Source of the DNA: Bacteroidales bacterium
GTDB taxonomy: Bacteria; Bacteroidota; Bacteroidia; Bacteroidales; P3
Length of the DNA stretch: 64,000 nt
NCBI GenBank assembly: GCA_031257915.1
Contig: JAIRNR010000003.1
Coordinates: 7,670 to 71,669 of the forward strand
Direction of reading: 5' to 3'
Part shown: one piece after another, positions 1-64,000 of the stretch
Layout: the number at the start of each line of letters is the position of its first letter
How positions within the stretch are numbered: position 1 is the stretch's first letter
Position numbers and translations under genes: made by a program
The notes under the pieces: model-generated
The model's input: the letters and a program-made list of their open reading frames with translations, nothing else
What the model was told of the DNA's origin: nothing
Database searches by the model: none

Positions 1-106
1 CATGTTCTACCGAGATTACTCCGCTAATGTCCATATATCCGCCGTATTCCGCGTTATACCATTTAGCGGTAAATTTTCTTCCGTTTAATTTCATTAAGTT
101 TTTCAT
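1..106 (-). CDS. hypothetical protein, 5' part only (gene continues beyond the left window edge)
   Basis: Minus-strand frame is open from ATG at 106..104 (MKNLMKLNGRKFTAKWYNAEYGGYMDISGVISVEH...) to position 1. Absent from the ORF track because it is truncated. No family recognised. Confidence 0.35.
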   Translation of the reverse strand, partial: MKNLMKLNGRKFTAKWYNAEYGGYMDISGVISVEH

Positions 107-118
107 AGATTTATGTTT

Positions 119-358
119 TTAGAGATTATTATTTGTAAGAGCATACGTTATCTTAAATCCCTGCGGGTCACAACCTCTAAGGATGTGTTGCCGCTTCTTG
201 TATTGAAGCAACGCAAACGGTCCGCGTTCAATCTCGCGCCCAAGATAAAACAGTGCGCCAATATCGCTCTTTCGCTTGTCGTGCGGCATGTTCGGTATGT
301 AACCATACTTCCTATGGTAACCAAACTGTTGTTCCTGTGTTATAGGTGTAGATTTCAT
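119..358 (-). CDS. hypothetical small protein of the integrated element
   Basis: 79-aa ORF packed head-to-tail with the neighbouring minus-strand small genes. No recognisable motif. Confidence 0.35.
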   Translation of the reverse strand: MKSTPITQEQQFGYHRKYGYIPNMPHDKRKSDIGALFYLGREIERGPFALLQYKKRQHILRGCDPQGFKITYALTNNNL

Positions 359-360
359 AT

Positions 361-771
361 CTATTTTTGCTTTGCGGCTTCTATTAAAAAATCAATTTCA
401 CTGTCAGTGATCTTGAGTCTTAATGCGCGTTTCAGGGTTATTGCGCCTTTACGCCCCAGCTGGCTAACGACGCATTCATATATCCGTATATCGCCCAATT
501 TTTCATATAAGCACAATAATCCACCACACAAATCTTCGATTTCCTTATTGTGCTTTTTAATTAGTTCGCTGTGGGTGTCGAGGTGCGTACCCATTTCAAT
601 AGGGAAGTCCTTGCGGATGTTTTCCGCCATTTTTTCAAAATCGCCGCGAAAACATTCGGCGAAGTAGCCGTCCATTTCAATCAGCGACTTGATTGCTGCG
701 ATTTCTTCTTCTTTTGTCTTTGTTTTCATATTTTTTTTTATTTTAGTTATCTTTATTGTCTTTATTGTCAC
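361..771 (-). CDS. hypothetical protein of the integrated element (more likely start is the internal Met at 729)
   Basis: 136-aa ORF. The internal start MKTKTKEEE at about 729 removes the overlap with the upstream gene. Same strand and tight packing with its neighbours. Confidence 0.45.
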   Translation of the reverse strand: MTIKTIKITKIKKNMKTKTKEEEIAAIKSLIEMDGYFAECFRGDFEKMAENIRKDFPIEMGTHLDTHSELIKKHNKEIEDLCGGLLCLYEKLGDIRIYECVVSQLGRKGAITLKRALRLKITDSEIDFLIEAAKQK

Positions 772-1051
772 GCATTAACTGCATTGCGTGATTATAATCG
801 CATTTTACCTTTCGTCCCATCTGGATGATAGCAGGCTCAATCCATCCCTCTTTGCGGTATAACCAGAACTGAGTCGGCGATATATCAAGTGCGCGACATA
901 TATTAGAGACTCCGTGAACATAACGCTTTTTGTTATTTTGCGTAATATTGCTACCCTGTAATGCCGCCGATATTTCCCTGCGGACAACACTTTTAATCTC
1001 ATCCATTAACCCATCAACTGGCAGTGATATTGATATTACACTATTATTCAT
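743..1051 (-). CDS. excisionase-like / MerR-AlpA type helix-turn-helix DNA-binding protein
   Basis: The segment VSNICRALDISPTQFWLYRKEGWIEPAIIQMGRKVKCD resembles the HTH_17/excisionase pattern (HTH followed by a 'G-R-K/R-hydrophobic' wing). It lies in an integrase-bearing element. Confidence 0.5.
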   Translation of the reverse strand: MNNSVISISLPVDGLMDEIKSVVRREISAALQGSNITQNNKKRYVHGVSNICRALDISPTQFWLYRKEGWIEPAIIQMGRKVKCDYNHAMQLMRDNKDNKDN

Positions 1052-1242
1052 AATAGCCCCTCCCTTCTCATTATCTCATCAGCTTCTTTGCGCATTTTCC
1101 ATGCGCGAATGGTCTCACTCTTTTCCAGCATATAAGACACCGTAAATATTGGCATGCCGTGTTTTTGGCTCAGCTCAGTCGCTACGCCACGAGGATACCT
1201 TCTCTCTTTGTGTTCCTTTGTTCTTTTTTGTTTTTTTTTCAT
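1048..1242 (-). CDS. small basic protein, hypothetical (start taken at the internal Met)
   Basis: MKKKQKRTKEHKERRYPRGVATELSQKHGM... has a 4-nt overlap with the downstream gene. An A9 tract directly follows the ATG (plus-strand T9 at 1231-1239). Confidence 0.4.
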   Translation of the reverse strand: MKKKQKRTKEHKERRYPRGVATELSQKHGMPIFTVSYMLEKSETIRAWKMRKEADEIMRREGLL

Positions 1243-1376
1243 TATATTTGTTTTTTTATTTGTGTTACTAATAATCAAAATTAAGTAAGCATAAAAATCA
1301 ATACGCAAAATTAAACAAAAATAAACAAAAAAACAAATAGTTTATATCATATTGTATATCAGTTAATTATTTTATT

Positions 1377-1751
1377 ATGGAAACTCCACAACAGCGACTG
1401 AACAAGGTTTTAGTCCATTTAAAGATGGATAAATCCAATCTATCAAAGGAATTGGGCAGTCATCCCATGACGCTTCAAAGTATCTCTAATGGAAGAAATA
1501 AGAAGATTACCCCCAAAGTAGCGGAAAAAATAGTCGCAAAGCACCCCGAAATAAATTACGAGTGGCTTGTAACAGGCACAGGTAATATGCTTGTCAATAA
1601 AGGCGAAGTAAGTAACAGTATTATTGGCGATGGTAATGGGCATAGAATATCCCCCGATAATAGTGATAGATGGATTTCGTTATTAGAGAATAAGGATAAG
1701 CAGATAGACAAGTTAATATCACTGCTTGAAAAAGCACAAAATTCTAAATAA
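1377..1751 (+). CDS. XRE/Cro-CI-like helix-turn-helix regulator of the element
   Basis: LNKVLVHLKMDKSNLSKELGSHPMTLQSISNGRNKKITPKVAEKI is an HTH_3-like layout. The gene is divergent from the minus-strand gene block, a repressor-like position. Confidence 0.6.
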   Translation: METPQQRLNKVLVHLKMDKSNLSKELGSHPMTLQSISNGRNKKITPKVAEKIVAKHPEINYEWLVTGTGNMLVNKGEVSNSIIGDGNGHRISPDNSDRWISLLENKDKQIDKLISLLEKAQNSK

Positions 1752-1759
1752 ATAAAACA

Positions 1760-2263
1760 ATGAAGAATAAATTACTGTTAGCGTTTATCGGGCTACTTAT
1801 CTATGGTGCTATTTCCGCGCAAGACACTATTAGAGATCCATACAACTCATCTTATATAAGAATAAACTATGATGGTTTTTCCATTATATCCCACGATGAA
1901 CCGCAAATCAAACCCTTTGACGGTGGCATAGATGACGCTATCAATACGTTTTTAGAATCTGCAAAAAGACAATTAGGCGGAAGAAATAGATATAATGAGA
2001 TAAATAAAGATTATATACGTTTTTCTGAGCAAAAATACTGCTACCTGCAAGACATAGACAGAATTACGATACATAAAAGAGAACGTAGTACTTATATTGG
2101 CAAACATAAAAAAGAATACGGTTACTACGTTATTAAATTCAGAAATCCTGTAACAGACAGAGAGGATGTATTGGAGTTTGCCTTGAGCCAAAAAAGTACA
2201 GCAGAAAATGTTTTTTCGGCATTGGTGCTTCTCATTAAAAACGCAAAGGGTATAACGCAATGA
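1760..2263 (+). CDS. secreted hypothetical protein (element cargo)
   Basis: N-terminal signal peptide MKNKLLLAFIGLLIYGAISAQ. No family recognised. Confidence 0.5.
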   Translation: MKNKLLLAFIGLLIYGAISAQDTIRDPYNSSYIRINYDGFSIISHDEPQIKPFDGGIDDAINTFLESAKRQLGGRNRYNEINKDYIRFSEQKYCYLQDIDRITIHKRERSTYIGKHKKEYGYYVIKFRNPVTDREDVLEFALSQKSTAENVFSALVLLIKNAKGITQ

Positions 2264-2287
2264 TGATACGTAAACAAAGTTTAATAT

Positions 2288-2794
2288 ATGAAAAAGATAT
2301 TATTATTTACATTCGTCGCAACGGCAATATTATTCGCCTGCGAAAAAGAGAAGCCACAAAAAGATAAACAACCCAATTATCTATACGGCACACATTGGCA
2401 GCAGGATTCGGTTGCTGCTAATATTTTTTGGCAATACGATACCTCATCTTCATTGTATTTTATAACAGAGGATAAGGTGGTACACACCCGAATGATATTG
2501 GTGGATACGGCGGGTCGAGGCTTCGGCTATTACACGGTGATGACCGACACCGTTAAATATCGAATAATAGAAACGATTGATACTACGAGTCAAACATTTT
2601 ACATTGAGGGGTATTATCACAGGCAGATACATCCATTCCGCAACGATTACACAAAAATTGATACGGCTTATCTCTGTGTATTAGATATACAGAAAGAGCG
2701 ATTACGGAAATCTGTTACCACGTACATAATACTGTCTTCGTATGACAGGAACGCACAATATTGGCCATGGGTGTTCTACAGAAAAAAGCAGTAG
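2288..2794 (+). CDS. putative lipoprotein (element cargo)
   Basis: Signal peptide with lipobox LFAC. A decayed second copy lies at 6625-6973. Confidence 0.55.
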   Translation: MKKILLFTFVATAILFACEKEKPQKDKQPNYLYGTHWQQDSVAANIFWQYDTSSSLYFITEDKVVHTRMILVDTAGRGFGYYTVMTDTVKYRIIETIDTTSQTFYIEGYYHRQIHPFRNDYTKIDTAYLCVLDIQKERLRKSVTTYIILSSYDRNAQYWPWVFYRKKQ

Positions 2795-2798
2795 CGCA

Positions 2799-4079
2799 AT
2801 GCCGATAAAACGTCACGAGCAATTCATTCCTGACACAGAGAAAGGCAATGCCGCAGACGGCAAATTGCGCTACCGTATCCGATGGGGGCGCAATATCGTT
2901 AATTTCAATCTCGGATACAGGGTAGAGTTTAAGAAGTGGAGTTATGATACGCAGCGGTGCAAGAATGGCACAACGCATGGAAAAAGGAAAATATCCGCCG
3001 CGATTATAAACAGGGCGATAAATAAATTTGAGCGGGCGACGGAACATGTTTTTAATTCTTTTGAGATTAAGGGCAAAATGCCCGATTTGCCGTCCTTTCG
3101 CGCGGAGTTTAATAAATGTATTGGGCGGACAAAAACAGTTCCGCAAATCGCGCCAGATAACTTTTTCGGTATATGGGATGAATTCCAAAAAACAATGGGC
3201 AATAAAAATAATTGGACTGTTGCAACGTATGCAAAGTTTCGTTCTATATTGAGGCACATAAAAGAGTATGACAGGAATACAAGCATTGATGATATAGATG
3301 ATAATTACCTGCAGGGATTTGTGTCTCATCAATTGACAGTGCCGCTGCGGAATAGCACGATACAAAAAAACCTTTCTTTCGTGCGGTGGTTTCTGCGATG
3401 GGCATACAATAATGATTATTATAAAGGAAAGTCGCACGAGACGTTCCGTCCTCGATTGAAAGGTGCTACGGGTAATGTCCGCACGGTGGTGTATCTTACA
3501 TGGCAAGAGTTGCAGCATTTATACTCTTTTCGTTTTTCGCGGCAGTGTCTTGAACAGGTGAGGGATGTTTTTTGTTTTTGTTGTTTTACCGGACTGCGTT
3601 ATTCAGACGTAAAGAAACTCCGCAAGACGGATATAAGAGATAAATATTTTGATGTCGTAACGCAAAAGACGGCAGAGGCATTGAGGATAGAGTTTAATAA
3701 TTTCAGTAAGACAATAATAAATAAATATTGGAACGAGCCACTGAAAAATGATTGCGCGTTACCCGTTATCAGTAATGCTAAAATGAATTTATTCCTCAAG
3801 GATATGGCGCGTATTGCGGGAATTGACAGTCCGCAGAGAATGGTATATTTTACGGGGAGTACTCGGCATGAAGACGTGTATCCGAAGTGGCAGTTAATAA
3901 CGACGCACTGCGGCAGGCGTACTTTTATCGTCAATGCGTTATATCTGGGCATTAGCGCGGAAGTTGTAATGAAGTGGACGGGTCACGCGGATTATAAGGC
4001 GATGAAACCATATATTGAGATTGTGGACTCGCTAAAAGAAAGGGAAATGATGAAGTTTAATAGTTTTATTCCTGATTAG
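2799..4079 (+). CDS. tyrosine-type site-specific recombinase / integrase (Bacteroidetes phage-integrase family)
   Basis: C-terminal catalytic-domain pattern: CFTGLRYSDV (Arg I), HCGRRTF (His-x-x-Arg), WTGHADYKAMKPY (His/Tyr region). Start set at the MPIKRHEQF Met at 2799, just after the stop of the upstream gene. Confidence 0.9.
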   Translation: MPIKRHEQFIPDTEKGNAADGKLRYRIRWGRNIVNFNLGYRVEFKKWSYDTQRCKNGTTHGKRKISAAIINRAINKFERATEHVFNSFEIKGKMPDLPSFRAEFNKCIGRTKTVPQIAPDNFFGIWDEFQKTMGNKNNWTVATYAKFRSILRHIKEYDRNTSIDDIDDNYLQGFVSHQLTVPLRNSTIQKNLSFVRWFLRWAYNNDYYKGKSHETFRPRLKGATGNVRTVVYLTWQELQHLYSFRFSRQCLEQVRDVFCFCCFTGLRYSDVKKLRKTDIRDKYFDVVTQKTAEALRIEFNNFSKTIINKYWNEPLKNDCALPVISNAKMNLFLKDMARIAGIDSPQRMVYFTGSTRHEDVYPKWQLITTHCGRRTFIVNALYLGISAEVVMKWTGHADYKAMKPYIEIVDSLKEREMMKFNSFIPD

Positions 4080-4145
4080 TCCCCGATACGAAAAACGGGG
4101 ACTAAAATAGCGTGGCGTAATAAATCCCAATGAACCCTAATGAAT

Positions 4146-4234
4146 GAAAAATGTAAAATTTTAATAACTTTGCCGTCAAATAAACTGTAATAAATCCTAA
4201 TGAACAATGGGGCGCAGTGCGTTATGCTCCACAA
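4146..4234 (+). repeat. about 88-bp direct repeat, copy 1 of the prs-upstream segment (partner at 6990-7074)
   Basis: GAAAAATGTAAAATTTTAATAACTTTGCCGTCAAATAAACTGTAATAAATCCTAA...GCTCCACAA appears at both places with a few substitutions and a 5-nt indel. Confidence 0.8.
4165..4172 (+). promoter_or_regulatory. Bacteroidetes -7 box TAACTTTG (duplicated copy of the prs promoter box)
   Basis: Matches the TAnnTTTG consensus and is identical to the box at 7009-7016. Confidence 0.4.
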
Positions 4235-4267
4235 ACGAAAAATACTGCAAATACAGCAGCAACAAAG

Positions 4268-4299
4268 GAAAGACGGCAGATTTTAGCCGTCTTTTTTAT
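4268..4299 (+). terminator. rho-independent terminator
   Basis: AAGACGGC-agatttta-GCCGTCTT hairpin followed by a T6 run. Confidence 0.55.
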
Positions 4300-4479
4300 T
4301 GCCCGTTTTTGCAAGAAAAAATGAAAATTGTACCTTTGGAGTGAAAAATCGCAATTTTTTCGCAATTATTTTTAAGAAGGCAAAATCATGGCTACTTGGA
4401 ATAGATTTAACAAATTTTATTGTAGAGGCGGGCAAAACAAAAACTGCGACCGCAACGAAAAGAGATTATTAAAATATAA

Positions 4480-4758
4480 CTACAATTTAAGCAGTTCGGA
4501 ATGTGTGCCTGTGCGCACCGCTGTTAGTATCAATTCTTTTGAGTTAAGCATATATATCAAAAGCCAATCCGTCTCTATATGACACTCCCTGAATCCTTTA
4601 TAGTTTCCTTCAAGTTGATGGTCCTTATACTTTAAATCCAACTTCTTCCCCGCCGCTATAGTTGAGATAACGTCTCGTAAGACGTCTTCTGACTTTCCTT
4701 GTTTTATGATTTTACGAAAATCCTTTTTGAATTGATGTGTGAAGACAACCCTGTACAA
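4480..4758 (-). CDS. yafQ: type II toxin, YafQ/RelE-family mRNA interferase
   Basis: YKDHQLEGNYKGFRECHIETDWLLIYMLNSKELILTAVRTGTHSELL closely parallels the E. coli YafQ signature YKDHPLQG..YRDAHVEPDWILIYK...RTGTH. Confidence 0.85.
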   Translation of the reverse strand: MYRVVFTHQFKKDFRKIIKQGKSEDVLRDVISTIAAGKKLDLKYKDHQLEGNYKGFRECHIETDWLLIYMLNSKELILTAVRTGTHSELLKL

Positions 4759-4761
4759 TTA

Positions 4762-4998
4762 TTATTTTTTTAAAGCGTTAAACATTTCCTCAACAGAGTT
4801 AAAAGGCTCACTGACATTTCTGTTCAACATGGCGTCATTCATCGCAGAAACAGTTGTTGAATTAAATTCTTTGTTCGCTGTCTTCTCTGTTGAATTGATA
4901 ATATCCCTGATAAGGCGCGTTCTGTCTTTCTCGGATAGCCGATACACCATATCTCTTACAGCGTTATAGTTTGAATATTGCTGTGCCAATGTTCCCAT
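4762..4998 (-). CDS. putative cognate antitoxin
   Basis: 78-aa ORF 3 nt upstream of the toxin gene on the same strand. A TATATTTG -7 box lies upstream on the minus strand (about 5050-5065). Confidence 0.55.
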   Translation of the reverse strand: MGTLAQQYSNYNAVRDMVYRLSEKDRTRLIRDIINSTEKTANKEFNSTTVSAMNDAMLNRNVSEPFNSVEEMFNALKK

Positions 4999-5103
4999 GA
5001 TTGTTTGAGGTTATTTATGGTTTTAGTTGTAGTTTGATTGTATTTTAGTTGCACAAATATACGAAAATATGTAAAAAACACGAAAGTTTGTGCTTTTGGG
5101 TGC

Positions 5104-5305
5104 AGGGCAAACCTTAAGTTTACAGTGAAATAAAAACTGGGGGTTAAATTTTTACTTTTGTTGTATTAAAGTAAGAAATTAACCAACTAACAGAGGTAAA
5201 CTATCAGGTATTTATAACACTTATTCTTTAATGAAAATTTATAAAGATTTGCGGTTGTAATTTATTTGTTATCAGCAAATAAACTTGTTTAAATGCGTTA
5301 GCCCT
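5104..5305. repeat. MITE-like repeat, long variant (arm AGGGCAAACCTTAAG at 5104-5118, inverted arm TTTAAATGCGTTAGCCCT at 5288-5305)
   Basis: The right-hand ~95 bp are about 85-90 percent identical by eye to the element at 37224-37332. The left arm matches the arms at 37765 and 50475. Confidence 0.6.
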
Positions 5306-5475
5306 GATCCTTTTGCGTTTCTTTGATATTTTTTATTCTTTTTTCATTATATTTGTTTTTTATTTGTATTACGAATAAGCAAAATCAAGCAAATATAAAA
5401 ATCAATACGCAAAATCAAACAAAAACAACCAAAAAAGCAAATAGTTTGTATTGTACATCAATTAATTATTTTATT

Positions 5476-5613
5476 ATGGAAACTCCACAACAGCGACTGG
5501 ATAAGGTTTTAGTCCATCGATAATAGCGATAGATGAATTTCGCTATTAGAGAATAAGGATAAACAGATAGACAGGATAATATCGCTACTTGAAAAAGCAC
5601 AAACTTTTAAATA
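5476..5613 (+). pseudogene. remnant of the XRE-like regulator gene (internal ~230-bp deletion removes the HTH)
   Basis: METPQQRLDKVLVH is identical in style to the 1377 gene, then reaches a premature stop. The 3' end (…LLEKAQ…K*) is retained out of context. Confidence 0.75.
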
Positions 5614-5614
5614 A

Positions 5615-6622
5615 ATGAATATGATAGCGTCAACACTGCAATCTCTCGCACAAAAATCGCGTGAGTATAACAGCTACATGAAAACAGAAGAGGCAACTAA
5701 AACGGTGCTTGTATTGCCATTCATCCAAGCGTTAGGATGGGATATTTTCAATCCTAAGGAATTAATACCCGAAATGGTTATAGATAAAAGGAAAGGCGAT
5801 AAGATTGATTATACCATAATGCTGAATGATAAACCCGCTATACTTATAGAATGTAAGCAGTGCGGCGCAAATTTATCACTGTATTACGGACAGATACGGA
5901 ATTATTTCTATATGTCGGAGGCAAGGCTTGGAATACTTACTAATGGGATAATATATCAATTTTACACCGACTTAGACAGAGATAACGTAATGGACGACAA
6001 ACCATTCTTTGAATTTAATTTATTGAATATGAGTAATAGCGATGTTGAATATCTCACACATTTTCAAAAAACAAAATTCAGTATAGATCATTTTGCGGAA
6101 TTAAAAACAATAAATACAATTAAACAGGTAGCGCAAAGGGAATTTAATAATCCAAGTCGCGAATTTGTGCAACTGCTCTGCCGGTCGGTATCCACATTCA
6201 CAGTGAAAGAGGCAGCGAAATATTCAGCGTTTGTGAAAATAGCGATAAACGACATTATTGGATGTGCTATTCCGCCACCGCGCCAATTAGAAGAAAAATT
6301 AATAAATATTAAATTACAGGCGTTTGACATAATAAAGTCCATTTTAAGTAAGATAGTTAACCCTGATGAGATGGCGTACAATGATAATATTTCTCATTTT
6401 TCAATACGCATAAACAGTGAGAAAAATATTAAAAAAGAATGGATATGCAGACTGTATTTTAATGATAATGGAAAACGAAACCTTGTCTTCAAGCTCGACC
6501 CAAATATCCCGCGCGTCGGAACGAACAATAGCAAGAAACTTGATAGCATAAAACTTAAAGATATTGATGACATAAGAAGATATTCCGACAGAATAATAAT
6601 GGAAGCCAAAAAATATATCTGA
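5615..6622 (+). CDS. HsdR-N-terminal-like (restriction endonuclease-fold) domain protein
   Basis: N-terminal TEEATKTVLVLPFIQALGWDIFNPKELIPEMVIDKRKGDKIDYTIMLNDKPAILIECKQ matches my recollection of the HSDR_N_2 / PD-(D/E)xK pattern (D...ExK). It occupies the slot that holds the 1760-2263 cargo gene in copy 1. Confidence 0.55.
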   Translation: MNMIASTLQSLAQKSREYNSYMKTEEATKTVLVLPFIQALGWDIFNPKELIPEMVIDKRKGDKIDYTIMLNDKPAILIECKQCGANLSLYYGQIRNYFYMSEARLGILTNGIIYQFYTDLDRDNVMDDKPFFEFNLLNMSNSDVEYLTHFQKTKFSIDHFAELKTINTIKQVAQREFNNPSREFVQLLCRSVSTFTVKEAAKYSAFVKIAINDIIGCAIPPPRQLEEKLINIKLQAFDIIKSILSKIVNPDEMAYNDNISHFSIRINSEKNIKKEWICRLYFNDNGKRNLVFKLDPNIPRVGTNNSKKLDSIKLKDIDDIRRYSDRIIMEAKKYI

Positions 6623-6624
6623 TT

Positions 6625-6973
6625 ATGAGAAAGGGCATGATATTTACATTCGTTGCAGCAACGTTATTGTTTGCCTGTGAAAAAGAGAAACCGCAAAAAG
6701 ATAAGCAACCTAATTATCTATACGGCACATATTGGCAGCAAGATTCGGTTGCTGCTGAACACTGCGAGTCAAACATTTTACACTGAGGGGTATTATCACA
6801 GGCAGATACATCCGTTTCGTAATGATTACACAAAAATTGATACGGCTTATCTCGGCGTATTAGATATACAGAAAGAGCGATTACGGAAATCTGTTACCAC
6901 GTATATAACGTTTTCTCCGTATGGCAGGAACATACAATATTGGCCATGGGTGTTCTACAAGAAAAAGCAATAA
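6625..6973 (+). pseudogene. frameshifted, internally deleted copy of the 2288-2794 lipoprotein gene
   Basis: The N-terminal frame MRKGMIFTFVAATLLFACEKEKPQKDKQPNYLYGTYWQQDSVAA stops. The C-terminal 70 aa (YYHRQIHPFRNDYTKIDTAYL...WPWVFYKKKQ) continue in another frame. Confidence 0.8.
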
Positions 6974-6989
6974 CGCAAGCCGATAAAAC

Positions 6990-7074
6990 GAAAAATGTAA
7001 AATTTTAATAACTTTGCCGTCAAATAAACTGTAATAAATCCTAACGAAGAAAGGGGCACAGTGCTGCTCCACAA
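6990..7074 (+). repeat. about 85-bp direct repeat, copy 2 (immediately upstream of prs)
   Basis: See 4146-4234. Confidence 0.8.
7009..7016 (+). promoter_or_regulatory. candidate prs promoter -7 box TAACTTTG
   Basis: TAnnTTTG consensus about 70 nt upstream of the prs start. Confidence 0.45.
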
Positions 7075-7085
7075 TCCTGTTATTT

Positions 7086-8027
7086 ATGGTAGAGTCAAAA
7101 GTCAAAATTTTTTCAGGTCGCGCATCACATTATTTAGCGGAAAAAGTCGCTTCCGCTTACGGTGCGAAATTAGGCAAGTCGGATGTTATAACATTCTCGG
7201 ACGGCGAGTTTCAAACATCTTTTGAAGAAAATGTTCGCGGAGACGATATTTTTATCGTTCAATCGACATTTTCGCCAACTGAAAATCTTTTTGAGTTGCT
7301 TATGATGATTGATGCGGCAAAACGCGCTTCGGCACGTAAAATTATAGCCATTATCCCTTATTTCGGCTTTGCCCGTCAAGACCGTAAAGATAAGCCGCGT
7401 GTGCCGATTACGGCAAAACTTATTGCAAATTTGCTTACTGTTGCGGGGGTTTCGCGTATTGTTACAATTGATTTTCACGCCGACCAGATTCAAGGATTTT
7501 TTGAAACTCCGGTAGATCATCTTTATTCATCCTCTCTATTTATTCCTTATCTGCGCAAGCAAAAAATAACCGATTTAATGTTCGCTTCGCCCGATACGGG
7601 AGGAACAAAGCGTGCCGCCCAGTATGCAAAAATTTTTGATACGGGTTTTGCGATTTGTTATAAGCAGCGTTCACGTCCCAATGTTGTAGATAAAATGGAG
7701 TTGATAGGTGAGGTTCAAGGGCAGAATGTTATTTTACTTGACGATATTCTTGATACAGGCAATACGATGGTTAAAGCCGCAGATCTTATCATGAAATACG
7801 GTGCGGCGAGTGTACGCGCAATGGTAACGCATCCTGTTCTTTCTGACGACGCTATTGAAAAAGTTGAGAAGTCGTCAATATCGGAACTTATCGTCAGCGA
7901 CACTATTCCGCTTCGCAGGAAAAGTGAAAAAATAAAAGTGCTTTCCATAGCAGATTTGCTTGCGGAAGTTATAATGCGCGTTGAGAATTGTCAGAGTATT
8001 TCCGATTTATACAGTTTTAAAAAATAG
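7086..8027 (+). CDS. prs: ribose-phosphate pyrophosphokinase
   Basis: KIFSGRASHYLAEKVA..., GEFQTSFEENVRGDDIFIVQS, ARQDRKDKPRVPITAKL and a DTGNT PRPP loop. 313 aa. Confidence 0.95.
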   Translation: MVESKVKIFSGRASHYLAEKVASAYGAKLGKSDVITFSDGEFQTSFEENVRGDDIFIVQSTFSPTENLFELLMMIDAAKRASARKIIAIIPYFGFARQDRKDKPRVPITAKLIANLLTVAGVSRIVTIDFHADQIQGFFETPVDHLYSSSLFIPYLRKQKITDLMFASPDTGGTKRAAQYAKIFDTGFAICYKQRSRPNVVDKMELIGEVQGQNVILLDDILDTGNTMVKAADLIMKYGAASVRAMVTHPVLSDDAIEKVEKSSISELIVSDTIPLRRKSEKIKVLSIADLLAEVIMRVENCQSISDLYSFKK

Positions 8028-8040
8028 CGGCATACGCGCT

Positions 8041-9597
8041 ATGAAACGAGTAACGGATTTTCTTGTTATCGGTACAGGCATTGCCGGATTAAGTTACGCA
8101 CTGAAAGTTGCTGACTATGGCGGCGTATTGCTTGTTGCGAAATCCCTTGCAGACGAGGGTTCGACAAACTATGCCCAAGGTGGTATAGCAGCTGTTGTAG
8201 ATGCACTTGATTCTTATGAAAAACATATTAAGGATACTCTTATTGCGGGTGACGGCTTATGTGATGAAGAAGTAGTTCGTTTCACGATCGAAGATTCTAC
8301 AGAGCGGATAAAAGAACTTGTCGGTTATGGTGCGCAGTTTGACAGAAAGCGTTCCGGAGAATTTGACCTTGCAAGAGAGGGCGGACATTCCGAACATCGC
8401 GTACTTCATCATAAAGACCGTACCGGACAGGAAATAGAGCGTATTTTATTGGAAAAAGTGCGGCAGCATCCGAATATAAGTTTACTTGAAAATCATTTCG
8501 CGATTGATATTATTACGCAACATCATTTGGGAGTTGAAGTGAATCACCGCACACCCGATATTCGCTGTTATGGTGCTTATGTGCTTGATTTAAAAGAAAA
8601 TCGTATAGATACTTTTCTTGCAAAAACTACAATGCTTGCAACAGGGGGCAACGGAAACGTTTACGCGACAACAACAAATCCCATTGTTGCCACCGGCGAC
8701 GGCGTGGCTATGGTACATCGTGCAAAAGGTACTGTTAGAAATATGGAATTTATCCAGTTTCATCCCACATCGTTATACAATCCGGGTGAAAAACCGTCGT
8801 TTTTAATTTCCGAAGCAGTACGCGGTGCGGGTGCGCGGCTCTGCAACCTGAAGACTGAATATTTTATGGCGAAATATGATAAACGTCTTGAACTCGCTCC
8901 GCGCGATATTGTTGCTCGTGCCATTGACAACGAAATGAAGATCACAGGGGACGACCATGTTTATCTTGACTGTCGCGGTATTTCCAAATATACATTGCTG
9001 CAACATTTTCCAACCATATATGCAAAATGTCTTTCAACAGGTATTGATATAAGTAAGGAACTGTTGCCTGTAGTGCCTGCCGCTCATTACAGTTGCGGTG
9101 GTATTGTGGTAGATGAAAATGCGTGTACGAGTATTGAGAGATTATATGCTTCGGGTGAATGTTCCTGTACAGGACTGCATGGAGCAAACCGCCTTGCGTC
9201 CAATTCGCTTTTGGAAGCACTTGTATTTTCGCACAGGGCATATCTGCATGCCGTAGAAGTAGTGCGTGATACCGAAATTTGCAGTGATATTCCCGAATGG
9301 AATTCCGAAGGCATGGTGCTTAATGAGGAAATGATTTTGATAACGCAGAGTTTGAAAGAAGTGCAGACGATTATGTCAAGTTATGTCGGTATTGTACGCT
9401 CTAATCTTCGTTTGAAACGTGCGTTTGACCGCCTTGCAATTATTCACCGCGAAACGGAGGCACTCTACAATCGCAGTGTACATTCGGTAGCACTTGCCGA
9501 ATTGCGCAATCTCATCAAAATCGGATACCTTATAATAACGATGTCAATGGAACGCAGGGAAAACAGAGGTTTGCATTATAATGTTGATAACAGATAG
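8041..9597 (+). CDS. nadB: L-aspartate oxidase
   Basis: FAD-binding DFLVIGTGIAGLSYA, YAQGGIAA, HPT, and a fumarate reductase/succinate dehydrogenase-type flavoprotein layout. Start set at the MKRVTDF Met. Confidence 0.92.
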   Translation: MKRVTDFLVIGTGIAGLSYALKVADYGGVLLVAKSLADEGSTNYAQGGIAAVVDALDSYEKHIKDTLIAGDGLCDEEVVRFTIEDSTERIKELVGYGAQFDRKRSGEFDLAREGGHSEHRVLHHKDRTGQEIERILLEKVRQHPNISLLENHFAIDIITQHHLGVEVNHRTPDIRCYGAYVLDLKENRIDTFLAKTTMLATGGNGNVYATTTNPIVATGDGVAMVHRAKGTVRNMEFIQFHPTSLYNPGEKPSFLISEAVRGAGARLCNLKTEYFMAKYDKRLELAPRDIVARAIDNEMKITGDDHVYLDCRGISKYTLLQHFPTIYAKCLSTGIDISKELLPVVPAAHYSCGGIVVDENACTSIERLYASGECSCTGLHGANRLASNSLLEALVFSHRAYLHAVEVVRDTEICSDIPEWNSEGMVLNEEMILITQSLKEVQTIMSSYVGIVRSNLRLKRAFDRLAIIHRETEALYNRSVHSVALAELRNLIKIGYLIITMSMERRENRGLHYNVDNR

Positions 9598-10024
9598 ATG
9601 TGTGTGTTGTTAATGGAGCTGCGAGCGAGGCTTGCAACAATTGTGATATAAGTAAAATAGAAAATCGTAATTTAGAACAAATTTTTAATAATCAAAACGT
9701 ATGTAGAATTATAATCCGTAATACGGATAATGAAATAAATAGATAAATAGGGCTTTACGCTTTTATTCTCACTGTTAGAAACGTCCAAATTTCAAAAAGT
9801 GGTTGAGATAAGAGTGCGAAAGTTCGCGTTTTTAAGGCGTGAACTGTTTCGTAACTTGTTTGACCATAAAGGTATGGACACCTCTAACAGCAAACAGGTA
9901 AGAAATGGCTTCACGTCTTTTTTTGCCAAAAAGTTTAAGAGTTTGAAGTTCTGCAAACCCTTGAACTATGATAATAAAGGCAAATAAAAATTCCAATCTA
10001 TTCTCTCAAAATAATGAAAATAAA

Positions 10025-11227
10025 ATGATTATGGCCAATACTGTCGCCATTGGCGATAATATCAGGTTTTTGCATCATTTGGCAGATAAATTTGAAAAAT
10101 TTGATGTAATTTATATTGACCCGCCTTACAATACAGGTAATAATTTTTCTTACAACGACAAACGCAGCACTGACGACTGGCACGATTTTATGACAAAGCG
10201 GCTGAAACTGGCTTGTCAAATTTTGAAAGATGATGGTGTTATTTTTATTTCTATTGATGATAATTCGCTATACGAATTAAAAATTGTTTGCGATACGATT
10301 TTCAATAAATCAAATTTTTTGGGTGTCTTCATTACCAAACAAGCCGTCAGAAGCAATTCAAAGCATATCAATACAATTCACGAATATATTCTTGTTTATG
10401 CACAAGATATAAAATTGCTCGAAGATTTTAAAATTAAGCGTCTGAACAATGCTTACGAAGCAGCTATGATTGGCGATATTTCAAAAAAAGTAAAAACACA
10501 ATTCAATTTATACGGTCGTGCTTCTGCTTTAAAATTACTTTCCGAACTCAACGAGGAAAATATGAAGAAATACGGTATTACCTGGTTGCGTAATTATTCT
10601 GAAATTGACGAAAAAGGTGAGATATTTTTTCCAAAAGATTTGTCTGTTCCCGGAACTCCAAATGAATTATTTATTGAAGAAATAAATCTGAAATTGCCCG
10701 CTTTAAAAACTCGCAAATGGTCTTCGCCACAGAAAATTCTTAGGCTTCACGCTGAGAATATGCTACACTTTAAGGGTAACAGACCCTATGAAAAACATTA
10801 TCTTAAAGATTCTTACGATAATGTCGTTTCTATTTTGGACTTCTATTCCAGACAGGGGACAAACGACTTGGTAAAACTTGGTTTGAGAAATCTTTTTGAC
10901 ACACCAAAACCTGTAGAGTTGATAAAATACATTATCAGAATTTCTACAAATGGGAAAGAAAATGCTAAGATACTTGACTTTTTCGCAGGTAGTGGTACTA
11001 CGGGGCAAGCCGTTTTGGAAATCAATAAAGAGGACAGTAAAAATCATACATTTTATTTGATACAAATTGATGATAAAGTCGCAGAGAACAGTTTAGCATA
11101 CCAATTTTGTACTGAAAATAATTTAACGCCAACGTTAGACCAACTTTTAATTCATAGAATTAAGGTTGTCGTTAAGAAAATAAAATCAAACTATAATATT
11201 AATGTAATAACTGCTACTGACTTATGA
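10025..11227 (+). CDS. beta-class (Mod-like, N6/N4) DNA methyltransferase
   Basis: Motif IV DVIYIDPPYNTG sits near the N-terminus and motif I LDFFAGSGTTGQAV near the C-terminus, with a variable region between. This is the type III Mod / PF01555-like motif order. Confidence 0.85.
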   Translation: MIMANTVAIGDNIRFLHHLADKFEKFDVIYIDPPYNTGNNFSYNDKRSTDDWHDFMTKRLKLACQILKDDGVIFISIDDNSLYELKIVCDTIFNKSNFLGVFITKQAVRSNSKHINTIHEYILVYAQDIKLLEDFKIKRLNNAYEAAMIGDISKKVKTQFNLYGRASALKLLSELNEENMKKYGITWLRNYSEIDEKGEIFFPKDLSVPGTPNELFIEEINLKLPALKTRKWSSPQKILRLHAENMLHFKGNRPYEKHYLKDSYDNVVSILDFYSRQGTNDLVKLGLRNLFDTPKPVELIKYIIRISTNGKENAKILDFFAGSGTTGQAVLEINKEDSKNHTFYLIQIDDKVAENSLAYQFCTENNLTPTLDQLLIHRIKVVVKKIKSNYNINVITATDL

Positions 11228-11442
11228 ATTTATTAGACAAAGGAAATTTTGTAGAAATAAACGATGGGTTTTTGACACGCTCACTTGATGTGTTTCAGAA
11301 TTTACAACGTATTCAAAAAGAATTTGATAAGAACGACACCGATACTTTTATGAACGAAGTACGTGATTCTGTTGCTGCTAAATATCTTAATTTTACGCAT
11401 ATAAATACCGAAAAACATGGCTTTGATGCTCGCAGAAAATAG
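11224..11442 (+). CDS. 72-aa ORF translationally coupled to the methyltransferase (possible remnant of a partner nuclease)
   Basis: ATGA stop/start overlap with the MTase gene. No recognisable domain. Followed by about 100 bp of non-coding DNA. Confidence 0.35.
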   Translation: MNLLDKGNFVEINDGFLTRSLDVFQNLQRIQKEFDKNDTDTFMNEVRDSVAAKYLNFTHINTEKHGFDARRK

Positions 11443-11540
11443 ACAAATCAGGATTTTGATTATCTTGATATGATAAAGCCCATCACTGCTATCTGCTAAT
11501 TCCGTTAGTTTTATTTTACTGTTATGTATCTCAACCTCCC

Positions 11541-13010
11541 TCACAACTTCCTGCGGGAATGGGCAAAAACAAACCCGCCGTTAACAAGTTCGTAATTCTT
11601 ATTTACATGAATCTTCCTGAATGTAACCTTTACACCCGTGTTCGCCAACAAGGGAATATTAGTGTATCCGGTACCGCTGAAAATACCGTTTTCGCCTGTA
11701 ACATCTTCAATAGAAATAATAAGTCCGCTTGCTGTTTTGACTTTATCAAAGCGATGTAAAATAAAAAGTGAGTCGGTTGCCCGCTCAATTTCAGTAACCA
11801 TCTCTCCACAATTATTTTCAGTTGCTTTATTCGGAAATCTTGTATAAAAAGTTATAACAGGATCATTTTCGCTAACCGCGCCGCTGCCTTCAAAAGCGCA
11901 TGTTGCGGATATTTTACACTCGTATTCCGTACCATTTTCCAGATTGCCGATTTCGGTAAAATCATCTGTGTTGCCGAGCGGCATAGAAAACCATTGCCGG
12001 TCTTTTTTTCTGTAAGAAAGAGTGATAAACGCCGCATTAGCAGAAGGTGTCCATTGAAGTAAGGCACTGTTTTCCGAAGGAGCGGCAGTTAAATTTTTTA
12101 CTCCGATACATCGTTCCTTAATAGAGAAAGTTCTTATTTCGCTATAACCGTTATTTTTTAGAATAAGTTCCTCGCCGCCGGCACTGAAACATTGCGCCCT
12201 GACTCTGTACGCACAGGTGCTTCCTGTTTCTAAAAGCGCATTATTGTTGTCAAAATAACAGTATGTATTGTTTGTTTCCGTTTCGTAAATGCGGGGAAAT
12301 GTATTGAAATACGAATTGATATTTGAAGAAAAATTTTTAGGTACCTGTACAATTTCAAGTGTATATCTGTTATCGGTAAAGCCTGCGGCAGAGCCAATAT
12401 GACGTGGTGTCCAGCGAAAGAAAAATTGCAACGGCACATCTGCATAGAAAACTTCGTTCTGCGCAGGACTTGTGAGAATCGGCGGATCAGGAGAATGAAA
12501 ATAAAATCGTGAAGATATTTCTGTGCGTGATACTTTCGTTCCCGAATAATATTCATACACCTCAAAACGCAGTGTGTAGTTGCCGTCAGGTAAAGAATTT
12601 CCGTTTTTTTGATAATCAGTAAAAGAATACCCTTTAAATGACAAATTTGATAATGAGAAAAACGGCATAAGATCTTCGGTATGGAGTATTTTATCCTCGC
12701 CGCCTTTGATATTCACAGGAATTGAAAGAGGTGCGGGATTTTCAATTTTTCCGTTCGCACCATTTGAAAACTCAAGAACCATTTTTATTTTTACTGTCGC
12801 GTTTGCAACATTTACATCAAGCATTGAAAGGTGCACTTCTATATTGTTTTCACCGGGTATCGCCCATTTTTCAATATTTCTTGACAATTTGGAATACGTT
12901 ACTGTTTGGCTGCGCACAGGTGAAATAATATTTTGCGCACTTGTAAAAAATGGTGCAAGCACAAGTGTTATTATCAAGTAGATGTTAAACTTTTGACATG
13001 TTCGTTTCAT
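11541..13010 (-). CDS. secreted protein with a fibronectin type III-like module
   Basis: Signal peptide ...APFFTSAQN. FN3-like stretch NLTAAPSENSALLQWTPSANAAFITLSYRKK...GTEYECKISA. ATGA overlap with the upstream gene. Confidence 0.6.
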   Translation of the reverse strand: MKRTCQKFNIYLIITLVLAPFFTSAQNIISPVRSQTVTYSKLSRNIEKWAIPGENNIEVHLSMLDVNVANATVKIKMVLEFSNGANGKIENPAPLSIPVNIKGGEDKILHTEDLMPFFSLSNLSFKGYSFTDYQKNGNSLPDGNYTLRFEVYEYYSGTKVSRTEISSRFYFHSPDPPILTSPAQNEVFYADVPLQFFFRWTPRHIGSAAGFTDNRYTLEIVQVPKNFSSNINSYFNTFPRIYETETNNTYCYFDNNNALLETGSTCAYRVRAQCFSAGGEELILKNNGYSEIRTFSIKERCIGVKNLTAAPSENSALLQWTPSANAAFITLSYRKKDRQWFSMPLGNTDDFTEIGNLENGTEYECKISATCAFEGSGAVSENDPVITFYTRFPNKATENNCGEMVTEIERATDSLFILHRFDKVKTASGLIISIEDVTGENGIFSGTGYTNIPLLANTGVKVTFRKIHVNKNYELVNGGFVFAHSRRKL

Positions 13011-15370
13011 AATGAAATTATTTTAATGGTTTTTGTTGATGTTTTATTATTTTCGGCAGTTGCGGTGATTAGTAATATATATGTTCCCGAAGAAAATTTT
13101 TCAGATTCAACAGGCAAATATGTTCTTTCATTTGCACGTAGAAAAAGACTGCTGTAAACAGATTGCTGTCCGGTGGCGATATTATAGACTTTAATATTTA
13201 CGGAAGCGTTAATTCCGGTTTCTATTTCTAATACGCTTTCGGACGTAATCGGCTGCGGATACACACTTGCATAGTTGATAATTGAGAAAGATGATTTTTG
13301 TTCGGGGTATTTTTGCTGCGGCATATTTACAATTACGGATACTTCTTTTTCGGCGACACAATTATAATAATACCCAAACATTCCTACTTTAAAAATTCCC
13401 GTATCATTGAATTGCAGTTCAAGTTCGTGATAGTCTTCATAGCGCAGTTCCGCCTCAGGTGGAAATGTCCACAATATACTGTCGAAGCGGGTTAAGGAAA
13501 CATTTACTGCAAGTCCGATGTCGTAAAGCGTAAATTCGGAACAGAGCCAAAAATCGGCGGCAATGCTGCTGTCGCAAGGTATGAGTGTATCAATGGGTGG
13601 CGTGACTGTGGTGTCCGGTGGTGTAACAATGGTGTCGGGCGGTATGACGATAGTGTCCGGTGGTATGACGATAGTGTCCGGTGGTGTAATAATAGTATCG
13701 GGTGGTATAACGATAGTGTCCGGCGGTGCAACGATGGTATCGGGTGGTGCAATGATAGTGTCGGGCGGTATGACAATAGTATCAGGTGGTATAATGACAG
13801 TGTCCGGTGGTGCAATGATAGTGTCCGGCGGTATGACAATAGTATCAGGTGGTATAATGACAGTGTCCGGTGGTGTAATAATAGTATCGGGTGGTATGAC
13901 AATAGTATCCGGCGGTGCAATGATAGTATCAGGTGGTATAATGACAGTGTCCGGTGGTGCAATAATAGTATCGGGTGGTATGACGATAGTGTCCGGTGGT
14001 GTAATAAGAGTATCGGGTGGTATAACGATAGTGTCCGGCGGTGCGACGATGGTATCGGGTGGTGCAATGATAGTGTCGGGCGGTATGACAATAGTATCAG
14101 GTGGTATAACAATAGTGTCCGACGGTGCAACAATGGTATCGGGTGGTGTAATAATAGTGTCCGGCGGCACAATGACAGTGTCCGGCGGTGCAACAATAGT
14201 GTCCGGCGGTATAATGACAGTATCCGGCGGTACAACAATAGTATCCGGCGGCACGACAAAAGTATCCGGTGGTGTAATAATCGTATCGGGCGGCACGACA
14301 ATAGTATCCGGTGGTATAACAACAGTGTCCTGTGGTTTAACAGAAGTGTCCGCTTCAACTTTTATTCTGCTCGAAGAAACAAGCCCTGTACGCTGTCCGT
14401 ATCCGATAGCATAGTATTCACCCGCCCCTGCGTCATAAAGAAAATTTTCCAAACCACTTTTAAGTAATACGCCGTTTTTGTACCATTCGACAAACAGCAC
14501 TTCAGGTTTATTATATTGCACAATGGAAAGATGGGCATCGCTGACATTCGCGTCCGAAAGCGGTTTATCAAGTGAAATGCCTATATGTAATGTGTCAGGC
14601 GAAATCATAATAGTGTCGTGAATATCCAAGGAACAGCCGTTATTATCCCATAAGGTAAAAACTATCGGCATCTGGCAACCAAAATATATTGTATCGTAAG
14701 AACTTTCAAGACCCAATTCTTTGTATAAAATTTCGTATGGCGGCGTTCCGTTCTTAATACTTTCAAAATCAAAAGCAAAAAATGCACTCCTGCCGCTTTC
14801 CCATTCCCCGTCAAAAAATTGCATTCCTGAAATATCTTTTTTTGTATATGATATTTCCATTTTTGCAACAGAATTGATAACAAATTCAAGCCATAATTCG
14901 CCTTCCATACGAAAAAATCCATTATTAAAATGATATGAAGCAAATAGCATGTAATCTCCGGGCGGCAATGAAAAGAAACCGAAAGTTGCGTATGACTCGC
15001 TTGTTGCGGTATAATGATTCGGAATATATTCCGTAAATCCGATAGAATCACTGTGCTGCAAATAAAAAGTAAAAGATTCCGGCGGATTATTATCCAAAAC
15101 ATGTTTATTTATCGTTAATATCATATTTCCCGATTGAGATTCACTCCAGCAAACAGGGTCATACGTTCTTATTGAATAGGGTAAAGACAGAGTCTTTGTT
15201 TGCGGCGTCTGCGTTGATAAGTTGTGCGTAAATTTATCGTATTCGGGTAAAGTCTGCGGGGATAAATCATGCCCGAATGAATTACATGCTGACAAAGCAT
15301 ATACAGGTGAAGTGAATACCGGCAAAAGTAAATTGCAAAAAATCAGTGTTGAGAATAAAAAGTGTTTCAT
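13007..15370 (-). CDS. T9SS cargo protein with about 35 tandem PPDTIVI heptads, a PKD-like module and a Por C-terminal sorting domain
   Basis: Signal peptide. The C-terminal ~85 aa (VYPQPITSESVLEIE...IKVYNIATGQQ...SGTYILLITA...KTIKIISL) fit the T9SS CTD pattern (YPNP...G.Y...K). Confidence 0.8.
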   Translation of the reverse strand: MKHFLFSTLIFCNLLLPVFTSPVYALSACNSFGHDLSPQTLPEYDKFTHNLSTQTPQTKTLSLPYSIRTYDPVCWSESQSGNMILTINKHVLDNNPPESFTFYLQHSDSIGFTEYIPNHYTATSESYATFGFFSLPPGDYMLFASYHFNNGFFRMEGELWLEFVINSVAKMEISYTKKDISGMQFFDGEWESGRSAFFAFDFESIKNGTPPYEILYKELGLESSYDTIYFGCQMPIVFTLWDNNGCSLDIHDTIMISPDTLHIGISLDKPLSDANVSDAHLSIVQYNKPEVLFVEWYKNGVLLKSGLENFLYDAGAGEYYAIGYGQRTGLVSSSRIKVEADTSVKPQDTVVIPPDTIVVPPDTIITPPDTFVVPPDTIVVPPDTVIIPPDTIVAPPDTVIVPPDTIITPPDTIVAPSDTIVIPPDTIVIPPDTIIAPPDTIVAPPDTIVIPPDTLITPPDTIVIPPDTIIAPPDTVIIPPDTIIAPPDTIVIPPDTIITPPDTVIIPPDTIVIPPDTIIAPPDTVIIPPDTIVIPPDTIIAPPDTIVAPPDTIVIPPDTIITPPDTIVIPPDTIVIPPDTIVTPPDTTVTPPIDTLIPCDSSIAADFWLCSEFTLYDIGLAVNVSLTRFDSILWTFPPEAELRYEDYHELELQFNDTGIFKVGMFGYYYNCVAEKEVSVIVNMPQQKYPEQKSSFSIINYASVYPQPITSESVLEIETGINASVNIKVYNIATGQQSVYSSLFLRANERTYLPVESEKFSSGTYILLITATAENNKTSTKTIKIISL
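13590..14335 (-). repeat. 21-bp tandem repeat array (about 35 units) encoding PPDT[IV][IV]x
   Basis: Plus strand reads GGTGG(T/C)(A/G)T(A/G)ACNATAGTGTCCGGTGG... repeatedly. Higher-order 63-bp periodicity is visible (IVI/IIA/VII triplets). Confidence 0.9.
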
Positions 15371-15609
15371 ACTGTCTAAATTTTAGGCAGCAAAAATAAT
15401 ACACTAAAAACTTATTACTGAGAAAAAAATGTTAAAGTTTCTTAAACGTTAAGAGTTTTTAACTTTTGTCTTAAAATTTTCTTAAAAAATGAGATAAAAT
15501 GCCTCTCTTTTTAACAACACAATGTTAGAGAATTTATATTTTTGCCTGACGAAAAGACCACTTAAATAGGTAATTTAGCAAAATAAAAGTAAGTATTAAC
15601 AGGCAAATA

Positions 15610-18600
15610 ATGAAACAAAAGGTAATATTATTATTAACGTTATTGCTTTTCGTGTTGCCGCTGTCGGCACAAAAAACACATTTTTATGATGAGCCGGATG
15701 CGACTTTTCGTTCTGCGGTAGAATTATATTCAAAAGCAAAATACGGCAGTGCGCAAAAGCAGTTTGAATGGGTGCTTAAAAAGTTGCAAAACTCGCAGGG
15801 CAATAAACATGATGGTGCAAATGTTGATTACATGCGCGAAGAAGCGATGTATTATTCTGCAATGTGCAACATAAAACTTTTTCATTCTCATTCCGACGCT
15901 CCGCTTATCCGCTTTTTGCATGAATATCCGCAAAGTTTGCGGATAAACAGTATTTACCTTTCTCTCGGGAACTTTGAATATACGCAAAAACGGTACAAAG
16001 AGACCATAGAATATTATGAAAAAGTAAATACGGATGCTCTTTCTCCTGAGGATAAAAATGAATTTACTTTTCGCAAGGGATATGCTCTTTTTATGCAGAA
16101 AAAATATCTTGACGCTGAAGTACTTTTTTATTCTTTGATTGAAGAAGATATGCGCTATCGTGTAGTTTCAACGTATTACTACGCATACTGTCTGTATGTA
16201 CAGGAGAAATATCAAAGTGCGCGTACCGAGTTTGAAAAGATAGAAGACGACCCTTCTTTCGCAACAATTATTCCCTATTTTCTTTTGCAGATTGATTATA
16301 AACAGAAGGAATACGATAAGGTGATAGATAAAGGACTTGAACTTTTTTCCGATGCAAAACAGACAAGAAAGATAGAACTTTCGCATTTGATAGGCGACAG
16401 TTATTTGAAAAAAGGTAAGTATCAGGAAGCGTTGCCGTACTTAAAGATGTATGTTTCCCTGTCGCCCGAAAATCCGGATCCTGCCGATAATTATAATCTT
16501 GGGTATGCTTATTTCGGAATAAAAAAATATGATTCCTCCGCATACTTTTTTCAAAAAGTTGCAACGCTTTCCGATACTTCATATCAGCGTTTGATACAGA
16601 GTTCGCTTTACCATTTGGGATATATTTATTCGCAGCAGGATTTGATAAGATTTGCGCAGGAAGCGTTTCGCAGTGCGGCAGATATGGAGAGCGGCAATAC
16701 GGTTTTGCAGGAAGATGCATTTTATAATTATGCAAAACTTGTACATCAAAAGGGGCAGGCAACATATCAGGAAAAGGCAGATGCGTTAAGGGGTTTTCTT
16801 ACAAAGTATCCGTATTCGGTTTATAATAATATTATTCATGCCTATCTTGTGGATGTTCTTATGACGACCCACTCTTACAGAGAAGCACTTGAAACGCTTG
16901 CCGAAATTCCTTATAAAACGGCGGAAATGAAAGAAGCGGAACAGCGTCTTTTCTTTGGCAGAGCGGTTGAACTTTTTAATATTGAAGATTATGAAAGTGC
17001 GTTTGACGCATTTACTTCGTGTGAGAAAAACAGCTATAATGATATTTATACATCGCGTGCAATTTATTGGAAAGGGATGTGTCTTTCCGTTCTTGATAAA
17101 AAGCAGGAAGCGATGGCTGAGTATAATAGATTTTTATCGTTGCCGTCATCTAAAAATACGGAAGAATACGCCTACGCATTGTATTGTATGGGCGTAATTC
17201 AGATGGAACAGAATCAATATGCTGCTGCTGCCTCGCAGTTTAATCGGTTCGTGCTTTTAACGCAAGATTCTGTTTACAGGCGGGACGCTTTAATGAATAT
17301 TGCCGATTGCAAATTTATGCTTAAACAGTACAATACGGCTTTTGACGATTACGATAAGGCTATGGTTGCCGACGACGGTCGAAACGATTATGCTTTATAT
17401 CAGCAGGCGTTATGCTCCGGTGCAATGGCAAAATATGCACAAAAAATTTCTTTATTGAAAAAAGTAAATGTTTCAAGTTCGTTGATGCCGCAGGTATTAA
17501 GTGAACTCGGTGCAACCGAAATGCTGCTTGAGAATAATGTTAAGGCGGAAGACGCTTTCAGCGGACTTATTCGTGAGTATCCCAATCATCCTCTCGTGAA
17601 AAATGCTTATATGAAAATAGGCATGATGTATTTTAATGAAGGTAAAAATAAAGAGGCGTTGGAATATTTTAAAAAAGTGATAGAAAAATATCAGGGAACT
17701 TCGGAAGCGAAACAATCGCTGCTTACGCTGAAGAATATCTACATTGCAATGAATAAGCCTGACGAATTTTTTGATTATGCGAAAAAAATGTCGGGTGTGA
17801 AAATAGATGAACAGGAGCAGGATTCCATCCTTTATTTAGCGGCGGAAAATATTTATTTTGAAGGAAACTTTAGCGAGGCGGCAAAATCATTTACAAAATA
17901 TATTGAGCAGTTTCCGAAAGGATTTTTTGTTGTTGAAGCATTACATTCGCTTGCCGATTGCGCAGTTCGTACAAACGATGGAAATCTTGCGAAAAGCACT
18001 TATCAAAAATTGGCAAATATTCCCGCAACGCCTTATACGGAGCAAGCTACTATAACTGTTGCAGGCATGGAGTTTTCAGATAAAAATTTCACTGCTGCAC
18101 TTGAAAATTATACACGTTTGCGCTCTATTGCAAGCACGCCGGCTAATGCGCTTTTGGCACAAACAGGAATTATGCGTTCGTATGTGCAGATGGATAGAAA
18201 GAAAGAGGCAGTTGACGAAGCGCAGATATTACTTAAAATGGATAGACTGTCGGACAATCAAAAAGACGAGGCGAATATTACTATTGCACGTCTTTCGCGT
18301 CAGATGGGCGATAATGAACTGAGCGACGATTCATATATGCGTCTTACCTCGTCTAAAAATCCGAATTATCAAGCGGAAGCACGTTATATTTTAATAGAGG
18401 GTATGGTGCGGGACGGCTTACTTGTGGAAGCGGAACAGAAGATTGTTGACTATATTTCGGATGCGCCGGGCAATGATGAATATCTTGCAAAGATGTTTAT
18501 TCTTTGGTCGGATATTTATTTTCAGCGTGGAAATTTTTTGCAGGCAAAACAGACATTACGGAGTGTAATTGATAATTATGATGATGGGGACGATAGTGAT

Positions 18601-18750
18601 ACGAGTAGCGGCGGCGATTTGAAAAAAGTTGCGCAGGACAGGTACGATAAAATATTACAAAAAGAGGCAATACTTGAAGAGCAGGAGAGATTAGAACGGG
18701 AAAATATGAATACTGATAATACACCCGAAATAGAATTACCATCAATGTAG
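15610..18750 (+). CDS. large secreted tetratricopeptide-repeat (TPR) protein
   Basis: Signal peptide. Many A/Y/L-patterned 34-aa TPR-like units (e.g. YNLGYAYFGIKKYDSSAYFFQKV). Acidic C-terminal tail. Confidence 0.8.
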   Translation: MKQKVILLLTLLLFVLPLSAQKTHFYDEPDATFRSAVELYSKAKYGSAQKQFEWVLKKLQNSQGNKHDGANVDYMREEAMYYSAMCNIKLFHSHSDAPLIRFLHEYPQSLRINSIYLSLGNFEYTQKRYKETIEYYEKVNTDALSPEDKNEFTFRKGYALFMQKKYLDAEVLFYSLIEEDMRYRVVSTYYYAYCLYVQEKYQSARTEFEKIEDDPSFATIIPYFLLQIDYKQKEYDKVIDKGLELFSDAKQTRKIELSHLIGDSYLKKGKYQEALPYLKMYVSLSPENPDPADNYNLGYAYFGIKKYDSSAYFFQKVATLSDTSYQRLIQSSLYHLGYIYSQQDLIRFAQEAFRSAADMESGNTVLQEDAFYNYAKLVHQKGQATYQEKADALRGFLTKYPYSVYNNIIHAYLVDVLMTTHSYREALETLAEIPYKTAEMKEAEQRLFFGRAVELFNIEDYESAFDAFTSCEKNSYNDIYTSRAIYWKGMCLSVLDKKQEAMAEYNRFLSLPSSKNTEEYAYALYCMGVIQMEQNQYAAAASQFNRFVLLTQDSVYRRDALMNIADCKFMLKQYNTAFDDYDKAMVADDGRNDYALYQQALCSGAMAKYAQKISLLKKVNVSSSLMPQVLSELGATEMLLENNVKAEDAFSGLIREYPNHPLVKNAYMKIGMMYFNEGKNKEALEYFKKVIEKYQGTSEAKQSLLTLKNIYIAMNKPDEFFDYAKKMSGVKIDEQEQDSILYLAAENIYFEGNFSEAAKSFTKYIEQFPKGFFVVEALHSLADCAVRTNDGNLAKSTYQKLANIPATPYTEQATITVAGMEFSDKNFTAALENYTRLRSIASTPANALLAQTGIMRSYVQMDRKKEAVDEAQILLKMDRLSDNQKDEANITIARLSRQMGDNELSDDSYMRLTSSKNPNYQAEARYILIEGMVRDGLLVEAEQKIVDYISDAPGNDEYLAKMFILWSDIYFQRGNFLQAKQTLRSVIDNYDDGDDSDTSSGGDLKKVAQDRYDKILQKEAILEEQERLERENMNTDNTPEIELPSM

Positions 18751-18764
18751 AATATAAAAACTGT

Positions 18765-20486
18765 ATGAAACAAATAATAATAATCAATTTTATTTTTGTC
18801 GGATTTTTTGCCTGTGCACAGCAGAGTGTGCCGCAAAGTGTATCGTCTTTCAACGAAAAAGTTATCGTTGTTGCGCCTTATAATCCGACTTTGATACGGA
18901 AACCGGCAACGCTGATGTTTATGCCGCAAATGCGCGATACATTGCCTGTCAATGTTGTGCCGCGCAGCGATTATGTTATCTATTCCGTGCCTGAAAAAAC
19001 GGAATATTCAATAGAAAATATGAAGCCCGCAAAAATTTCGGGAGAGCCGATAGATAAACTTTTCCATCAGCATATAAAAATCGGTTTTGGAAATTATCTG
19101 ACCCCGCTTGCGGAAGCATATTTCAGTTTGGGGCGTGATAAAAATTACGGCATTGCGGCATCGTACAAACACCTTTCCTCGTATGGAAAAATAAAGGGAT
19201 ACTCTCGTTATAAAAGCAGTTTTGCAGACCATGAATTTGATTTGCTCGGTCAGATTTTTTCTGTTCCCTATTTTACCGTAACGCTTAATGCTTATTACAA
19301 CTATCATCAGGTAAATTGCTATGGTTTTAGTGATGATGCGGATACTTCCGCATTGAGTTTTATGGATATTTCCGATGAATCTTGGCGGTGGTATCAGAAT
19401 TTGGGATTTAATGTAAAGTTTGAAGATAATGCAACAACTCCGAATCAATGGAAATATACGGCAACTGCGCGTTATAATTTTAATTCATCCGCCTGGGGAA
19501 GTCACGAACATTCTGCTGAAGTATTGGGGCGTGTGGAAAAGAAATTAAATTATGTTGATAAATATACGGACGAACTTCGCGCAGGAGGAATTTTTAGTTT
19601 TGACGATAACACTTACGGAGTCAATTCAACCGGAACAAATAATTCTTACACAGTACGTATTGAACCGACAGTGTATTACAGATTTTTTAAAGTTGAATTG
19701 CGCGGGGGATTGCGTTTTTACATCTTTGGGGATGATTTGTCGAAAAGTCCGAAAGTACAGTTTAATCCGGTTGTGGATCTTAAATACCATATAGTAGATA
19801 AAATACTTACTGCTTTTGCAGGATTTACAGGAAATGTAGAGCGTAATACTCTTGAAAAAATTTCAAATATAAATCCGTATCTGCATCAGTTTTCGGCAGA
19901 TAAATTAAGTTTTTCACGGGATAAATTAAAATTTTATTTAGGTTTGCAAAGTAATATAAGTAAAAATATGGATGTTGCAGTTAAGGGTGAATTTATGCTG
20001 AGGGATCATATACTGAACTTTGTTCAACGTCCATATTTTGTGGGAATACACTATGAAGGTTTCAACGATTTTATTCCTGCTTACAGCGAAGATTTATTTT
20101 TTTTAAGAGTAAAAGGCGAAATGAATTTTCGTTGGGATGAACGCATATCTGCGCATGTAGAAGCAACATATAATTACTTTGACAATACGCTTTATTATAT
20201 TCCTGCATTTGAAGCAAAGGCAACGTTTCGTTACAATATCGGTAATAAATTTATTATAACCACCGATATGGTCGGATATACCGGTATGGCAGGACTTGAC
20301 CGTTATATGGATGAATTTACGGTTAATGGTGGTTTCGATTGGAATTTGGGATTTGAATATAGATTTTTCCGCCGTTGGAGTGCGTTTGCACAAGTGAATA
20401 ATTTAATTGCGCAAAGATTTTTCCGCTGGTATGATTATCCGTCTTATCGTATAAATTTTATAGTCGGAGCGACATTTGGTTTTTAA
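18765..20486 (+). CDS. putative outer-membrane beta-barrel protein (putative-porin-like)
   Basis: Signal peptide, alternating aromatic/hydrophilic strands, and a terminal ...VGATFGF aromatic residue. Starts 15 nt after the TPR gene. Confidence 0.6.
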   Translation: MKQIIIINFIFVGFFACAQQSVPQSVSSFNEKVIVVAPYNPTLIRKPATLMFMPQMRDTLPVNVVPRSDYVIYSVPEKTEYSIENMKPAKISGEPIDKLFHQHIKIGFGNYLTPLAEAYFSLGRDKNYGIAASYKHLSSYGKIKGYSRYKSSFADHEFDLLGQIFSVPYFTVTLNAYYNYHQVNCYGFSDDADTSALSFMDISDESWRWYQNLGFNVKFEDNATTPNQWKYTATARYNFNSSAWGSHEHSAEVLGRVEKKLNYVDKYTDELRAGGIFSFDDNTYGVNSTGTNNSYTVRIEPTVYYRFFKVELRGGLRFYIFGDDLSKSPKVQFNPVVDLKYHIVDKILTAFAGFTGNVERNTLEKISNINPYLHQFSADKLSFSRDKLKFYLGLQSNISKNMDVAVKGEFMLRDHILNFVQRPYFVGIHYEGFNDFIPAYSEDLFFLRVKGEMNFRWDERISAHVEATYNYFDNTLYYIPAFEAKATFRYNIGNKFIITTDMVGYTGMAGLDRYMDEFTVNGGFDWNLGFEYRFFRRWSAFAQVNNLIAQRFFRWYDYPSYRINFIVGATFGF

Positions 20487-20587
20487 TTGCACTTTCAATA
20501 CAACTCACAGATTGAACAGTTCGTTTTTATAATATCTGTATTATAGGGTATTGAAAATCGGAATGTGTGCAGAAAGCGAGATTCAAT

Positions 20588-21373
20588 ATGAAGATTTTTA
20601 AAGGCATAGAACAGTGGCAACAGATAAAAAATCCAATCGTTACGGTTGGTTCGTACGATGGAGTACATCTTGCACACCGTTCAATAATATCACTTCTTAA
20701 TCACTATGCGGAAATTGAACATGGAGAAAGTGTGCTTGTAACATTTTATCCGCACCCGCGTCTTGTGCTTAAATGTGAAGATGATTTTCGTGAAAAATTT
20801 ACGCTTATAACAACGGAACGGGAAAAGATGAGAGTACTTGAAGATGTGGGGCTTCAGAATGTTTTAGTGCTTCCGTTTTCAGAAGAATTTTCCATGATGT
20901 CGTCAGAGGATTTCGTAAAGCAAATTCTTGTTGATATTGTTCACGTAAAAAAAATGATAGTCGGTTTTAATCATTCATTTGGGTACGACCGTAAAGGCAG
21001 TTACAACAATATTCTTTCGCTGGGAGAAAAATATAATTTTTCTGTTGATATGTATCCTGAATATGTTGTCCATAATCGTAAAATAAGTTCTACTCATATA
21101 AGAAATTTAATTATTTCAGGGAATATCAGCGAAGCAAATAATTCACTTGGCTACAATTTTATGGTTATAGGAGATTATGAGGATGGGCGGTTAAAAACAG
21201 ATAACTCTCATAAAATTATTCCTGCTGACGGAAAATATCTGACGCGTGTTACGGTGGGTGGATTGCTTCATAACACTGTTTGTACGGTGGATGCCGGTGA
21301 GTTATATTTTCCCGATTTGTCTTTTATTCCTGCAGTAACTGCTGCCGTAGCGTGGTTTATTAAAGAGTTATGA
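20588..21373 (+). CDS. ribF: RibF-like FMN adenylyltransferase with a short, divergent riboflavin-kinase-like C-terminus
   Basis: GSYDGVHLAHRSII corresponds to GxFDGxHxGH. LVTFYPHPR and SSTHIRNLI are RibF N-domain motifs. The C-terminal region keeps IIPADGKY but I see no GxPTAN motif. Confidence 0.7.
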   Translation: MKIFKGIEQWQQIKNPIVTVGSYDGVHLAHRSIISLLNHYAEIEHGESVLVTFYPHPRLVLKCEDDFREKFTLITTEREKMRVLEDVGLQNVLVLPFSEEFSMMSSEDFVKQILVDIVHVKKMIVGFNHSFGYDRKGSYNNILSLGEKYNFSVDMYPEYVVHNRKISSTHIRNLIISGNISEANNSLGYNFMVIGDYEDGRLKTDNSHKIIPADGKYLTRVTVGGLLHNTVCTVDAGELYFPDLSFIPAVTAAVAWFIKEL

Positions 21374-22020
21374 TTGCAGATAATCTTTTGCGGTTAAGGA
21401 CGATGTTGCCTGCCGGCGTAACACTTGTTGCCGTTTCAAAGTATCATTCCGCAGATGAGATTTTGCAGGCGTATAATGCGGGGCAACGTATATTCGGCGA
21501 AAGCAGAGCATTAGAAATGCGTGATAAGTTTAGTGCTTTGCCGCGCGATATTCAGTGGCATTTTATCGGACATCTGCAAACAAATAAAGTAAAGTATATT
21601 GCGCCGTTCGTATCGTTAATTCACAGTGTGGACAGTCTGGAGTTATTACGTGAGATTAACCGTCAAGCATTGCGTTGCGGGCGAATTATTGATGTGCTGT
21701 TAGAATTTCATATTGCTTCCGAAAGTACAAAATCGGGCTTTGTTGATGTTGAGGCGGCTCTGAGTGCGGTTAATGCGGGTGCGGATTTATGCGGGGTGCG
21801 GATTTGCGGCGTTATGGGAATGGCAACCGATACTTCCGACACCGCGCAAATTACACGGGAATTTGAAGCATTACGCAATATTTTTGAAAATTTACGCCCT
21901 CGTGTCTCTGATATATCAGCGTTTAAATATCTCTCTATGGGCATGAGCGGCGACTATGAAATTGCTCTGCACTGCGGTAGCAATGTGATAAGGATCGGCA
22001 GTGCGATTTTTGAAAAGTAG
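21370..22020 (+). CDS. yggS: YggS-family pyridoxal-phosphate homeostasis protein
   Basis: VAVSKYH (PLP lysine), HFIGHLQTNKVKY, LSMGMSGDYEIA..GSN.IRIGSAIF. Confidence 0.9.
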   Translation: MIADNLLRLRTMLPAGVTLVAVSKYHSADEILQAYNAGQRIFGESRALEMRDKFSALPRDIQWHFIGHLQTNKVKYIAPFVSLIHSVDSLELLREINRQALRCGRIIDVLLEFHIASESTKSGFVDVEAALSAVNAGADLCGVRICGVMGMATDTSDTAQITREFEALRNIFENLRPRVSDISAFKYLSMGMSGDYEIALHCGSNVIRIGSAIFEK

Positions 22021-22121
22021 CAGTTTTTGTAATGGTGGCAGAGCAGTAAAATTTTCTATCTTTTTTACTATCTTTGAATATCTGTAAATCTATAAAATGT
22101 CTTATAAAAATTCAAAATGTT

Positions 22122-22418
22122 ATGGAAATAATCGTCAATGCTATTAAATTCAAAGCAGATCAAAAATTAGTTGATTACGTTACAAAGAGAACGGAAAAAA
22201 TTGCAAAGCAATTACCGCAGGCAGTTAAAGCGGAGATACTTTTCAAAATTGATAAGGAGCATGAGTCAGGGAATAAAATTACAAACATTCGTGTTGTAAT
22301 TCCGGGTAATGATTTATTCGTGGAAAAACAGCGCGACAGTTTTGAAAAGGCTTTTGACGACGCATTTGATGCTGTTCGCAGAATGATTGAAAAAATAAAA
22401 GACAGTTATCATCAATAA
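22122..22418 (+). CDS. hpf: ribosome hibernation promoting factor / RaiA family
   Basis: MEIIVNAIKFKADQKLVDYVTKRTEKIAK... and FEKAFDDAFDAVRRMIEK are typical of the short HPF family. A TATCTTTG box lies about 55 nt upstream. Confidence 0.85.
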   Translation: MEIIVNAIKFKADQKLVDYVTKRTEKIAKQLPQAVKAEILFKIDKEHESGNKITNIRVVIPGNDLFVEKQRDSFEKAFDDAFDAVRRMIEKIKDSYHQ

Positions 22419-22420
22419 TT

Positions 22421-23860
22421 TTGCAGAATTTTTTTGAAGATACAATTTGTGCTGCAGCAACGCCTGCGGGAGCAGGTGGAATTGCTGTTATTCGTATTTC
22501 GGGAACTGTTGCACTTGATGTTGCGGACCGCATTACTGATGTATCTGCGGTGTCCACAGTGCCTCAGTCGTCTTTTGTCCCTCGCCGGGTGTATTACAAA
22601 GAAGTTTATAACTCTGACGGCTCACTGTTGGATAACGTTTTACTGACGTATTTTAAAACTCCGTATTCCTATACAGGTGAAGATGTTGTTGAAATTTCAT
22701 GTCACGCTTCACCATATATTGTACGCACAATTTTATCGCTTTGTTTGGCAGCAGGTGCGCGAATAGCGCGGGCAGGTGAATTTACTCAAAGAGCGTTTTT
22801 AAATGGAAAGTTGGATTTGTCGCAGGCGGAGGCGGTTGCCGATGTTATTGCGTCCGAAAATGCAGCATCTCACCGTTTGGCAATAATGGGGCTGCGCGGC
22901 GGTGTTTCTGCGGAAATATCAATGCTCCGCAGCGAACTTCTTAACCTGACATCGTTGCTTGAACTGGAACTTGATTTTGGTGAAGAGGATGTGGAATTTG
23001 CTTCGCGCAGCGAATTGCGGAAATTGCTCGAAAAAATCGCTTTACATGCCAACACACTTCGTAATTCTTTCGCACTTGGTAATGCCATTAAAGAGGGTAT
23101 TCCTGTCGCAATTATAGGAAAGCCGAACGCAGGAAAATCCACGCTGTTAAATGCACTGCTCGGCGACGAAAAAGCACTTGTAAGCGAAGTTGCAGGAACT
23201 ACGCGGGACGCTATTGAGGACACTGTTATAATTAACGGTATTAAATTTCGTTTTATAGATACTGCGGGATTGCGCAATTCGGACGATATTGTCGAGCGGA
23301 TGGGTGTTGAACGCACACTGTCAAAAATGCGGCAGGCATCAATCTGGCTCTATGTTTTTGATATTACGGATATATCATTGGAACAGGCGTACAGTGAAGT
23401 CGCGGCGTTGAAGCCAAATGTTGATGCGGCAAGTGCTGATGCGGCAAGTGTACCGCAAGTTATTTTTATCGGAAATAAGATTGATAAATTATCTGAGCAA
23501 CAACTGTCGGTATTGCATAATAATTCTTTAATGCCGGCGAGCAATAATATATTTCTTTCGGCTATTTCGGCGCAAAGTTCCCAACTTGACTGTTTACGTG
23601 AAGCACTTATTGAGTTGTCAGGTGCAAATGCGGTTTCCCAAAATCAGGTAATCCTGACAAATGCCCGCCATTACGAAATACTCGGTAAGGTAATGGATGG
23701 CTTGTCGCAAATTAAAACCGAAATAGAAAGCGGACTTTCCGCCGACCTGCTATCACAGCAACTTCGCACGGTTCTGGACTGTCTTGGTGAAATTACAGGG
23801 CAGATAACTACCGATGATGTTCTTGCTAATATTTTTAGTCGGTTCTGTATTGGGAAGTAA
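22421..23860 (+). CDS. mnmE: tRNA modification GTPase MnmE (TTG start)
   Basis: DTICAAATPAGAGGIAVIRISG, the G domain GKPNAGKSTLLNAL / DTAGLR / GNKID, and the terminal FCIGK. Confidence 0.95.
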   Translation: MQNFFEDTICAAATPAGAGGIAVIRISGTVALDVADRITDVSAVSTVPQSSFVPRRVYYKEVYNSDGSLLDNVLLTYFKTPYSYTGEDVVEISCHASPYIVRTILSLCLAAGARIARAGEFTQRAFLNGKLDLSQAEAVADVIASENAASHRLAIMGLRGGVSAEISMLRSELLNLTSLLELELDFGEEDVEFASRSELRKLLEKIALHANTLRNSFALGNAIKEGIPVAIIGKPNAGKSTLLNALLGDEKALVSEVAGTTRDAIEDTVIINGIKFRFIDTAGLRNSDDIVERMGVERTLSKMRQASIWLYVFDITDISLEQAYSEVAALKPNVDAASADAASVPQVIFIGNKIDKLSEQQLSVLHNNSLMPASNNIFLSAISAQSSQLDCLREALIELSGANAVSQNQVILTNARHYEILGKVMDGLSQIKTEIESGLSADLLSQQLRTVLDCLGEITGQITTDDVLANIFSRFCIGK

Positions 23861-23963
23861 AGTAAAATTTGAATAACTTTGCAATCCTGAAAATATTACG
23901 TGCACGAGATATAAAATTACGTGTACTAAACATAAATATCAAAGTCATAAACTTTATTACATA

Positions 23964-25208
23964 ATGAACATCCCATTTGAAAAACATATTTTGTCCAACG
24001 GTTTAAAAGTAATTGCCTCGCGTGATACGGCAACGCCTTTGTGCGCATTTAATTTGTTGTATGATGCAGGCGCAAAGGACGAAAACCATGAAAAGACAGG
24101 CTTCGCGCATTTATTTGAACATCTTATGTTCGGCGGCTCAAAAAACGTAAAGAATTTTGATGAAGAATTGGAAAATATCGGAGGCGAAAATAATGCATTT
24201 ACAAATAACGATTTCACAAATTACTACATATCCGTTCCGCGTGAGCATATTGAAACAGCCTTTCGCTTGGAAAGCGACCGTATGCAGAATCTGACAATAA
24301 ATAAAACACGCCTTTCGGTGCAGCAAAAAGTTGTAATCGAAGAATACCGTCAGCGATATTTAAATCAACCGTATGGCGATGCAACTCTTTTTTTGCGTCC
24401 TCTCACCTTTACAAAACATCCGTACGGATGGAGTACAATCGGCAAAAGTATTGAGCATATAGAAAGCGTTACAGTGGAAGATGTGCGCAGTTTCTATAAC
24501 ACATTTTATATGCCGGACAACGCAATTCTTTCTGTTGTCGGTGATATTGCTGTTGAAGATGTCTTTGCACTTGCGGAAAAATGGTTTGGGCATATTCCGC
24601 GCGGCGGACGCGAAAAACGCTCTTTACCTGTCGAGCCGCAACAGGTATCCCCCCGCTTACAGCGTATTACCCGCAATGTTCCCGTAAATGCACTTTACCG
24701 TAACTACCATGTTGGTGGGCGCGGTGAAAAAAGTTTTTACGTATTTGATATAATTTCCGACATTCTTTCAAACGGTGAATCGTCACGTTTTTACATAGAA
24801 TTGGTAAAGAAAGAACAACTTTTCAGCGATATTGACGCTTATGTATCGGGAGATATTGAGCCGGGGACATTTTCAATTTCAGGACGATTAAATGACGGAG
24901 TTTCATACGAACGCGCCTGTGAGGGAATCGAGCGGCAGTTAGAGCGTATTCGCAGTGAATCTGTTGGAGATTATGAACTTGCCAAAGTGAAAAATAAAGT
25001 GGAAACGGCACTGCGATTTTCAAATATCAAAGTGTTGGATAAAGCATTGAATTTTGCATTTTTTGAACTTCTCGGCGATGCCTTATTGATTGCCGATGAA
25101 GCAAAAAAATACGCAGCAGTTACGCCCTCTATGATTAAGGAACATGCTTGCCGTTGCCTGATTGACAGCAATTGCTCAACATTGGAATACGTGAGCGATA
25201 AGTTGTAA
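23964..25208 (+). CDS. M16-family zinc peptidase (active subunit)
   Basis: The inverted zinc motif HLFEHLMFGGS (HxxEH) is present. Confidence 0.9.
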   Translation: MNIPFEKHILSNGLKVIASRDTATPLCAFNLLYDAGAKDENHEKTGFAHLFEHLMFGGSKNVKNFDEELENIGGENNAFTNNDFTNYYISVPREHIETAFRLESDRMQNLTINKTRLSVQQKVVIEEYRQRYLNQPYGDATLFLRPLTFTKHPYGWSTIGKSIEHIESVTVEDVRSFYNTFYMPDNAILSVVGDIAVEDVFALAEKWFGHIPRGGREKRSLPVEPQQVSPRLQRITRNVPVNALYRNYHVGGRGEKSFYVFDIISDILSNGESSRFYIELVKKEQLFSDIDAYVSGDIEPGTFSISGRLNDGVSYERACEGIERQLERIRSESVGDYELAKVKNKVETALRFSNIKVLDKALNFAFFELLGDALLIADEAKKYAAVTPSMIKEHACRCLIDSNCSTLEYVSDKL

Positions 25209-25226
25209 TTTATAATTTTAGTACCT

Positions 25227-26480
25227 ATGCTTGAACTTGAAAAAATATCACCCTCAGTCCATACACTTGATAACGGTATATGCGTATATGGTTATCCCGA
25301 CGATACGGCAGATTTAATTCGTATTGAATTTATTTTTAATGCAGGCGGCAGATATGCCGAAAATCCGCTTGTATCGCAGGCGTGTGTGTCCCTGCTTACA
25401 AAAGGGACACATAACAAAACAGGCGGGCAAGTTGCCGAAGAATTTGATTATTACGGTGCATATACCGATAAACTTTCCGATAAGGATACAATATCTTTTA
25501 CAGTTCATTCTCTTTCGCGTAATCTTGACACGCTTATTGATCTCTGCGCCGAAATCTTTGTTCATTCTGTTTTTTCGCAAAATGAAATAGATATTTATCT
25601 GCAAAAGAATTATCAAAAATTTTTAATAAGCAAACAGAAAGTGAGCGATGTTTCGCGCAGACAACTTTTGAAAAAAATATTCGGCGATAAGCATCCCTAC
25701 GGAGTATGCACGACTGACGAAGATTTTAAAACATTAAGGCGTGAAGATTTGCTTGATTTTTACGGCAAGCGCATTGTTAGCGGACTTTCTGCCATCGTGA
25801 TAGCGGGGACATATAACGAAAAAATAATAAAAAAGTTAAACGCATTATTCGGAACAGGCAATTTTAACCGTAATGGAATAATAAGCGAAGGTGCAGACTA
25901 TCCGCAAAACACAGATACGGCACCATTGGAACCGCATTTTATATCAATGCCGTCATCTGTGCAGACATCGCTCAGAATGGGCATGCTCTCTCCGATACCT
26001 GCCGTTCGGGATGAATTTTATCCGCTAAAAACTCTTGACTTTATTTTCGGCGGCTACTTCGGCTCGCGCCTGTCAAAAAATATTCGCGAAGAAAAGGGTT
26101 ATACTTACGGTATATCATCATATATTATATCAATGCGCAGCACAGGACTTTGGCAAATATCTTCCGAGATAAAAAAAGGTGCGGCGGAAAAAGTTCTAAA
26201 GGAAATAGAAAAAGAAAAAGAGAAATTATGCAACGATTTGATTTCCGAAAAAGAACTGACACTTGTAAAAAACTGTTTTTGGGGTGAGATGCTTCGCACT
26301 GTGGACAGTGTGTTTGACAAGGCGGAAAGGAAACGGTTTCTTGTAAATATGTCAATAGACGAAACCCATTATAAAATTCTGTGGGAAACGGTTAATAGCA
26401 CCACTCCTGCAACAGTTCGCGATACGGCGCAAAAATATTTTTCGGCAGATAACTTTGTTAAAATTATTGTCGGGGAGTGA
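25227..26480 (+). CDS. M16-family peptidase-like protein (no HxxEH, probably the non-catalytic partner)
   Basis: Same length and layout as its neighbour, with a C-terminal REEKGYTYG-type motif. Paired arrangement. Confidence 0.85.
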   Translation: MLELEKISPSVHTLDNGICVYGYPDDTADLIRIEFIFNAGGRYAENPLVSQACVSLLTKGTHNKTGGQVAEEFDYYGAYTDKLSDKDTISFTVHSLSRNLDTLIDLCAEIFVHSVFSQNEIDIYLQKNYQKFLISKQKVSDVSRRQLLKKIFGDKHPYGVCTTDEDFKTLRREDLLDFYGKRIVSGLSAIVIAGTYNEKIIKKLNALFGTGNFNRNGIISEGADYPQNTDTAPLEPHFISMPSSVQTSLRMGMLSPIPAVRDEFYPLKTLDFIFGGYFGSRLSKNIREEKGYTYGISSYIISMRSTGLWQISSEIKKGAAEKVLKEIEKEKEKLCNDLISEKELTLVKNCFWGEMLRTVDSVFDKAERKRFLVNMSIDETHYKILWETVNSTTPATVRDTAQKYFSADNFVKIIVGE

Positions 26481-26510
26481 TTGAGGATTCGGAGCTTTCA
26501 AATAATAACG
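26461..26510 (+). repeat. 50-bp direct repeat, left copy (includes the peptidase stop codon)
   Basis: AAATTATTGTCGGGGAGTGATTGAGGATTCGGAGCTTTCAAATAATAACG compared with 27584-27633 (5 mismatches). Confidence 0.85.
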
Positions 26511-26590
26511 TAAAGAGCTGTATATCTAAAAATTTAGTATTTTTACAGAAATAAATAAATAGAATTGGTAACTGTAAAAAAGTAATAGAT

Positions 26591-27412
26591 ATGAAAGAGC
26601 GTATTAAAATATTTGAAGAAAAGAAAGTTCGCATTTCATGGAATGAAGCGGAGGAAGAATGGTATTTTTCTGTCGTGGATGTTGTTGCCGTATTAACGGA
26701 CAGTAATAATCCGCAAGTTTATTGGCGAGTATTAAAGAAGCGTCTATTGACTGAGGGAAACCAAACCGTTACAATTTGTAACGGTTTGAAAATGCTTGCC
26801 TCCGACGGCAAGATGCGAATGACTGATGTCGCCAATACGGAGCAACTCTTTCGCCTCATTCAATCTATTCCTTCACCAGGGGCAGAACCGTTTAAGTTGT
26901 GGATTGCACATGTCGCAAAGGAACGTTTAGACCAGTTGCAAGACCCTGAGTTGTCTATCGAACAGGCAATGACCGATTATAAACGTTTGGGCTATTCCGA
27001 CAACTGGATAAATCAGCGTTTGAAAAGTATCGAAATTCGCAAGGATTTGACCGATGAATGGAAAAAACACGGATTACAGGAAGGTGTTGAGTTTGCTACC
27101 TTAACCGATATTATTTACAAAACGTGGTCAGGCAAAACAGCCAAAGAATACAAAAAATTGAAAGGCTTGAAAAAAGAGAATCTTCGCGATAATATGACCA
27201 ATAAGGAACTGGTCATCAACATGCTTGCCGAACTGTCAACGAAAGAAATTTCGGAAGTCGTCAATCCGGAATCTTTTTCGGAGCACGAAGATACGGCACG
27301 GCGTGGTGGTAATATCGCCAAAGAAGCCCGTCTAAAGTTAGAAATGGAAACAGGTAAAAAAGTCGTCAGTCCGCTTAATGCTAAAAGTATTTTATCTATT
27401 GAGAATAAATAG
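26591..27412 (+). CDS. Bro-N domain protein, DinD (DNA-damage-inducible protein D)-like
   Basis: N-terminal FEEKKVRISWNEAEEEWYFSVVDVVAVLTDS...YWRVLKKRL fits the Bro-N pattern. The 273-aa length and the C-terminal helical KELV/AK region match my memory of DinD-like proteins. Confidence 0.6.
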   Translation: MKERIKIFEEKKVRISWNEAEEEWYFSVVDVVAVLTDSNNPQVYWRVLKKRLLTEGNQTVTICNGLKMLASDGKMRMTDVANTEQLFRLIQSIPSPGAEPFKLWIAHVAKERLDQLQDPELSIEQAMTDYKRLGYSDNWINQRLKSIEIRKDLTDEWKKHGLQEGVEFATLTDIIYKTWSGKTAKEYKKLKGLKKENLRDNMTNKELVINMLAELSTKEISEVVNPESFSEHEDTARRGGNIAKEARLKLEMETGKKVVSPLNAKSILSIENK

Positions 27413-27465
27413 TATCCCATAAAATCAAAGATAACCAGCGTATTTCAGGTTTCTGTAAATTCTCT

Positions 27466-27585
27466 CCCCCCGATTTTTATTCGTCTATGTGTAAATTAAA
27501 AAGTTTCATGTATATTTCCCTATATTTTCCCCAAAAATTTATTCGTCTGTATGTAAGTTAAAAAGTTTCATGTATATTTGTTGAA
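27466..27585 (+). repeat. tandem duplication (2 x ~60 bp) of a promoter-like segment
   Basis: TTTATTCGTCT(A/G)T(G/A)TGTAA(A/G)TTAAAAAGTTTCATGTATATTT occurs twice. The second copy ends in TATATTTG, a -7 box about 55 nt upstream of the 27639 start. Confidence 0.8.
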
Positions 27586-27633
27586 ATTATTATCGGGGAT
27601 TGATTGAGGATTCGGAGTTTTCAAATAATTTCG
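27584..27633 (+). repeat. 50-bp direct repeat, right copy
   Basis: AAATTATTATCGGGGATTGATTGAGGATTCGGAGTTTTCAAATAATTTCG. It retains a ghost of the peptidase 3' end (EIIIGD* versus KIIVGE*). Confidence 0.85.
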
Positions 27634-27638
27634 CAAAT

Positions 27639-28754
27639 ATGAATAAAAATATCAAAAAAAAACACATTGTATTTTCCGTAATTATATTACTGTGTTGCAC
27701 ATTTTTCGGAATGGCAACCGCTCAAAATGTAAGTGGCTTAATAGCACGTTATATTGACTGTCAGGCGGTAGTAAAGTTTAACCTGAATGCTGCAGATTCC
27801 GGCACGCAACTGACCCTGAGGTACAGTGGCGATAACGGCACAACATGGTTCACCTGTACAACCATAAGCGGCGACACAGGCGTCCAAACTTCAGGCAGCA
27901 AAACAATAGTATGGGATTGCAGAGCCGATGGGGTAGTTTACGGCGTTGTAGAATTCAGGGTTGATTATATTTCCGACTGTGATGAACAGCGATATACGGT
28001 AAAAGGCAATAATGGCGATACGGCGAGCTTCACAATGAAGTGTATAAAAGGCGGCAGTCTGTACGTTGGCAACAGTCCAAATCCATTGAGCCAAAGCCCA
28101 AATGTGGTTTTAAGCGATTTCAGCATAGGCGAATACGAGGTAACGCAGGCATTATGGTTTGCCGTGATGGGCAATTGGCCCAATACATCTCCGGATACTA
28201 CTTACGGAATGGGTGATAATTATCCTGCGTATTATGTAAACTGGTACGATGTAGTAGGTATGGATTTCTCAAATATTGGTTATACCGTAGCAGGTGTAAC
28301 ATATTATCAGGATGGCTTTTGCTATAAATTAAGCCAACTTTTGGGTGGAAATAAAAAATTCTGCCTGCCCACAGAGGCGCAGTGGGAATATGCCGCACGC
28401 GGTGGACAACAGACACATGGCTATTATTACAGTGGCAGTGATACGATAGATGATGTTGCCTGGTATGGGGACAATTCATATTCAAAAGTTCATGAAGTGG
28501 GGGGAAAAGCCGCAAACGAACTTGGTTTATATGATATGAGCGGTAATGTACTTGAATGGTGCAGTGACCGGTACGGCGGCAGCTATCCGAGTTCTGACAC
28601 AAATCCTGCGGGTGCCGGCAGTGGCGACGACCGCGTATATCGTGGTGGCTGTCGTTCAAGTGGTCGTATGCAGTGTCGTGTCCACACTCGTGGCAGCTTT
28701 GGGCCGTACCAGAACCGTGAAATCTTGGGTTTTCGGCTGGCTATGACTCAATAA
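27639..28754 (+). CDS. secreted protein with a formylglycine-generating-enzyme (SUMF1/FGE-sulfatase) fold domain
   Basis: Signal peptide. EYEVTQALWFAVMG, YPAYYVNWYD, LPTEAQWEYAARGG, NELGLYDMSGNVLEWCSD, RVYRGG. Confidence 0.8.
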   Translation: MNKNIKKKHIVFSVIILLCCTFFGMATAQNVSGLIARYIDCQAVVKFNLNAADSGTQLTLRYSGDNGTTWFTCTTISGDTGVQTSGSKTIVWDCRADGVVYGVVEFRVDYISDCDEQRYTVKGNNGDTASFTMKCIKGGSLYVGNSPNPLSQSPNVVLSDFSIGEYEVTQALWFAVMGNWPNTSPDTTYGMGDNYPAYYVNWYDVVGMDFSNIGYTVAGVTYYQDGFCYKLSQLLGGNKKFCLPTEAQWEYAARGGQQTHGYYYSGSDTIDDVAWYGDNSYSKVHEVGGKAANELGLYDMSGNVLEWCSDRYGGSYPSSDTNPAGAGSGDDRVYRGGCRSSGRMQCRVHTRGSFGPYQNREILGFRLAMTQ

Positions 28755-28779
28755 ATCAGGCGTTGTTATACTCATGTTT

Positions 28780-30147
28780 TTACTGCGTCCGTTTTCGTTG
28801 AAGCCGCAGATACCGCAAATAGCCGAGAGACAGTAAAATAATAAGCAGTGTATATAAATGCTCCGTAGTCCATGCAACAGAAATAGAGCAGTGTTGCTGT
28901 TTGATAATAAACCATGCGTACAGAATATAACATGCGATAACGATCATCTCAATTACAAATGCCTGCTTTGTTTTTTCATGTCCGATAATAACGTTAAAAA
29001 TAATTTGTGCGGCACACATAATATATGACGCTGTTGCCACGACAAGTACTGCATTTATGCTTTCACGCACAATTGAAATATCTTTTGTGAAAAGCCCGAG
29101 CAACGTATTTGAAAAAATAAAAAACGGAAGTACGATAGCTGTAATACAAATACATCCCAATAATATGCTTTTTAGAACAAGAGTATTTATAAGGGATGTT
29201 GTGTTTATTTTTTCAATGCTTTCGTGTTTTTCGCTGCGCTCGCGTCCTAAAAAATAAGCCGTAAGTGAAGCGACAGTAGAGGTAAATCCCCAAACAGGAA
29301 CTAAAAAGATGTTGTAGCAACTGCGTGTAATATTTGCAATAGCAAGTGAGCGTTGTCCCATCCCCTCAATCAAAATTAAAAAACAAAAATAAGTTCCGAA
29401 TGAAAAAAGAAATTGCAGCATAGTGGGGTAGGACACTTTCAATAATCGCCCAAGCAACGAACCGTGCAGCGGGAAACGCCGATACAGGCGATAACGTTTA
29501 TTACTTTTTGTAATTGACACCGCGAAAAATATTATAACGAATATTATCTCTGAAAATACGGAAGCAATCGCTGCGCCCTCAATGCCCATTACAGGAAAGC
29601 CTCCGTGTCCGAATACGAGTAAATAATCACCGATAATATTTATTATTCCGATAGTTATTGCTGCGTATGAAATAATTTTAGTACGTGCAATGCCTATGTA
29701 AAATGCCATAAATGACGCGCTTACAAGTGAAAATGGCAGTCCCCACATTCGCGCATCAAGATATTCCATTGTGGAGTTCAGTACAGTTTCGGATGAAACG
29801 AGCATGCTCAACAAATTTTTACCCGCGATATGATAGAGTAACAGTATAAGCAACGCCGAGCAGAACATAAAAAACGCACTGTGCTGAAAAATTCGTCCGA
29901 TACTTTTTTCGTGATTTTCGCCTTTAACGCGGGCTATGGTAATTTGTGTCCCGACGCTAAAACCAAACATAAACATAAATAGAACCTGAAAAAAAATTGT
30001 GCCGAGTGCAGCAGCTGCAAGTTCTGTTTCGCCGATATGACCGATAAACATTGTGTCGGTAATAACAACTATGTTTTGCGCAAGCTGGCTTAAAATAATC
30101 GGAAATGCTATTGCGAATATTCGTTTGTATGTTACGCGCTCATTCAT
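28780..30147 (-). CDS. MATE-family efflux transporter
   Basis: 12-TM layout. N-terminal RIFAIAFPIILSQLAQNIVVITDTMFIGHIGETELAAAALG is the MATE signature. Start moved to the MNERV Met so the gene clears the tRNA promoter. Confidence 0.9.
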   Translation of the reverse strand: MNERVTYKRIFAIAFPIILSQLAQNIVVITDTMFIGHIGETELAAAALGTIFFQVLFMFMFGFSVGTQITIARVKGENHEKSIGRIFQHSAFFMFCSALLILLLYHIAGKNLLSMLVSSETVLNSTMEYLDARMWGLPFSLVSASFMAFYIGIARTKIISYAAITIGIINIIGDYLLVFGHGGFPVMGIEGAAIASVFSEIIFVIIFFAVSITKSNKRYRLYRRFPLHGSLLGRLLKVSYPTMLQFLFSFGTYFCFLILIEGMGQRSLAIANITRSCYNIFLVPVWGFTSTVASLTAYFLGRERSEKHESIEKINTTSLINTLVLKSILLGCICITAIVLPFFIFSNTLLGLFTKDISIVRESINAVLVVATASYIMCAAQIIFNVIIGHEKTKQAFVIEMIVIACYILYAWFIIKQQHCSISVAWTTEHLYTLLIILLSLGYLRYLRLQRKRTQ

Positions 30148-30176
30148 AAATTTACAAAGATACGATGAAAATGTCT

Positions 30177-30184
30177 TATCTTTG
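30177..30184 (+). promoter_or_regulatory. -7 box TATCTTTG for tRNA-Arg
   Basis: TAnnTTTG lies 10 nt upstream of the mature tRNA 5' end. Confidence 0.5.
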
Positions 30185-30193
30185 CGCTTCAAA

Positions 30194-30265
30194 GGACCCG
30201 TAGTTCAATGGATAGAATTTCAGATTCCGGTTCTGACGATAGGCGTTCGAATCGCCTCGGGTTCA
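30194..30265 (+). tRNA. tRNA-Arg (anticodon CCG)
   Basis: Hand-folded cloverleaf: acceptor GGACCCG/CGGGTTC, D arm GTTC-AATGGATA-GAAT, anticodon arm TCAGA-TTCCGGT-TCTGA, T arm AGGCG-TTCGAAT-CGCCT, discriminator A. No encoded CCA. Confidence 0.9.
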
Positions 30266-30338
30266 CGTGGGTTGTGTCAAAAGTCACAACAGGATGTCAT
30301 CGGCAGATAAGTTTGTTGTCGGGGAAAAGGCGGAGCAA

Positions 30339-32375
30339 TCAATCCTGCACCTGCTTCAATTTCTCAATCGCTTTTAAAAATCTGTCGGCATCTAAAAACC
30401 GCAAATCGCGGGCAGCCTCATTCATAAGATACTCCAACTCGGCTATACGCTGATGTAACTTTGCGGGATCGTTCCTGATTCGGCTATTGTCGTAATTCAA
30501 AACAGGGTCGGCAACTTTGGAATACTCCATATCAGTTTCGGAATAAATACTTTTGTCTCTTTCGGCAGATACGTTATTTGTCCGGTGCAGCATATTGTCC
30601 GACGACTTGACTATTTGCTTCGGTGTAATATTGTGTGCCTTGTTGTATGCCTTTTGTTTGGTGCGCCGCCGCTCTGTTTCGTCAATTGTTTCGCGCATGG
30701 CATCTGTAATTTTATCGGCATAAAAAATCACTTTGCTGTTTATATTGCGTGCAGCGCGTCCCGCTGTCTGTGTAAGAGCGCGTCCTGAGCGCAGAAAACC
30801 CTCTTTATCCGCATCCAAAATTGCAACGAGTGCCACTTCGGGTAAATCAAGCCCTTCACGCAAAAGATTTACGCCGATAAGTACGTCAATTCTCCCTGCA
30901 CGTAAATCCTGCAATATTTCCACACGTTCAAGAGTGTCAACGTCCGAATGAATATACCGGCAGCGAATATCAAGTCTTGCCATATATACACTCAGTTCTT
31001 CCGCCATTTTTTTTGTAAGCGTAGTAACGAGAACACGCTCGCCGTTATCCTGCGTAACGCGCTTTATCTCTTCAAGCAAATCGTCCACCTGATTACCTGC
31101 GGGGTGAACTTCAATCGGCGGGTCAAGCAATCCTGTGGGGCGGACAACCTGCTCTACAACAACGCCGGCTGCTTTCTTCAACTCATACTCCGCAGGTGTA
31201 GCACTGACATAAACAGTTTGCGGGGTAAGATGTTCAAACTCGTCAAACGTAAGCGGACGATTATCAAGTGCAGCCGGAAGACGAAAGCCGTATTCTACGA
31301 GATTTACCTTGCGTGAGCGGTCGCCTCCGTACATTGCCCTGATTTGCGGTACGGTAACGTGGCTTTCATCAATAATCATTAAAAAATCGTCTGAAAAATA
31401 ATCGAGCAAACAGTAGGGGCGTGTACCTGCCTCGCGTCCGTCAAAATAGCGTGAATAATTCTCAATACCTGTGCAGTAACCGAGTTCTTTTATCATTTCA
31501 ACATCGTATGTAACCCTGTCTTCAATGCGTTTTGCTTCAAGCGGCCGTCCTGTCTCGCGGAAAAAATCAATCTGTCTGCCCAAATCAAGTTGAATATCTT
31601 TAATTGCCTGTTGGATACGATGAGAAGACGGCACAAACATATTTGCGGGGTAAATGCGCAAATCGTCTAACTCCTCAAAAACCGCACCGCTTTCGGGGTC
31701 AATTTTTTGCAGTCGTTCAATCTTATTATCAAAATTTATAATGCGGTATGCATAATTATCGTAGGCAACAAAAACGTCAAGCGTATCGCCTTTAACACGG
31801 AATTTACCGCGTCCGAAATCAACTTCGTTGCGTGAATATAAAACACTCACAAGCCGCAGCATAATATCGTGCTGTTCTATTCGCTGTCCTCGTGAGAGCA
31901 TTATGATATTGTCGTGATAATCTGTGGGATTGCCGGTACCGTAGATACATGATACGGACGATACGATGATTAAATCCCTGCGTCCGGAAAGTAATGCCGA
32001 CAGCGCACTTAACCGCAGTTTATCAATCTCTTCATTTATGGATAAATCTTTTTCAATATATGTATTGCTTGACGGCAGATATGCTTCGGGCTGATAATAG
32101 TCGTAGTATGAAACGTAATATTCAACGGCATTTTCGGGGAAGAAATGCTTGAACTCACTGTACAGTTGCGCCGCAAGCGTTTTATTATGACTTAACACGA
32201 GTGTCGGCATTCCTGTTTGCCGTATAACATTCGCAATTGTAAACGTTTTGCCGCTGCCTGTAACGCCGACTAATACCTGTGCGTTATCACCCCTTTTTAT
32301 ACCCTGCGTAAGTTGCCGTATTGCCTCCGGCTGGTCGCCTGCGGGAGTAAATTCACTGTTGAGTTTGTATTGCAT
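30339..32375 (-). CDS. uvrB: excinuclease ABC subunit B
   Basis: GVTGSGKTFT Walker A, DESH box, helicase motifs, and the C-terminal UVR domain (LEYLMNEAARDLRFLDADRFLKAIEKL). Confidence 0.97.
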   Translation of the reverse strand: MQYKLNSEFTPAGDQPEAIRQLTQGIKRGDNAQVLVGVTGSGKTFTIANVIRQTGMPTLVLSHNKTLAAQLYSEFKHFFPENAVEYYVSYYDYYQPEAYLPSSNTYIEKDLSINEEIDKLRLSALSALLSGRRDLIIVSSVSCIYGTGNPTDYHDNIIMLSRGQRIEQHDIMLRLVSVLYSRNEVDFGRGKFRVKGDTLDVFVAYDNYAYRIINFDNKIERLQKIDPESGAVFEELDDLRIYPANMFVPSSHRIQQAIKDIQLDLGRQIDFFRETGRPLEAKRIEDRVTYDVEMIKELGYCTGIENYSRYFDGREAGTRPYCLLDYFSDDFLMIIDESHVTVPQIRAMYGGDRSRKVNLVEYGFRLPAALDNRPLTFDEFEHLTPQTVYVSATPAEYELKKAAGVVVEQVVRPTGLLDPPIEVHPAGNQVDDLLEEIKRVTQDNGERVLVTTLTKKMAEELSVYMARLDIRCRYIHSDVDTLERVEILQDLRAGRIDVLIGVNLLREGLDLPEVALVAILDADKEGFLRSGRALTQTAGRAARNINSKVIFYADKITDAMRETIDETERRRTKQKAYNKAHNITPKQIVKSSDNMLHRTNNVSAERDKSIYSETDMEYSKVADPVLNYDNSRIRNDPAKLHQRIAELEYLMNEAARDLRFLDADRFLKAIEKLKQVQD

Positions 32376-32380
32376 AATAG

Positions 32381-33730
32381 TTAGACAAAGGTATTAAAAA
32401 AATACTCTCGCCATTGAGATATTGCATATAGCGGTATAATTTTTACATCAGGTAACTGTCCGAAATTTTCCAGCGAGCTGCGAATACCGTAAGGCACGTT
32501 TTTTTCTTTCATAAAAAGAAACATACTTTGCATGGAACCCTTTGTACCCGATTTTATTTCAAGAGGAATTATATTCTTATCAATATTCAGCAGAAAATCA
32601 ACTTCAGCGTTACTGTTTCGCTGTTCCCTCTGCCAGTAAAATAAACTGTTTTTAATCGTGTTCGGAAATGACTTTACAAGTTCCAGTCCCGCAAAAAGTT
32701 CAGCTATTGCACCTTTGTTAATCTGTTCAAGAGATGTGCCTGTAAGCATGTCGGACATATCCATTTGCAAATATCTGTTATAAACTCCCGTATCAAAAAC
32801 AAGATATTTTGTATATTTCGGATTTTTCTCTGCTGCAAGCGGTATTCCGTTTGCCGACGAGTGTGTTACGGAATAAATTATCCCTGCCTGTTTTAATAGA
32901 TTTAAAGCATCTTTTATTTGGTAGATATTAGCGTACTCTGCGGCATTAGAGTACATGTATTTCCTGCCCATCTGTCCCAAAACAGTTTCAAAAATATCTC
33001 TTATTCTTGAAGCAGGGACACGGTCTTTATATTTTGAAAAATCATCATCTAATGTATTTATAAATTCATCCAGTACTTTTTGACATTCATAAATTGATTT
33101 CGTTTCGGCATATTTTGCAACAACTTCAGGCATACCGCCAATAATAATAAAGGTTATAAGTTCTTTTAACAATATTTTATGTGTTGTCTCGCTTAATGGT
33201 TTTTCGGGCGATGCCTGCATCATTTTTTCATGTAGATTTTTTTTACCTGTCCCTTGCAAAAATTCCGAAAAAGAAAAAGGCGTCATAAATAGTGAGTGAA
33301 TGCGCCCGACGCCGAAAGAAGGTATTTGCTGTAAGGCAAATTCAAGTAAAGAACCTGCCGCAACAACGTGTAAGTCGGGCATTTCCTCATAAAAATATCG
33401 GAGTGAAGATATTGCAGGCAAGCACGACTGTATTTCATCAAGAAAGAGTAAGGTTTTTTCAGGGACAACAGGAATATTGTAGATTATAGATAATTCATCA
33501 CACAACTCCTTTATTGACAAGTCCTTTTCAAATAATTCCTTAGCAATTCTGTTTGAACGCTTTTCAAAATCAATTTCAATATAATATTCAAACAGTTTGG
33601 ATAACTCCCTGATAGCAGAAGATTTTCCAATCTGCCTCGCTCCGCGTACCAGCAGTGGTTTTCTGTTCTTTGATTTTGCCCAAGCCGTAAAATCAGCGTC
33701 AACATTACGTTTAAGATATTCTTTCTGCAT
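32381..33730 (-). CDS. AAA_14 / DUF4143-type ATPase
   Basis: Walker A GARQIGKSS, Walker B LLFLDEIQ, and a C-terminal EVDFLL...IPLEIK restriction-endonuclease-like tail typical of DUF4143. A TATATTTG box lies upstream on the minus strand. Confidence 0.8.
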   Translation of the reverse strand: MQKEYLKRNVDADFTAWAKSKNRKPLLVRGARQIGKSSAIRELSKLFEYYIEIDFEKRSNRIAKELFEKDLSIKELCDELSIIYNIPVVPEKTLLFLDEIQSCLPAISSLRYFYEEMPDLHVVAAGSLLEFALQQIPSFGVGRIHSLFMTPFSFSEFLQGTGKKNLHEKMMQASPEKPLSETTHKILLKELITFIIIGGMPEVVAKYAETKSIYECQKVLDEFINTLDDDFSKYKDRVPASRIRDIFETVLGQMGRKYMYSNAAEYANIYQIKDALNLLKQAGIIYSVTHSSANGIPLAAEKNPKYTKYLVFDTGVYNRYLQMDMSDMLTGTSLEQINKGAIAELFAGLELVKSFPNTIKNSLFYWQREQRNSNAEVDFLLNIDKNIIPLEIKSGTKGSMQSMFLFMKEKNVPYGIRSSLENFGQLPDVKIIPLYAISQWREYFFNTFV

Positions 33731-33890
33731 AAACATATCATATTTAGGATATGCAAATATACATATTTTTTAAAAAATACAAGGCAATAATATGTTATAA
33801 ATTTAGAAAATACAAGGCAATGTGTGTTGGCGTGAACATTACAGACTTGGGTAAGAAGTTGTATTACTTTCAAGTATTACACCTGCACGC

Positions 33891-34499
33891 TTAAATACTC
33901 ACAAAATATTTATCCGTATTTATCAAATAGAAATCAACATCATTGATTTTATCAAATTTATAGATATTCTCTATTGTCGTGTTTATCGCTGACTGTGATG
34001 TTTTCTCTAATAAAAATGTCCAAAATATAATTATGGTATAATTTTTACTTGAATCTGATTTTATTTCGTTATAAATTTTGGCGTAATCATACAACTTTAT
34101 TGGTATCGTGTCTGTTTCAACGGCTGTTGCAGGTAAGAAACACGAAAATCTGTTATCGGTATTCCAGTCAATACGTGTAAATTTTCCTTTTGCAAAACAA
34201 TTATTATGATAAGATTTCAATATATTTTTTTCAAAATATAATATTTGAACAGGCTGTCCTAAAAGATGCCTCTGTTGGGCATTTCTTCCTGAATTGATAA
34301 TCTGTTTGTATTGGGTTGAGTCACTAATAAGAGAAACAAAATGTATTTGTTTTTTTATTTTTGAGATACTGTTTGCATATTTATCTTCATCAAAATAACT
34401 TATTTCATGAACTCCGTAAATTTTAGACATCAGTACAGAACAACCTGAAAATAGAATAACTGCTATAATCATTAACAGTAATGTTTTTATTCTGTTCAT
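33891..34499 (-). CDS. hypothetical lipoprotein
   Basis: Lipobox ILFSGCS. No family recognised. AT-rich. Confidence 0.5.
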   Translation of the reverse strand: MNRIKTLLLMIIAVILFSGCSVLMSKIYGVHEISYFDEDKYANSISKIKKQIHFVSLISDSTQYKQIINSGRNAQQRHLLGQPVQILYFEKNILKSYHNNCFAKGKFTRIDWNTDNRFSCFLPATAVETDTIPIKLYDYAKIYNEIKSDSSKNYTIIIFWTFLLEKTSQSAINTTIENIYKFDKINDVDFYLINTDKYFVSI

Positions 34500-34848
34500 T
34501 AGTTTTGCAATTTATATGTTGTGAAAATGCCGGCGATAGGATTTACGAATTTGATTTTTTTTTGTTGTTAGATTATTTGAAATTGTACTTTTGCAAAGGT
34601 AATATTTTATGTTATTTTTGTTACTTATTTAATGGGCATGGTAACATTAGTACAGCAAATCGTACGATATTGATTATTAGATATATCAACAATATACCTT
34701 TAATCAAAAATCAGAAATATTATATATTATTATAGTGAAATACAGACAATTTCAATACGTTAATCCGGAACAAATGTCGAAAACACCAAAACTTCACCAA
34801 ATAATAAGTATCTTTGCAATGAAGTTTTATCACTCTGATTGCAGTAGT

Positions 34849-35823
34849 ATGAATAGAAAATTATCTGATTTTCAATCGACGTTTCCATGCAGCGGCAATG
34901 CTTGCAAGCGGTCATTGCTATCCCTGCTTAAACGAAACGTTTGTCTTTTTATTATTTTGTTCTGTTGCTCTTTTGTTACAAGAGCAGAAGAATTTGATTG
35001 TACTCTGAAAGTGACGGTAAGCAATCAAATAAATGTTACAAATAAAAAGGTTTTTGAGCAGTTGGAAAAAGCACTTTCGCTTTTTGTAAATGGCAGAAAA
35101 TGGACGACACTTTCATTCAAGCCGGGTGAAAAAATTATTTGCAATATAATTGTAGATGTACAGAAATACGACTTGCAGCGTGGTTTAATGGACTGTTATC
35201 TTTCGGTGCAACTTCGCCGTCCGGTATTTAACACATCGTATTCTACGACTATTCTTAATACAATAGACAGAGATTATTCTTTTCATTATGTAGAAAACGA
35301 CCCGATAGAATATTCCGATGAAAATATCGGAACAAATCTTACGGCAACAATTTCGTATTATTGCTATTTGATGCTCGGCTTGTACTTTGATTCTTTCGGT
35401 TATCGTTCAGGTGAAAATTTCTTTGACGCAGCCCGCAATGTTGTAAACCTTGCACAAAGTTTTTCCGAAAAAGGATGGAAAGCCGTTGAAAGCAATAATC
35501 GCAACCGCTATAATACGATAGAAAGTTACGCAAACGGAAATTATTCTGCAATTCACGAAGTTTTTTATAATTATTACCGTCAGGGTTTGGATAATATGTA
35601 TGATGATCCCGCTAATGGGAGAGAGGGGATTATTGAAGCATTGCAGACATTGAAAAAATTAGACGAACAGCGTGCCAATCTGCCGTCAAAATTGTCTTTT
35701 ATGGAAGCAAAGTCAGATGAACTCATAAATATTTTTAAGGAATCATCGCCTGATGAAAAAAAAGCAGCGGGCGAGTTACTCAAAGCCCTTGACCCTGCGG
35801 GCAGTAATAAGTATAATTTTTAA
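34849..35823 (+). CDS. DUF4835-family protein (family annotated in some resources as T9SS-associated PorD; recalled from memory)
   Basis: Signal peptide then EEFDCTLKVTVSNQ...NKKVFEQLEKAL..FVNGRKWT...RRPVFNTSY...YYCYLMLGLYFDSF...NRY...YRQGLD. Start chosen at the Met about 35 nt downstream of a TATCTTTG box (about 34808-34815). Confidence 0.55.
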   Translation: MNRKLSDFQSTFPCSGNACKRSLLSLLKRNVCLFIILFCCSFVTRAEEFDCTLKVTVSNQINVTNKKVFEQLEKALSLFVNGRKWTTLSFKPGEKIICNIIVDVQKYDLQRGLMDCYLSVQLRRPVFNTSYSTTILNTIDRDYSFHYVENDPIEYSDENIGTNLTATISYYCYLMLGLYFDSFGYRSGENFFDAARNVVNLAQSFSEKGWKAVESNNRNRYNTIESYANGNYSAIHEVFYNYYRQGLDNMYDDPANGREGIIEALQTLKKLDEQRANLPSKLSFMEAKSDELINIFKESSPDEKKAAGELLKALDPAGSNKYNF

Positions 35824-35906
35824 TGATAAAGTGAACATGTCGGAAGTTAAAAAATTGCAGGTCAGGTCCGCGATAACGACTGTTCGGATACAAAATTTAT
35901 AAGCGT

Positions 35907-37220
35907 ATGAAGATTACGATAGTAGGAACAGGCTATGTAGGTCTTGTGACAGGTGTATGTTTTGCCGAAGTAGGCATTGACGTTTGTTGTGTTGATGTTG
36001 ATAAAGAAAAAATAGTCAAATTAAAAAAGGGTATCTCACCCATCTATGAGCAGGGTTTGGAGGAAATGCTGCTCAATAATATTGAAAGAGGGCGGATTAC
36101 TTTTTCCGATTCTCTGAAAGAGGGGATGAAAGATGCGGAAGTTATTTTTTCTGCCGTAGGCACTCCGCCTGACGAAGACGGCAGTGCGGATTTGCGCTAT
36201 GTTCTTGATGTCGCTCACGAGATAGGGCGCAATATGAACGAATACGTTCTTGTTGTAACAAAAAGTACCGTTCCTGTCGGTACTGCCGAAAAAGTACGTG
36301 TGGCAATAGAAGAAGAACTTACTGCAAGGGGTGTTGATATTAAGTTTGACATTGCATCAAATCCCGAATTTTTAAAAGAAGGTACGGCAATAAATGATTT
36401 TATGTACCCTGAAAGAATTGTTGTCGGCGTAAGTTCTATTCGCGGACAGGAAGTAATGGCACGTCTTTACAAACCGTTTACTCTTAATGGTCATCCTATA
36501 ATTTTTATGGATATTCCGTCTGCCGAAATGACCAAATATGCCGCGAACTCAATGCTTGCAACCCGAATCAGTTTTATGAACGACATTGCTAATTTGTGCG
36601 AACTTGTGGGAGCTGATGTTAATGCAGTGCGTAAGGGTATAGGTAGCGATACTCGTATAGGCAGTAAATTTTTATACCCGGGTATTGGCTATGGGGGCAG
36701 TTGCTTTCCGAAAGATGTGAAAGCACTTATTAAAACTGCTTCCGACAACAATTATAAAATGGGGGTTTTGTCTGCTGTTGAGGAAGTGAATGAAACGCAG
36801 AAATCGCTGATGTTTCATAAATTTATGGCTCACTTTGACGGTAAAGTTAAAGGTATGACCGTTGGTTTTTGGGGTTTGGCATTTAAGCCCGGCACGGACG
36901 ACATGCGTGAAGCACCATCGCTTGTAATGATAGAAAAACTTCGTAAGGCAGGTGTCAATATACGTGCATACGATCCTGTATCAATGCCCGAAAGCAAACG
37001 CCGCATAGGTAATGCAATTACATATTGTAAAGATATGTATGAAACGGCTTATAAGGTAGATGCACTTTTCCTGATTACCGAGTGGACAGAGTTTCGTTTT
37101 CCGGACTGGAAAAAAATTGCTTCTAATTTAAAAAACAAAGTGTTTTTTGATGGTCGCAATCTCTACGAGAAAAAAGAACTGCAACAGGAAGGATTTACTT
37201 ATTACGGCGTTGGGTTGTAG
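35907..37220 (+). CDS. ugd: UDP-glucose 6-dehydrogenase
   Basis: MKITIVGTGYVGLVTG Rossmann fold, catalytic GYGGSCFPKD, and the C-terminal UDP-binding domain. Confidence 0.93.
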   Translation: MKITIVGTGYVGLVTGVCFAEVGIDVCCVDVDKEKIVKLKKGISPIYEQGLEEMLLNNIERGRITFSDSLKEGMKDAEVIFSAVGTPPDEDGSADLRYVLDVAHEIGRNMNEYVLVVTKSTVPVGTAEKVRVAIEEELTARGVDIKFDIASNPEFLKEGTAINDFMYPERIVVGVSSIRGQEVMARLYKPFTLNGHPIIFMDIPSAEMTKYAANSMLATRISFMNDIANLCELVGADVNAVRKGIGSDTRIGSKFLYPGIGYGGSCFPKDVKALIKTASDNNYKMGVLSAVEEVNETQKSLMFHKFMAHFDGKVKGMTVGFWGLAFKPGTDDMREAPSLVMIEKLRKAGVNIRAYDPVSMPESKRRIGNAITYCKDMYETAYKVDALFLITEWTEFRFPDWKKIASNLKNKVFFDGRNLYEKKELQQEGFTYYGVGL

Positions 37221-37223
37221 TTG

Positions 37224-37332
37224 CAGGGCTAACGCGTTTATAATGCTTATTCTTGATGAAAATTTATAAAAATTTGCGTTTGTAATTTATTCGTTATCAA
37301 CAAATTAACTTGTTTAAATGTGTTGACCCTCG
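37224..37332. mobile_element. MITE-like element (~105 bp) with imperfect 17-18 bp terminal inverted repeats and a 9-bp target duplication
   Basis: Arms AGGGCTAACGCGTTTATA (37225-) and TTTAAATGTGTTGACCCT (-37330). TTGTAGTTG flanks both ends (37215-37223 and 37333-37341). No ORF inside. Confidence 0.7.
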
Positions 37333-37387
37333 TTGTAGTTGAAATTTCAAATAAAAACAAGTATCTTTGTATGAGATTTCAAATATT

Positions 37388-37708
37388 ATGGTGCAAAAGA
37401 ATGACACTTTTTCTTTACGTCTAAAAAAAATAATGCCTGAAGTTGGTGAGAATATTAAACTGGCACGGCTTCGGCGGGGGTTTTCTGCGGCACTTATAGC
37501 CGAGAGAGCAAACATAGCAACATCAACATTATGGCTAATTGAAAAGGGTAGCGGAAGCGTATCTTTTGGAAGTTACGCAAAAGTACTGTTTGTTCTCGGA
37601 TTAGAAAAAGATTTGCTGCACCTTGCAAAAGACGACATACTTGGAAGAAAATTGCAAGATGCAGAGATATTAACCAAAAAACGTGCGCCAAAACGAATGA
37701 TTGTATGA
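37388..37708 (+). CDS. XRE-family HTH regulator, HipB-like (orphan)
   Basis: VGENIKLARLRRGFSAALIAERANIATSTLWLIEKG is an HTH_3 motif. A TATCTTTG box lies about 25 nt upstream. Confidence 0.75.
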   Translation: MVQKNDTFSLRLKKIMPEVGENIKLARLRRGFSAALIAERANIATSTLWLIEKGSGSVSFGSYAKVLFVLGLEKDLLHLAKDDILGRKLQDAEILTKKRAPKRMIV

Positions 37709-37753
37709 AGAAGTTGCAGAATAATGTACCCCAATTTTAAGATCAATAGTCAA

Positions 37754-37783
37754 GGTTGACCCTGAGGGCAAACGCATTTAAAA
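37754..37783. repeat. back-to-back repeat arms GGTTGACCCT-G-AGGGCAAACGCATTTAAAA
   Basis: A right-arm core is joined to a left arm with a single-nt spacer. It ends 1 nt before the vapC stop codon. Confidence 0.65.
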
Positions 37784-37784
37784 T

Positions 37785-38180
37785 TTACAGTAATTGCAGT
37801 CCGCTTATTCTCTTAAAATGATTTTTATTGAAAGTGACTATCGGTAAGTTACTATAGACAGCAGTAGTGGCAATAAATAAATCATTTAGTTCTATTATTT
37901 GGTTTGCTCTTTTCAGATTTTGATATATGTTTGCTGATAAGATTGCTATTTCAGAATTAAAAGGGATTTGTTTTATTATATTAAATAATGTGTCCCAAAA
38001 TTCTGTTTCCTGTTCATTTTTTATTCCATTAAATATTTCAAAAACGGTAATTGTAGAAATGGCAAGATTGTAATTGTCAATTAATTCTGTTAGCAAAGCT
38101 TTATCTTTATTTGACTTGCGGTAATAATCAATAAAGATGGAAGTATCTACGAGTATATCTTTGCTGTCCATCTTTTCCAC
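37785..38180 (-). CDS. vapC: PIN-domain toxin VapC
   Basis: ILVDTSIFIDY (Asp1), VFEIFNG (Glu), LNDLFIATTA (Asp), and a TFN tail. 131 aa. Confidence 0.85.
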   Translation of the reverse strand: MEKMDSKDILVDTSIFIDYYRKSNKDKALLTELIDNYNLAISTITVFEIFNGIKNEQETEFWDTLFNIIKQIPFNSEIAILSANIYQNLKRANQIIELNDLFIATTAVYSNLPIVTFNKNHFKRISGLQLL

Positions 38181-38419
38181 GCTTTTTGATTTTCTAAATA
38201 ATTAGCATATTGTTCATCAGACATAGTCGGACCTGATAATAACAATTCTTTTAATTTTATTTTTTTATTATCGGCACTTTTTTTATGCGCATAATTGTTC
38301 TGTATAAGACATTGTATATCTGCCAATATCCGTTGCTTATCAGTAATGGGCATATTGACAATAGCGTGCATTATTTGGTCGTAATTTAACGACGGTTGAT
38401 ATGGCGTTGTTGTTTTCAT
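38147..38419 (-). CDS. putative VapB-type antitoxin
   Basis: 90-aa ORF overlapping the vapC start. A TACCTTTG box lies upstream on the minus strand (about 38433-38440). Confidence 0.55.
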   Translation of the reverse strand: MKTTTPYQPSLNYDQIMHAIVNMPITDKQRILADIQCLIQNNYAHKKSADNKKIKLKELLLSGPTMSDEQYANYLENQKAWKRWTAKIYS

Positions 38420-38629
38420 ATTTAATAACTCTCAACAAAGGTACAAAAAATTGATACTACCTTAAAATACTAAAATAATGGTCTGAAAAGGGGTACCCTA
38501 TAGGCATTTTGGTATTATTTTTGTACTTTTGCTTGATATGAAACGAACATATAAAAAGCCTGACATCCAATCAAATGATTGTTCGACAGACCTGAATTTG
38601 GCTTTGGGTGCGGCTCTAATTATAACTAT

Positions 38630-39571
38630 ATGAAGAAAATACTCGTAACAGGAGGGGCAGGATTTATAGGCTCGCATTTGGTAGAGCGGTTGCTTAATGA
38701 AAGTAATGATGTTGTTTGTCTTGATAATTATTTTACAGGACAAAAGCAAAATATCATTCACCTGCTGAGTAATCCGCATCTTGAAGTTGTGCGTCACGAT
38801 GTAACAATGCCTTACCACGCAGAAGTGGATGAAATCTATAACTTGGCTTGTCCCGCGTCGCCGATACATTATCAGTATAATCCGATTAAGACAATAAAAA
38901 CATCTGTTATGGGTGCGATAAATATGCTTGGACTCGCCAAGCGTATAAATGCAAAAATTTTGCAGGCATCCACCTCTGAGGTTTACGGCGACCCGCACGA
39001 ACATCCGCAAAAAGAAACGTATTGGGGAAATGTAAACCCTGTTGGTGTTCGGTCCTGTTACGACGAAGGCAAACGCTGCGCCGAAACGCTTTTTATGGAT
39101 TATCATCGTCAGAATAAAGTACGCACAAAAATCATTCGCATCTTCAACACATACGGTCCCCGAATGTTTATGAACGATGGGCGTGTTGTTTCAAATTTTA
39201 TTGTTCAGGCATTGAAAGGTGAGGATATTACGATTTATGGAAACGGATTGCAAACGCGCTCTTTTCAATATGTTGATGATTTGGTAGAGGGGATTATTAG
39301 GGTAATGGCGACAGGAGATGAATTTATCGGACCTGTTAATCTTGGCAATCCTAATGAGTTTACGATTAAAGAACTTGCGGAGAAAGTTATTGCGATGACA
39401 GGTACAAAATCACAAATTGTTTACAAGCCGCTTCCGCAGGACGACCCAATACAGCGCAAACCCGATATTGCCTTTGCTAACAATGCTCTTGACGGTTGGA
39501 AGCCGGTTGTGCAGTTAGAGGAAGGACTTACTGAAACGATTGATTATTTTCGCGGGATTATGGGCTTATGA
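38630..39571 (+). CDS. UDP-glucuronate decarboxylase (UDP-xylose synthase)
   Basis: [32 protein letters not shown] (YxxxK) and [10 protein letters not shown] are the UXS-type SDR signature. A TACTTTTG box lies upstream. Confidence 0.9.
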
Positions 39572-39579
39572 GGGAGGAT

Positions 39580-39728
39580 TGCGGGTCAAGCCCGCGATGA
39601 CGACGCTAAGCCCGCAATGACGGGATGTTAAGCCCGCGATGACGGCGTCAAGCCCGCGATGACGGCGTTAAGCCCGCGATGACGGCGTCAAGCCCGCAAT
39701 GGCAGGATGTCAAACCCGCAATAACGAC
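39580..39728 (+). repeat. GC-rich intergenic tandem repeat, 7 units of 20-22 bp (AAGCCCGCRATGRCGGSRTY)
   Basis: The units begin at about 39587, 39607, 39629, 39649, 39669, 39689 and 39711. The first is preceded by the inverted GCGGGTC, forming the hairpin GCGGG-tcaa-(g)CCCGC. Confidence 0.9.
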
Positions 39729-39760
39729 CATTGGGCGCAAAATTTATAAACGGATAAAAA

Positions 39761-40645
39761 ATGAATGTTTTAATAACAGGAAGTAAAGGGCAGTTGGGGA
39801 ATGAACTGCGGGTAATCACTGAAAAAAAAGTACAGGATAAATTCTTTTTTGAAGATATTGATACGCTTGATATTACTTCGGACAGTGCGGTGGATAATTA
39901 TTTTGCAGAACATAATATCGGTGCTGTTATCAACGGTGCCGCATATACTGCTGTGGATAAAGCCGAAAGTGATACTGTAAATGCGTACAAAGTGAATGAA
40001 TCGGGTGTGAGAGTGCTTTCAAAGACATGTTGTAAGTACAATGCTTTTATGCTGCATATTTCTACCGATTATGTTTTTGACGGTAATGCCGCAACACCTT
40101 ATACCGAAAGCGCGGCAACAAATCCGCAAAGTGTTTACGGTATGTCCAAACTTGCGGGTGAGAGAGCAATGATTGAAAGCGGTGTTAATGGTGCGATTGT
40201 ACGTACTTCATGGCTTTATTCTTCGTTTGGAAATAATTTTGTAAAAACGATGTTACGGTTAGCAAAGAATTGTGAAGTTAGCACTGACAGTGCAGCGATA
40301 AAAGTTGTTAATGACCAGACAGGCTCGCCTACTTATGCAGCTGATTTGGCTGATGTGTTGCTTCGGCTTTTGGCACAGCAATATGTGCAAAAGTGTAATG
40401 TGCAAAACGGTGTGGAAATCTATCATTATGCAAATAGCGGATATTGCAGTTGGGCTGAATTTGCTGCTGAAATAATGCGGTTAAGCCGTTCGCTATGCAG
40501 GGTGCTGCCCATAACTACTGCGGAATATCCGACTCTCGCTGCTCGTCCGAAATACAGTGTTCTCGACACATCTAAAATTAAAACAGCACTCGGCGTAGAA
40601 ATTCCTGTATGGCAAAACGCATTAGAGCGTATGCTCGGCAGATAA
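39761..40645 (+). CDS. rfbD: dTDP-4-dehydrorhamnose reductase
   Basis: MNVLITGSKGQLG, STDYVFDG, YGMSKLAGE (YxxxK), RTSWLYS. Confidence 0.92.
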   Translation: MNVLITGSKGQLGNELRVITEKKVQDKFFFEDIDTLDITSDSAVDNYFAEHNIGAVINGAAYTAVDKAESDTVNAYKVNESGVRVLSKTCCKYNAFMLHISTDYVFDGNAATPYTESAATNPQSVYGMSKLAGERAMIESGVNGAIVRTSWLYSSFGNNFVKTMLRLAKNCEVSTDSAAIKVVNDQTGSPTYAADLADVLLRLLAQQYVQKCNVQNGVEIYHYANSGYCSWAEFAAEIMRLSRSLCRVLPITTAEYPTLAARPKYSVLDTSKIKTALGVEIPVWQNALERMLGR

Positions 40646-41698
40646 AATTTGTTGATGCAGGCAAGTTAGAATATTATCGCGTTTTTCGTCCCAAAGGTGC
40701 ATTGCGCCTCCTTTGCAGTATTTATAATCTTTACAATTCAGACAACTGCCGGTACGTGTCCATTTGCGGTTCCGCATTATCTCAAACCGCTCATTCCACA
40801 CATCTGTAAAATTATCCCTGTAGATATTGCCTTGCACAAAAGCCCTGTCTATGTTCGGACAGGCAGATATGGAGCCATCTATAAGCACAGAGCCGATATT
40901 TATACCTGCACGGCAGAAGAAGCAATTATCGCGCACATTTCTTTCGTACTTTCCGACAAAACTTTCGCAGCTGAAAGTAGTACGCATCCGCTTATCTTTT
41001 CGTGCTTCATAAATAAAATTCATAAGATAGAGCACTTGTTCATTTGAAAGTTGCATATCATCATTTCCGAAAGCCCTGCCTATAGGTGCAATAGTAAAAA
41101 GCCGCCACTGCCTTACTTTATGTTCAAGTAAAAATTCTTTTAATGGTAAAAGTTCTTTAATATTTTTCTTATTTACACAAGTTACAACATCGTAATTTAA
41201 GCGGCCGCACGAAGCAATTAAATCAAGTGCCGTTACCGCATTTGCAAAACTTCGAGCATTATTACGAAGCCAGTTATGATTATCCGCAAGACCGTCCAAA
41301 CTTAATGTTACAGCCCCTATTCCGGCTGAAAGTAGCCGCCGGTGAATATCGGCATTATAGACATAACCGTTGGTAACAATCCCCCAGAGAAAACCGTTTT
41401 TACGCAATTCCGTTCCACATTCGGGCAAATCTTTTCTTAACAGCGGTTCGCCGCCTGTAATGGCTATAGTAATGGTGTCAGGCTTGCTGATTTTTTTCAG
41501 TGGTAAAATGGCGTTCAGAAAATCTTCAAAAGGCATATCTTTCACTTTGTAATCGGCAGCACAGTCAGATCCGCAGTGACGGCAATTTAAATTACATCTG
41601 CGGGTACATTCCCAAAATAGATAATTAAGTTCGTGAATTGCCCGTTCGTTGTTTACAAAAAAATTATTAAAACGAAGTGCTATCCTGTTCGATTTCAT
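40622..41698 (-). CDS. radical SAM enzyme with a C-terminal SPASM/twitch-like auxiliary-cluster domain
   Basis: CNLNCRHC (CxxxCxxC). A GGEPLL glycine-rich SAM motif. C-terminal CRAGINIGSVLIDGSISAC and CLNCKDYKYCKGGA (CX2CX5C; the usual 4th Cys position reads Ala). Confidence 0.85.
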   Translation of the reverse strand: MKSNRIALRFNNFFVNNERAIHELNYLFWECTRRCNLNCRHCGSDCAADYKVKDMPFEDFLNAILPLKKISKPDTITIAITGGEPLLRKDLPECGTELRKNGFLWGIVTNGYVYNADIHRRLLSAGIGAVTLSLDGLADNHNWLRNNARSFANAVTALDLIASCGRLNYDVVTCVNKKNIKELLPLKEFLLEHKVRQWRLFTIAPIGRAFGNDDMQLSNEQVLYLMNFIYEARKDKRMRTTFSCESFVGKYERNVRDNCFFCRAGINIGSVLIDGSISACPNIDRAFVQGNIYRDNFTDVWNERFEIMRNRKWTRTGSCLNCKDYKYCKGGAMHLWDEKRDNILTCLHQQILSAEHTL

Positions 41699-42134
41699 TT
41701 AGAACCACGTTAATATATACCTCGTCAGCCTCTTCAATTTCAACTGTTTTGTTCTCGTATAAACCGTTTTCCGTGCTGTCTATATCATCAAAGAAAACAG
41801 TCTCGCTCCATCCCCGTCCTTCAATTGATGTATTAAAAGAAAAATATCCGTGATTATCGGTAACTGTGCAACTGTCCGAATAACGGTTATAAGAAGTATC
41901 TCTTTGATAATAATATCCAAACGATACTTTTATCCCTTCTATGCCCCGATTATTTTTATTAGAAACAACTCTGCCTTCAACCAAAGCATTAGGAAAAGCG
42001 GCAGGCACTCCATAGCATGCCTGAAATATAAACATTGCAGTAGTTAAACTGAATCCTTTAAGCACATTGCTTATAATCTTTCTACATTTTTGTTTCACAC
42101 CGCTAATATACGAATTATTTTCGCAAAGCCTCAC
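41667..42134 (-). CDS. putative lipoprotein with a carboxypeptidase-regulatory-like beta-sandwich, partner of the radical SAM enzyme
   Basis: Lipobox FIFQAC. EGRVVSN..GIEGIKVS...TVTDNHGYFSF is CarboxypepD_reg-like. The real start may be the GTG at about 42098. Its 3' end overlaps the rSAM start by 32 nt. Confidence 0.6.
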   Translation of the reverse strand: MRLCENNSYISGVKQKCRKIISNVLKGFSLTTAMFIFQACYGVPAAFPNALVEGRVVSNKNNRGIEGIKVSFGYYYQRDTSYNRYSDSCTVTDNHGYFSFNTSIEGRGWSETVFFDDIDSTENGLYENKTVEIEEADEVYINVVLNEIEQDSTSF

Positions 42135-43404
42135 TCATAGAAATTCTTTTTCCGTTTTTAAATGCAACAACAAATGCATCACGAAACCCCTTTGCCTGAA
42201 TTTCCTGTAATAAATTCTTTGCTTGCGAAAGGTCTGTTTCCTCGCCGCTGCAATACTTGTAAACACCGTTTTCCTGATACTTGCTTATATTTTGCAGCAC
42301 ATTAAATTCGGGCGAGTTAAGCGGTTTATTTATAGATGACGAAGCGAATTGCACTTTGAAAATAATTGTTTCTGCGGCAGGTGTGGTTGCGGGCGCATTT
42401 GTAGTTTGGGCAGCAGGTGGGATTGTAGTTTGGGTCGCAGGTGGGGTTGCGGGTGCATTTGTAGTTTGGGCAGCAGGTGGGATTGTAGTTTGGGTCGCAG
42501 GTGGAGTTGTTGTCTGGGTCGCAGATGGAGTTGTGGTCTGGGTTGCAGGCGCAATTGTGGTCTGGGTAGCAGATGGGGTAGCAGATGAAATAGCAGAACT
42601 AACCCCCGCTTGATTTCCGAATCCTTCAACTTGATATTTATACTCCCTGAAAGCATTTAAAAGCGAAATTGCAATTTTGTCCTGTCCGTCGGCAGAACTT
42701 AAAAATTCTTCCTCTTCAGGATTGCTGATAAATCCGATTTCAGTAAGGACAGATGGCATCGTACACCCCCAAAGAACGACAAATCCTGCTTGAAAAACAC
42801 CGCGATTCGGCGTATTTAACAGAGTGCCGTACTGTTTTTGAATTTTTTGTGCAAAACTTAGACTTTGGTCTAAGTAGGCATTTTGGTACATTGAAAAAAT
42901 TATATAGGCATCGGGCGAATTGGGGTCGAAACCATTATAATTTTTTTCATAGTTTTGTTCTTCAAGAATAGCGGCATTTTCTTTTCGCGCGACATTTAAA
43001 TTCAAATCACTTTTGTGAAGCCCCATAACCCATGTTTCAACTCCACGCGTAGCAGTATTGTTTTCTACGGCATTGCAATGAATGGAAATAAATAAGTCGG
43101 CATTATTTCTGTTTGCAATTTTACTGCGTTCGCGCAGTTCTATATCCCTGTCATCCTTACGAGTATAAATAACCCGCACGTCTGAAAAGTTCTGCTGCAC
43201 GAGTGTACCGAATTTTAACGCAACTGCAAGCGCAATATCTTTTTCTTTACTCTTTTTTCCGACCGTACCCGGTTTATCACCTCCATGTCCTGCGTCAATT
43301 ACAAGCGTCTTAACGCTTTTCGTATTTTGAGAAAATCCGCATAAAGGCAATAATGCGAAAAAAATCAATCGAATAAAATATGTTTTCTTGAAAAAAAATT
43401 CCAT
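42115..43404 (-). CDS. N-acetylmuramoyl-L-alanine amidase (Amidase_3) with a Thr/Pro/Ala-rich linker and a C-terminal SPOR domain
   Basis: VIDAGHGGDKPGT, SIHCNA, ETWV. The C-terminal FKVQFASS...AKGFRDAFVVAFKNGKRI is SPOR-like. Confidence 0.9.
   Translation of the reverse strand: MEFFFKKTYFIRLIFFALLPLCGFSQNTKSVKTLVIDAGHGGDKPGTVGKKSKEKDIALAVALKFGTLVQQNFSDVRVIYTRKDDRDIELRERSKIANRNNADLFISIHCNAVENNTATRGVETWVMGLHKSDLNLNVARKENAAILEEQNYEKNYNGFDPNSPDAYIIFSMYQNAYLDQSLSFAQKIQKQYGTLLNTPNRGVFQAGFVVLWGCTMPSVLTEIGFISNPEEEEFLSSADGQDKIAISLLNAFREYKYQVEGFGNQAGVSSAISSATPSATQTTIAPATQTTTPSATQTTTPPATQTTIPPAAQTTNAPATPPATQTTIPPAAQTTNAPATTPAAETIIFKVQFASSSINKPLNSPEFNVLQNISKYQENGVYKYCSGEETDLSQAKNLLQEIQAKGFRDAFVVAFKNGKRISMSEALRK
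42375..42590 (-). repeat. in-frame tandem repeats encoding (P/A)PATQTT(I/T) units, including a ~60-bp perfect-looking duplication
   Basis: GCATTTGTAGTTTGGGCAGCAGGTGGGATTGTAGTTTGGGTCGCAGGTGG occurs twice in tandem (about 42395-42510). Confidence 0.85.
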
Positions 43405-43859
43405 ATATATACCAGTATCGTTGTTATAATTTTAGAATTCATATAGTATATGCCTAAGTAATCTGTGAAAATCCACATAAACAGACTGTTTAGTGCAAGT
43501 CCGATTGCGCCTATAATGCAAAAGATAATAAATTCTTTTTGCCGGCTGTAATTACCGTGCGAAGTAAAAATCCAGGTAATACTTAAAATGTAATTAAGTA
43601 CGGTACCTGTAAAAAATGCAGCTGTATTCGCTAAAAGGTAATGTATATCTGCGAGCTGTACAAGCAGGTAGAGTATAAGCATATCCGACAGTACGCACAC
43701 TCCGCCGACTAACATACCTCTTAAAAATTGAACAACGGTAAGATTTGTTCTGCGTACGATAAATATATCGTGAAACAGATCTTTTGTACTGCGCAATCGC
43801 AAACGTTCGTTCTCTTTACGGATAAAAAAGAAGTTACGGTATTCTTCAAATATACTCAT
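43365..43859 (-). CDS. GtrA-family membrane protein
   Basis: LVGGVCVLSDMLILYLLV...ANTAAFFTGTVLNYILSITWIFT is the GtrA pattern, with 4 TM segments. The ATG shares 1 nt with the dxs TAA (TAATG). Confidence 0.75.
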   Translation of the reverse strand: MSIFEEYRNFFFIRKENERLRLRSTKDLFHDIFIVRRTNLTVVQFLRGMLVGGVCVLSDMLILYLLVQLADIHYLLANTAAFFTGTVLNYILSITWIFTSHGNYSRQKEFIIFCIIGAIGLALNSLFMWIFTDYLGIYYMNSKIITTILVYIWNFFSRKHILFD

Positions 43860-45712
43860 TACAGCAAAGTTAAAATTTTTTCTGTTGTCAAGCCGCATTC
43901 TTTATATAATTCGCTAACCGCACCGTGTGTAATAAATCTGTCCGGAATACCGAGCGGAATAATATCTCCCTTATATTTCTGCAATGCTGCAAATTCGGAA
44001 ACAGCGGAAAAAAGACCACCTTTAAGCGTACCGTCTTCAATTGTTATAATACGTTTATGTTCGCCGAATATTTTATCAAGCAATACTTCGTCAAGAGGCT
44101 TCAGATAAGGCATATTATAAAGGGATATATGCTTACCCTTTGCAGCCTGCAATGCCATATTACCGATATGACCGATAGAAATAACCGCCGTATCGGTGTT
44201 TTTGCCGCCGTCATACACTTTAAAACCTTTGCCGACAGGTAATATTTCAAACGGTGTTTTCCAGTCGGTCATTACACCGCGGCCGCGCGGATAACGAATT
44301 GCAAACGGACCATCTTCATACAGGGAAGCAGTGTACATCAAATTACGCAGTTCCTGTTCATTCATTGGCGAAGCCACAACCATATTCGGTATCATACGCA
44401 TATACGCCAAATCAAATGTACCGTGATGTGTCGCGCCATCCTCGCCGACAAGTCCTGCCCTGTCAATACAAAATACAACAGGCAGTTTTTGAATTGCAAC
44501 GTCATGTATAATCTGATCAAAAGAACGCTGCAAAAATGATGAATAGATATTACAGAACGGCTTCATTCCCTCTACTGCAAGCCCTGCCGAAAATGTTACC
44601 GCATGACTTTCGGCAATACCAACGTCAAACACTCTTTCGGGAAATTCTTTCATCATCAGATTAAGTGAACATCCTGTCGGCATTGCAGGTGTTATGCCGA
44701 CAATATTTTTATTTTGTTCGGCAAGTTCAATAATTGTTTCACCGAAAACATCCTGATAGCGCGGTGTACCTGTATCACCTTTGTCCGAAAGCCTCTCGCC
44801 TGTTTCTCTGTCAAACTTTCCCGGTGCGTGATATGCAACGGGATTTGCCTCTGCATTTGGTAATCCCCTGCCTTTTGTGGTTATTATATGCAGCAGTTTC
44901 GGACCTTTTATTTGTGAAAGAGATTGTAAAACATCAACAAGATTTTCTACATTATGTCCGTCTATCGGTCCGAAATATCTGAAATTTAATGTTTCAAAAA
45001 GTTCACCTTTACGAAAGAAAAACGACTTTGTAGTGCGGCTGACTTTACTGAGAAAATCACGAAATACGGTGTTTTTTTCGGTTTTACCGCTTGTGATATT
45101 CCATACGCGGTTTTTAAAATAATTGTAGCGTGATGAGGCAGATATTTTTGTGAAATATTGATTAAGTGCGCCTGTTCCCTCGTCAATGGAAATGCCGTTG
45201 TCGTTAAGAATAACGAGCAGGTCGGCATTTGCCGCCCCTGCATTATTAAGTCCCTCAAACGCAAGTCCGCCTGTCATGGAACCGTCGCCGATTACCGCAA
45301 TATGTTTGCGGTCTGTTTCACCGCGCAGTGCGGATGCTATTGCCATACCAAGCGCGGCAGAGATGGAAATTGAAGCGTGTCCGCCGCCGAAAGCATCGTA
45401 CTCGCTTTCCGCCATAACAGGAAAGCCGCTTATACCGCCGTAAGTGCGGTGTGTTTTGAACGCTTCCGAACGTTCTGTTAGAATTTTATGCGCGTATGCC
45501 TGATGTCCTACATCCCAAATCAGTTTGTCGTAGGGAGTATTAAAAACGTAATGCAGTGCAACGGTGAGTTCCACAACTCCGAGCGAAGCCCCCAAATGTC
45601 CGGGGTGTTCCGCTACCTGATTGATAATATACTGTCTTACGCTATCGCAAACATTTTGCAATTCTTCAACAGGCAGTTTCCTTAGATCTTTTGGGGATGA
45701 TATAATACTCAT
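43859..45712 (-). CDS. dxs: 1-deoxy-D-xylulose-5-phosphate synthase
   Basis: GHLGASLGVVELTVALHYVF, the GDGSMTGGLAFEGLNNAG TPP motif, and transketolase-like C-terminal domains. Confidence 0.96.
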   Translation of the reverse strand: MSIISSPKDLRKLPVEELQNVCDSVRQYIINQVAEHPGHLGASLGVVELTVALHYVFNTPYDKLIWDVGHQAYAHKILTERSEAFKTHRTYGGISGFPVMAESEYDAFGGGHASISISAALGMAIASALRGETDRKHIAVIGDGSMTGGLAFEGLNNAGAANADLLVILNDNGISIDEGTGALNQYFTKISASSRYNYFKNRVWNITSGKTEKNTVFRDFLSKVSRTTKSFFFRKGELFETLNFRYFGPIDGHNVENLVDVLQSLSQIKGPKLLHIITTKGRGLPNAEANPVAYHAPGKFDRETGERLSDKGDTGTPRYQDVFGETIIELAEQNKNIVGITPAMPTGCSLNLMMKEFPERVFDVGIAESHAVTFSAGLAVEGMKPFCNIYSSFLQRSFDQIIHDVAIQKLPVVFCIDRAGLVGEDGATHHGTFDLAYMRMIPNMVVASPMNEQELRNLMYTASLYEDGPFAIRYPRGRGVMTDWKTPFEILPVGKGFKVYDGGKNTDTAVISIGHIGNMALQAAKGKHISLYNMPYLKPLDEVLLDKIFGEHKRIITIEDGTLKGGLFSAVSEFAALQKYKGDIIPLGIPDRFITHGAVSELYKECGLTTEKILTLL

Positions 45713-45713
45713 T

Positions 45714-45749
45714 GTAAAAAAACGGCAGGGTATATAACTACACCCTGCC
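45714..45749 (-). terminator. rho-independent terminator after gap
   Basis: The minus strand reads CGGCAGGGTGTAGTTATATACCCTGCCG followed by a T run (T6; the next three bases are ACA). Confidence 0.7.
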
Positions 45750-45772
45750 GATTATGAAGAAACAATCAAAAT

Positions 45773-46798
<1,026 letters not shown>

Positions 46799-46860
46799 TT
46801 AGTTATAACCTGTCAAAGAGGTGTGCAAAGATACGAATATCTTTGTAAATTTGCACATAT

Positions 46861-48357
46861 ATGGGTATAGTTATACGTCAGAGTATTAAAGGCACTGTTG
46901 TTACATACACCGGTGCATTTATCGGCTTTATCAGCACACTTTTCATCTTTACGCACCTGCTTACGCCTGAGGAAATAGGCTTGCAGCGCATTATCATTGA
47001 AGCAGGTCTTATGCTCGGTGGTTTGGCACAACTCGGAACATCAAGTTTGGGCATTCGTTTTTTTCCACATTTTAAAAGTGAGGACGGGAAAAATAATGGT
47101 TTTTTACTTTATCTCGCCACATTCCCATTATTCGGCATTTTATTTTTCTTTACTGCTTTTCTCGTTTTTAAAGTTCCTGTGAGTAATTATTTCAGTGAAA
47201 ATTCGGAATTATTTATTGACTACTATTACTACATATTTCCTCTTGCTGCTGCTTACGTATATCAAATTGTTTTTTCCACTTATGCAAATTCGTTAATGCG
47301 CATTGTGGTACCTCGTATTACGCAGGAGATTCTTATAAGATTAGTACTTTTGGCAGGCGTACTGCTTTATCATTTCAAGATAATCAGTTTAGACGGACTT
47401 GTTTTGAGTACGGTTATAGCATATATGCTTGCAATGCTTGTTAATTTTTTCTATCTGTTCAAAATCGGTACCGTATCTTTCAGGCGTACAAAAGGATTTG
47501 TTACTCCGGAATTGCGGAACAAAATGATAAATTATATGCTGTATCTTTTGGCAATATCGCTGATGGGGATTTTGTCGTCAAGAATAGATATTTTTATGGT
47601 GAGTGCTAAAATAGGACTTGCTTTTACTGCTGTCTATAGCATTGCTTATTACGTTGCGGCAATTATTGAAATGCCTTCGCGTTCGGTGTCGGCAATAGTT
47701 TCGCCGATTATTGCCGCAGCAATAAAAGAAGACGACAAAAAAACACTCAAAACAATTTACGATAAAGTCGCAATAAATCAGTACCTGTTCGGTATGCTGA
47801 TTTTTTTGGTATTGTGGATTAACATTGACAATTTATTCTCCTTTATTCCCAATGGTGATTTTTACAACCAGGGCAAATACGTAGTACTTTTTATAGGTTT
47901 GTCAAAACTTGTTGAAGCGGCATTTTCTTTAAGCAGCACTATTCTTTCGTATTCAAAATATTATCGTTATTCGGTTTTGTTTACGATTATTTATGGAGTA
48001 GCAATTGTTTTATCAAATAACTGGCTTATCCCTGCTTTAGGTATAACAGGTGCAGCCGTTGCTTCTCTTGGAGTGATATTTATTTTTCGTCTTTTTTATA
48101 CGCTTTTTGTCTGGTATAAATCAAAGGTTCACCCTTTCAGCTGGGAGTTGCTTTTAATTTCGGGTATGTTGTTATCGGGTATATGTATAGATATGCTATT
48201 ACCTGAATTACAAAATATTTATTTGGATGCATTTATACGTACGGTTACGGTTATGGGCTGTATTTGTGCGATAATTTATTTTACAAAAATTTCTGTAGAA
48301 GTAAACAGTATAATTGACAGAGTATTGAAAACAGTAAGACGCTATATTAAACGATGA
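46861..48357 (+). CDS. MOP-superfamily polysaccharide/oligosaccharide flippase (Wzx-like)
   Basis: 498 aa with about 14 predicted TM helices and typical N-terminal basic/Gly-rich loops. TATCTTTG / TAAATTTG boxes lie directly upstream. Confidence 0.7.
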   Translation: MGIVIRQSIKGTVVTYTGAFIGFISTLFIFTHLLTPEEIGLQRIIIEAGLMLGGLAQLGTSSLGIRFFPHFKSEDGKNNGFLLYLATFPLFGILFFFTAFLVFKVPVSNYFSENSELFIDYYYYIFPLAAAYVYQIVFSTYANSLMRIVVPRITQEILIRLVLLAGVLLYHFKIISLDGLVLSTVIAYMLAMLVNFFYLFKIGTVSFRRTKGFVTPELRNKMINYMLYLLAISLMGILSSRIDIFMVSAKIGLAFTAVYSIAYYVAAIIEMPSRSVSAIVSPIIAAAIKEDDKKTLKTIYDKVAINQYLFGMLIFLVLWINIDNLFSFIPNGDFYNQGKYVVLFIGLSKLVEAAFSLSSTILSYSKYYRYSVLFTIIYGVAIVLSNNWLIPALGITGAAVASLGVIFIFRLFYTLFVWYKSKVHPFSWELLLISGMLLSGICIDMLLPELQNIYLDAFIRTVTVMGCICAIIYFTKISVEVNSIIDRVLKTVRRYIKR

Positions 48358-48905
48358 TTTTCTTTTCATTATTTTGGGCATTTTTTAAAATCGGACTTTT
48401 CGGTTTCGGTGGCGGATATGCAATCTTACCAATGATACAAAACGAAGTTACCGTACGTCATAACTGGATTGATGCGGTGCAATTTTCCGATATGATTGCA
48501 ATTTCACAAACAACTCCGGGACCTGTAAGCATAAATTGTGCAACATACACAGGATACATTGTAACTTATGGCATTTATGATTCTTATGTGCTCGGCATTG
48601 CAGGCTCTGTTTTGGCAAGTGCGGCACTGTGTTTACCGTCGTTGCTTGTAATTTGGGGCATATTGGCGTTGCTGGTGCGTTACCGCAACAATCGTTTCGT
48701 TATAAATATTTTTTCAATACTGCGGATAGTTGTTTCGGGTTTGATATTTGCTGCTGCAATGCTTCTTGCAACGCCGAATACATTTGCCGATATATGGAGT
48801 GTTGTAATTTGCGCCGCTTCGTTTTTAATATTGTTTTTTTTCAAAAAAGTCAATCCGATATTATTGATTATTATATCGGGTGTGGCGGGTGTGTTGATAT
48901 ATTAG
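48354..48905 (+). CDS. chromate-transporter (CHR) family protein, single-domain type
   Basis: FGGGYAILPMIQNEVV...ISQTTPGPVSIN is the CHR motif. ATGA overlap with the upstream gene. Confidence 0.8.
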   Translation: MIFFSLFWAFFKIGLFGFGGGYAILPMIQNEVTVRHNWIDAVQFSDMIAISQTTPGPVSINCATYTGYIVTYGIYDSYVLGIAGSVLASAALCLPSLLVIWGILALLVRYRNNRFVINIFSILRIVVSGLIFAAAMLLATPNTFADIWSVVICAASFLILFFFKKVNPILLIIISGVAGVLIY

Positions 48906-48908
48906 ATT

Positions 48909-49781
48909 ATGATTTTTTTTCCACATGCAAAAATAAATATAGGGTTGCAGGTACTGCGCAAGCGTGAAGACGGTTTTCACGACCTCTCACTGTCGTTTGT
49001 TCCGCTTTGGGATTTACACGATATTCTTGAAATTATACCTGCCGAAAAGGACAGTTTTAAAGTTATAAACTGTTCGGATATGCCTGCTTTGGGAAGCGGT
49101 CATACCGATAATCTTGTTGTCAAGGCACGTGATTTATTGCGCAGATATGCAGATATTCCTCCCTGTGCAATTTATTTATACAAACATATTCCAATCGGTG
49201 CGGGTCTTGGCGGGGGCAGCAGCGACTGTGCATATACTCTGCACGGATTAAACAAAGTGTTTTCGCTCGGATTTTCTATTGATGAATTACAAAACCATGT
49301 TCGTCTGCTCGGCAGCGACTGTGCATTTTTTTTAGAAAACGGAAAGCGGATTGCAAACGGCAGGGGAGATTATTTTACAGCATTTGAACGATGTACGCCT
49401 GCAAATATTTACGATGTTGTTGTTATAAAGCCGTCTTTTTCCATATCCACCGCAGAGGCATACGAAAGCGTAATACCTGATGCAAATCGTCCCTCTCTCA
49501 CGGAGTTTTTGCGTCTGCCGCTTGAGCAATGGCGGAATAATATAGAAAACGATTTTGAAAAGTTTTTGCGTGAGAAATATCCGCAAATAGAGGAAATAAA
49601 AAACGAACTGTACGAAAAAGGTGCTTTATATGCTTCGCTGAGTGGCAGCGGGTCTGCAATCTACGGAATTTTTGAACATGGGTGTTCGCCCCGCTTTAAT
49701 GCTGCAATAACGGCTGACGCTACCTCTGCAATTCCTGCGCTTGCGGGGTGTCGGATTTTTTATTGTTTTTTGGAGATATGA
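48909..49781 (+). CDS. ispE: 4-(cytidine 5'-diphospho)-2-C-methyl-D-erythritol kinase
   Basis: AKINIGLQVLRKREDGFHDL and the GHMP motif IPIGAGLGGGSSDCA. Confidence 0.9.
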   Translation: MIFFPHAKINIGLQVLRKREDGFHDLSLSFVPLWDLHDILEIIPAEKDSFKVINCSDMPALGSGHTDNLVVKARDLLRRYADIPPCAIYLYKHIPIGAGLGGGSSDCAYTLHGLNKVFSLGFSIDELQNHVRLLGSDCAFFLENGKRIANGRGDYFTAFERCTPANIYDVVVIKPSFSISTAEAYESVIPDANRPSLTEFLRLPLEQWRNNIENDFEKFLREKYPQIEEIKNELYEKGALYASLSGSGSAIYGIFEHGCSPRFNAAITADATSAIPALAGCRIFYCFLEI

Positions 49782-49842
49782 GGTTTTGTTGAAGAAAATA
49801 TTCTTTTCGTAATGATCTGATCGTTTATATTGATTTTTGATT

Positions 49843-50256
49843 TTATGCAGATTCTGCTCCTTTATAGTGTTTGGCTGCCCATGAAATTACATACTTTCCT
49901 TCATCCATTGCTGTTTGAACAATTTTATAGCTCAAAACACCATCATAGCCCAAAGTAAGATGTAACAAGTCGTATGCCGTTTTAAGAGTTCTCGGCATTT
50001 TTTTATCTTTTTTATTAAGTGCATCAAGATAATCCTTAATGTCGGGACGTTGTTTTGGTTTTAAATTTTTACGAACAGGCAATACGCCGTCAAGCGCAAT
50101 AAGTACGCCTTTCCAAGCGGTATCGCCCGCCATTCTAACATATTTAGGATCGTTATAATAACCGCCGTCTTTCTCGGCTTTCGTAGATAAAATTTCACGA
50201 GCATTATCTAAATAACGTTGCGCCTCTTTAATCGGATTTTTGTGAACTGTTGCCAT
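49843..50256 (-). CDS. small all-helical protein (DUF5618-like by recollection), accessory
   Basis: MATVHKNPIKEAQRYLDNAREIL...HLTLGYDG is a four-helix, HEPN-like pattern. AT-rich. The family name is recalled from memory only. Confidence 0.45.
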   Translation of the reverse strand: MATVHKNPIKEAQRYLDNAREILSTKAEKDGGYYNDPKYVRMAGDTAWKGVLIALDGVLPVRKNLKPKQRPDIKDYLDALNKKDKKMPRTLKTAYDLLHLTLGYDGVLSYKIVQTAMDEGKYVISWAAKHYKGAESA

Positions 50257-50330
50257 AGATTTATTATTTTCAATTTCACACGAAGTTAGTAAAAAACTCA
50301 ATATTCTTATTCAGAGCTCTTCACCCGGCC

Positions 50331-50463
50331 AGGGTCAACGCATTAAAATTTTAATTCCCTTATTTACAGATGTTTATAAATCTAATTTTTACCAAATTAT
50401 GAAATATTTCTATATGTAACTTGCTGATTAACACTATTGTATAATTTTTAATGCGTTGACCCT
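50331..50463. mobile_element. MITE-like element (133 bp) with perfect 18-bp terminal inverted repeats AGGGTCAACGCATTAAAA
   Basis: Left arm at 50331-50348 and right arm at 50446-50463 are exact reverse complements. (CT)CTTCACCCGGC lies outside both ends (50317-50329 and 50462/4-50474). The interior is AT-rich with no ORF. Confidence 0.75.
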
Positions 50464-50474
50464 CTTCACCCGGC

Positions 50475-50488
50475 AGGGCAAACCTTAA
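50475..50488 (+). repeat. solo repeat arm AGGGCAAACCTTAA
   Basis: Identical to the arm at 5104-5117. It lies 11 nt after the right end of the 50331-50463 element. Confidence 0.6.
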
Positions 50489-50613
50489 TATCATGATAAA
50501 AAACAAACAATTTAAATTGCCTCTGCCGAAGCACCGCATTTGCAGGAAATTTCGTAACTTTATCACAAAGCCCGGCTTGTTGACTGTGTCGCAGACGAGC
50601 GAGTTGTAAATGT

Positions 50614-51255
50614 ATGAAAAGACAAAGCAGTGCAATGGATTTATCATCGGTGATTACCGATGCGATGTTTGATAAAAAGGCATCAAAAATTATAGTGATG
50701 GATATGCGTAGCGTAGGCGGGGCGTCGTTTGATGTTTTTGTCGTGTGTGAAGCGGTATCGGCAATTCAGGTAAAATCAATAGCAGACGGAATAGAAGAAC
50801 AGGTTTTTAAGCAACTGCACGAACATCCGTTACATAGCGAGGGCTTTACTAATGCGGAATGGATACTTCTTGATTACGGCAATGTCGTAGTACACGTTTT
50901 TCAGGAAAAAATACGTAAACATATAAATTTGGAAGAGCTTTGGTCTGACGCTAAAACGACTGAGCCGAAAGAAAAGAAACCTGTTGTAGCGAAAACGTCA
51001 GCAACGAAAACCGCAACGAAAGCCGCAACGAAAGCCGCAACGAAAGCCGCAACGAAAACCGCAACGAAAACCGCAACGAAAACCGCAACGAAAATCGCAA
51101 CGAAAACCGCAACGAAAGCCGCAACGAAAGCCGCAACGAAAACATCAACGCCAAAAGCCGCAACGAAAACGTCAACATCAAAAACAAAAAAATCACAAAA
51201 AATTATAAATGGAACAACAGGGAAATCAACGTCCGCAACCGCAAGGACAAAATAA
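50614..51255 (+). CDS. rsfS: ribosome silencing factor RsfS with a ~85-aa Lys/Thr/Ala-rich repeat tail
   Basis: Core: DMRSVGGASFDVFVVCEAVSAIQVKSIADGIEE...WILLDYGNVVVHVFQEKIRKHINLEELW. The tail is (A/T)ATK x12 plus degenerate units. Confidence 0.85.
   Translation: MKRQSSAMDLSSVITDAMFDKKASKIIVMDMRSVGGASFDVFVVCEAVSAIQVKSIADGIEEQVFKQLHEHPLHSEGFTNAEWILLDYGNVVVHVFQEKIRKHINLEELWSDAKTTEPKEKKPVVAKTSATKTATKAATKAATKAATKTATKTATKTATKIATKTATKAATKAATKTSTPKAATKTSTSKTKKSQKIINGTTGKSTSATARTK
50995..51185 (+). repeat. 12-bp tandem repeat GCAACGAAARYC (12 regular units plus degenerate flanking units)
   Basis: Units in phase from 51001 to about 51144. In frame with rsfS. Confidence 0.9.
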
Positions 51256-53224
51256 CGGTAATAAAGGCGGCAAGCGTTTTAGGTTCAACATGAATTTAAT
51301 TTATATCGCAATTGTTGCGGTAATAATTTATTTGCAATTTACGTCTAACGGTTTTTGGCAGCCGAAAAGTTTCAATACTACATTGTACAAATTAGAGCAA
51401 ATGCTCGTAAAAAACGATGTATCTAAAATAATTGTAGTAAATAAGGAATTTGCGGAAATATATATCAAAACGCAGTCTGTCTATGCCGACAGCACTTACA
51501 AACAGTTAAGAGAAGAAGATGGCTTTTCAAATAAAAAATTCTATATCTACAAATTTCTTTCGGCAGATAATTTTGAAAAGGAATTTAATAGGATTCAAGA
51601 AGAAGCACGTGAGAAAAATCCCGCATTAACAGAGCAAAATCAAATAGAACTTACTCCTGAAATACGTACTTCCTTTTGGGACGGATGGGGTAGTTTTATT
51701 TGGATTGGTATGATGATTCTTATATTTATTATGATTTTCCGCAGTGCAAGTTCGGCGATGGGCGGCGGAGCCGGCGGCGGAGGCGGAATTTTTTCTTTCG
51801 GCAAAAGTAAGGCACAACTTTACGATAAGGATACGAAAGTTGCCGTAACATTTAAAGACGTTGCAGGTTTGGAAGAGGCGAAAGTAGAGATAATGGAGAT
51901 TGTTGATTTTCTAAAAAATCCTAAACGTTATACCGATTTGGGCGGAAAAATTCCCAAAGGTGCGCTTCTTGTAGGTCCTCCCGGTACAGGAAAAACACTT
52001 CTTGCAAAAGCAGTAGCAGGTGAAGCGAAAGTTCCGTTTTTTTCTATTTCGGGATCTGATTTTGTTGAAATGTTTGTAGGTGTGGGGGCGTCGAGAGTAA
52101 GAGATCTTTTCCGCCGTGCAAAAGAAAAAGCACCATGTATTATTTTTATAGATGAAATAGATGCAATAGGACGTGCGCGTGGAAAAAATGTTTTTACAGG
52201 CGGTAATGATGAACGTGAAAGTACTCTCAATCAACTTTTAACCGAAATGGATGGTTTCGGCACAAATAGCGGTGTTATTATGCTTGCGGCAACAAACCGT
52301 GCCGACGTACTTGACAGTGCGTTGCTTCGTGCAGGACGTTTCGATCGTCAAATACATGTGGAGTTACCGGACCTTGAAGAGCGTAAGGCAATTTTCGGAG
52401 TACATTTAAAACCGATAAAAAAATCGGACGATATAGACCTTGATTTTCTTTCAAAGCAAACACCCGGATTTTCCGGTGCGGATATTGCAAATGTATGTAA
52501 CGAAGCCGCACTTATTGCAGCGAGAAATAACCATAAGAACGTAGGGCGTCAGGATTTCTTAGACGCTATAGACCGAATTGTCGGCGGGTTGGAGCGCAGA
52601 AGCAAAATAATTACAAAAGAGGAAAAAAATGTTATATCATACCATGAAGCGGGACATGCTGCTGTAAGCTGGATGCTGAAACATGCAAATCCCCTTGTAA
52701 AAGTTACAATAGTACCGCGTGGAAAATCGCTTGGTGCAGCGTGGTATTTACCTGAAGAGAGGCAAATAACGACCATAGAACAGATGCTTGATGAAATGAC
52801 GGCAACACTCGGCGGACGTGCGAGTGAAGAAGTTGTATTCGGACAGCCGTCGACAGGTGCGCTTAATGATTTGGAACGTGTAACGAAACAGGCGTATTCA
52901 ATGATTGTCTATTACGGAATGAATAAAGAAATAGGTACATTGTCTTATTACGATTCCACGGGTCAGCAAGAGTATTCGTTCGGAAAACCATATAGCGAGA
53001 AAACAGCCGAAACAATAGATGTGCAAGTGCGTAAAATGGTTGAGATGTGTTACGAAAATGCAAAGAAAATTTTACGCGAAAATCGTGAAAAATTAGATAA
53101 ACTTGCAAATATACTTTGTGAAAGAGAAGTTATCTTCAGGGATGATGTTGAACATATTTTCGGTCCGCGCCCGTTTAGTAAATCACAGGGGGATATTGCC
53201 GCGGACCAGGCGAAACCTGAATAA
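51209..53224 (+). CDS. ftsH: ATP-dependent zinc metalloprotease FtsH
   Basis: [21 protein letters not shown] region, zinc site HEAGHA. The start overlaps the rsfS tail by 47 nt. Confidence 0.96.
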
Positions 53225-53232
53225 ATAAAGTT

Positions 53233-53871
53233 ATGAGTTTTATATCAAGAAAAGAAAACATTTTAAGAAAAGTTGTTGAAGCACTTGTATCTCCGATGGA
53301 AAATCCGTATCCCGAACTTGATTTGGAAGAAGAAGTGCTTTTACGCACGAATGAGCATGAAGATGTTCGTTTTGCGGAAAATTTTATAAATCTCGGCGGA
53401 AAATTTATTTATTGCTCAGATGTATTAGAGGCGATTCAGGGTTTTAGAATGTTTGCGGAAAAGGGAAAATGGACAGGCAGAATTTTTTGCGGTGACAGTG
53501 ATATTGCATGTTTTTTGCAAAAAGCAGGTTTACAATTCGGACAGACGGAAAAAGATGCAGTAATAAAAAACGTTGTATTTTTGCCCGTTCATGCACTTGT
53601 TGTTGATGTGGGATGTGTAATTTATCCAATCAGGGGATATGCGCGTTATGCAGTTGCAAATGCGGAAACAATTGTTTTTGTTGCGACAGTGGGACAGCTT
53701 ATATCCGACTTAAAAGAAGCCTACGGAATAGTGAAAAAGAAAGCCGAAATTCTAACTGCGGTAACATCCGTATTTTCGGGTTTAAGCAAGATAAAAGATG
53801 TTGATGGAAATGAATTTCCCGGTTTCGGTGCAAAAGAAGTATATTTGTTTTTAATAGATGTCGTGGAGTAA
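53233..53871 (+). CDS. LUD-domain (LutC/YkgG-like) protein
   Basis: Size, N-terminal SRKENILRKV, and the position between ftsH and cdsA are typical of Bacteroidetes LUD-domain proteins. The assignment is from memory. Confidence 0.55.
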   Translation: MSFISRKENILRKVVEALVSPMENPYPELDLEEEVLLRTNEHEDVRFAENFINLGGKFIYCSDVLEAIQGFRMFAEKGKWTGRIFCGDSDIACFLQKAGLQFGQTEKDAVIKNVVFLPVHALVVDVGCVIYPIRGYARYAVANAETIVFVATVGQLISDLKEAYGIVKKKAEILTAVTSVFSGLSKIKDVDGNEFPGFGAKEVYLFLIDVVE

Positions 53872-53909
53872 TTATGAGGAATGGGGCAGATGCAGATTAG
53901 TAATAACTT

Positions 53910-54548
53910 ATGATAAAGGCAAAAGAATGGATAATACGAACAGTTAGCGGTGTTGTTTTTACTGCTGTAATGTTATTCTGTATTTTATACAGTGAATATA
54001 CGGGATGGGCATTGTTTGCGGTTATTGCAGCGGGATGTTTTTATGAGTGGTTTCGACTGATGAAAACAAGTAATTTTAATTGGTTCTTTAAAAATATATT
54101 TCCGTTTTTTTATATATGTATTCCTGCGGGTACGGCGTGTTATTTATGTCGGGTTAAGCCTGAACTGCTGTTATCTTTGTTTGTGTTGATTTGGGTAAAC
54201 GATATAATGGCATTTGTTATCGGTTCGCTTTTCGGACGGCATAAATTTTCGTCTTATTCACCGAGTAAAACTTGGGAAGGAACTGTCGGCGGTGTTATTT
54301 TTTCCGCAGGTGCAGGTGTTTTGATTTGGTATTTTTTTGGAAAAAAAGATATTTTGATTTGGTGGATTTTGTTCGGTATAACCGTTGGTGCGGCAAGTGT
54401 TCTCGGCGATTTATTCGAATCATATATAAAGCGTAGAGCAGGTGTGAAAGATTCAGGTAAGATGATGCCCGGACACGGTGGCTTTTTAGATAGATTCGAC
54501 AGTTTTCTTTTTGCTGCTTTATTAGCGGTGATAATATTGATTGTTTGA
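53910..54548 (+). CDS. cdsA: phosphatidate cytidylyltransferase
   Basis: SPSKTWEG and the C-terminal signature SYIKRRAGVKDSGKMMPGHGGFLDRFDS. Confidence 0.87.
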   Translation: MIKAKEWIIRTVSGVVFTAVMLFCILYSEYTGWALFAVIAAGCFYEWFRLMKTSNFNWFFKNIFPFFYICIPAGTACYLCRVKPELLLSLFVLIWVNDIMAFVIGSLFGRHKFSSYSPSKTWEGTVGGVIFSAGAGVLIWYFFGKKDILIWWILFGITVGAASVLGDLFESYIKRRAGVKDSGKMMPGHGGFLDRFDSFLFAALLAVIILIV

Positions 54549-54637
54549 ATATAAAACGAAGTTTATTAAAAATTGACAGTGTTAATAAATGGATAAAGTA
54601 AAACGCTCATTGATGCTATAATTAGAATTTTTAATCT

Positions 54638-55297
54638 ATGAAATATTACATCCATAAAGAAGGAACTATAAGTATAATAGTTGCGTTCATTTTGCTTGGT
54701 GCGGCGGCGGCGGCGGCATTGCTGTTCTTACCGCTGTGGGCGGGCATAACAATAGTGGTCATCTGTTCGTTGCTGTGGCTTGCGGTAATATCTTTTTTCC
54801 GTATCCCGATAAGAAAGCAGTTGCAATTCGGAAAAGAAGATGTCGTTGCACCCGCCGATGGAAAGATTGTAAATATCGGCAAGATATATGAAAAGGAATT
54901 TTTTAAAGATGAAAGGTTGATTATTTCAATTTTTATGTCACCTGCAAACGTTCATATAAACCGTTTTCCGATAGACGGAATTGTAAAATATGTAAAATAT
55001 CATGCAGGAAAATATTTTGTTGCGTTTCACGAAAAATCGTCGGAATTAAATGAGCGGAATACTGTTGTAATTGAAACGGAACAACATCAGATTTTAGTAC
55101 GTCAAATTGCGGGTGCGGTTGCACGCAGAATTGCATGCTATACCGGACAGCAAAAAAAAGCAGTACGCTGTGGCGAATTCGGCTTTATCCGTTTTGGCTC
55201 TCGTGTAGATACTTATCTGCCTGTAAGCGCAAAACCGACTGTTGAACTCGGTCAAAAGGTAAAGAGCGGAATAACTGTTATAGCGAAATTAGAATAA
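54638..55297 (+). CDS. psd: phosphatidylserine decarboxylase proenzyme (short type)
   Basis: SPANVHINRFP, and FGFIRFGSRVD containing the G-S self-cleavage site. Confidence 0.87.
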   Translation: MKYYIHKEGTISIIVAFILLGAAAAAALLFLPLWAGITIVVICSLLWLAVISFFRIPIRKQLQFGKEDVVAPADGKIVNIGKIYEKEFFKDERLIISIFMSPANVHINRFPIDGIVKYVKYHAGKYFVAFHEKSSELNERNTVVIETEQHQILVRQIAGAVARRIACYTGQQKKAVRCGEFGFIRFGSRVDTYLPVSAKPTVELGQKVKSGITVIAKLE

Positions 55298-55310
55298 TTT
55301 TTTAAGTATT

Positions 55311-57368
55311 ATGATAACAAAAGAACTTATTGAACCGTACTCAATAGCCGTAATAGGCGCGTCAAACGATTTGTCGAAACCGGGAGGCCGTATTGTTAAA
55401 CATATAATAGATGGGAATTTTGCAGGCAAAATATATCCTGTAAATCCGAAAGAGGACAATATTCAAAATTTAAAATGCTATCATCAGGCAAGCGAAATCC
55501 CAAACGTTGATTTGGCTGTGATAGCAATCGGCTGTCAATACACAATCGGCATAGTAGAACATCTTGTAAAAGAAAAAGAATGTAAAGCAATAATTATTCT
55601 TTCGGCAGGCTTTGGCGAAGCCGGACATGAGGGTAAGATTCTGGAAGAAAAAATTGCCGCATTATGCGATGAGTATAATTGCGCACTTATAGGACCGAAC
55701 TGTACAGGTATTTTAACGCCGTATCATCAAAGCATTTTTACAGGACCGATTCCGCAACTTGATAAAAAAGGTTGCGATCTTATTTCGGGCAGCGGAGCGA
55801 CTATCGTATTTATTCTTGAACAGGGCATACAGATGGGATTGCGTTTTGCACATATTTTTTCCGTAGGTAATTCGGCGCAAATTGGTGTTGAAGATATTTT
55901 GCAATATATGGATGAATCGTTTAACCCTGAAACATCCTCACGAGTTAAGTTGCTTTATATGGAGAGTGTGCGTCAGCCGCAGAAATTATTGAAACATGCG
56001 CGTTCTCTCGTAAAGAAAGGCTGTCGTATTGCTGCAATAAAAGCAGGCACTTCCGAAGCAGGTTCACGTGCGGCATCTTCGCATACAGGTGCGCTTGCAG
56101 GGTCGGATGCCGCTGTTGACGCGCTGTTTAGAAAAGCAGGTATTGTTCGTTGCTACGGACGGCAGGATTTAATGACAGTTGCTGCCGTTTTTCAACATCC
56201 GCGCTTAGAGGGAAAAAATATCGGTATTGTAACACATGCGGGCGGTCCTGCCGTAATGCTAACCGATACTCTATCCAAATCTTTGCTCAATGTACCGAAT
56301 TTACCTGAGGAAAAAACAGCACCGCTTCTTGAAAAACTTTTCAGCGGCTCTACGGCAAACAATCCTGTTGATTTCCTCGCAACCGGTACAGCCGAACAGC
56401 TCGGACTTATAATTGACCATTGCAATACTTACGATGAAATAGATGGAATAGTTGTTATTTTCGGTAAGCCCGGTTTATTTGATTTATATGATGTTGTAGA
56501 GGTATTACATCAAAAAATGCTCACTTCACGCAAACCCATCTTTCCTGTGCTGCCGTCATTAACAACATCAAAAAACGAAATAGATGTTTTTCTGTCAAAG
56601 GGGCATATTAACTTTCCCGAAGAAACGGTACTTGGTGCGGCACTCGGCAAAACATTTTATACGCCCGACCCGATAGAAGTACAGGACGATATTAAAGATG
56701 TTGATGTTACGGCTATCAGGGCGGTGATAGATAATGCAGCCGACGGTTATCTGTCGGCGCAACAGGTTCAGGTGCTTCTTGATTCCGTAAAAATTTCACG
56801 TGTAAACGAAGTGATTGCAAAAACACTTGGTGAAGCAACGTCGGCAGCAGCGTCAGTCGGGTATCCCATCGTAATGAAGGTTGTAGGTCCGATTCATAAA
56901 TCAGACGTAAATGGGGTTGTTCTAAACGTAAACGATTATCAAACCGTAACTAAGGAGTTTTCTCGGATGATGAATATCAGCGGTGTTACAGGAGTGCTTA
57001 TTCAATCAATGGTTTCGGGAAAAGAACTTTTTGCAGGTGTAAAATATGAGCCGAAATTCGGTCATTTGATTCTTTGCGGGCTTGGCGGAATTTTTGTAGA
57101 AGTATTGAAAGATGTTCGGAGCGCACTTGCGCCTGTATCGGAAGAAGAAGCAATGCAAATGATTTATTCGCTTAAAGGATATAAAATGTTGCAGGGAATG
57201 AGAGGGCAAAAGGGTGTGTCTTTACAGGAATATGCAAAGGTGATACTGTCTTTGTCCCGCCTCGTTGCGGTTGCTCCGGAAATTACCGAAATGGACATAA
57301 ATCCGCTTCTTGCTTTTGACGATAAAGTAATCGCCGTAGATGCGCGAATCAATATAGTCCGCCGTTGA
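55311..57368 (+). CDS. ADP-forming acetyl/acyl-CoA synthetase family protein (CoA-binding + ligase-CoA + ATP-grasp domains)
   Basis: IAVIGASNDLSKPGG, GPNCTGI, SHTGALAG, and a C-terminal ATP-grasp (GYPIVMKVVGPIHKSDVNGV). Confidence 0.85.
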   Translation: MITKELIEPYSIAVIGASNDLSKPGGRIVKHIIDGNFAGKIYPVNPKEDNIQNLKCYHQASEIPNVDLAVIAIGCQYTIGIVEHLVKEKECKAIIILSAGFGEAGHEGKILEEKIAALCDEYNCALIGPNCTGILTPYHQSIFTGPIPQLDKKGCDLISGSGATIVFILEQGIQMGLRFAHIFSVGNSAQIGVEDILQYMDESFNPETSSRVKLLYMESVRQPQKLLKHARSLVKKGCRIAAIKAGTSEAGSRAASSHTGALAGSDAAVDALFRKAGIVRCYGRQDLMTVAAVFQHPRLEGKNIGIVTHAGGPAVMLTDTLSKSLLNVPNLPEEKTAPLLEKLFSGSTANNPVDFLATGTAEQLGLIIDHCNTYDEIDGIVVIFGKPGLFDLYDVVEVLHQKMLTSRKPIFPVLPSLTTSKNEIDVFLSKGHINFPEETVLGAALGKTFYTPDPIEVQDDIKDVDVTAIRAVIDNAADGYLSAQQVQVLLDSVKISRVNEVIAKTLGEATSAAASVGYPIVMKVVGPIHKSDVNGVVLNVNDYQTVTKEFSRMMNISGVTGVLIQSMVSGKELFAGVKYEPKFGHLILCGLGGIFVEVLKDVRSALAPVSEEEAMQMIYSLKGYKMLQGMRGQKGVSLQEYAKVILSLSRLVAVAPEITEMDINPLLAFDDKVIAVDARINIVRR

Positions 57369-58065
57369 TGTTTATTACCTGTCCTGTGATGTATGCGGCT
57401 TTGCCGGAAGCGAGGAACGATACGAGAGAAGCAACTTCATCCGCATTGCCGAAACGTCCGAGGGGTATCATTTTGCGTAGCTCTGCCTCAGGCAAACCGC
57501 TTGTCATATCGGTGTGAATAAATCCGGGTGCAACAGCGTTTACCGTAATATTTTTCCTGCCGATTTCCTGCGCAAGTGCTTTTGTCGCGGCAATAACACC
57601 GCCCTTTGCGGCAGAATAGTTTGTTTGTCCCGGCAATCCCTTTACACCTGAAAGCGAAACAATATTCACAATACGTCCGCTTTTATGCGAAAGCATATCT
57701 TTCAATAACGGTTTTGTTACATTGTAAAAACTGTTCAAATTCGTATCAATAACCTTGTCCCACTGCTCGTTTTCCATCCACCAAAGTAAATTATCATTAC
57801 GGATACCTGCATTGTTTACAAGTACTTCAATATATTCATTCGGATTTGCCGAAGCCCAATTTGCCAATGCTTCCACTGTTTTTTCACGGTTGCTTACATC
57901 AAAACATAACAGTTCGCCTTTACCGCTTACAGCCCGCAATGTTTCTTTTGCGGCACTTTCGTTATTTGCATAATTTATAATTACATGGTATCCGTCTTTT
58001 GACAACGTTTCTACAATTGCACGTCCTATACCCCTGCTACCGCCTGTTACGAGTGCTGTCTTCAT
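57349..58065 (-). CDS. fabG: 3-oxoacyl-ACP reductase-type SDR
   Basis: TALVTGGSRGIGRAI, NNAGI, YSAAKGG (YxxxK), and NAVAPGFIHTDM. Confidence 0.85.
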   Translation of the reverse strand: MKTALVTGGSRGIGRAIVETLSKDGYHVIINYANNESAAKETLRAVSGKGELLCFDVSNREKTVEALANWASANPNEYIEVLVNNAGIRNDNLLWWMENEQWDKVIDTNLNSFYNVTKPLLKDMLSHKSGRIVNIVSLSGVKGLPGQTNYSAAKGGVIAATKALAQEIGRKNITVNAVAPGFIHTDMTSGLPEAELRKMIPLGRFGNADEVASLVSFLASGKAAYITGQVININGGLY

Positions 58066-58069
58066 ATTA

Positions 58070-59599
58070 TTATAATTTTTTTAAATATTCAACAACGTTT
58101 TCAATCTCTTTATACTTCGGAGTGTCGTCTATAAATACAGGAACTATAGCGCGTATATCGCCGTACAGCGACTGTGTTTCTCTGCATAATTGCGGAGCGA
58201 TTTTCAAACAGTCGGTTGCCTGCGATAATGCAATAAGATGAATTGCCGTCACCTGAAAAGCATTTTCAATAACGTGCCGGCAAATTAACGCCGCATTTGT
58301 TCCCATACTCACAATATCCTGATTATCGTTATTATTTGGGATACTGTGAACATACATCGGATTGGAAAGTGTTTGACTCTCCGCTGTTGTAGAAGTTGCG
58401 GTAAACTGCATTGCCTGCATTCCGTAATTTAATCCGAGTATGCCGAGATTTACAAATGGCGGAAGGATTTCGTTTATCTTGTCGTGAAACAAATAATTCA
58501 TCTGTCTTTCCAAAAGCATAGTCATTTTCGTAACGGCAATTTTCATTTTATCCATTTCAAATGAAATATAGTCGCCGTGAAAATTACCCCCATGATAAAC
58601 ATTGCGCGAAACAGGATCTACAATCGGATTATCATCGGCAGAATTTAATTCGTTTTCTAAAACGTTTTGTGTGTAAACAAGTGTATCATAAACAGCACCA
58701 AGAATTTGGGGTACACACCGCAGCGAATAATACGGTTGAACTTTGTGTTTAAATGTCGCTTTTTGTTCATGGGTAATATCATTGTATAATTCGTTTTCAC
58801 GTTTTAAAAGCCGTTTGCCTGTAGCGGCGGCAGTACGCATTTTTAAAGCAATTTCACGCTGTCCGCCGTGATATTTGCAGGCATTCAGTTCCTCGCTCAT
58901 CAAATCGTCATAAGAAGCGGCAATTTCGTTCATCCACAGAGAGCAGAGAACAGCAACGTTCAAAAGTTCGGAAGCATAAAGCAAATTTATTATGCCGATA
59001 CCTGTCATTACGGAAGTACCGTTTGTTGCTGCAAGCCCTTCGCGTAAATAAATGTTAAGCGGTTTTAAATTAAGTTCGCGCATTACTTCCGCTGCAGGTC
59101 GTGTCTTATGTTGCAGGCAGGGCATTTTGCCGCCATCGTAAAACACTTCACCCTCTCCGATAAGTGTTAATGCAATGTGTGCGAGTTGAACGAGGTCGCC
59201 GCTTGCGCCCACGCTGCCGTGTTGCGGAATGAAGGGAATAACGTTGTTGTTTATAAACGCCTGCAAAAGCGTAACAATTTCCGTATTTACGCCGCTGTGT
59301 CCCTGAACGAAAGTCATAAGCCGCGCCACCATTGCCGCTTTAACGTACATGGGCGCAAGCGGTTCTCCTGCCCCGACAGAATGTGAGCGGATAATATTAT
59401 ACTGTAACGCTTTGAGGTGTTCATCGCTGACGCGGTATTGCGCCATAGGTCCGAAGCCTGTGTTTATTCCGTAAATAACTTTGTCTTTTGAGAAGTCTTG
59501 CAGGAAGTTAAAGCAATCGGCAGTTTTTTTTAAGTCTGCGCTTGAAATTTCAAGCAGTTTTCCACCGAACAGTACTTCTTTTATTTCCGTTATTGTCAT
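58070..59599 (-). CDS. aromatic amino acid / histidine ammonia-lyase family enzyme (MIO cofactor)
   Basis: SVGASGDLVQLAH contains the Ala-Ser-Gly MIO triad. YGINTGFG and NHGGNFHG-like motifs are present. 509 aa. Confidence 0.88.
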   Translation of the reverse strand: MTITEIKEVLFGGKLLEISSADLKKTADCFNFLQDFSKDKVIYGINTGFGPMAQYRVSDEHLKALQYNIIRSHSVGAGEPLAPMYVKAAMVARLMTFVQGHSGVNTEIVTLLQAFINNNVIPFIPQHGSVGASGDLVQLAHIALTLIGEGEVFYDGGKMPCLQHKTRPAAEVMRELNLKPLNIYLREGLAATNGTSVMTGIGIINLLYASELLNVAVLCSLWMNEIAASYDDLMSEELNACKYHGGQREIALKMRTAAATGKRLLKRENELYNDITHEQKATFKHKVQPYYSLRCVPQILGAVYDTLVYTQNVLENELNSADDNPIVDPVSRNVYHGGNFHGDYISFEMDKMKIAVTKMTMLLERQMNYLFHDKINEILPPFVNLGILGLNYGMQAMQFTATSTTAESQTLSNPMYVHSIPNNNDNQDIVSMGTNAALICRHVIENAFQVTAIHLIALSQATDCLKIAPQLCRETQSLYGDIRAIVPVFIDDTPKYKEIENVVEYLKKL

Positions 59600-59699
59600 A
59601 GCCGCAAATTTACGATATTATTTGAGTAATTTAAGTGCAATTTGCCGTGTTGTAATATCAAAATAAAACGTATATTTGCAATATCAAAAAAATATCCGT

Positions 59700-60203
59700 A
59701 TGAAGCGAACACTTATTCTCTGTGCAGCTGTTTTGGCTTTATGTAATGCAGTTGTACGCGCACAGTCAACATCAACAACAAATACGAATATGCAGACAGT
59801 TTATGAATTTGTAAAAAATTGCGGCACTTATTACCTTGCAACGGTGGAGCAAACGGCAACCGGAGTGCAGCAGCCGCGTGTACGTCCGTTCGGCACAATT
59901 GCCGTTTTTGAAAACAAGCTCTACATTCAGACGGGCAAAAAGAAAAATGTCTCAAAGCAGATGCTTATAAATCCGCACGTTGAAATCTGTGCTTATAACG
60001 AAAAAGACCACAAATGGATACGTATTGAAGCGGAAGCGATAGAGGATGACCGTTATGAGGCAAAAGCATATATGCTTGAACAGTATCCCGAACTTAAAAG
60101 TATGTATGATGCTAACGACAGCAATACACAAGTACTTTATCTCAAAAATGTAACTGCAACTCTCTTTTCGTTCGGTGGCGAACCGATTATTATAAAATTT
60201 TAA
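59700..60203 (+). CDS. pyridoxamine-5'-phosphate-oxidase-like (FMN-binding split-barrel) protein with a signal peptide
   Basis: YYLATVEQ...PRVRPFGTIAVFENKLYIQTGKKKNVSKQMLINPHVEI is the PNPOx-like pattern. N-terminal MKRTLILCAAVLALCNAVVRAQS. A TATATTTG box lies upstream. Confidence 0.7.
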   Translation: MKRTLILCAAVLALCNAVVRAQSTSTTNTNMQTVYEFVKNCGTYYLATVEQTATGVQQPRVRPFGTIAVFENKLYIQTGKKKNVSKQMLINPHVEICAYNEKDHKWIRIEAEAIEDDRYEAKAYMLEQYPELKSMYDANDSNTQVLYLKNVTATLFSFGGEPIIIKF

Positions 60204-60210
60204 CAATACT

Positions 60211-60840
60211 ATGAAAACCATTACAATTTATAATGTCGCTTTTGCAGTAATCACTTTATTCACAGTGGCTGCGCCCGCGACAATAGCCGCTCAGAACAAC
60301 ACTGAGCAACAGACGGAAACTACTGCCGAAGTGCAGAAAAAAGCGATAAGTCTGACTAACATACATGAAGTAAATATTTCTTACGGCGACTGTTTTTTTG
60401 CGAACGATGTTCTTCTCCCTTATAATTACACCACTTTTGGTATTTTTTCGGTAACATATCAATATCATTTAAAAAAATGGCTTAGTGTCGGTGCAACGCT
60501 TTCTTATATTCCGTCCCACAAAGAACATTACAAAACAATATACGATAATACCGGTGGTGATGATTTTTTAATCAATGACGAACACACAACTCTTTACAGA
60601 AATAACCTTTCGTTTGCAACCGACATAAGATTTTATTTTTATAATAATGGTTTAATACGTATGTATGGTGGAGTTGCTTTAGGCTATATGTTTGAATTTT
60701 CCAAAGATGATTTTAAAAGCAACATATTTTTTCAGCCCACATTTTTCGGCTTTTCAGTTGGAAAGAAATTTGTGTTTGGTTGCGAAGTAGGGTGTGGTTT
60801 AAAAGGTATTTTTAACACTTACATCGGATATAAATTTTGA
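60211..60840 (+). CDS. small outer-membrane beta-barrel protein
   Basis: Signal peptide, alternating strands, and a terminal ...YIGYKF. Confidence 0.6.
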   Translation: MKTITIYNVAFAVITLFTVAAPATIAAQNNTEQQTETTAEVQKKAISLTNIHEVNISYGDCFFANDVLLPYNYTTFGIFSVTYQYHLKKWLSVGATLSYIPSHKEHYKTIYDNTGGDDFLINDEHTTLYRNNLSFATDIRFYFYNNGLIRMYGGVALGYMFEFSKDDFKSNIFFQPTFFGFSVGKKFVFGCEVGCGLKGIFNTYIGYKF

Positions 60841-60842
60841 AT

Positions 60843-61229
60843 ATGAAACAAATATCAATACAAGGCATATTTTTATTTATATGCGCTCTGTTTGCATTTC
60901 AATCATGCAGTAAAAAATTGCTTTTAAGCGGTACGGTTACTTCGGCTGATAACGGACAGAGAATAAAAGGGATAAAAGTATCTATGATAAAGCCGTCATT
61001 GCTATATGCATCAGACACATTCTATAAGACCGAAGGATGGGATCATGTTATTACGAACAATAAAGGCGAATTTTCTTTTGACGTATGGTATGAAACATCT
61101 TATGGCTGGGTATTTTTTGAAGATATTGACAGCATGGAAAACGGCTTTTATAAAAACAAAAGCGTAAGAATAGGAATTACTTCGCAGAACGAAATAGAAG
61201 TTAATATCAAGCTTGACAAAGTCAAGTAA
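60843..61229 (+). CDS. putative lipoprotein, paralogue of the rSAM-associated lipoprotein at 41667-42134
   Basis: Lipobox FQSC. SGTVTSADNGQRIKGIKVS, ITNNKGEFSF and FFEDIDSMENGFYKNKSV align with EGRVVSNKNNRGIEGIKVS, TVTDNHGYFSF and FFDDIDSTENGLYENKTV. Confidence 0.6.
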   Translation: MKQISIQGIFLFICALFAFQSCSKKLLLSGTVTSADNGQRIKGIKVSMIKPSLLYASDTFYKTEGWDHVITNNKGEFSFDVWYETSYGWVFFEDIDSMENGFYKNKSVRIGITSQNEIEVNIKLDKVK

Positions 61230-61254
61230 AATCGTGCCGTATTCAGGCAAAATA

Positions 61255-63561
61255 TTACCTGCCGCTTTTGCGGATCAATCCGAGCAGTTTTTCGTTAAAC
61301 TCGGTAGCAGCAGCAAGTTTTTCAATGGTTAAATGCATTCTGTATTTCCAGTGATTTTTGGGATTCGCCGGATCATTGATACGCTCGCTGTGCGGGTCTT
61401 TCAGCTGTAATGAGGGTGACATTGCAAGCAGATCCTGTAAAGGAAATACTGCCCACATTGAGGGCGAATTTAAGTGCTGACAAATGATGTTTTCAGCAAC
61501 CCAGTCCTCACAACAGTAAGGCACATCTCCGCCACAGCGCATAACATTGTAGTAATAGCGGGATGTTACATCGCGGTCCTCTTCCCACCACGAACGAATA
61601 CCATTCATATCATGACTTCCGGGAGAACAGACACTTTCGTAGGGAGCGTACGGTAAATCAGCAAATTCAACACTGCTATCTGAGGGCATACGTTGAATTA
61701 TAAGCGAAAGAATATGAAGCGCATTCATCACCTGCGGCACACTTGACGGTACCATGCCCAAATCCTCACCGCAAACAAGCATTTTAGTTGCAAAACGAAC
61801 TGCGGGCAATTTCATAAACGCAGAACTTTTCCAAAATTCATTATGGCGGCGATAGAAAAAATCGTTATAGATTGCGTCTAAAGCATTGCGCTGTCCACCG
61901 TCAAGTTCGGCGAAAGAGCGAGTATAATGCAATGCGATACGCGGGTGGTAATGCCCTTTTTGACGCGGATCTTCAAGGAGTATAACTTCGTTTATAAGCA
62001 TAAGAAGTTTTTCCTGCACTTCATTTGCCGAACTGCGCAGACCTGCACAGGATTTTACAGCACTGTCAAAAGTATTTATTATTTTTTTCTGCGTGTTGTA
62101 TTTATCCTTGAACTGTAACCGTCCGGACGGATGATTTTCAAAAAATATTCTTTCTACATCAGCAGCCTTATCTCCGAAAACATCACGCAAGATATAATCG
62201 GTAACGTATGGCTTACAGAGGCGGTCATAATCGAACCATGCGCCCCGTACATTCAATTCCTCCACCGGCAATGGCAATGCAGGCGAGAAATGTCCGAGAA
62301 GTCCGTGAACGGAGTGTTCGGGAATTTCCCATATACGGAAAAATCCCAGGATATGGTCCACGCGGAAAGCGTCAAAATATTCAGCCATTTTACGCAGCCG
62401 CTCGCGCCACCACGAATAGCCGTCTTTCCCCATTTCCTGCCAGTTGTACGTTGGGAAACCCCAATTTTGACCGATTGTGGAAAAAGCGTCAGGCGGCGCA
62501 CCTGCCTGACAGTCCATATTGAAAAGCGATGGCGCAATCCATGAGTCGCAACTTTTACGTGAAACTCCAATCGGAATATCCCCTTTAAGCAGTACGCCCT
62601 TAGAGCGTGCATACGCAGATACGGAACTCAGTTGCAAATGCAAATGATACTGAACAAAAGCATACAAACTGACTTCTTTTTCAGGCAGAGCAGCTATTTT
62701 TTTTACACTGTAAATACTGAATTTTCCCCATTTCAAGGGATCTATTTCGCCTGATTTATCACGTAAATAACAATATGCGCAATATGGTTTAATCCACGAG
62801 GCATTGTCGTTAAACCACGTTTTAAATTTCGCAGAAGAAAGCGTTTTTTGTCCGGATGCTTCATAAATCTGTTTGATAAAATCCCATTTGGCGGCAATCA
62901 CCGAAGGATAATCAAGATATGAAATTGCATTCAGTTTGTCCCGCAGAGCAGTATATTTTTCTTTGACGGAACGCTTTAGTGCAGCCGGCAATCCATCAAT
63001 CAATTCATCCAAATTCAAATACACAGGGTGCAGTGCAAATACGGAAATTGCGCCATACGGATAAGAATCGTCCCATGAGCCGTCGGTCATTGTGTCATTA
63101 ACAGGCAAGGTTTGCACCATTTTCATACCGCAGTCGGACGCCCAGTCAATAAACGCTTTCAGGTCGTAAAATTCACCTGTGCCGAAACCATCGGCACTGC
63201 GCAGAGAAAACACCGGAATAGCGACCCCGGCAGAGCGGGCAAATGCCGGAATATTGTCGAAGCCTTTCCATGTGTCGTAAACTTCGGAAAAATCGGATTT
63301 TTTATCGGAGATAACCGAAAACGTTCTTTCATACCCCCATTCCTGCTCAATACGTCCGTCGGGGTAACGTACAGCGTACTGATACGTGAATTTCCGCACG
63401 CTTGCAGGCACAGTAAGTTCAAGTGTCCAGCGTCCGCCGTCTCCGTACTGCATGGCAGCAGCCTTCAACCATGAGCCGCCGCCGAGTTTCGCAAGCGACC
63501 CGCACACAAGCAATTCCTGCCCGAATTTTGTGTTGTAATGAACATTAAGTTTTATTTTCAT
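61255..63561 (-). CDS. malQ: 4-alpha-glucanotransferase (GH77) with an N-terminal starch-binding (CBM20-like) module
   Basis: N-terminal KLNVHYNTKFGQELLVCGS...WTLEL (CBM20-like). GH77 motifs FRVDHILGFFRIWEIP, GEDLGMVP, SPGSHD. Confidence 0.9.
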   Translation of the reverse strand: MKIKLNVHYNTKFGQELLVCGSLAKLGGGSWLKAAAMQYGDGGRWTLELTVPASVRKFTYQYAVRYPDGRIEQEWGYERTFSVISDKKSDFSEVYDTWKGFDNIPAFARSAGVAIPVFSLRSADGFGTGEFYDLKAFIDWASDCGMKMVQTLPVNDTMTDGSWDDSYPYGAISVFALHPVYLNLDELIDGLPAALKRSVKEKYTALRDKLNAISYLDYPSVIAAKWDFIKQIYEASGQKTLSSAKFKTWFNDNASWIKPYCAYCYLRDKSGEIDPLKWGKFSIYSVKKIAALPEKEVSLYAFVQYHLHLQLSSVSAYARSKGVLLKGDIPIGVSRKSCDSWIAPSLFNMDCQAGAPPDAFSTIGQNWGFPTYNWQEMGKDGYSWWRERLRKMAEYFDAFRVDHILGFFRIWEIPEHSVHGLLGHFSPALPLPVEELNVRGAWFDYDRLCKPYVTDYILRDVFGDKAADVERIFFENHPSGRLQFKDKYNTQKKIINTFDSAVKSCAGLRSSANEVQEKLLMLINEVILLEDPRQKGHYHPRIALHYTRSFAELDGGQRNALDAIYNDFFYRRHNEFWKSSAFMKLPAVRFATKMLVCGEDLGMVPSSVPQVMNALHILSLIIQRMPSDSSVEFADLPYAPYESVCSPGSHDMNGIRSWWEEDRDVTSRYYYNVMRCGGDVPYCCEDWVAENIICQHLNSPSMWAVFPLQDLLAMSPSLQLKDPHSERINDPANPKNHWKYRMHLTIEKLAAATEFNEKLLGLIRKSGR

Positions 63562-63565
63562 ATAT

Positions 63566-64000
63566 TTAATAGTTTAACCATTTTTTAAATGCTTCGGCTT
63601 TTTCTTTGCTTACAAGTACCTGTTCTTTATACGGCGGTTTTAAAAATACCGCAACTTTTCCCTGAAAATAATTTTCAATTTTTGTAATCGCTTTCGGGCA
63701 AACAAGTATTTGACGTGTTGCACGGAAAAATTTGTCGGGATCGAGCTCCTCGCCAAGTTTGTCAAGTGAAAAATCAACAATAAAATTACCGTCATTATAT
63801 GTTTGCGCATAACAGATTTTATTCTCGCTGAAAAAATATGCAATATCCTCAATATGCATGGTTTCAAGTTGAAGTCCCCTGTTTATCAAAAAGCGTGTTC
63901 TGTACTTTTTCTCTTTATTGACAATAAATTCCGAAATGCCTTTCCAGTCGCTCTCTTTGTTTATATGATTAAAGAGTTTAGACGGACTTCTTTCAAATTT
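63566..64000 (-). CDS. LytTR-family DNA-binding response regulator, C-terminal part (gene continues beyond the right window edge)
   Basis: LytTR pattern DIAYFFSENKICYAQT...FFRATRQILVCPKAITKIE. I translated the frame by hand from 63889 to 64000 and found no stop. Confidence 0.8.
   Translation of the reverse strand, partial: KFERSPSKLFNHINKESDWKGISEFIVNKEKKYRTRFLINRGLQLETMHIEDIAYFFSENKICYAQTYNDGNFIVDFSLDKLGEELDPDKFFRATRQILVCPKAITKIENYFQGKVAVFLKPPYKEQVLVSKEKAEAFKKWLNY

Follow-up and report, generated by a model that had tools for sequence, protein, structure and literature searches.

We propose that the radical SAM/SPASM enzyme encoded beside a small lipoprotein in a Bacteroidales genome, a member of the TIGR04133 family, may be a cytoplasmic maturase directed at a Tyr-Gly dipeptide of the pre-lipoprotein, probably acting in the manner of a splicease; this is our leading reading, and we hold it tentatively. 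Judged from sequence comparison, a Tyr-Gly pair beside the lipobox Cys is the element of the partner lipoproteins that tracks the radical SAM enzyme. The locus lies in a stretch of 64,000 nucleotides, referred to here as the window, and is laid out as follows.

40622..41698, minus strand: radical SAM/SPASM enzyme gene, 358 aa, TIGR04133 family (ORF call, profile match)
41667..42134, minus strand: partner pre-lipoprotein gene, TIGR04134-type, 155 aa from the GTG at 42134 (ORF call, profile match, close homologs)
41667..41698, minus strand: overlap of the partner 3' end and the enzyme 5' end, 32 nt (ORF call)
39761..40645, plus strand: rmlD (TIGR01214, 296.6 bits)

The ORF coordinates confirm the arrangement described in the initial annotation, in which a 358-aa radical SAM enzyme starts 32 nt inside the 3' end of a lipoprotein gene of 140-155 aa. 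Depending on the choice of start, the partner has 155 aa or, from an alternative GTG at 42098, 143 aa; P0001, a homolog with 94% identity, has 146 aa. The convergent gene named rfbD in that annotation is rmlD, and the two 3' ends do overlap by 24 nt (40622-40645).

The pair is an already catalogued, uncharacterised system, because both proteins match the corresponding family models. The enzyme scores 457.7 bits against TIGR04133 (rSAM_w_lipo; E 2.2e-137, cutoff 425), with residues 4-351 aligned to profile positions 3-349 of 350, and the lipoprotein encoded beside it passes TIGR04134 (lipo_with_rSAM) marginally, at 40.7 bits (E 2.3e-10, cutoff 39.8). In family, gene order, adjacency and taxa nothing sets the window pair apart from this system, which IMG labels 'rSAM/lipoprotein system' and whose two models are described as 'hypothetical equivalogs' with no function given. 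A TIGRFAMs pair of this kind was mentioned in the initial annotation, with the remark that neither chemistry nor function was known for it; the HMM search bears this out, and the literature search likewise found no published chemistry or function for the pair, an earlier description in splicease-mining work (Scott et al., Chem 2022) being possible. Literature on TIGR04133, TIGR04103 or 'Radical SAM-associated putative lipoprotein' was not found by name, the pair is absent from the TIGRFAMs 2013 paper, and the sole mention of TIGR04134 is a slip in which the T9SS type B CTD model was meant. TIGR04134 covers the diversity of the partners only partly: scores range from 107 bits (locus L071) through the value for the window protein to 22.9 (L093) and 14.7 bits (L010), and short partners give none.

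Co-occurrence of the two families across genomes, which the initial annotation had put forward for checking, holds from both sides. An upstream partner is present at 75/76 assessable radical SAM loci, and a downstream radical SAM gene in 4/4 cases seen from the partner. Tight junctions between the two genes are the rule; gaps of 0, -11, -4, -1 and +1 nt make up 47/74 of the tabulated values, in a table that predates the correction of a few partner assignments, and the -32 junction of the window is also found at locus L002. A single-sequence scan of genome contigs gave 8 radical SAM loci only, and an alignment-based metagenome scan was more productive. The carriers are Bacteroidales and Treponema. 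Partner genes stand in tandem at L038, L041, L042 and L070, and three-gene variants at some loci have an OMP-like gene between partner and enzyme. A conserved third gene was considered and rejected, as neighbourhoods differ in every lineage; in those compared, no additional gene for biosynthesis or transport recurs beside the pair.

What do the partners have in common? In the window protein the following elements can be recognised.

42018..42098, minus strand: signal peptide with n-region KQKCRK, h-region IISNVLKGFSLTTAMFIF and lipobox FQA/C (sequence; predicted helix at residues 5-29)
42003..42017, minus strand: C-Y-G-V-P, with lipobox Cys28, Tyr29-Gly30 and Pro32, the proposed modification (splice) site (read from sequence)
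41700..41990, minus strand: transthyretin / carboxypeptidase-regulatory-like beta-sandwich of the mature lipoprotein (structure prediction, fold search, weak DUF6795 match)

Neither Y nor G varies in two alignments of diverse partners (32 and 53 sequences), and Y-G is present in 123/123 of the partner-family database matches examined. Partners averaging 26-27% identity retain only 4-5 invariant columns, among them the adjacent Y29 and G30; the other universally conserved residues are two structural Gly and one Asp. In the predicted structure Y29-G30 lies in a lower-confidence linker that joins the signal-peptide helix to the sandwich. The pair follows the lipobox Cys immediately or within about 20 residues, X (position -1) being the Cys itself in type A partners and Glu or Asp in many of type B. 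Across motif instances Pro is found at +3 in 68/81, and the residues at -1 (C/E/M/D/L/K) and +2 (T/P/M/V/S) vary widely. When the window was translated in all six frames and searched with [AGS]C-x(0-20)-YGxP, CYGVP was the sole match. Most partners carry one YG only; two motif copies occur within one partner at L014 (MYGMPAEYGMP), L038 (LYGPPTEVLYGPPT), L070 and L083, one partner keeps the motif without a lipobox (L007, PDYGVRPMYG), and the three-gene variants have the motif without Pro (CYGVW, CYGMV, CYGME). Two other explanations of the dipeptide were rejected: for a Bacteroidetes surface-export signal it lacks acidic character and, in type B partners, stands far from the Cys, and as a glycyl-radical site it stands in the wrong context (RVxG[FWY]).

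The signal peptide itself reads as the TIGR04134 description leads one to expect, the n-region being positively charged, the h-region hydrophobic and the lipobox F-Q-A-C; lipidation of the Cys is putative. Among divergent partner pairs identity is 53% in the 16 aa before the Cys vs 33% in the mature region, and type A partners almost always have F-x-F-Q-A-C; the signal peptide is a candidate leader, or recognition helix, for the enzyme. The carboxypeptidase-regulatory-like sandwich noted initially is also predicted here, with seven strands, pLDDT >90 for most of its length and transthyretin-like domains as its PDB matches in a fold search. Partners of 58-75 aa (L012, L021, L037, L047, L050, L095) contain no sandwich and show that this domain is dispensable in the partner family; those at L012, L021, L047, L050 and L095, the last from a Treponema MAG, have nothing beyond a signal peptide, a lipobox Cys, the YGxP motif and an acidic tail.

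The window also contains a relative of the partner.

60837..61229, plus strand: partner paralog without Y-G after the lipobox Cys (AFQSCSKKLL...) and without an adjacent radical SAM gene (tblastn E 2.5e-17)
60211..60840, plus strand: small OMP-like beta-barrel protein, directly upstream of the paralog

The paralog scores 36.6 bits against TIGR04134, just under the 39.8 cutoff, and keeps the lipobox, the sandwich and the acidic segment, here as FEDIDSMENGFY. At the level of sequence it serves as a natural control for the association of YG with the enzyme, a control that rests on one rare gene because a representative-library search with the paralog returned only itself and YG-bearing partner types. 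The OMP-like protein has a homolog in the gene that separates partner and enzyme at some loci (29% identity, E 3e-11, to L093 5423-5998).

The enzyme carries the hallmarks of its superfamily and one deviation.

41573..41596, minus strand: CX3CX2C radical SAM cluster motif, CNLNCRHC (C35/C39/C42), invariant in all aligned members
40661..40969, minus strand: SPASM region, C244, C262...G275-x4-C280, C319-x2-C322-x5-C328-x3-A332, H334, C346 (Pfam, alignments)
40703..40744, minus strand: CLNCKDYKYCKGGA, that is CX2CX5C and then Ala at the canonical place of the fourth Cys (C319, C322, C328, A332)

The motifs listed in the initial annotation, CNLNCRHC, CRAG...GSISAC (C262...C280) and CLNCKDYKYCKGGA, are all present. 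Pfam assigns Radical_SAM PF04055 at 67.3 bits (cutoff 29.5) and SPASM PF13186 at 29.1 bits (cutoff 21.5), so the enzyme combines CX3CX2C with an above-threshold C-terminal SPASM domain (PF13186 / TIGR04085) and lacks the complete seven-Cys motif CX9-15GX4C ... CX2CX5CX3C ... C. The Ala first noticed at the final Cys of CX2CX5CX3C is real: Cys never occupies this place among 25 and 48 aligned TIGR04133 members, and, by these alignments, its absence is a family-wide trait and not a quirk of the window locus. His334, two residues past Ala332, is invariant in the aligned members, and C244, C262, C280, C319, C322, C328 and C346 are conserved in the family (48 members). The CX3CX2C cluster sits inside a conserved block, WECTxRCNLxCxHCGSDC, of which W29, E30, H41, G43 and S44 are also found in a TIGR04103 enzyme. 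An N-terminal RRE domain is not evident in the sequence or in the AF2 model (pLDDT 84.3, pTM 0.85). PDB fold neighbours at TM ~0.6 are SkfB, SuiB, BlsE, MoaA and PqqE, and sequence and fold searches of the PDB gave only such generic SPASM/twitch neighbours, with nothing informative on chemistry.

Spliceases are radical SAM/SPASM enzymes that act at XYG, their products inhibit proteases, and their binary systems, which lack an RRE protein, rely on an alpha-helix in the leader (PMC11414181, PMC11626197, PMC9811515, PMC11002830). An invariant Gly directly after Tyr is the hallmark of the splice site (PMC11414181, PMC9811515), one DYG site of RcsA was reported to be unmodified (PMC11626197), and splicease mining relied on YG-rich precursors (PMC10849128). 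The window locus resembles PlpXY and PcpXY (type I) and RhaX, RcsX and RasX (binary type II) in several respects. A radical SAM enzyme with a SPASM domain has its precursor directly upstream; the precursor holds a conserved X-Y-G, often followed by x-P and sometimes present more than once; and a predicted helix precedes the site. No Y-like (RRE) gene is conserved near the pair, as in the binary architecture, and the conserved predicted helix that could bind the enzyme is the signal peptide. Validated and related splice sites resemble the window CYGVP: AAMYGVVFP, the tag PIRPGYGLPI and the core ALYGLPPELF of a Nostoc Nif11 precursor. There are also differences. In the TIGR04133 system a Sec/lipoprotein signal peptide would take the place of the leader, and the product would be a lipid-anchored protein or lipopeptide and not a Nif11/NHLP-type RiPP. 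X is usually the lipidated Cys; a precedent for an X that is a Cys to be lipidated later was not found. Several features of the partners also count against the splicease-like reading: most have one YG, unlike the YG-rich precursors of splicease mining; many of type B carry Glu or Asp at X, and the DYG of RcsA stayed unmodified; and the motif of the three-gene variants has no Pro.

The splicease family TIGR04103, to which we take IPR026482 (PlpX family) to correspond, is narrowly the best non-self family of the window enzyme, at 115.5 bits and far below its cutoff of 725, with NirJ2 (111.3 bits) and AhbD (108.8 bits) scoring nearly the same. As a proxy for spliceases we used a TIGR04103 enzyme encoded beside a PlpA3-like precursor at a Nostoc plasmid locus. 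Residues 22-358 of the window enzyme are 27% identical to it (E 1e-38), and reciprocally the Nostoc enzyme scores 152.0 bits against TIGR04133 vs 154.1 bits against AhbD; the similarity to spliceases is not specific. At the position of CLNCKDYKYCKGGA the Nostoc enzyme carries CKTCKFAELCRGGC, and a deletion makes the window family 3 residues shorter; the fourth Cys is present in Nostoc and absent from the window family, whereas C244, nearly invariant in the window family, is absent from Nostoc.

Based on these observations, we suggest the following course of events for the TIGR04133 enzyme. Its substrate would be the co-translated, upstream-encoded pre-lipoprotein, and its site X-Tyr-Gly(-x-Pro) after the lipobox Cys. 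Both genes would be translated together, and the precursor would be bound by the enzyme before Sec export, with the signal-peptide helix probably acting as leader or activating helix. The 5'-deoxyadenosyl radical would then attack the Tyr of YG. As in PlpX, RcsX and RasX, the most likely chemistry would be excision of a tyramine equivalent (C8H9NO, -135.06 Da), by which the carbonyl of X would be joined to the former Tyr carbonyl to give an electrophilic alpha-keto-beta-amino acid, derived in the window case from the lipid-anchor Cys of C-Y-G-V-P. The modified precursor would subsequently be exported, lipidated on Cys and cut by signal peptidase II. This would leave a ketoamide tethered to the membrane, which might plausibly inhibit Ser/Cys proteases in a covalent, reversible way or offer a reactive handle, and which would sit on a small sandwich domain or on an acidic lipopeptide of ~30 residues. 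The complete version, in which the signal peptide doubles as a RiPP-style leader, tyramine is excised and a lipid-anchored ketoamide is displayed at or near the acylated Cys, is a possible one that we put forward with more reserve.

The same substrate and the same site could instead undergo a radical chemistry without splicing, for example a three-residue cyclophane between the Tyr ring and C-beta of +2 (triceptide-like), a Cys/Glu-Tyr crosslink, or Tyr beta-oxidation or epimerisation. We consider this unlikely, though it deserves serious attention, and all the evidence for the YG site counts equally for it. The enzyme is no nearer to spliceases than to other SPASM families, its closest structural neighbours, at TM ~0.6, include the crosslinking enzymes SkfB, SuiB and PqqE, and a different chemistry has room because the ligand set of the auxiliary cluster, without the fourth Cys and with the invariant His334, is unusual. 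However, a Gly invariant right after Tyr is the mark of a splice site and is, to our knowledge, not a requirement of triceptide or ryptide-type crosslinks, and the would-be crosslink partners at -1 and +2 are the residues that vary so widely. Moreover, an RRE is found in most SPASM enzymes that crosslink RiPPs, and none is evident here.

An alternative that departs further from the splicease-like reading is that the lipoprotein is no substrate at all: the enzyme would make or modify a small molecule, cofactor or lipid that the lipoprotein binds, carries or uses in the envelope, possibly with the OMP barrel. Relatives such as AhbD/NirJ, BlsE, MoaA and GDGT-MAS do act on such compounds; the AhbD and NirJ2 models score almost as high as the splicease model, and BlsE and GDGT-MAS, the best PDB sequence matches, have a nucleoside sugar and lipids as their substrates. 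Enzyme and partner also finish in separate compartments, and an OMP-like gene belongs to the operon in some lineages and stands beside the window paralog. Yet partners of 58-75 aa have no fold able to bind a ligand, and the universal partner residues, bar the two structural Gly and the Asp, are a Y-G within a flexible linker. Conservation of the signal peptide goes past the needs of export, and no more genes for biosynthesis or transport are shared by the neighbourhoods of the pair. Taken with these points, the idea seems improbable to us.

The weakest proposal is the one made initially, in which the enzyme would introduce a thioether, a C-C crosslink, an epimerisation or a methylation near DIDSTENGLY in an acidic C-terminal segment.

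41763..41786, minus strand: D-I-D-S-T-E-N-G loop (D105-x-D107-x3-N111-G112), the earlier proposed target (alignment)

D105, D107, N111 and G112 are indeed invariant or nearly so in long partners, but FFDDIDSTENGLYENK, described initially as an acidic segment, is no free tail and forms buried strands and a loop of the predicted sandwich, and we regard this target as very improbable because the segment lies inside that domain, is missing from short partners still paired with the enzyme and is retained in the paralog that has no radical SAM gene. It resembles a loop with a structural or metal-binding role in this domain family.

Two further systems invite comparison with the splicease-like maturase proposed here. 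anSME (TIGR03942), a SPASM enzyme of similar size without an RRE, is among the remote PDB matches; it modifies a short Pro-containing motif of a Sec-exported protein, in Bacteroides often a lipidated one, in the cytoplasm prior to export. It differs in its motif (C/S-x-P/A-x-R), in its chemistry (C-beta oxidation to formylglycine) and in its fully Cys-ligated auxiliary clusters; it is distant in sequence (E 2e-11, family profile) and is not encoded beside its substrates. The 'GDL motif peptide-associated' maturases TIGR03913, paired with DUF1843 peptides, are a sister family of TIGR04103 (414 bits) and remote homologs of the window enzyme (27% identity). They share tandem small partner genes with an N-terminal Tyr-Gly/Ala/Met motif (LYG, PYG, MYA), but these small proteins are helical, look cytoplasmic and have no signal peptides, and no function for the DUF1843 / TIGR03913 system was found in the literature.

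What would a maturase of this kind mean for the bacteria that carry it? The pair is common in Bacteroidales of guts, digesters and sediments, in human gut Parabacteroides distasonis and Phocaeicola massiliensis among others, and also in Treponema. At E <1e-30 the enzyme matches over 7,500 database clusters, a figure to be read as a ceiling, since other SPASM families also pass at this threshold. With X-Y-G-x-P pinned beside the lipid anchor, the question of function is reduced to one mass-spectrometry readout, a change of -135.06 Da at CYG. If splicing is the chemistry, this would be, as far as the literature found goes, the first ribosomal beta-amino acid or ketoamide in a bacterial lipoprotein; it would extend ribosomal beta-amino acid chemistry from secreted RiPPs to envelope lipoproteins, with a Sec signal peptide acting as maturase leader, and would bring to light a class of electrophilic proteins anchored in the membranes of prominent gut commensals, of interest for how proteases are controlled where host and microbe meet and for splice tags in protein engineering. 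If the modification is a different one, the pair would still provide a chemistry for a large orphan SPASM family with unusual auxiliary-cluster ligands.

Based on comparisons across the family, we propose that the small lipoprotein (the partner) encoded directly upstream of the radical SAM/SPASM enzyme (rSAM) is the substrate of this enzyme and that the Tyr-Gly region of the lipoprotein is the site of modification, a joint claim that we regard as probable. The features concerned are the following.

40622..41698, minus strand: radical SAM enzyme, 358 aa
41667..42134, minus strand: partner small ORF, 155 aa from a GTG start
39761..40645, plus strand: rmlD, convergent with the rSAM gene (TIGR01214, 296.6 bits)
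42115..43404, minus strand: N-acetylmuramoyl-L-alanine amidase, 5' of the partner (Amidase_3, 172 bits)
60211..60840, plus strand: OMP-like beta-barrel, 209 aa, ending ...GIFNTYIGYKF
60837..61229, plus strand: paralog of the partner (tblastn E 2.5e-17)

The ORF list and the raw sequence bear out the coordinates in the initial annotation, including the overlap of 32 nt between the partner and rSAM genes and that of 24 nt between rmlD and the rSAM 3' end; every Cys motif cited there is found in the enzyme. A second in-frame GTG at 42098 would give a partner of 143 aa, and the database homolog P0001, of 146 aa, is 94% identical to the window partner. Pfam places Radical_SAM and SPASM on the enzyme, both over threshold. 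In an NCBIfam profile search the enzyme belongs to TIGR04133 ‘rSAM_w_lipo’ (457.7 bits, cutoff 425) and the partner to TIGR04134 ‘lipo_with_rSAM’ (40.7 bits, cutoff 39.8), and therefore the TIGRFAMs pair mentioned in the initial annotation is real. The rSAM/lipoprotein feature is far beyond chance.

In the window the pair belongs to a minus-strand run (40622..45712) of dxs, a gene for a GtrA-like protein, the amidase, the partner and the rSAM, whose ends overlap or nearly touch (about 40 nt at the dxs/GtrA and GtrA/amidase junctions; 20 nt between the amidase stop and the longest partner ORF). A strong terminator-like hairpin (45723-45750) lies between the 3' end of gapA and the 5' end of dxs, and transcription of the upstream genes may here continue into the pair. 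These neighbours are not kept in other loci. The amidase linker is rich in Thr/Pro/Ala/Gln (ATQTTTPSATQTTTPPATQTT...) and is coded by 24/48/60-nt tandem repeats (42377..42576). Among nearby nucleotide-sugar genes (UDP-glucose dehydrogenase, NAD-dependent epimerase/dehydratase, rmlD) sits a VapBC-like toxin-antitoxin arrangement (37785..38419, minus strand), in which the gene of a PIN-domain protein (131 aa, PF01850, E 1.8e-16) shares 34 nt with the 90-aa ORF upstream of it; a small HTH protein (37367..37708, plus strand) adjoins it.

How constant is the association between enzyme and lipoprotein? A genome scan and an alignment-based metagenome scan yielded 87 loci (L-numbers) with a family member, 76 of them assessable by having enough upstream DNA. 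The two families co-occur: a small same-strand upstream gene with signal peptide, Cys and Y-G is present in 75/76, the sole exception (L006) being a locus with a 5'-truncated rSAM, and in 4/4 look-ups from the partner side the rSAM lies immediately 3'. The junctions are tight: of 74 tabulated gaps, 47 measure 0, -11, -4, -1 or +1 nt, a few scripted partner picks having been corrected later; the -32 junction of the window recurs in L002. Since the flanking genes differ in every lineage, the pair is a self-contained cassette, carried by Parabacteroides distasonis (WP_036633130.1 / WP_005853865.1), Phocaeicola massiliensis, Treponema saccharophilum and Draconibacterium spp., among others. In two assemblies, at L099 (3405-4199) and L100 (3432-4542), the partner is intact but the gene call for the rSAM that follows it is shortened or split, through either a frameshift that made it a pseudogene or an error of assembly.

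The most constant element of the partner is the YG motif, Tyr29-Gly30 after the lipobox Cys, which reads C-Y-G-V-P in the window. Partners of the window and most Bacteroidales (type A) carry ...F-[VI]-F-Q-A-C-Y-G-[TMV]-P, and in type B the motif [EM]-Y-G-x-P comes within 2-17 residues after the lipobox Cys (SSCSKPDPVAEYGVPSAKF, LTACPPVFWGGMYGPGPD; FSCGENGEIPCEYGSPHANF in P. distasonis). Some partners have two copies (MYGMPAEYGMP, LYGPPTEVLYGPPT), and Pro stands at +3 in 68/81 motif instances. When 32 and 53 diverse partners are aligned, at a mean identity of 26-27%, Y29, G30, G42 and G84 are invariant; D105 is invariant in the larger alignment and nearly so in the smaller. Between divergent pairs the 16 residues that precede the Cys show 53% identity, versus 33% in the mature protein. 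The AF2 model presents a helix (5-29), a lower-confidence linker (30-36, YGVPAAF) and a confident 7-strand transthyretin-like sandwich (37-133). Seven partners of 58-75 aa consist of signal peptide, lipobox, YGxP and acidic tail, and nothing else (MKKLSEKGRKLLRNVLLTLGAGAVSLIFAACYGMPVDWEEDPYQDD... in a Treponema MAG), and the sandwich is therefore dispensable. The partner at L095 (4823-5008) is of this short kind. At L007 a distant member of the enzyme family from outside Bacteroidota (39% identity) has as its partner a membrane protein without a lipobox that still carries PDYGVRPMYG.

Tandem partner genes 5' of one rSAM occur at L038 (4433-5007), L041 (4252-5001), L042 (1409-2020) and L070 (758-2150), and also at L010 (4402-5011) and L011 (1874-2453); often one is a short acidic and the other a sandwich form, and several have two YGxP motifs each. 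The homologs P0002 and P0003, with 81% and 75% identity to the window partner, both come from contigs of 9,146 nt, possibly one and the same, in which case they would be another tandem pair. The partner-like lipoprotein P0257 has MYGPPMP in a loop inserted within the sandwich, not beside the lipobox, a placement consistent with a portable site.

Three observations speak against the acidic DIDSTENGLY segment, which the initial annotation had favoured as the target: it lies within the folded sandwich in the AF2 model, is absent from the short partners and is retained (FEDIDSMENGFY) in the window paralog, which has the lipobox AFQSC, no Y-G and no adjacent rSAM. The sequence of the proposed target, FFDDIDSTENGLY, includes D105-x-D107-x3-N111-G112, kept in long partners. 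The paralog scores 36.6 bits against TIGR04134, nearly equal to the true partner, and therefore what the curated model follows is the sandwich, not the rSAM-linked element. This control is a single gene: when the full library was searched, the paralog had no further close relatives lacking YG.

In one subclade (L018 180-1266, L029 235-1256, L093 4977-7077 and L094) the cassette has three genes, in the order partner, small OMP-like barrel, rSAM; the partners read CYGVW, CYGMV or CYGME, with no Pro at +3. The window barrel, whose gene overlaps the following paralog by 4 nt, is homologous to the gene between partner and rSAM in L093, L018, L029 and L031 (29% identity, E 3e-11). These observations suggest that the lipoprotein family is functionally linked to a small outer-membrane barrel.

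Across 25- and 48-member alignments of the enzyme, C35/C39/C42, C46, C174, C244, C262, C280, C319, C322, C328 and C346 are invariant or nearly so, and His334, two residues past the fourth Cys position of CX2CX5CX3C, is invariant. That fourth position is never Cys and mostly Ala; the Ala noticed initially is thus a family trait. The confident AF2 model (pLDDT 84.3, pTM 0.85) comprises a partial TIM barrel and SPASM region; an N-terminal helix of lower confidence precedes the first confident core strand, which starts near residue 26, and nothing resembling an RRE domain is evident. PDB searches by sequence and fold found no characterised close homolog, only the remote relatives SkfB, SuiB, BlsE, MoaA, PqqE, GDGT-MAS and anSME (best sequence E ~1e-15; TM-scores ~0.6).

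Radical SAM spliceases recognise X-Y-G and react there; type I systems require an RRE-like Y protein, other types are binary, with a precursor-leader alpha-helix that binds and activates the enzyme, and the products inhibit Ser/Cys proteases (PMC11414181, PMC11626197, PMC9811515, PMC11002830, PMC10849128). The splicease PlpX is reported as a member of IPR026482 (PMC11002830). The window YG site resembles validated or engineered splice sites (AAMYGVVFP; tag PIRPGYGLPI). TIGR04103, presumably the counterpart of IPR026482, is the best non-self family of the window enzyme (115.5 bits). With PlpA3 as tblastn query we retrieved a Nostoc plasmid locus encoding a PlpA3-like Nif11 precursor (core ALYGLPPELF), a ‘nif11-class peptide radical SAM maturase 3’ (TIGR04103, 853 bits) and a 71-aa Y-like ORF. 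The window and Nostoc enzymes are 27% identical over residues 22-358 (E 1e-38) and have invariant residues in common, among them WExT..CNLxCxHCGS, SxDG...H, G-x-YE...RD, CxAG, DG....CP and CxxCx5CxG...H. Close relatives of TIGR04103, the TIGR03913-type ‘GDL motif peptide-associated’ enzymes, follow three tandem DUF1843 peptides at L104 (1537-3931, Azospirillum lipoferum plasmid) and L105 (1653-3856, Aureibacter tunicatorum); close to their N termini these peptides have x-Y-G/A/M (MLYGGAM, KPYGVAI, VLYAAGI, QPYGAGI), and they may represent another Tyr-directed system, for which we found no literature link.

Because of the X-Y-G site, the binary splicease precedent and the TIGR04103 homology with its common residues, we propose a binary, splicease-like maturase that would modify the pre-lipoprotein while it is still cytoplasmic, using the signal-peptide helix as leader. 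The modified protein would then go through Sec export, lipidation and cleavage by signal peptidase II. The SPASM enzyme anSME, which modifies exported (lipo)proteins before export, is an established precedent for this order. Splicing specifically as the chemistry is a tentative proposal, which we place slightly below even chances. A different radical reaction at the YG site is possible, and several observations argue against splicing: X in type A partners is a Cys that needs later lipidation, the three-gene variants lack Pro after YG, and the Nostoc enzyme has a fourth SPASM Cys that the window family lacks, whereas C244 of the window family is missing from it. Moreover, the homology to spliceases is not specific: NirJ2 (111.3) and AhbD (108.8) score almost as high for the window enzyme, and for the Nostoc enzyme TIGR04133 (152.0) is level with AhbD (154.1) and ranks below TIGR03913 (414.5). 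A non-substrate relationship between enzyme and lipoprotein is also possible, but we consider modification of the lipoprotein at the YG region the likelier case.

Catalogues (TIGRFAMs/NCBIfam; IMG ‘rSAM/lipoprotein system’) already list the pair, which is uncharacterised. Its novelty is in doubt mainly on account of Scott et al. (Chem 2022), who reportedly searched every rSAM-SPASM neighbourhood for YG motifs and whose paper lay outside the literature search, which found no published chemistry for the pair. As far as could be checked, the invariant YG beside the lipid anchor, the short lipopeptide-type partners, the OMP-containing variants and the splicease connection appear to be new. If the proposal is true, the pair belongs among the spliceotides as a variant form.

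Follow-up and report, generated by a model that had tools for sequence, protein, structure and literature searches.

MITEs derived from the ISAs1 family lie at fixed distances from predicted promoter boxes in two Bacteroidales species

In a 64,000-nucleotide stretch of Bacteroidales DNA (the window), we identified the element at positions 50330–50464 as a MITE derived from the ISAs1 family of insertion sequences. Taken by itself, the element is unremarkable, a bacterial MITE that belongs to an insertion-sequence family already known; the unusual part is its landing rule. In two species, members of this MITE family were found at a fixed distance from boxes that match the Bacteroidota -7 promoter consensus, TAnnTTTG, with the element end either 41 nt or about 31 nt upstream of the box. 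The literature that we searched did not describe ISAs1 elements with a fixed distance between landing site and promoter. Promoters are consensus-based predictions throughout this work.

Results

The initial annotation had described a mobile element of 133 bp with perfect 18-bp inverted termini, an 11–13-bp flanking direct repeat and an adjacent third arm. The 18-bp termini are present, with AGGGTCAACGCATTAAAA at 50331–50348 and its exact reverse complement at 50446–50463, and the 18-mer together with its near variants occurred five times in the window, against 0.20 expected from shuffled sequences. Lining up the flanks, along with a census of the family, placed the bounds one base further out on each side, at a C at 50330 and a C at 50464; the element is thus real, but it is 135 bp long. 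With the outermost base counted, 18 of the 19 positions in the 19-nt arms pair, and a repeat finder lengthened the inverted repeat to 21 nt at 95% identity. The direct repeat is also present, as CTCTTCACCCGGC at 50317–50329 and 50462–50474. Since the ends conserved in the family alignment, CAGGG...CCCTG, are one base longer than those first drawn, the target-site duplication of the focal copy is 10 bp (TTCACCCGGC), and the extra one to three bases are the element's own last bases, which match the left flank by chance. The focal element ends in C and not in the consensus G, which is why a repeat of 11–13 bp had been seen. The features of the element are as follows.

50330–50464, plus strand: MITE of the 133-bp subfamily, 135 bp, CAGGG...CCCTC, AT-rich, non-coding
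50330–50348, plus strand: left terminal inverted repeat CAGGGTCAACGCATTAAAA (repeat finder)
50446–50464, minus strand: right terminal inverted repeat, last base C against G in the family consensus
50320–50329, no strand: left 10-bp target-site duplication TTCACCCGGC, identical to 50465–50474
50465–50474, no strand: right 10-bp target-site duplication TTCACCCGGC, whose last base, the C at 50474, doubles as the first base of the CAGGG of an adjoining remnant

We found no credible ORF within 50330–50464. The sole mechanical ORF across the element (50360–50647, minus strand, 95 aa) runs antisense into rsfS and is unsupported, in keeping with the AT-rich, ORF-free interior first described. The anatomy of the focal element suggests that it has been mobile, and the CAGGG ends, the 10-bp duplication, about 30 complete sisters and a resident transposase-bearing partner bear out its description as a mobile element. 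The perfect termini had been read as a sign of recent mobility. However, the ends are about 98% conserved among all 16 full-length copies of the subfamily, against 95% for the interior, so their perfection reflects constraint on transposase-binding ends and not youth; it is the intact duplication of the focal copy that does argue against great age. We searched the metagenome contigs for an empty-site allele of this locus, in which the flanks would be joined as ...GAGCTC-TTCACCCGGC-AGGGCAAACC..., and obtained no match.

The hallmarks of ISAs1 elements are an inverted repeat of 14–22 bp that starts with CAGGG and a 10-bp direct repeat (PMC11946415); ISArsp11, for example, is 1,306 bp long, starts with CAGGGCTGATGC and has a 10-bp duplication (PMC6305408). 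The focal element has a 19-nt inverted repeat starting with CAGGG (CAGGGTCAACGCATTAAAA), and its duplication, TTCACCCGGC on both sides, falls within the 8–10-bp range. It is small (135 bp), non-coding and multi-copy, with 16 full-length copies in its subfamily and about 91 loci in the family. The same genome also has an autonomous counterpart, a 1,320-bp insertion sequence at C12:11154–12475 that shares the MITE ends and encodes an ISAs1 transposase. Its 364-aa ORF matched the full length of the NF033564 model ("ISAs1 family transposase"; E = 2.2e-112) and also matched PF13808 and PF01609 in Pfam. As every defining feature that can be tested on sequence was found, we assigned the focal element as an ISAs1-derived MITE.

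The terminal repeats of the C12 insertion sequence are CAGGGGCAACGCATTTAAA and CAGGGTCAACGCATTATAA, and the left repeat of the focal element matches them. About 36 nt at the left end of the C12 element are almost identical to a 118-bp MITE subfamily; with the left end of the 133-bp subfamily of the focal copy it shares 46 of 60 nt, and the focal copy resembles it over the left subterminal ~45 nt. No other intact copy of this insertion sequence occurs in the genome, where three fragments lie elsewhere, and the C12 copy lacks both a duplication and a box at 41 or 31 nt.

Family relatives include ISAs1 of Aeromonas salmonicida, IS1358, the E. coli H-repeat (ISEc1), ISArsp11 of Arthrobacter and Francci3_2330/2941 of Frankia. 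Like them, the focal element has CAGGG ends, an inverted repeat and a 10-bp repeat, and its partner has a single DDE transposase; unlike ISAs1 insertion sequences, it is only 135 bp long and encodes nothing. The Frankia study described repeated insertion of ISAs1 elements at one locus and suggested a preferred site. Our searches turned up nothing specific on ISAs1-derived MITEs or on ISAs1 target choice. A parallel within the Bacteroidales comes from Porphyromonas gingivalis, in which MITE239 and MITE700 have ISPg3 ends and MITEPgRS has ISPg1 ends (PMC2575886). Those MITEs likewise carry inverted ends taken from insertion sequences of the same genome; they number in the tens and have been associated with rearrangements (PMC2575886), but they differ in parent family, ends and duplication length, and promoter-anchored placement was not reported for them. 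We also considered REP/BIME repeats, which are clustered short imperfect palindromes that lack target-site duplications and depend on a Y1 transposase, and rejected them: the copies here are 100–205 bp long with long inverted ends, 10-bp duplications and a DDE partner.

The assembly of the window's genome comprises 2.49 Mb in 109 contigs (39.9% G+C; 86% complete) and is fragmented. It contained 40 plus/minus arm pairs, 32 of which were short elements in complete form: 15 measured 133 bp, 11 measured 138 bp and the others 101–141 bp. BLAST with nine subfamily representatives gave about 91 full or partial family loci, summing to 9.7 kb. Contig ends lay inside family members in 11 of 218 cases, and the family repeats explain part of the assembly's fragmentation. 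Most copies (29 of 32) were intergenic. Perfect 10-bp duplications flanked 20 of the 31 complete copies, with a different 10-mer at each site; ten had none, and several of these were flanked by two boxes, one at 41 nt and the other at 31 nt. The missing duplications could be due to copies having recombined with each other or to repeats having been joined wrongly in the assembly. Within the 133-bp subfamily the mean pairwise identity was 92.8%, and the 15 sisters of the focal copy were 88.8–97.8% identical to it, the nearest at 97.8%.

Among 61 genomes of the same taxonomic family, we detected the paired-arm pattern in this genome (17 elements) and in G001 (nine elements), a sister species and the one genome from the same genus, and not in the 59 others. 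Four metagenome contigs also contained the exact terminal pair, as did one other species representative, Bacteroidia bacterium MS495-25, in which it is flanked by the 10-bp duplication CTACTGCTAA.

The element had been placed between a DUF5618-like gene and rsfS, and Pfam matches confirmed both neighbours. Around the element, the locus contains the following features.

49843–50256, minus strand: DUF5618 gene, 137 aa from the ATG at 50256 (PF18498, E = 4.9e-38), transcribed away from the element
50281–50288, minus strand: -7 box-like TAACTTCG, differing from TAnnTTTG at one position, at an offset of 41 nt from the element end
50474–50525, plus strand: remnant of an older family member, ~52 bp, right boundary uncertain
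50555–50562, plus strand: candidate -7 box-like TAACTTTA, one mismatch, upstream of rsfS; weak and purely inferred
50614–51255, plus strand: rsfS (ribosomal silencing factor; PF02410, E = 7e-27), with a Lys/Ala/Thr-rich tail, then ftsH

The genome contains five DUF5618 paralogues. In front of the paralogue at this locus, TAACTTCG lies 24 nt ahead of the start codon; on the other side, TAACTTTA lies 29 nt past the presumed right end of the remnant. Neither the element nor the interval between it and rsfS contained an exact sigma-70-type or Bacteroidota promoter, only one-mismatch candidates.

The third arm on the right of the element is indeed identical to the arm at 5104, as first noted: AGGGCAAACCTTAA is present at both 50475–50488 and 5104–5117. 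A sub-lineage that is represented at window position 5103 and on C8 as well has the 15-mer CAGGGCAAACCTTAA at its left end. In the remnant, the left terminus CAGGGCAAAC and the right subterminal ~35 nt meet at a CCTTAA microhomology. Positions 50483–50517 correspond to the right subterminal region of the C36 and C109 copies at 94% identity (34–35 nt), and to the C85 copy at 96% over 24 nt. A degenerate right arm, TTGCCTCTG, which resembles the C109 arm minus four bases, ends the remnant. Judging from these alignments, the solo arm is the end of an older family member whose interior was lost between two CCTTAA motifs; the site has thus been hit at least twice. The duplication of the newer copy adjoins the remnant, with one base common to both. 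Of the nested or serial insertions initially suggested, the serial reading stands, as the older remnant adjoins the element, whereas the arrangement is a tandem and not a nest. We found no matching duplication on the far side of the remnant, so re-use of the same anchor is not proven at this site.

In G001, the rsfS–ftsH region is 78% identical at the DNA level, and a different gene and an ordinary terminator hairpin lie ahead of it. No family arm or element was found upstream of rsfS in G001, where the upstream region is not syntenic. We therefore rejected the idea that the element is a conserved feature of the rsfS locus.

The -7 box of Bacteroidota spans -12 to -5 (PMC9723704, PMC4747536). 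We scored exact TAnnTTTG boxes in 61 independent 70-nt flanks of family members by their offset from the element end, as follows.

Outward-facing box, offset 40–42 nt: 12 of 61 flanks
Outward-facing box, offset 30–34 nt: 8 of 61 flanks
Outward-facing box, the other 53 offsets together: 2
Inward-facing box, all 62 offsets: 3

The Poisson probability of the 40–42-nt peak was 1.4e-18. When one mismatch was allowed, 22 flanks had a box at 40–43 nt (5, 12, 4 and 1 flanks at offsets 40, 41, 42 and 43, respectively), and no offset from 44 to 61 had more than two boxes. By our own tally of the listed flanks, about 25 of the 32 elements had a box on at least one side. The focal copy fits the rule, with the one-mismatch TAACTTCG at offset 41, and so do the other two complete copies in the window.

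5103–5306, plus strand: 204-bp family member, with an exact TATATTTG at 5348–5355, 41 nt past the right end
37224–37331, plus strand: 108-bp family member, with the 10-bp duplication GTTGTAGTTG at 37214–37223 and 37332–37341

The box of the 108-bp member, an exact TATCTTTG, lies 30 nt past its right end, upstream of an HTH gene. The focal copy and a sister of the same MITE subfamily on C95 are positioned in front of two paralogous DUF5618 genes, in both cases with exactly 73 nt to the start codon, and the C95 copy has an exact box, TAACTTTG, at the same 41-nt offset. Duplication of gene and MITE as one unit was ruled out: the C95 copy has a different target-site duplication, and the adjoining ~18 nt are unrelated.

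The boxes behaved as promoter boxes of this organism. TAnnTTTG occurs at a genome-wide frequency of 0.0007 per position and strand and, in the sense orientation alone, was enriched 4–6 fold in the stretch 20–50 nt ahead of long ORFs. Of the boxes found next to elements, 25 of 30 preceded an ORF of at least 60 aa that runs in the same direction, with a median box-to-ATG distance of 27 nt, and several flanks had a TTG 21–23 nt upstream of the box, where a -33 element is expected. In promoter coordinates, the element end falls at about -54 (class I) or about -44 (class II), one helical turn apart, with 17 nt between the element end and the TTTG position of the -33 element; the duplicated 10 bp run from -53 to -44, just outside the core promoter. 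The flanks are not part of a longer repeat, as only 2 of 1,953 flank pairs reached 60% in-register identity. Nor did the orientation of the element set the promoter side, since either end can face the promoter. These counts, with those from the second species below, show that the family lies at a fixed distance from promoter boxes.

The rule was replicated outside the window's genome. In G001 and metagenome contigs, 10 of 16 elements had an exact box, at 40–41 nt in six cases and at 30–33 nt in four; these elements belong to different subfamilies and occupy independent sites. One of four flanks examined in a more distant relative from the same order contained a box at 41 nt. As a control, we used NF033564 to find 17 full-length ISAs1 copies in four other Bacteroidota genomes. 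These copies had CAGG(G/C) ends and mostly 10-bp duplications, and in one control genome the inverted repeat, CAGGGCAAAAGCATTTAAA, was nearly that of the MITE family. By contrast, none of their 34 flanks contained TAnnTTTG anywhere within 80 nt, so promoter anchoring in all ISAs1 elements of the phylum is ruled out. The promoter rule is real, but it belongs to this lineage and does not extend to every ISAs1 element. The control copies are mutually identical and very young, and the MITEs are older; hence, selection on the MITEs may have contributed.

Further examination revealed six junctions at which two family termini face each other across one duplication length (9–10 nt).

Tandem junctions: window 50464/50474; C86:18971; C44:4125; C12:12474; C90:277; G001:C30

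Writing Y for the duplicated 10-mer and A and B for the two elements, the order was Y-A-Y-B in the window, C86 and C44, and A-Y-B-Y in G001:C30. At two junctions, those of the window and of G001:C30, the duplicated 10-mer and the resident terminus (A's terminus in G001:C30) had one base in common. The third copy of Y that would be expected at the distal element was absent from C86 and G001:C30. At three junctions (window, C86 and G001:C30), a box at 41–42 or 33 nt was present on the outer side of the younger element.

Discussion

Taking these results together, we consider it probable that the MITE was moved in trans by an ISAs1 DDE transposase that placed it 41 (or ~31) nt upstream of a -7 box. 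The candidate source of this enzyme is the intact 364-aa transposase gene of the 1,320-bp C12 insertion sequence, and mobilization in trans by a C12-type transposase would fit the shared ends. The transposase would bind both CAGGG-type ends and excise or copy the element, and integration with target cuts staggered by 10 bp would then yield the TTCACCCGGC duplication. The element end would be set 41 nt, or less often ~31 nt, upstream of TAnnTTTG, and the focal copy would thus have come to lie at the canonical distance in front of the DUF5618 gene. The same intergenic spot would already have received an older family member, since decayed to ~52 bp, which would leave a solo arm one duplication length from the new copy.

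We infer that the distance is fixed at integration and not by later selection. The ruler itself may be promoter-bound RNA polymerase or another promoter-associated feature, a suggestion that we make tentatively. One form of it, in which the transposase docks on promoter-bound RNA polymerase or sigma factor, reads no DNA consensus and integrates at -54 or -44, is conceivable, though we would not favour it over all other possibilities combined. Position-anchored integration is known from Tn7, in which TnsD acts at attTn7, from CRISPR-associated transposons and from yeast Ty3, which integrates at Pol III start sites. As in those systems, the distance here is fixed to within a base or two and the target has no consensus; the two MITE registers, one helical turn apart, would fit a protein-marked ruler of that kind. 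Those systems differ in using dedicated targeting proteins or guide RNAs, whereas here there is a single transposase gene, with RNA polymerase, a sigma factor or DNA shape as the putative anchor.

Other explanations were weighed against integration at a fixed promoter distance. The initial annotation had itself named one of them, that the inverted repeat is a conserved structured RNA or a terminator present at this locus in all relatives; in this case it would be a structured RNA, regulatory hairpin or terminator of the rsfS/DUF5618 locus. RNA structure prediction, run in both orientations as had been suggested there, did fold the 18-bp stem either way (-30 and -34 kcal/mol; z-scores -5.0 and -5.9). 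However, the terminal stem alone was stable, and the low z-scores stem from it; across 16 copies, the interior had zero or one covarying pairs. The sole Rfam hit in the span searched (49800–50700) was to rliB, at 21.8 bits against a gathering score of 40, and lay at 50195–50308, upstream of the element. No U-run follows the stem, after which CUCUUCACCC comes next; copies of the element occupy about 30 loci that are unrelated and differ in their 10-bp duplications; and G001 lacks it upstream of rsfS. We therefore rejected this reading, to which we give almost no credence. A more serious contender is that insertion is random or AT-biased and that the fixed distance arose from later selection, either for harmless sites or for a useful element end at -54. 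The MITE copies are old enough for this (mean pairwise identity 92.8%) and are largely intergenic (29 of 32), and the young ISAs1 copies elsewhere in Bacteroidota (100% mutually identical) lie in coding-like DNA with no boxes nearby. Harmlessness, however, would give a one-sided boundary, whereas we observed peaks at two positions, each only one to three bases wide, and the same two offsets recurred in the second species with different subfamilies. Moreover, both element orientations are used, so no single internal sequence is delivered to the promoter. Selection as the origin of the fixed distance thus seems improbable to us.

The tandem junctions bear on a further alternative, in which a transposase at a resident terminus captures an incoming copy, as is known for some members of the IS30, IS21 and IS3 families, and abutting elements say nothing about promoters. 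All six junctions are exactly one duplication length apart, a base is shared with the resident terminus in the window and G001:C30, and in C86 and G001:C30 the resident has no duplication on its far side, contrary to simple re-use of a target. By contrast, repeated use of one promoter-fixed target also predicts the tandem spacing, and in the window, C86 and G001:C30 the canonical distance of the outer box means that promoter anchoring alone predicts where the younger element lies. About 25 of 32 copies obey the promoter rule with no neighbouring element, and clean tandem cases are few (three or four). We regard end capture as unlikely to be the explanation, if somewhat less so than selection; given the missing third Y in C86 and G001:C30, attraction to resident ends may be an additional factor. 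Integration at a fixed distance from a promoter box thus remains our preferred reading.

About three quarters of the copies in two species stand at one of two exact distances from a -7 box. This promoter-distance rule accounts for the serial insertions at one spot and for the independent copies at an identical distance from two DUF5618 paralogues. If the distance is set at integration, the family would be a simple natural case of promoter-guided transposition in bacteria and would illustrate one way for a transposon to reach many copies while sparing the genes of a compact genome, here 2.5 Mb. Landing at -54 leaves the -33 and -7 elements intact, which would account for the persistence of about 90 copies. 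If docking on polymerase proves true, a plain single-gene DDE transposon would possess a built-in "safe-harbour" ruler that spares core promoters. The rule would also provide a free computational promoter marker for uncultured Bacteroidales, and it might yield a lead for position-defined insertion tools in Bacteroidota.

MITE copies beside DUF5618 paralogues

The DUF5618 gene has five paralogues in the window's own assembly, with 76-80% DNA identity (contigs are numbered with C; the window lies on C1).

DUF5618 paralogues
C1, window 49843-50256, minus strand
C95:11320-11783
C108:640-1078
C79:2093-2500
C105:1968-2366

At two of the five, the same 133-bp MITE is present as independent copies, each exactly 73 nt 5' of the start codon. 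At a third, the C105 paralogue, a family member lies directly past the stop codon.

Some MITE copies have another small repeat, roughly 65 nt long (...TTTAATTTACACACAGACGAATAAAAATTGAGGAAAGAGAATTTATAGGGGAAAT...), nested within them.

Copies of the ~65-nt repeat
C86:19050-19120
C44:3990-4060
C105, about 1800-1960, two tandem copies upstream of the DUF5618 paralogue

On the other side of the flagged copy, RsfS has a long Lys/Ala/Thr-rich repeat tail of TATK/AATK units (window 50995-51255), whose coding region overlaps the ftsH start. In the same-genus sister species G001 (L002 1374-1877) the RsfS tail is similar but shorter (VAKVAKVAKK...), indicating conservation of this feature within the genus.

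Fused termini, shared flanks and assembly breaks

At C43:13524-13543, a perfect 20-nt palindrome (AGGGGCAATGCATTGCCCCT), with a further arm (family terminal inverted repeat) starting 3 bases on, appears to be a head-to-head fusion of two family termini. A further multiply-hit site is window 37754-37783, where, beside a small HTH gene (37389-37708), the core of a right arm is joined back to back with a left arm (GGTTGACCCT G AGGGCAAACGCATTTAAAA).

Separately, one promoter-bearing flank (...TTTTCAAGTCAGAAAAAAATCAAAATAATTCGTAAATTTGTAAATCCTTGCAAATTAAGACGAT) borders three distinct members of the family and represents either the upstream region of a multi-copy gene or the product of flank shuffling through recombination or assembly.

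Occurrences of the flank with TTTTCAAGTCAGAAAAAAATCAAAATAATTCGTAAATTTGTAAATCCTTGCAAATTAAGACGAT
C42:8746-8810
C101:35276-35340
C90:60-138

Among 218 contig ends, 11 fall within members of the family, frequently some 117 nt into the 138-bp subfamily. The family repeats are one cause of assembly fragmentation, and the family copy numbers in this assembly are lower bounds.

An ISAs1 element for comparison

G314, a Bacteroidota genome of the same class, contains a 1,391-bp ISAs1 element whose inverted repeat (CAGGGCAAAAGCATTTAAA) is nearly that of the MITE family. At least four copies of it, all identical and flanked by 10-bp duplications, are present (L049, L053, L056 and L059). No -7 box (the Bacteroidota promoter box TAnnTTTG) was found near these four copies. 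The element would be a useful contrast in finding what confers promoter anchoring, the fixed distance (~41 or ~31 nt) between element end and -7 box.
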